A stretch of DNA of 15,141 nt from an uncultured Thermococci archaeon (GTDB lineage Archaea > Methanobacteriota_B > Thermococci > Thermococcales > Thermococcaceae). Location of the stretch: contig CAZTOS010000036.1 of NCBI GenBank assembly GCA_964615185.1, positions 6,985 to 22,125 of the forward strand, written 5' to 3'. This document shows, in pieces, positions 1-15,141 of the stretch. Below the pieces are notes generated by a model. That model was not told the origin of the DNA, did not search any database, and saw only the letters and a list, made by a program, of their open reading frames with translations. Numbering within the stretch: the first letter of the stretch is position 1; each line of letters opens with the position of its first letter. A program made the position numbers and the translations under genes.

Positions 1-55
1 AGGTCAGCCCATGCGAGTGTCCTCATCCATCGGGCGAAATCTCCGTCATCATCCC
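1..55 (-). ncRNA. C/D box methylation-guide sRNA, dual guide, probably targeting 16S rRNA
   Basis: Minus strand reads GGG-ATGATGA (C box, 46-52)-CGGAGATTTCGC (12-nt guide)-CCGA (D', 30-33)-TGG-ATGAGGA (C', 20-26)-CACTCGCATGGG (12-nt guide)-CTGA (D, 4-7)-CCT. This is the canonical archaeal C/D architecture with a short terminal stem. The 3' end may run past the window edge. Confidence 0.92.
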
Positions 56-77
56 AAGAATAATAGAAGAGAGGAAG

Positions 78-84
78 TTATAAA
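78..84 (-). promoter_or_regulatory. TATA box for the C/D sRNA
   Basis: TTTATAA on the minus strand about 23 nt upstream of the predicted sRNA 5' end. Confidence 0.65.
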
Positions 85-90
85 CCTACC

Positions 91-421
91 TCAGCCATAT
101 ACACTCTTAACGAGCTTCTCCCTATAGGATAAAACAGCCTTTATCTGTTCTTCGCTAACCTTTTTTGACATGCTGATTTCCTTATAAAGCCCCTCAAGCT
201 CTTTCAAAAGCCTTTCAATTTCAAGCCTTTTATCTTCACCTGCACCGTTAAGCTTTGCTGCTTCACTCGAAAGCTTCCCCCTCAAAAACGGCAGCACCTC
301 AAACGGACGGCCCATAAAAGCCCAATAAATTCCTTCTCTTAAAATTTCTCCCAAAATCTCTACTTCAGAATAGGCTTTTCTAATTTCTTTCCTAATTGGT
401 TTCGTACTCCCCCCTTACCAT
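91..421 (-). pseudogene. Small hypothetical protein gene with an apparent 1-nt frameshift near its 5' end (or an intact 87-aa CDS from TTG 354)
   Basis: ATG at 421 has a GGTGG SD and an upstream BRE/TATA-like CCAAAAAGTATAATA (454-468) but stops after MVRGEYETN. The 91-354 frame is open upstream (IRKEIRKAYSEVEIL) to a TAA at 415-417. Removing one base gives a 109-aa protein. Confidence 0.5.
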
Positions 422-850
422 GGAAACCACCGCTAAAGGATAAGCCGGTTGTTTATTATACTTTTTGGCGAATTTGTTGTCAGATATTCAATGCATAGGA
501 AGATAGGAAGAAAAAAGACAAAATTTCGGAGTGAATAATGAGCATGATTGTCAGATTTTCATGCGAGTGCTAATAATGCTAAGACGATTGCGATTGGTGC
601 TATGTGGGCAAGTATTATTTTTGTCTTGTTCATTATCCTCACCTCGAGGGAATGTTCATTCTTAGGCATTGTCATGGGTTTATAAGCTTTACGTTTGTAA
701 AGTTGTCAAACTGTGCAAAAACTTTCGAGAAATATCAATTATGCCAAAAAACTGTTGTTAAAAATTGTTTTGCATTGAAACCCAGACAGTTGATTTATTT
801 TTCATGAATTCGTCATTCTCTGAGGGATTTCACGGGCTTCCAATTTGTAT

Positions 851-2370
<1,520 letters not shown>

Positions 2371-2379
2371 AAAGAAAAG

Positions 2380-4521
2380 TTACTCTCCAAGAAGCCTTGG
2401 AAGCGAACCATAAATTTTTCTCCCTTCTTTTACACTTACCCTAATTAATTCATCTCCATTGCTCTTAAACACCATTTCTCTGCCTTTAACTTCCCCTATA
2501 ACTGCAAAGTCTTTGAAAATTTCCCTGAGCTTTTCAAGGTTTTCTTTTTCAAAGCTGACTATAAATCTTGCTTGAGTTTCTGAAAACAGCACTTCTAAGG
2601 GAGAGAGCTTTGCTTCCACTGGAACTTTACTTATGTCAACCTCAAACCCCAATCCGCTCGCTATTGCCATCTCAGCTAAAGCTATTGCTAAACCTCCTTT
2701 GCTTACGTCATGGACAGCTTTTACTAATCCATGCTCGATTGCCTTCAAAATCCCTTCAATGTTCTTCTTTTCCTTATCAAGGTTAACTTTTGGAGCGATT
2801 CCATCTTCAATGCCCAAAATCCTATAGAGTTCGCTTCCCCCCAATTTCTTCTTTGTTACTCCAACAACGGCAATGAGATCTCCCTCATCCTTAAAGTCCA
2901 TAGTTGTGATGTGCTCAAGCTTGACCTTTCCTAAAGCAGCAACTACTGGAGTTGGCTTTACCGGTTTGTTGCCAACCTCATTGTAAAAGCTCACGTTACC
3001 GCTAACATAAGCTAATCCAAAAGCATTTGCCGCATCTCTGAGCCCTTTGATCGTCTCGATGAAACTCCAATACACCTCAGGCCTCTCTGGGGATGCAAAG
3101 TTTAAGTTATCAACTAAAGCTAAAGGTTTAGCACCAACGGAAGCCAGGTTTCTTATAGCCTCAACAACACAGGTCATTGCACCGTGGTAAGGGTTCAGGT
3201 AGCAGTAGCTTGGATTTCCATCGCTCACAAAAGCTAATCCATATTCATCGTTTATTTTCAGCACAGCCGCATCCAGACCGGGCTTTAGAACTGTCCTTCC
3301 TTGAACCTCATGGTCATACTGCCTGTAGACCCACTCTTTGCTTAATATGTTTGGGCTTGAGAGAACTTTAAGAAAAGCATCTTGTGGAGCGATTTCAGGA
3401 GTTCGGACATCTTTTTCAACAGTATACGGCTTGGCCTCCCACTCTATTATTGGAACTTCTGTGAGCAGATTAATTGGCAAATCAGCGACTTTTTCTTTGC
3501 CCCAATAAACAATGTATCTTGGCTCATCAATTATCTCTCCAACAACAGTCCACTCAAGTTCGTACTTTTCAAAAATCTTTGTTATCTCCTCCAAATCCTC
3601 CTTTTTGATAGCGAAAAGCATTCTCTCTTGACTCTCTGAAATCATTACTTCCATGGCATTCATGTTCGGCTCTCTCTGTGGCACTCTATCTGCATAAATG
3701 ACTGCACCAAAGCCTTTCTTTCCAGCCATTTCTGAGGATGCACAAGTTAGGCCTCCGCCGCCTAAATCTTTGAGAGCTTTGACTTTACCAGTCTTTACTG
3801 CCTCAAGGGTTGCTTCAATTAAAAGTTTTTCAGTGAAAGGATCAGGGATCTGCACAGCGGAGCGGTCCTCTTCTTCGGCATTTTCGCTGAGCTCCTCACT
3901 TGCAAAAGTCACTCCATGAATGCCATCTCTTCCAGTTTTGTTCCCAACTAAAACCAAAAGCAGACCGCTCTCAGTTACATAGCTGTGGACTAACTCATCG
4001 GGGTGCATTATGCCAATGCATGCAACATTCACCAATGTATAGCTGTCCAAGCTCTCGTCAAACTCCGTTTCGCCGCCAACAGTAGGGACTCCTATCCTGT
4101 TTCCATAGTCGGCTATTCCCTTAACAACATACTCAAACAAATAGCGGTTGCGCTCTTTCTCCAATGGGCCAAAGCGTATTGGGTCGAGCAGAGCTATTGG
4201 TCTAGCTCCCATGCACAGAATGTCTCTCACAATTCCGCCAACGCCTGTAGCAGCGCCTCCATAAGGCTCAACAGCTGAAGGGTGATTGTGACTTTCGATT
4301 CCAACGACTATTGCAGTATTCTCATCGAACTTTATAACTCCAGCATCTTCTCCGGGGCCCAGAATTACGTGCTCGTTCTTGGTAGGTAAGAGCTTTAGCC
4401 ACTTACGGCTTGACTTATATGAGGCATGCTCACTCCACATTACTTCGATCATGGCTTTTTCCACTTCGTTAGGGTCTCTTCCAAGCTTTTCGCGGATAAA
4501 TTTTTCTTCGTGAGGGAACAT
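2380..4521 (-). CDS. purL: Phosphoribosylformylglycinamidine synthase subunit PurL (small form, 713 aa)
   Basis: WSEHASYKSS, ESHNHPSAVEPYGGAATGVGG, DLGGGGL, SESQERM, SGNVSFYNE, HDVSKGGL motifs. Start moved to ATG 4521, which has SD GAGGTGA at 4527-4533. Confidence 0.97.
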   Translation of the reverse strand: MFPHEEKFIREKLGRDPNEVEKAMIEVMWSEHASYKSSRKWLKLLPTKNEHVILGPGEDAGVIKFDENTAIVVGIESHNHPSAVEPYGGAATGVGGIVRDILCMGARPIALLDPIRFGPLEKERNRYLFEYVVKGIADYGNRIGVPTVGGETEFDESLDSYTLVNVACIGIMHPDELVHSYVTESGLLLVLVGNKTGRDGIHGVTFASEELSENAEEEDRSAVQIPDPFTEKLLIEATLEAVKTGKVKALKDLGGGGLTCASSEMAGKKGFGAVIYADRVPQREPNMNAMEVMISESQERMLFAIKKEDLEEITKIFEKYELEWTVVGEIIDEPRYIVYWGKEKVADLPINLLTEVPIIEWEAKPYTVEKDVRTPEIAPQDAFLKVLSSPNILSKEWVYRQYDHEVQGRTVLKPGLDAAVLKINDEYGLAFVSDGNPSYCYLNPYHGAMTCVVEAIRNLASVGAKPLALVDNLNFASPERPEVYWSFIETIKGLRDAANAFGLAYVSGNVSFYNEVGNKPVKPTPVVAALGKVKLEHITTMDFKDEGDLIAVVGVTKKKLGGSELYRILGIEDGIAPKVNLDKEKKNIEGILKAIEHGLVKAVHDVSKGGLAIALAEMAIASGLGFEVDISKVPVEAKLSPLEVLFSETQARFIVSFEKENLEKLREIFKDFAVIGEVKGREMVFKSNGDELIRVSVKEGRKIYGSLPRLLGE

Positions 4522-4537
4522 GAGAATCACCTCTCTT

Positions 4538-4599
4538 ATTGTCAGAAATATGTAAAAATTCAAAGCTTTTAAGGTTTATTTTGACAGAAAAATGTTAAA
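4538..4599 (-). promoter_or_regulatory. purL promoter: TATA flanked by two 20-bp palindromic boxes
   Basis: Plus-strand boxes ATTGTCAG-AAAT-ATGTAAAA (4538-4557) and TTTGACAG-AAAA-ATGTTAAA (4580-4599), with minus-strand ATAAACCTTAAAAG between them. Same layout as upstream of purD. Confidence 0.7.
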
Positions 4600-4625
4600 A
4601 CATTACACCTCTAAATTTGATTTAT

Positions 4626-5855
4626 CTAGGATTTCTTTCTAAAATAATGCATTACAAAACAAAATGCAAATAAAGCTATGATTATTTCTAGGATACCTGC
4701 TGCAAGAAGCACAAAGTTAACTCCCATTCTATCTGCAAGCATTCCACCCACCCCTATTGAAATAAGAGAGAAAGCTGAAACTATGAAGTACTCGAATGAC
4801 AAAACCCTTCCCAAAAAGTTTGATGGAACAATTTTTTGAAATAATGTCTCTAAGGAAATATTGATGACACTATTTGCAATACCATTGAAGATTGCTATGG
4901 CAGCCGCTAGAGGTAAATAATGTACTTGGCTCCACATTATAGGAGCCAATGCGGTCATAAAGAGGCCCAAAATAAATGTTATATCATCGGAGAATCTATC
5001 TCCTACGAGACTCATGAGAAAACTCCCAATGAAAAATCCCGCACCAAGAGCTGTAAGCAACACACCATAGCTAACTTCAGCTGAAGTCGCTAGATTTGAG
5101 GAATAAGGAACTAAAAGCACGTTTATTATTCCCCCACCTATCATAATCCCACCTGAGATCAGAAGGAGCATGAATACAGATTTAGATGTCCTAACAAACG
5201 CTAACCCTAATTTTATCTCCTCCAGAAAGTTTCTGTCTTGGTCAAAATTTAACTCCTCAGTTATATCTATTTTTGTAATAAGTACAGCTGAAATTCCAAA
5301 GATTATGCTCGCCAAAAGGGGCATGTATTCTCTCCCAATTGCAAGGATTATTATAGAGGCAAGTGTGGGACCTAATGTATCTATTAGATCATCTGCTAGA
5401 GTCAGAAATGAATTAGCTGTTTTTAGCTGTTCAGTTTTAACTATTGAAGGGATTATTGCAGAGCGGGCAGTTCCAAAAAATAATGAGCAGGCATCAAGCA
5501 AAAATGTCACCAAATATAAATACAGCAGAAGGTAGATACTAAAAGAGAACTTAAAAACAGTAGCAATTGACAAAACAAAAATAGCTTTGAAAAGAGTTGA
5601 AAGTACCATAACTTTTTTTCTACCATATCTATCCACGATTACCCCTACTATTGGTGAAAGCAGTAAAAGCGATAACGTTTTTGCTATAAAGACTCCAGAG
5701 GTATTTGCTGTAGATAATTGATTGTAGATGTAAAATACTACACCAATAAAGAAGAGATATTCAGCAATTCGTGAGATTAGCTGATTGCTTAGGAGATAAA
5801 GGAAATTTTTCTGTGTAAGGAGTTCTTTTTTGGAAGTTGAATTTACAATTTCCAT
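4626..5855 (-). CDS. MFS transporter (H+-antiporter/MefA-like exporter), 409 aa
   Basis: Many hydrophobic segments consistent with 12 TM; MFS motif A GVIVDRYGRKK; PSNFLGRVLS; GGMLADRMG. Start at ATG 5855 with SD GGAGG at 5865-5869 (the track start 5897 lies inside the upstream gene). Confidence 0.9.
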   Translation of the reverse strand: MEIVNSTSKKELLTQKNFLYLLSNQLISRIAEYLFFIGVVFYIYNQLSTANTSGVFIAKTLSLLLLSPIVGVIVDRYGRKKVMVLSTLFKAIFVLSIATVFKFSFSIYLLLYLYLVTFLLDACSLFFGTARSAIIPSIVKTEQLKTANSFLTLADDLIDTLGPTLASIIILAIGREYMPLLASIIFGISAVLITKIDITEELNFDQDRNFLEEIKLGLAFVRTSKSVFMLLLISGGIMIGGGIINVLLVPYSSNLATSAEVSYGVLLTALGAGFFIGSFLMSLVGDRFSDDITFILGLFMTALAPIMWSQVHYLPLAAAIAIFNGIANSVINISLETLFQKIVPSNFLGRVLSFEYFIVSAFSLISIGVGGMLADRMGVNFVLLAAGILEIIIALFAFCFVMHYFRKKS

Positions 5856-5874
5856 AATTTCAGCCCTCCAGATT

Positions 5875-6837
5875 TTATGGAGATAAACTATACTCATAAA
5901 TCCGTTTTAAAATTGGTTTATAACCTAGTTTGAATTTAGTAATAGAATGCCCCTCACTATTTTCTGGTGGAGCATTTACCATATTGTACTCTTTGTAGTT
6001 ATTTTTAATTCCATATTTAATAACGCTCCATTGAATTGCATTTGCTGGCCTATAATATGAGTACTCCCTATCCATATTGCCCAATGGGTAACCTAAAACA
6101 CTGTTATATGTGGTGATATACGCAAAAGCAACAACTTTTCCATCAACTTTTGCTAAAAATACCTTTAAATAGCCGTTTTTTATTGATTTTTCAGTTACTT
6201 GAGATAATATTGCCTTATCGGACATCAAACTCCCAATTTTTTTCTTGTCAATTAAATGTTCTATGTTACCAATAGAAAATTTGTTCTCTTTAATAATAAC
6301 TTTGGTGCCTCTTTTCTCTGCCTGCCGTATTGCCCTTCTAGTTGAACTTTTTAGAGAATTAAATATTTCGTTTTCATTTCTCCCCTTGAGTATTATAATT
6401 GGGGTCTGTATTTCTGTTGGGTATAATCCCAGCTTTCTGAGTGCAACATTTAGCAGGATATTTTCTTCTGTTGTGTATATTCTTAGTAGATAATAATCAA
6501 ACTTCTTTGATGAAAAATCTAAAAAGTTTATAAGTGCATTAATGCCATTCTTTACCAAATTACAGTTATTAGAAAAGATTTCTATGCCAGAACCATAAAC
6601 ACCCCCAATCTCCTCCAATACATATTTTTTCCCGTTAAGTTCTTCCATCATGATTTTGCTTTGAATCATAATTATAGGTCCATTTCTATTTTCAATAACT
6701 AATCGCCTTGGTTTTATCCATCTTTTTTCAGACTCAGCGTCTAGACAAGAGTAATAGTTCCATGATTTGTGTCTGTTTGTGGCTTTAACATACTCTTCCC
6801 ATTCACTCTTTTCTGCTTCACGAACTCTTAAAGTCAT
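5875..6837 (-). CDS. FemAB/FemX-like GNAT-fold transferase, 320 aa
   Basis: IFNSLKSSTRRAIRQAEKRG, VFLAKVDGKVVA, YRPANAIQWSVIKYG and ITKFKLGY match recalled FemAB/Acetyltransf_6 patterns. True start ATG 6837 follows SD GGAGGAGGT (6841-6849). The track's 29-aa N-terminal extension is translated T-rich intergenic DNA. Confidence 0.8.
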   Translation of the reverse strand: MTLRVREAEKSEWEEYVKATNRHKSWNYYSCLDAESEKRWIKPRRLVIENRNGPIIMIQSKIMMEELNGKKYVLEEIGGVYGSGIEIFSNNCNLVKNGINALINFLDFSSKKFDYYLLRIYTTEENILLNVALRKLGLYPTEIQTPIIILKGRNENEIFNSLKSSTRRAIRQAEKRGTKVIIKENKFSIGNIEHLIDKKKIGSLMSDKAILSQVTEKSIKNGYLKVFLAKVDGKVVAFAYITTYNSVLGYPLGNMDREYSYYRPANAIQWSVIKYGIKNNYKEYNMVNAPPENSEGHSITKFKLGYKPILKRIYEYSLSP

Positions 6838-6850
6838 TTTACCTCCTCCA

Positions 6851-6889
6851 AAAATAATAAAGAAATAATAAAAAAGAAAAGGTAAAGAT
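6851..6889 (-). terminator. Oligo-T terminator/attenuator-like tract after the peptide gene
   Basis: Minus strand ATCTTTACCTTTTCTTTTTTATTATTTCTTTATTATTTT directly follows the peptide stop codon. Oligo-T runs act as intrinsic terminators in Thermococcales. Confidence 0.5.
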
Positions 6890-7003
6890 TCAAAGGTAGG
6901 TATTTTTGCACTGTCCCATGCCATTCTTTATTGTCATCAAGGTATAGGTTTTGTCCTTTTCATTCTCCTCTTCAACTTTTGGAGGCTTGTAGACTTTCTT
7001 CAT
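6890..7003 (-). CDS. Putative RiPP precursor peptide, 37 aa: MKKVYKPPKVEEENEKDKTYTLMTIKNGMGQCKNTYL
   Basis: Not in the ORF track; translated by hand. ATG 7001-7003 overlaps the radical SAM stop (ATGA). Strong SD GGAGGTGA at 7010-7017, 6 nt from the ATG. N-terminal YKPPKV fits the YxxPx(L/V) RRE-recognition motif. TGA at 6890-6892. Confidence 0.85.
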   Translation of the reverse strand: MKKVYKPPKVEEENEKDKTYTLMTIKNGMGQCKNTYL

Positions 7004-8421
7004 GCAGCATCACCTCCTTTTTGTTGTAGAATACCCATGAGAGATAGGTTATTTACAAAAAAGCATATATCCTCTAAGACAACACGTTTATCAAGTCCTT
7101 CACTTTCTAGTTCAGCTACTAACCATTCTGCAATATTTTCAGGGGTCATTCCCTCTTCTATTTTCTTGATAACCAACTCTCCCGTATGATTAACTTGTTT
7201 ATATTTCCTAAAAATTGGATCATATACATAAAGAGCCCCATTTTTTGTAAGTATCTTATCGTTATTTATATGGAATCTTCTATTCTTAATACTCTGAATG
7301 AACCTTAATTTTTGTTTGACTACTTCCTGACATTCCCTTACATTGATTTGATTGTAATATCTAAATGGACACTGAATACAAGTATCCCTAAAAGAGCATA
7401 GAACACATGGGCTACGATTTGCTCTGCCAAATTTTTCTTTAAACTCTAGAAAGCTTAGGAAATACTCAGAGTTCAGGACCTCCTCTACAGAAGTGACATT
7501 TTTTATATTAATATCCTCTAGTTTTAATAAGCCATTTTGTATGGGTTTAGTGTTGTAAAATGGATTATCTGCCATTCCACAGGGATGAAGAGTGCCATCA
7601 GCCTCCATTAACCAATGAATTGTCCCTGCACCACATCCAACATTCCGCGGGTGAATTGCCAAATCAAGATCATATTTTTTGTTTAGATACTCACCTAATG
7701 AGGGCAGGGTATCTATTTGAATGGTAACATCATGTAGTTTATCCCTGTTTTTCCAGCAACTTTTTGCAAGTTCTTCATATGCAAATATCCTTTCCTCATC
7801 ACTATAGTATAGATTATCCCGATTAGTAAGTGCATCTCCAGATATGTATAAATCCATCACACCTAAAGCATCAATGCCTAATTGTATTGCAAGACCTACT
7901 AACTTATCCATTTGATGAAGGTTGTATTTTGTTAAAGTAAATGCTATTCCAATTTTTATAGGGGACTGGTACTCTTCTTTAATTTCTTTGAATAATTTTA
8001 TGTTTTTTATAACCCTTTGGAATGTTCCTTTCCCTCTAATCTTATCATTCACCTCTTCCGTGGCACCATCTAAGCTAAATACAAATTGAGAGACTCCCAA
8101 TTCAATTAAACGTTTGATCTTATCTACATTAAGTAAAATTCCATTACTATTGATAGTAACTTCCATTTCATAATTTCTGGCATATTCTATTAATTCAAAC
8201 AAATCATGCCTAACAAGAGGTTCTCCTCCTAGCAAGTGTATATGCCTAAAGCCAAATTTGCTGATTTTTTCTATTGCTTCTTTTGCTTCTTCAGTTGTTA
8301 GTTCATTTTTAATGCCTGTACGTGGATACTTTACTGTGTTGTAACAATGTATACATCTTAAATTACATTTGGAGGTTATATCCCACAGGAGTGTTTTTAA
8401 ATCTACATGATGTTTACCCAT
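7000..8421 (-). CDS. Radical SAM/SPASM maturase with C-terminal PqqD/RRE domain, 473 aa
   Basis: CNLRCIHC (C19/C23/C26), GGEP, SLDG and DKIRGKGTF core motifs. SPASM Cys at C263-x12-G-x4-C281 and C339-x2-C342-x5-C348-x2-C351-x12-C364. The C-terminal ~90 aa (VNHTGELVIKKIEEGMTPENIAEWL...DICFFVNNLSLMGIL) follow the PqqD pattern. Confidence 0.92.
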   Translation of the reverse strand: MGKHHVDLKTLLWDITSKCNLRCIHCYNTVKYPRTGIKNELTTEEAKEAIEKISKFGFRHIHLLGGEPLVRHDLFELIEYARNYEMEVTINSNGILLNVDKIKRLIELGVSQFVFSLDGATEEVNDKIRGKGTFQRVIKNIKLFKEIKEEYQSPIKIGIAFTLTKYNLHQMDKLVGLAIQLGIDALGVMDLYISGDALTNRDNLYYSDEERIFAYEELAKSCWKNRDKLHDVTIQIDTLPSLGEYLNKKYDLDLAIHPRNVGCGAGTIHWLMEADGTLHPCGMADNPFYNTKPIQNGLLKLEDINIKNVTSVEEVLNSEYFLSFLEFKEKFGRANRSPCVLCSFRDTCIQCPFRYYNQINVRECQEVVKQKLRFIQSIKNRRFHINNDKILTKNGALYVYDPIFRKYKQVNHTGELVIKKIEEGMTPENIAEWLVAELESEGLDKRVVLEDICFFVNNLSLMGILQQKGGDAA

Positions 8422-8472
8422 ATTATCACTTTCAATCTGTTCTCTTTTATTATTATATCACAAAGTAACCTG

Positions 8473-8487
8473 TATTTAAATTTTTCG
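8473..8487 (-). promoter_or_regulatory. BRE-TATA promoter for the radical SAM operon
   Basis: Minus strand CGAAAAA-TTTAAATA about 50 nt upstream of ATG 8421. Weak SD AGTGAT just upstream of the ATG. Confidence 0.65.
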
Positions 8488-8602
8488 GTTTTGTCATTTT
8501 GAACACCGAGAGGTATTTAATTTTTTTAAAAAAGCATGCCACTAGAAAGCCCATTTTAACAAATTCACAATTTTTAATGAAGTAAAACTTCGAAAAGTAA
8601 TT

Positions 8603-8626
8603 AAGAAATTGAATAAAAATCAAAAA
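8603..8626 (-). terminator. T-rich terminator after purQ
   Basis: Minus strand TTTTTGATTTTTATTCAATTTCTT immediately follows the purQ stop. Confidence 0.5.
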
Positions 8627-9298
8627 TCACCTTTTAGCATACTCCACCATAGATTTGAACACCTTTAGCCCATCTTCACTTCCTAACCATCTGTCACTTG
8701 CCCTTTCTGGATGAGGCATCATGCCAAGAACGTTGCCATTCTCGTTGCTTATTCCCGCTATATTTAACAGAGAACCGTTTGGATTAGCATCTTCTGTGAT
8801 GTCGCCATTCTCATCGCTGTATTGAAAGACTATCCTAACTTTGCCCAAATCATTGGCGTAATAATTGCCCTCAGCATGAGCTATTGGCATTCTAATGACT
8901 TCCCCTTCTTTGTAAAAGCCTGTAAAAGCTGTTTCAGTGTCTGCAACTCTAAGATAGACCCACTTACATAGGAATCTTGGAATTTTGTTTGGCCTCAAAG
9001 CACCGGGCAGAAGCTTAGCTTCAGTTAGAATTTGAAAGCCGTTGCATATTCCGAGCACTGGTTTTCCTTCTTTGGCAAGTTCTTTAACCTCCTCCATTAT
9101 CCCAGCCCTCGCGCTTATCGCTCCAGCCCTTAGGTAATCAGCATAGCTAAAACCGCCGGGCAAAACAACACCATCAAAGTCTTTCAAGCTTTCCTTATAC
9201 CAAACTCTCTCCGCTTTTCCACCAGCTTTTTTGATTGCTTCAACTGTTTCAAAGTCACAGTTTGTCCCTGGAAACACTATAACAGCGAACTTTGGCAT
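8627..9298 (-). CDS. purQ: Phosphoribosylformylglycinamidine synthase glutaminase subunit PurQ, 223 aa
   Basis: [20 protein letters not shown], catalytic GICNGFQIL and [10 protein letters not shown] 9298 with SD AGGTGA at 9304-9309. Confidence 0.97.
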
Positions 9299-9299
9299 C

Positions 9300-9545
9300 T
9301 CACTCACCTATATTTTCAATGCTGTATTCATAAGTGTGGATAACTGGATTCGCTAGTAAGCGTTTACACATCTCCTCAACGTCCTTCTCTGGATTTTCGC
9401 TCTCAAAAACCACCTCAAAGTATTTCGGGACTTTTAGGTCTGCAATTTTGTAACCCAAGTTCTTCAAAGCTTTTCCAATTACCCTTCCTTCTGGGTCGTT
9501 GAGCCCTTCCTTTAAGCGAACGATAATTTTTGCCTTATATTTCAT
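9300..9545 (-). CDS. purS: Phosphoribosylformylglycinamidine synthase subunit PurS, 81 aa
   Basis: [10 protein letters not shown] and [11 protein letters not shown] motifs. ATG 9545 with SD GAGGTGA at 9551-9557. Adjacent to purQ. Confidence 0.95.
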
Positions 9546-9555
9546 GAGCATCACC

Positions 9556-10695
9556 TCATGTAACAACCTTTTCAAGCTCATCCAGCTCAACAGCTCTCTT
9601 AATCTCAAGCGCAATTCTCCTTCCAGTGCTCATCGGTTTTCTCCATAGGGCATTGCCATAGGGATGCCCCATTGCCATGTGAATATTCGTCCCGCCACCG
9701 GTTCTTGGGGCTACATCGTAGATGTAGAAGTTCAAATCCTTGTCAAGAGCCGTTTGCAAAGTGAAAGGCCCAATTATGCCGGGTGGGTAATACTTTTGTG
9801 TTGCCTCAACGTACTTCTCTGCCATGTCAAAGACCTTCTCAAGCAAAGACTCCCTCAAAGTCGAGCTTGCATGACCGCAGACAGTATATTCAGGCTCGAA
9901 TTGATGTTCAGGCAAAGTCAATTGTTGTGGAGCTGGCAATCTAACATGGCCATCTAAGCTTGTCTCGAAGCGCCAGTCAATTCCTAAAAGCTCAATCTCC
10001 CCATCAATGGGCGAATAGAAGAAGTCGAAGTTAAAGACTGGACCAATGATATAGCGCTCAATCCTCGCTTTGGCTAAGTCCTCCTCTGTGATTACACTGA
10101 GTTTCATCAGCTTCTCAGCCTTTTCTTTGAACTCTTTGTAACTTGCAGCGGTGAAGAAACCGCGCTCAAGCCTTTTCTTTGCATGAGGAAGTTTAACTAT
10201 TACCAGCTCGTTTATATCCTTTGGGTCTCCAATCGGCTCCGGATAGGGCAAACCAGCTTTTTCAAGGAGCCAGTAGTAGCTCTTCTCTTCACTCCTTTCT
10301 TCACTTCTGAGCAAATTACGGCTTCCAAAGAGTGGCACTAAAAAGTCGTTTTCAACCTTGTCAATGCCCGTATAGACAACAAACGAACGGTTTGGAATAA
10401 AGATGACGTTTCTCTTTCTGAGCTCTTCTTGAATCTCAATTATCTTGGCAAATTTCTCTAAAATTATTACCTCATCAATGAAACCCTTGGTCAAGCCATC
10501 TTTTGTCCTCTTTTCCTTGAAGTAGTGAGCATAAGTTCTGTGTCTCCCTCTTTGGGAAACTATAAGTGTTTTAAAGCCTTCCTCTTTGGCTCCATCGGCT
10601 ATATCCAGAGCTGAATGACTCCCAATTGCTCCGATAATTATGTTCTCCTTATTGTAATTTTCCAGAACCTCCAAAATCTGCTCTCTTGTAATCAT
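9556..10695 (-). CDS. purP: PurP-family ATP-grasp protein (FAICAR synthetase-like), 379 aa
   Basis: GSHSALDI, FGSRNLLRSEER, TLRESLLEKVF, PPGIIGPFTLQ, PMSTGRRIALEI. ATG 10695 with SD GGGGGTGA at 10701-10708. Family call is firm; exact activity of this paralog is uncertain. Confidence 0.88.
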   Translation of the reverse strand: MITREQILEVLENYNKENIIIGAIGSHSALDIADGAKEEGFKTLIVSQRGRHRTYAHYFKEKRTKDGLTKGFIDEVIILEKFAKIIEIQEELRKRNVIFIPNRSFVVYTGIDKVENDFLVPLFGSRNLLRSEERSEEKSYYWLLEKAGLPYPEPIGDPKDINELVIVKLPHAKKRLERGFFTAASYKEFKEKAEKLMKLSVITEEDLAKARIERYIIGPVFNFDFFYSPIDGEIELLGIDWRFETSLDGHVRLPAPQQLTLPEHQFEPEYTVCGHASSTLRESLLEKVFDMAEKYVEATQKYYPPGIIGPFTLQTALDKDLNFYIYDVAPRTGGGTNIHMAMGHPYGNALWRKPMSTGRRIALEIKRAVELDELEKVVT

Positions 10696-10700
10696 ATCAT

Positions 10701-11996
10701 TCACCCCCTAATCGCTTTCATAATCTCAATTCTCTTAGCTATGCTTTCATTAGTTCCCACATCCTTGCGGTAGAAGATTTCACCCTTGACGTGCTTTATT
10801 CCAGCCGAAGCAATCTTTTCTGCCTCTTCCAATGAATCAGCAATTCCAACAATTGCTAAAGCTCTTGAACCAAGAAGAGTGAGGTTCTCATCAATCGATG
10901 CATAGTAAATCTTTGCTCCGCCTTCCAAAATTTTAGCTTCATTAACCTGGATTTGGACTCCTTTCACTGGATTTTCTGGATAGCCTTTTGGTGCAATGTA
11001 CTTCACAACAGTAGCTTTCTTTTCAAACTCTGCTTTCTTGACGTTTCCATCCACTATTCCCTCAGCTATTTCAAGAAGTGGAGTCTTCAGAATAGGCAGA
11101 ACATTCATTGCCTCCGGATCACCAAAGCGGGCATTATATTCAATGATTTTCGGTTCATCCTTAGCAAGCATGAACTGGCCGTAGAGAATCCCCTTATAAG
11201 GAGTTCCTTCTTTTCTCATAGCTTCAACGGTCTTTTTGAGCGTTTCAAGGGCTTTTTCATAATCTTCTTTTGGTATGAAAGGCAACAAGTGGTTTTCACA
11301 AGAATAAGAACCCATTCCGCCTGTTATTGGCCCAACATCACCATCATAAGCATGTGGATAATCTTGAGCCAAAGGCATTGGAATGACCTTCTTCCCATCT
11401 GTGAAGACTTGGAAAGTAAATTCAATGCCATCTGTGCGTTCCTCTATGAGAACCTTTCCGTCTTTTTCTATGAGAGCCTTTGCATAAGCTTTTGCTTCTT
11501 CATTGTCCTTAAGCTGGTGGCCAACTACTTTAACCCCCTTCCCACCTGTTAAGCCAAGGGGTTTAACCACAACAGGCTTTCCAAACTCATCAACCCACGC
11601 TCTCATTTCTGCAACATCATCAAAGACTTTGAAGAGCTTTCTTCCTGGGATTTTATGCCTTTCCATCAAAGCCCTCGCAAAAGCCTTGTTAGTCTCAAGC
11701 CGCGCAGCCTCTTTTGATGGCCCAACCGTTGGAACGCCATTCTCTTCTAAACGGTTGACAATGCCTTTCTCTAAAGGAGCCTCTGGACCGATAAAAGCCA
11801 AATCAACATTCCACTTTAGAGCAAAATCTAAGACTTTTTCAACATCAGTTTCTTTTGCTATTCCATATTCCTCTGCCATTCTTCTTATTCCAGGGTTAAC
11901 ATGCTTAGCTACAACGTAAAGTTCAGCTCCGCTCTTCACGAGGGCTTCGGCAATTGCACTTTCTCTACCACCAGCACCAACCAAGAGAACTTTCAT
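10701..11996 (-). CDS. purD: Phosphoribosylamine-glycine ligase, 431 aa
   Basis: MKVLLVGAGGRE, GPEAPL, GGKGV, GPITGGMGSYS, EYNARFGDPE. ATG 11996 with SD GGTGA at 12002-12006. Confidence 0.97.
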   Translation of the reverse strand: MKVLLVGAGGRESAIAEALVKSGAELYVVAKHVNPGIRRMAEEYGIAKETDVEKVLDFALKWNVDLAFIGPEAPLEKGIVNRLEENGVPTVGPSKEAARLETNKAFARALMERHKIPGRKLFKVFDDVAEMRAWVDEFGKPVVVKPLGLTGGKGVKVVGHQLKDNEEAKAYAKALIEKDGKVLIEERTDGIEFTFQVFTDGKKVIPMPLAQDYPHAYDGDVGPITGGMGSYSCENHLLPFIPKEDYEKALETLKKTVEAMRKEGTPYKGILYGQFMLAKDEPKIIEYNARFGDPEAMNVLPILKTPLLEIAEGIVDGNVKKAEFEKKATVVKYIAPKGYPENPVKGVQIQVNEAKILEGGAKIYYASIDENLTLLGSRALAIVGIADSLEEAEKIASAGIKHVKGEIFYRKDVGTNESIAKRIEIMKAIRG

Positions 11997-12000
11997 ACTC

Positions 12001-12073
12001 TTCACCAAAAATTTGTTAAAATTTTTACTTTTTAAGCTTTATTTTAACATAAATATGTCGAAAATTTTATAAG
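12001..12073. promoter_or_regulatory. Divergent purD/purE promoters with palindromic boxes
   Basis: Boxes TTCACCAA-AAAT-TTGTTAAA (12001-12020) and TTTAACAT-AAAT-ATGTCGAA (12043-12062). The purD TATA region ATAAAGCTTAAAAAG (minus) lies between them. purE BRE-TATA CGAAAAT-TTTATAAG at 12059-12073. Confidence 0.72.
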
Positions 12074-12104
12074 CTTGAACACAGAAAAGCGAGCTGGTGG
12101 TAGA

Positions 12105-12536
12105 ATGAAGGTGCTCGTTGTCATGGGTAGCAAAAGTGACTCTCACATAGCTGAAAAAGTCACAAAAGTGCTGGATGAATTTGGCGTTAAATACGATGTT
12201 GAAGTTGCTTCAGCCCATAGGAACCCTAAAAAGGTTGAAGAGCTGGCAAAAAAAGACTACGACATTTTCATAGCCATTGCCGGACTCAGCGCAGCTTTGC
12301 CTGGAGTTATAGCTTCCCACACAACAAAACCCGTTATTGGTGTTCCAGTCTCTGCCAAGCTCGGCGGCTTAGATGCTCTTTTGAGCATAGCTCAGATGCC
12401 TCCTGGAATTCCGGTTGCTGCGGTAGGAATAGACAATGGAAAGAATGCGGCTTTGCTTGCTATTGAGATTTTGGCGCTAAAAGATGAGAGCTTAAAGAAA
12501 AAGCTTGAGGAATACAGAGAAAAGATGAGAAGTTAA
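12105..12536 (+). CDS. purE: PurE (AIR carboxylase / N5-CAIR mutase), 143 aa
   Basis: [42 protein letters not shown] 12105 with SD GGTGG at 12096-12100. Confidence 0.96.
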
Positions 12537-13777
12537 ACAAGTGCTTCCAAGCTTCTTTTTGCAATTTTTATGAGTTCCTCGGGAGTTAATACTTCAATCC
12601 CTTCAGGTTCTCTTTCGAGGGCGTCCTCAGATGGAACAACAAGAACCTTCCTGCATCTGAACTTAGAGAGTTTTTCCTCAATTTTTTTCACTTCTTCACG
12701 CTTAACCCTGCTTTTCCACTTAACCTCTCCTATCAGCTCAAGTTTGCTGAAGCCCATTAGTGCGATATCAAGCTCAAGATCTGGGAGCTCAACCTTTACT
12801 GGCCTCAGGCCATAAGCCTTAGCCAGAAGACTCTCAATGAAGCCCTCAACATGCCTTGGAACCTTCTCATCAACAGCCTTCCTAATGAACTCTTTGGGTG
12901 TCTCAAGCTCGGTGTAGGCATACTTTGCCTCAAGATAGAAGTGGAGGTCAAGGAGGGGGGATGCTATTGAGTAGCGGAAGCGCCTTTTCTTTCCATGGAT
13001 TGGCTTTTTCTTTATGAATCCCATCGAGGACAGCACTTTGAGATACTTCTGGATGCTGGAGGGGGATTCAATTAATCCTTTGGAAAGCAGATAGCTTCCA
13101 ATTTCACCGCTCTTTGATTTTCCATCCGCTATCGAATGAAGAACACCCTGATAAACCTCGGAGAAGAAAACCTCTTCTTCAGTAAAAGTTTCTCCTATGA
13201 GATCCTTAATGACCGGCGCTGAAGAGTGCAGGTAATCAGTCAGGAACTCCCTGAGTGGAGGCTTGTAAGAGGGTACGAGCATTGGCTCACGGAGGTACGT
13301 TGAAGCCTCAATAATTTCTTTTCCATCCACTTCCTTTGACAGCTCTACGAGGATCTCTCTTTCGTCGATTAGACCAACCTTGACGGGAAGCACTATCCCG
13401 AGGAGGGGACTTTCACGCATTGAGAGAATTCTCACTGCCAGCCATAGGGTCGAAGTTATGAGAATAAGCTCGCTTTCCAAGGTCGAGTAAGCGTGAAGGA
13501 GATCAAGAAAGCCATCTGGAAGGCGATGAAACTCATCTATTATAATTTTCTCTTTTCCAAGATGGTCAAGGAATTCTTTCCGAAACTCATCGTAGTTCAT
13601 GTACTTGCCTGAAGTTAAATCGAGTATAGTCCCATCACGATTTACGAAGTAGAATTTATCATGTTCAACGAAGTGCTGAACGAGAAAGGTCTTTCCCGTC
13701 TTTCTTCTTCCATAGAGCATTTTCCAGCCTTCACCCTCAAGCTGTGCAAGTTCAATTCTTCTTGGAATGATTCTCAT
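12533..13777 (-). CDS. Archaeal ATPase (ATPase_2-type) with winged-helix region and C-terminal DUF234/PD-(D/E)xK-like domain
   Basis: Walker [10 protein letters not shown] and Walker B IIIDEFH. HTH-like [15 protein letters not shown]...[15 protein letters not shown]-terminal ELDIAL...IGEVKW. Stop overlaps the purE stop (convergent). Confidence 0.88.
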
Positions 13778-13815
13778 GAGAATGATTCTAATTAGAATCT
13801 TTTTAAGGATTTCGG
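13754..13815 (-). promoter_or_regulatory. ATPase promoter with three tandem palindromic units (15-bp period)
   Basis: AATTCT-TCTT-GGAATG (13754-13769), GATTCT-CATG-AGAATG (13769-13784), GATTCT-AATT-AGAATC (13784-13799, perfect palindrome). Minus-strand BRE-TATA CCGAAAT-CCTTAAAA at 13801-13815. Confidence 0.65.
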
Positions 13816-13869
13816 TTGGAAAGATGTTAAAGTTGATTTAGTGAAAAAATTAAAGGAACCTTAAAAAAT

Positions 13870-15141
13870 TCAAAGAAGATGCTTCTTTTTTATGAACTCT
13901 TGGCTTTGCCATTCCCCACTTCTTGTTTTGAGCTCTATCATATGGGCAACTTGCTCTGCCTTTTTCTTCGCGACCTGCACATCTCTGTCCCAGGCTAAAG
14001 CCACTCCTAATCTCCTTCCTTTGTACGCTGAAGGCTTTCCGAATAATCTCACAGTTGTATTCGGAATGTTCAATGCCCTAAAAACGTTCCTGAACCTTGG
14101 ACTAAAGCCTTCTTGATTTGCTAAAATTACATGAGTTGCCGCTGGAGTTAGGATTGGGAATTTCCTAATACCATTCTCTTCGATAGCTGGAATTGGCAAG
14201 CCTAAAACAGCTCTAACGTGAAGACCGAACTCTGAAAAGCCAGTAGGATGGGATGCCATGGTCACCATTCCCGTATCGTGAGGCCTTGGTGAAACCTCAT
14301 TCGCCCATACCTTGTCGCCTTTGACAAACATCTCCACACCAAAGATTCCAAGACCTCCAAGGACGTCGGTGATCTTCTTGGCTATTCTATACACCTCACG
14401 CTCGGCCTTTTCACTTATCTCTGCAGGTTGCCAGCTTGAGTGGTAGTCTCCTTTAATTTGGTAGTGACCAACTGGTTTTGGAAAAGTAGTGACAACTTTG
14501 CCATTTTCATCTAAGTGTCTAACCGCTAATTCTGTAATTTCAATATCAAAATCTATGTGCTCTTCAACGATAATTTTGTCAGCACTTCCCCTTGCCTTCT
14601 TTTTAGCCTCTTCCCATGCTTTTGGAATATCCTCGGGACCCCTAACGAAATAGGAGCCCTTTCCGCTTGAGCTCATTATGGCCTTAGTGTGACATGGGTA
14701 GCCAATCTTTTCGCAGGCATCGTAGAGCTCGTCTAAGGTTGTAGCATGCATGTATCTTGATGTTGGAACTTTTGCTTTCTTTGCAAGTGTTTCCCTCGTC
14801 CTTTCTCTATGCATAGCAATCCAAGTTGCTTTTGCATTTGGAACAACAAAATAACCTTCTTTTTCAAATTCAAAAAGTGCATCAAGGTTTATTGCCTCAA
14901 TTTCTGGGATTATTGCATCGGGCTTTTCCCTCTCAACGACGCTCCACAGGAAGTCTTTGTCCTTCATATTTCCAACATAGCTTTTGTGAGCCACCTGCAT
15001 GGCTGGGGCATTGGGATATCTATCCACCGCAATTACTTCAATTCCCAATCTTTGAGCTTCAATGGCTATTTCTTTTCCAAGCTCACCGCTTCCAAGGAGA
15101 AGGATCTTAACAGCGGAGTCTGTTAAGGGAGTTCCAATTTC
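13870..15141 (-). CDS. purT: Formate-dependent phosphoribosylglycinamide formyltransferase (5' end outside window)
   Basis: Frame is open to the window end (EIGTPLTDSAVKILLLGSGELGKEIAIEAQRLG). Motifs DRYPNAPAMQVAH, MSSSGKG, NEVSPRPHDTGMVT, RLFGKP...RRLGVALA. Confidence 0.97.
   Translation of the reverse strand, partial: EIGTPLTDSAVKILLLGSGELGKEIAIEAQRLGIEVIAVDRYPNAPAMQVAHKSYVGNMKDKDFLWSVVEREKPDAIIPEIEAINLDALFEFEKEGYFVVPNAKATWIAMHRERTRETLAKKAKVPTSRYMHATTLDELYDACEKIGYPCHTKAIMSSSGKGSYFVRGPEDIPKAWEEAKKKARGSADKIIVEEHIDFDIEITELAVRHLDENGKVVTTFPKPVGHYQIKGDYHSSWQPAEISEKAEREVYRIAKKITDVLGGLGIFGVEMFVKGDKVWANEVSPRPHDTGMVTMASHPTGFSEFGLHVRAVLGLPIPAIEENGIRKFPILTPAATHVILANQEGFSPRFRNVFRALNIPNTTVRLFGKPSAYKGRRLGVALAWDRDVQVAKKKAEQVAHMIELKTRSGEWQSQEFIKKKHLL

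Follow-up and report, generated by a model that had tools for sequence, protein, structure and literature searches.

Genetic organization of the island

The window analyzed here, a 15,141-nucleotide stretch of DNA from an uncultured Thermococci archaeon, includes a low-GC island located between purL and purQ (Table 1). The island carries only four genes, which code for a radical SAM (rSAM) enzyme, a small peptide, a FemX-like transferase and an MFS transporter. Its G+C content is 0.30-0.38, against 0.40-0.47 outside, and in two genomes (G004 and G007) purQ and purL abut with no island between them. A survey of 133 genomes of the phylum detected the rSAM gene in one (E≤1e-45), and a Fem-like match (E≤1e-5) was present in 3 of 41 genomes, the matches outside G000 being weak (26-27%). 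Inspection of the island ends revealed no flanking direct or inverted repeats, the island includes no gene for a leader peptidase, and the window has no Rfam match. A search of the genome for SSU rRNA gave no match, and the archaeal assignment is based on the purine operon around the island, which is of the PurP type.

Table 1. Features of the island and its genes; positions are those of the window.
Feature	Position	Strand	Basis
Four-gene low-GC island, ~4 kb, between purL and purQ	4564..8626		GC content, synteny, genome survey
MFS transporter, efflux type	4626..5897	-	Pfam MFS_1 7e-27; TIGR00900 1e-53, below cutoff
FemX/FemAB-like two-domain GNAT-fold transferase, 320 aa	5875..6837	-	Pfam FemAB 3.4e-10, Acetyltransf_6 2e-8
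T-rich 52-nt spacer, peptide gene to next gene	6838..6889	-	Ends GGAGGAGGT before ATG 6837
37-codon precursor peptide gene, stop included	6890..7003	-	ORF translation, family-profile match, public gene calls
Conserved core K26-N-G-M-G-Q-C32-K-N-T-Y-L37	6893..6928	-	Family conservation; invariant GMGxC at 6908-6922
Leader motif Y5-K-P-P8-K-V10 (YxxPxV)	6974..6991	-	Family conservation
ATGA overlap of peptide start codon and rSAM stop codon	7000..7003	-	rSAM stop TGA at 7002-7000
Radical SAM/SPASM maturase, 473 aa	7000..8421	-	Pfam Radical_SAM 5.9e-30
Shine-Dalgarno-like GGAGGTGA	7010..7017	-	Six nt 5' of peptide ATG, within last rSAM codons
RRE (PqqD-like winged helix), residues ~380-467 of rSAM	7021..7284	-	AF2 fold, Foldseek, profile against PDB
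Seven SPASM cysteines C263-C364	7330-7635	-	Conserved in rSAM homologue alignments
CxxxCxxC (C19, C23, C26)	8344-8367	-	Invariant in both rSAM homologue alignments

An NCBIfam FemX-type model covers residues 42-303 of the 320-aa FemX-like protein with an E value of 2.7e-4, below its cutoff. A word-index search yielded one homologue (318 aa, 55% identical), and tblastn of all fetched loci matched only the window's own contig. The protein is a candidate tailoring enzyme by adjacency only, since its gene is present in no other fetched locus. Besides the Pfam matches of Table 1, its likeness to the FemX/FemA aminoacyl-tRNA-dependent transferases includes weak PDB matches to FemA and lipid II:glycine glycyltransferase (E 0.012). 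It differs from them in that it scores far below the family cutoffs, in the location of its gene inside a putative RiPP cassette, and in its archaeal host, where a peptidoglycan bridge of the Fem type would not be expected. We know of no FemX-type enzyme that tailors a RiPP. The MFS protein is likely the exporter of the island product; at one other locus (L044) a 34%-identical MFS protein is encoded downstream of the peptide, and most annotated loci have an ABC or MFS exporter gene alongside the peptide. The T-rich spacer could possibly act as an archaeal oligo-T terminator or attenuator.

The 37-codon open reading frame

The peptide is encoded on the minus strand by a 37-codon frame that starts at the ATG at 7003-7001 and stops at the TGA at 6892-6890, and the translation is an exact match to MKKVYKPPKVEEENEKDKTYTLMTIKNGMGQCKNTYL. 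The Shine-Dalgarno-like sequence lies in the end of the rSAM reading frame (...K G G D A A stop), and a GGAGG-type site is also found 5' of the start codon in most family members at other loci. The product includes a single Cys (C32), and residues 19-37 have no acidic residue, two Tyr (Y20 and Y36) and four Thr (T19, T21, T24 and T35). When re-derived from the sequence, these properties agreed with an earlier note on this DNA, which had described the ORF by its Shine-Dalgarno sequence, the ATGA overlap, one Cys, two Tyr, four Thr and an acid-free C-terminal half.

That note had also regarded the gene as hidden, masked by gene callers that would extend the neighboring ORF to 6924. An alternative 349-aa frame for the downstream gene indeed opens at 6924, overlapping the peptide frame. 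However, the gene is not hidden: public gene calls contain both the exact 37-aa protein and the 320-aa neighbor; the sources of both in the public protein collection are NCBI, JGI/IMG, ENA and gem, with Logan in addition for the peptide, and the 349-aa extension is absent from that collection.

A profile HMM was built from 97 non-redundant family peptides, with the window ORF excluded, and used to search all 62,962 stop-to-stop ORFs of at least 20 aa in the genome. The window ORF was the sole significant match (E 1.4e-7, 32.5 bits), the runner-up having an E value of 1.6. Since a profile built without this ORF matches it alone among 62,962, the 37-aa ORF is a real conserved gene and more than chance.

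A family of peptides with a conserved leader motif and core

Conservation, which had been proposed as a check on the ORF, was found: small ORFs homologous to it adjoin rSAM/SPASM homologues in the same orientation. This arrangement was seen in 49 of 86 fetched loci, a count that is descriptive because it takes in the window's own contig, some duplicate records and many of the peptides from which the profile was built; in 48 of the 49 the peptide is within 479 nt of an rSAM match. These same-strand neighbors support the proposal of a RiPP precursor whose function is linked to the rSAM enzyme. The association is conserved across phyla, the named organisms of the fetched loci belonging to the Bacillota, Elusimicrobiota, candidate phyla and DPANN-type archaea; a Petrotoga (Thermotogota) protein was named as a family member by one source. 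The family was found independently in two protein collections, as 84 clusters in one and as 73 representatives out of 1.84 billion in the other (E≤1e-3).

No Pfam or NCBIfam model matches the family. Searches of freely accessible main texts by core motif and by topic listed no paper that describes it. In the ESM Atlas the clusters nearest to the peptide are annotated as 'hypothetical protein' (score 0.82-0.86), and the nearest named cluster is a lasso leader family with a score of 0.77, under the level that the tool takes as meaningful.

Two segments of the peptide are conserved. The first is the leader motif: [YF]xxP is present in 96 of 98 family sequences, with V, I, L or M two residues after the Pro in all 96, so that the YxxPxV reported in the earlier note is indeed a conserved leader motif ([YF]xxPx[VILM]). 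In the family peptide alignment P8 is invariant and Y5 is at least 90% conserved. The second is the core, which usually has the structure (R/K)SGMGxCKxT[YFW]. Its central residues are nearly or fully invariant (G 98/98, M 98/98, G 97/98 and C 98/98), and the flanking positions have R/K at -2 in 97/98, K in 92/98, T in 91/98, and Y/F/W in 89/98, this last position being Phe in 32/98. Four of the 98 members stop at the Cys (...SGMGxC) without the K-x-T-aromatic extension. The window peptide, with N for S, Q at x and a score of 32.5 bits, is a divergent member.

This pattern shortens the core, which had been placed in the C-terminal ~19 aa. Because conservation begins at (R/K)-(S/N)-G-M-G, the conserved core comprises about 11-13 residues (K26/N27 to L37), and residues 11-25 are a variable linker. 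The repeated TY(T)L elements, suggested before as sites of aromatic crosslinks, are divided by this boundary: the second includes the conserved T35-Y36 (T 91/98, aromatic 89/98), whereas the first, KTYTL, falls in the unconserved linker.

The radical SAM/SPASM enzyme and its C-terminal RRE

The rSAM enzyme includes, in addition to the CxxxCxxC motif, the seven cysteines for two auxiliary clusters, although the Pfam SPASM match of the window enzyme is below threshold (E 0.0077). In an alignment of 51 sequences three of these cysteines (C263, C281 and C339) do not vary, and conservation of the other four (C342, C348, C351 and C364) is 90% or more. The AF2 model of the protein (pLDDT 93.7) has its best Foldseek matches with SkfB, CteB, SuiB and anSME, and the best PDB match by sequence is CteB (1.7e-14), followed by PqqE, GDGT-MAS and SkfB. 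In a quick version of an rSAM tree the window enzyme joins the single-rSAM clusters P0002-P0007, L045, L047 and L048, with an SH-aLRT of 87-88 that is below the 95% level.

The AF2 model of residues 371-473 (pLDDT 94) consists of strands followed by three helices. Its top Foldseek matches are TfuB1 (6jx3_B, E 4e-4, TM 0.78), TbiB1 (5v1u/5v1v) and PqqD, and the profile search against the PDB gave TbiB1 (2.5e-10) and TfuB1 (2.3e-6). The Pfam PqqD model was found in rSAM homologues and is not among the Pfam matches of the window enzyme. The C-terminal ~100 residues thus form an RRE closest to TfuB1 and TbiB1, lasso B1 proteins crystallized with their leaders. Because the leader motif is conserved and the RRE is closest to lasso B1 proteins, the reading of the peptide and the rSAM RRE as a lasso-type leader with its putative recognition domain is supported by sequence and modeled structure.

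Relation to known systems

The likeness to the lasso systems of TfuB1 and TbiB1 consists of a YxxPx(L/V/I) leader and of an RRE for which these are the best profile and fold matches. Unlike lasso B1, the window RRE is carried as a C-terminal fusion by an rSAM/SPASM enzyme, and the core offers neither Asp nor Glu, whereas in lasso peptides such a residue at core position 7-9 forms the macrolactam. In the GMGxC family the Pro is usually 19 residues before the core Gly, i.e. at about -18 if the leader ends at the conserved R/K, versus about -14 in lasso leaders. The product is not a lasso peptide: acidic residues are missing from the core, and the island has neither an Asn-synthetase-like cyclase nor a transglutaminase-like B2 peptidase. 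According to a recent paper, discrete lasso RREs recognize [Y/W]xxPx[L/V/I/F/A], a motif common to another, non-lasso family (Popov et al. 2026, PMC13381572).

This non-lasso RiPP family, the linear polyphosphorylated peptides (LPP), combines a YxxPxV leader with a lasso-like RRE (PMC13381572). The LPP accessory set (S24/SpI-like peptidase, HprK-like kinase, NTP_transf_5 and ABC exporter) is present in several clostridial and gut loci of the GMGxC family. On the other hand, genes for a kinase, an NTP transferase or SpI are absent from the window island. The window leader fits only the YxxPxV of the LPP leader consensus given there, YxxPxVLxHQxIxFETxxS, and in the text of the paper the terms 'radical SAM', 'rSAM' and 'SPASM' do not appear (PMC13381572).

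The window pair resembles CteB with the SCIFF ranthipeptides, and the sactipeptide enzyme SkfB, in the combination of a CxxxCxxC rSAM, a SPASM domain and an RRE with a short Cys-containing substrate. The RRE of CteB is N-terminal, versus C-terminal in the window enzyme, and the window peptide differs from SCIFF in having a single Cys in an invariant GMGxC instead of being Cys-rich. With respect to sacti- and ranthipeptides in general, a Cys donor is present in the core (C32, 98/98), and no curated model (SCIFF, PapB or StsB) is matched; among the NCBIfam thioether-maturase models none reached its cutoff on the rSAM enzyme (PapB 72 vs 340; StsB 101.6 vs 625). In archaea, the SPASM rSAM enzyme CrpC, which has an RRE, is reported to install ranthionine links (PMC13692751).

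Possible modification of the core

The invariance of C32 in the core (98/98) makes the Cys-based crosslink of the earlier note a reasonable guess, and a Cys32 thioether is our leading guess for the chemistry. Conservation by itself does not identify the reaction, because 4 of the 98 members end at the Cys and many family clusters hold 2-3 rSAMs.

The same precursor and enzyme could instead form a C-C crosslink between Lys33 and Tyr36 by streptide-like K...W chemistry, with Cys32 in another role. The streptide enzymes SuiB/StrB are also rSAM/SPASM proteins with an RRE, SuiB, which crosslinks Lys to Trp, is among the top structural matches of the window enzyme, and an NCBIfam WgkB-type Trp-Lys maturase model matches it at 2.4e-28, far below its cutoff. 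The window core does include K-x-T-aromatic, with K in 92/98 and Y/F/W three residues on in 89/98. However, the crosslink motif of streptide is KxxxW, whereas the spacing here is i+3; the aromatic residue is often Phe (32/98); and the invariant part is GMGxC and not the Lys-aromatic pair, which is missing together with T in the four members that end ...SGMGxC. The best PDB sequence match, moreover, is the thioether enzyme CteB (1.7e-14). We therefore consider the Lys33-Tyr36 crosslink rather unlikely.

A precursor of an intracellular redox cofactor of the PQQ or mycofactocin kind, rather than of an exported natural product, would fit an architecture of small peptide, SPASM rSAM and PqqD-like domain, as well as the conserved Tyr close to the C-terminus. 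The NCBIfam mycofactocin maturase and PqqE models do match the enzyme (9e-33 and 5e-31), but the scores are far below the curated cutoffs (MftC 113.8 vs 265; PqqE 108 vs 381), the island has no other PQQ or mycofactocin genes, ABC or MFS exporters occur with the peptide in most annotated loci, and the aromatic residue is Phe in 32/98, all of which renders this explanation very improbable. A reading of the ORF as a frame open by chance, or as a remnant that is not translated, with some other substrate for the rSAM, would suit its short length and the divergence of the window copy but is hardly tenable given that it is the sole significant genome match to a profile built without it, the Shine-Dalgarno sequence and start-stop overlap, the homologues beside rSAM homologues across phyla, and second-strain substitutions (run X4) that are mostly synonymous among the differences listed.

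Proposed pathway and implications

The peptide is thus probably the substrate of the rSAM enzyme, translationally coupled to it and docking through a lasso-type leader on the RRE, a judgment that does not extend to the chemistry. The island can be considered a putative four-gene RiPP cassette, composed of an rSAM/SPASM-RRE maturase, a precursor (A) peptide, a FemX-like transferase and an MFS exporter, that a hydrothermal-vent archaeon probably acquired horizontally, with insertion between its purQ and purL genes. In the pathway that we propose, translation of the peptide would be coupled to that of the rSAM gene through the Shine-Dalgarno sequence and ATGA overlap seen in the sequence. Y5-x-x-P8-x-V10 would then dock on the C-terminal winged-helix RRE as lasso leaders do on B1, as the conservation of the motif and the similarity of the RRE in fold and sequence lead us to infer. 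The SPASM rSAM enzyme would next modify the core N27-G-M-G-Q-C32-K-N-T-Y-L37. As a guess, held at somewhat less than even confidence, the product would be an intramolecular thioether from Cys32 to a neighbor, with Met29 (i-3) and Thr35 (i+3) as candidate acceptors. More speculatively, the FemX-like enzyme may attach an amino acid or an acyl group, with Lys33, which is nearly invariant, as one possible site, and the MFS pump would presumably export the product.

On a broader reading, the peptide would be the first member from a hyperthermophilic archaeon of a RiPP class not yet described, in which a lasso-type leader and an RRE fused to a SPASM rSAM direct a new crosslink in GMGxC(KxT-aromatic), such as Cys-Met or Cys-Thr, while a FemX-like aminoacyl-tRNA-dependent transferase decorates the conserved Lys; taken as one claim, this seems to us distinctly unlikely. 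The peptide would define a family of RiPP precursors, not characterised so far, that comprises about 70-85 sequence clusters, and its very tight core conservation suggests a specific, possibly new crosslink. A radical SAM enzyme would here re-use the module of lasso-type YxxPx(L/V) leader and B1-like RRE, extending the recent finding of a recognition pair common to several RiPP classes. The FemX-like gene hints at tRNA-dependent tailoring, and decoration of the Lys, if true, would add a kind of tailoring with no known RiPP precedent. Modified peptides known from archaea are few, and to our knowledge none comes from a hyperthermophilic vent archaeon. With its short, well-defined recognition motif, a thermostable rSAM maturase could also be a convenient model enzyme.

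Strain variation and RNA

The sole RNA-library run (X12) yielded two 251-nt contigs, at 5800-6012 and 7905-8155, which both lie off the peptide and could represent DNA carry-over. Runs X2 and X3 show no change in the peptide ORF. For a strain with ~98% identity (run X4), 40 of 66 differences were listed; they include five in the peptide ORF, four synonymous and one, M23L, in the variable linker. Among the same listed differences the spacer has substitutions at 6842, 6844, 6874, 6876 and 6885 and a 9-nt deletion at 6861, a dense polymorphism which argues that the spacer is non-coding.

The precursor gene and its immediate neighbours

The 37-codon ORF adjoining the radical SAM/SPASM gene (rSAM) is a genuine gene for the precursor of an rSAM-dependent RiPP. 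Its position, the signals that couple it to rSAM and the associated exporter gene are listed in the table. The earlier note had regarded the gene as hidden, masked by an extended call of the FemAB/GNAT-like (FemX-like) neighbour; the exact 37-aa protein is already in the public protein collection, where the neighbour is found in its 320-aa form and the 349-aa form is absent. The spacer over which the neighbour would extend carries in a second strain (sequencing run X4) at least five substitutions and a 9-nt deletion, a pattern that fits non-coding DNA.

Features of the cassette and related loci (window coordinates unless a fetched locus, L-handle, is named)
Feature	Location	Strand	Remarks
Cassette	4564-8626		GC 0.30-0.38 inside, 0.40-0.47 in flanks
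rSAM gene, 473 aa	7000-8421	minus	stop codon overlaps peptide ATG (ATGA)
GGAGGTGA	7017-7010	minus	6 bases 5' of ATG, within last rSAM codons
37-codon ORF, encoding MKKVYKPPKVEEENEKDKTYTLMTIKNGMGQCKNTYL	6890-7003 (ATG 7003-7001, TGA 6892-6890)	minus	frame reading
T-rich spacer, 52 nt	6838-6889		peptide to FemAB/GNAT-like gene; X4 deletion at 6861
FemAB/GNAT-like gene, 320 aa	start 6837	minus	Pfam, NCBIfam
MFS transporter gene	4626-5897	minus	Pfam, NCBIfam; next after FemAB/GNAT-like gene
Ambiguous MFS start	5855-5897		first ATG 5897; later ATG (M15) 5855-5853
AAA_14-type ATPase gene, 414 aa	12533-13777	minus	between purE and purT
Alternative purQ-purL inserts	L118 6820-8688 (genome G002); L120 1227-3424 (genome G003)		compare cassette
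Cluster with discrete PqqD	L077 3190-8632		
S24/SpI-like, HprK-like and NTP_transf_5 accessory genes	L054 4066-4401; L060 5658-6002, 9023-11034; L029 8736-9665; L028 9382-9735		
Elusimicrobia-type peptides	L030 7304-7429; L071 4023-4139; L065 2171-2287; L084 4048-4164		

The spacer includes T5-T6 runs 3' of the peptide stop and might serve as an archaeal oligo-T terminator or attenuator, increasing the precursor transcript relative to that of the tailoring gene; it ends in a GGAGGAGGT site that precedes the FemAB/GNAT-like gene. Read from its first ATG, the MFS gene would share 23 nt with the FemX-like gene, one homologue aligns only from residue 26 onward, and run X4 has L6P in this N-terminal region; the true start may be the later ATG.

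Near-identical DNA was found in runs of three studies (X2, X3, X4/X5) besides the possible source sample. No difference is listed within the ORF for X2 and X3. The X4 strain shows 60 substitutions over 2,701 nt, and among the differences listed for it in the ORF, at least five in number, those at L37, L22, Y20 and K6 are synonymous and M23L falls in the variable linker.

Conserved leader and core

A family profile built from 97 non-redundant peptides, with the window ORF left out, was searched against all 62,962 stop-to-stop ORFs (at least 20 aa) of the genome, and the window ORF was the sole significant match (E 1.4e-7, 32.5 bits; runner-up E 1.6). The scan beside rSAM homologues that had been proposed for finding conserved core residues yielded a C-terminal motif common to the adjoining small ORFs, in which GMGxC is near-invariant: among 98 non-redundant sequences, the window peptide included, the G, M, G and C are present in 98, 98, 97 and 98, respectively. 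The motif is preceded by R or K (97/98) and by S or N (95/98), the Cys is followed by K (92/98) and T (91/98), and an aromatic position of the core is occupied in 89 of the 98 (Y 50, F 32, W 7). The leader has [YF]xxP in 96 of the 98 sequences, with V, I, L or M at Pro+2 in all 96, and the Pro-to-Gly distance is typically 19 in the family and 20 in the window peptide.

The composition described in the earlier note holds: a single Cys (C32), no acidic residue beyond position 18, Y20, Y36, T19, T21, T24 and T35. The core, put there at ~19 aa, shrinks to the conserved ~11-13 residues from K26/N27 to L37, and of the repeated TY(T)L elements T35-Y36 is conserved, the KTYTL element being part of the unconserved linker.

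Using an alignment of rSAM and its closest homologues, 86 loci were fetched. A family ORF was found in 49 of them, a count that takes in the contig of the window itself and several entries shared by both collections and that is purely descriptive, because the profile was built from many of the same peptides. All 49 lie on the rSAM strand, 48 of them no more than 479 nt from an rSAM match. Where the rSAM is at least 33% identical, loci without the peptide are mostly short contigs that break off within the rSAM gene or immediately beyond it; the rest of the peptide-free loci carry distantly related rSAMs (24-32% identity). A GGAGG-type site precedes the start codon of most family ORFs. Clusters differ in whether the peptide lies upstream or downstream of rSAM, and the order rSAM-peptide-MFS recurs in locus L044.

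The radical SAM enzyme and its recognition element

The rSAM protein includes the cluster motif C19xxxC23xxC26 and a SPASM region with seven conserved Cys (C263, C281, C339, C342, C348, C351 and C364). Its AlphaFold2 model is confident (pLDDT 93.7, pTM 0.91), and the best Foldseek matches were the RiPP maturases SkfB, CteB and SuiB, with BlsE and anSME next. CteB was the top PDB sequence match (1.7e-14), and none of the NCBIfam equivalogs matched at cutoff.

In residues ~380-467, strands precede three helices. When 19 homologues were combined into a profile of this C-terminal domain, it matched TbiB1 (2.5e-10), a 'PqqD family protein' (1.4e-7) and TfuB1 (2.3e-6); a WD-40 match was spurious, with no qualifying stretch. 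The domain modelled alone (pLDDT 94) was most similar to TfuB1 (6jx3_B, E 4e-4, target-normalised TM 0.78), TbiB1 and PqqD. TfuB1 and TbiB1, the closest folds, are lasso B1 proteins whose structures have been solved with leader peptides. A 2026 paper (PMC13381572) gives [Y/W]xxPx[L/V/I/F/A] as the motif recognised by discrete lasso RREs and describes a second, non-lasso family also having a YxxPxV leader. Judged from sequence and models, the window peptide probably uses a lasso-type leader/RRE module; reading of this leader by the predicted RRE of rSAM, suggested in the earlier note, finds support in motif conservation, sequence profile and fold. Identity as a lasso peptide was rejected, since neither a cyclase nor a B2 peptidase is present and acidic residues are missing from the core.

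Proposed maturation

The leader would dock on the RRE of rSAM, the enzyme would then modify the core, and the MFS protein would export the product. The modification could be a thioether formed from the invariant Cys32, a guess that we put somewhat short of an even chance. Thioether precedents include NxxC peptides, SkfA (Cys-Met) and SCIFF (Cys-Thr), and by analogy with their chemistry the candidate acceptors are Met29 (M-x-x-C spacing) or Thr35 (C-x-x-T spacing). The main rival is a Lys-aromatic C-C link in the core instead of the Cys thioether; four members end at the Cys, an argument for the S-G-M-G-x-C segment taking part in the reaction that all members share. Among the fetched loci the FemX-like gene is found only in the window's cluster, and its product has one homologue elsewhere (55% identical). 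From adjacency and family only, we speculate that this enzyme transfers an aminoacyl or acyl group to Lys33 or the N-terminus.

Origin of the cassette

Within the family, the window peptide is a divergent archaeal member that was acquired horizontally. The purQ-purL junction that holds the cassette is a variable insertion site: the two genes abut in two congeners, and two further congeners have a different 2.2-kb insert. A search of 40 relatives gave no rSAM ortholog, the best matches reaching 35-39% identity along part of the protein's length; of 133 species genomes in the phylum, one was found to have rSAM (E<=1e-45). Its nearest homologues, 39-45% identical, belong to thermophile or vent-type bacteria and candidate phyla. 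The GC contrast, the state of the junction, the rarity in the phylum and the provenance of the nearest homologues indicate horizontal acquisition of the cassette. The rSAM tree is a quick version with weak support, and no donor lineage is claimed from it. The window's purine operon is PurP-type, which points to an archaeal host, and an AAA_14-type ATPase gene lies within the purine cluster. The insert of G002 encodes proteins of 192 and 424 aa with hydrophobic N-termini. The genome assembly contains no SSU rRNA.

Other members of the family

The family is uncharacterised in curated libraries and searchable literature: its members have no Pfam domain and no name beyond 'hypothetical protein', 12 members gave nothing meaningful against Pfam and NCBIfam, and the core motif strings retrieved no relevant paper from the full-text literature searched. 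A word-indexed search of 5.8 billion proteins gave 84 clusters at E<=10, and an exhaustive profile search of 1.84 billion representatives gave 73 at E<=0.001, including a few repeat-protein false positives such as protein P0229.

The masking feared in the window was found in another genome, where the 257-aa gene call P0213 ends as a typical family peptide (YxxP ... SGMGLCKVTY) and is probably over-extended. In L077, a family peptide ending in SGMGSC is accompanied by two rSAMs and a discrete PqqD, and Asn-synthase-like and transglutaminase-like genes (lasso-type machinery) directly adjoin this set. Clostridial and gut-metagenome members are accompanied by S24/SpI-like peptidase, HprK-like kinase and NTP_transf_5 genes, described in PMC13381572 as the accessory set of LPP and paeninodin-type clusters, and their clusters have one or two further rSAMs; the leader peptidase of these members may be the SpI-like enzyme. 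Elusimicrobia-type members have two additional Cys (C-x-x-Q-K-C) immediately N-terminal to (R/K)SGMGxC, and their clusters include two rSAMs with C-terminal extensions, which together suggests additional crosslinks.
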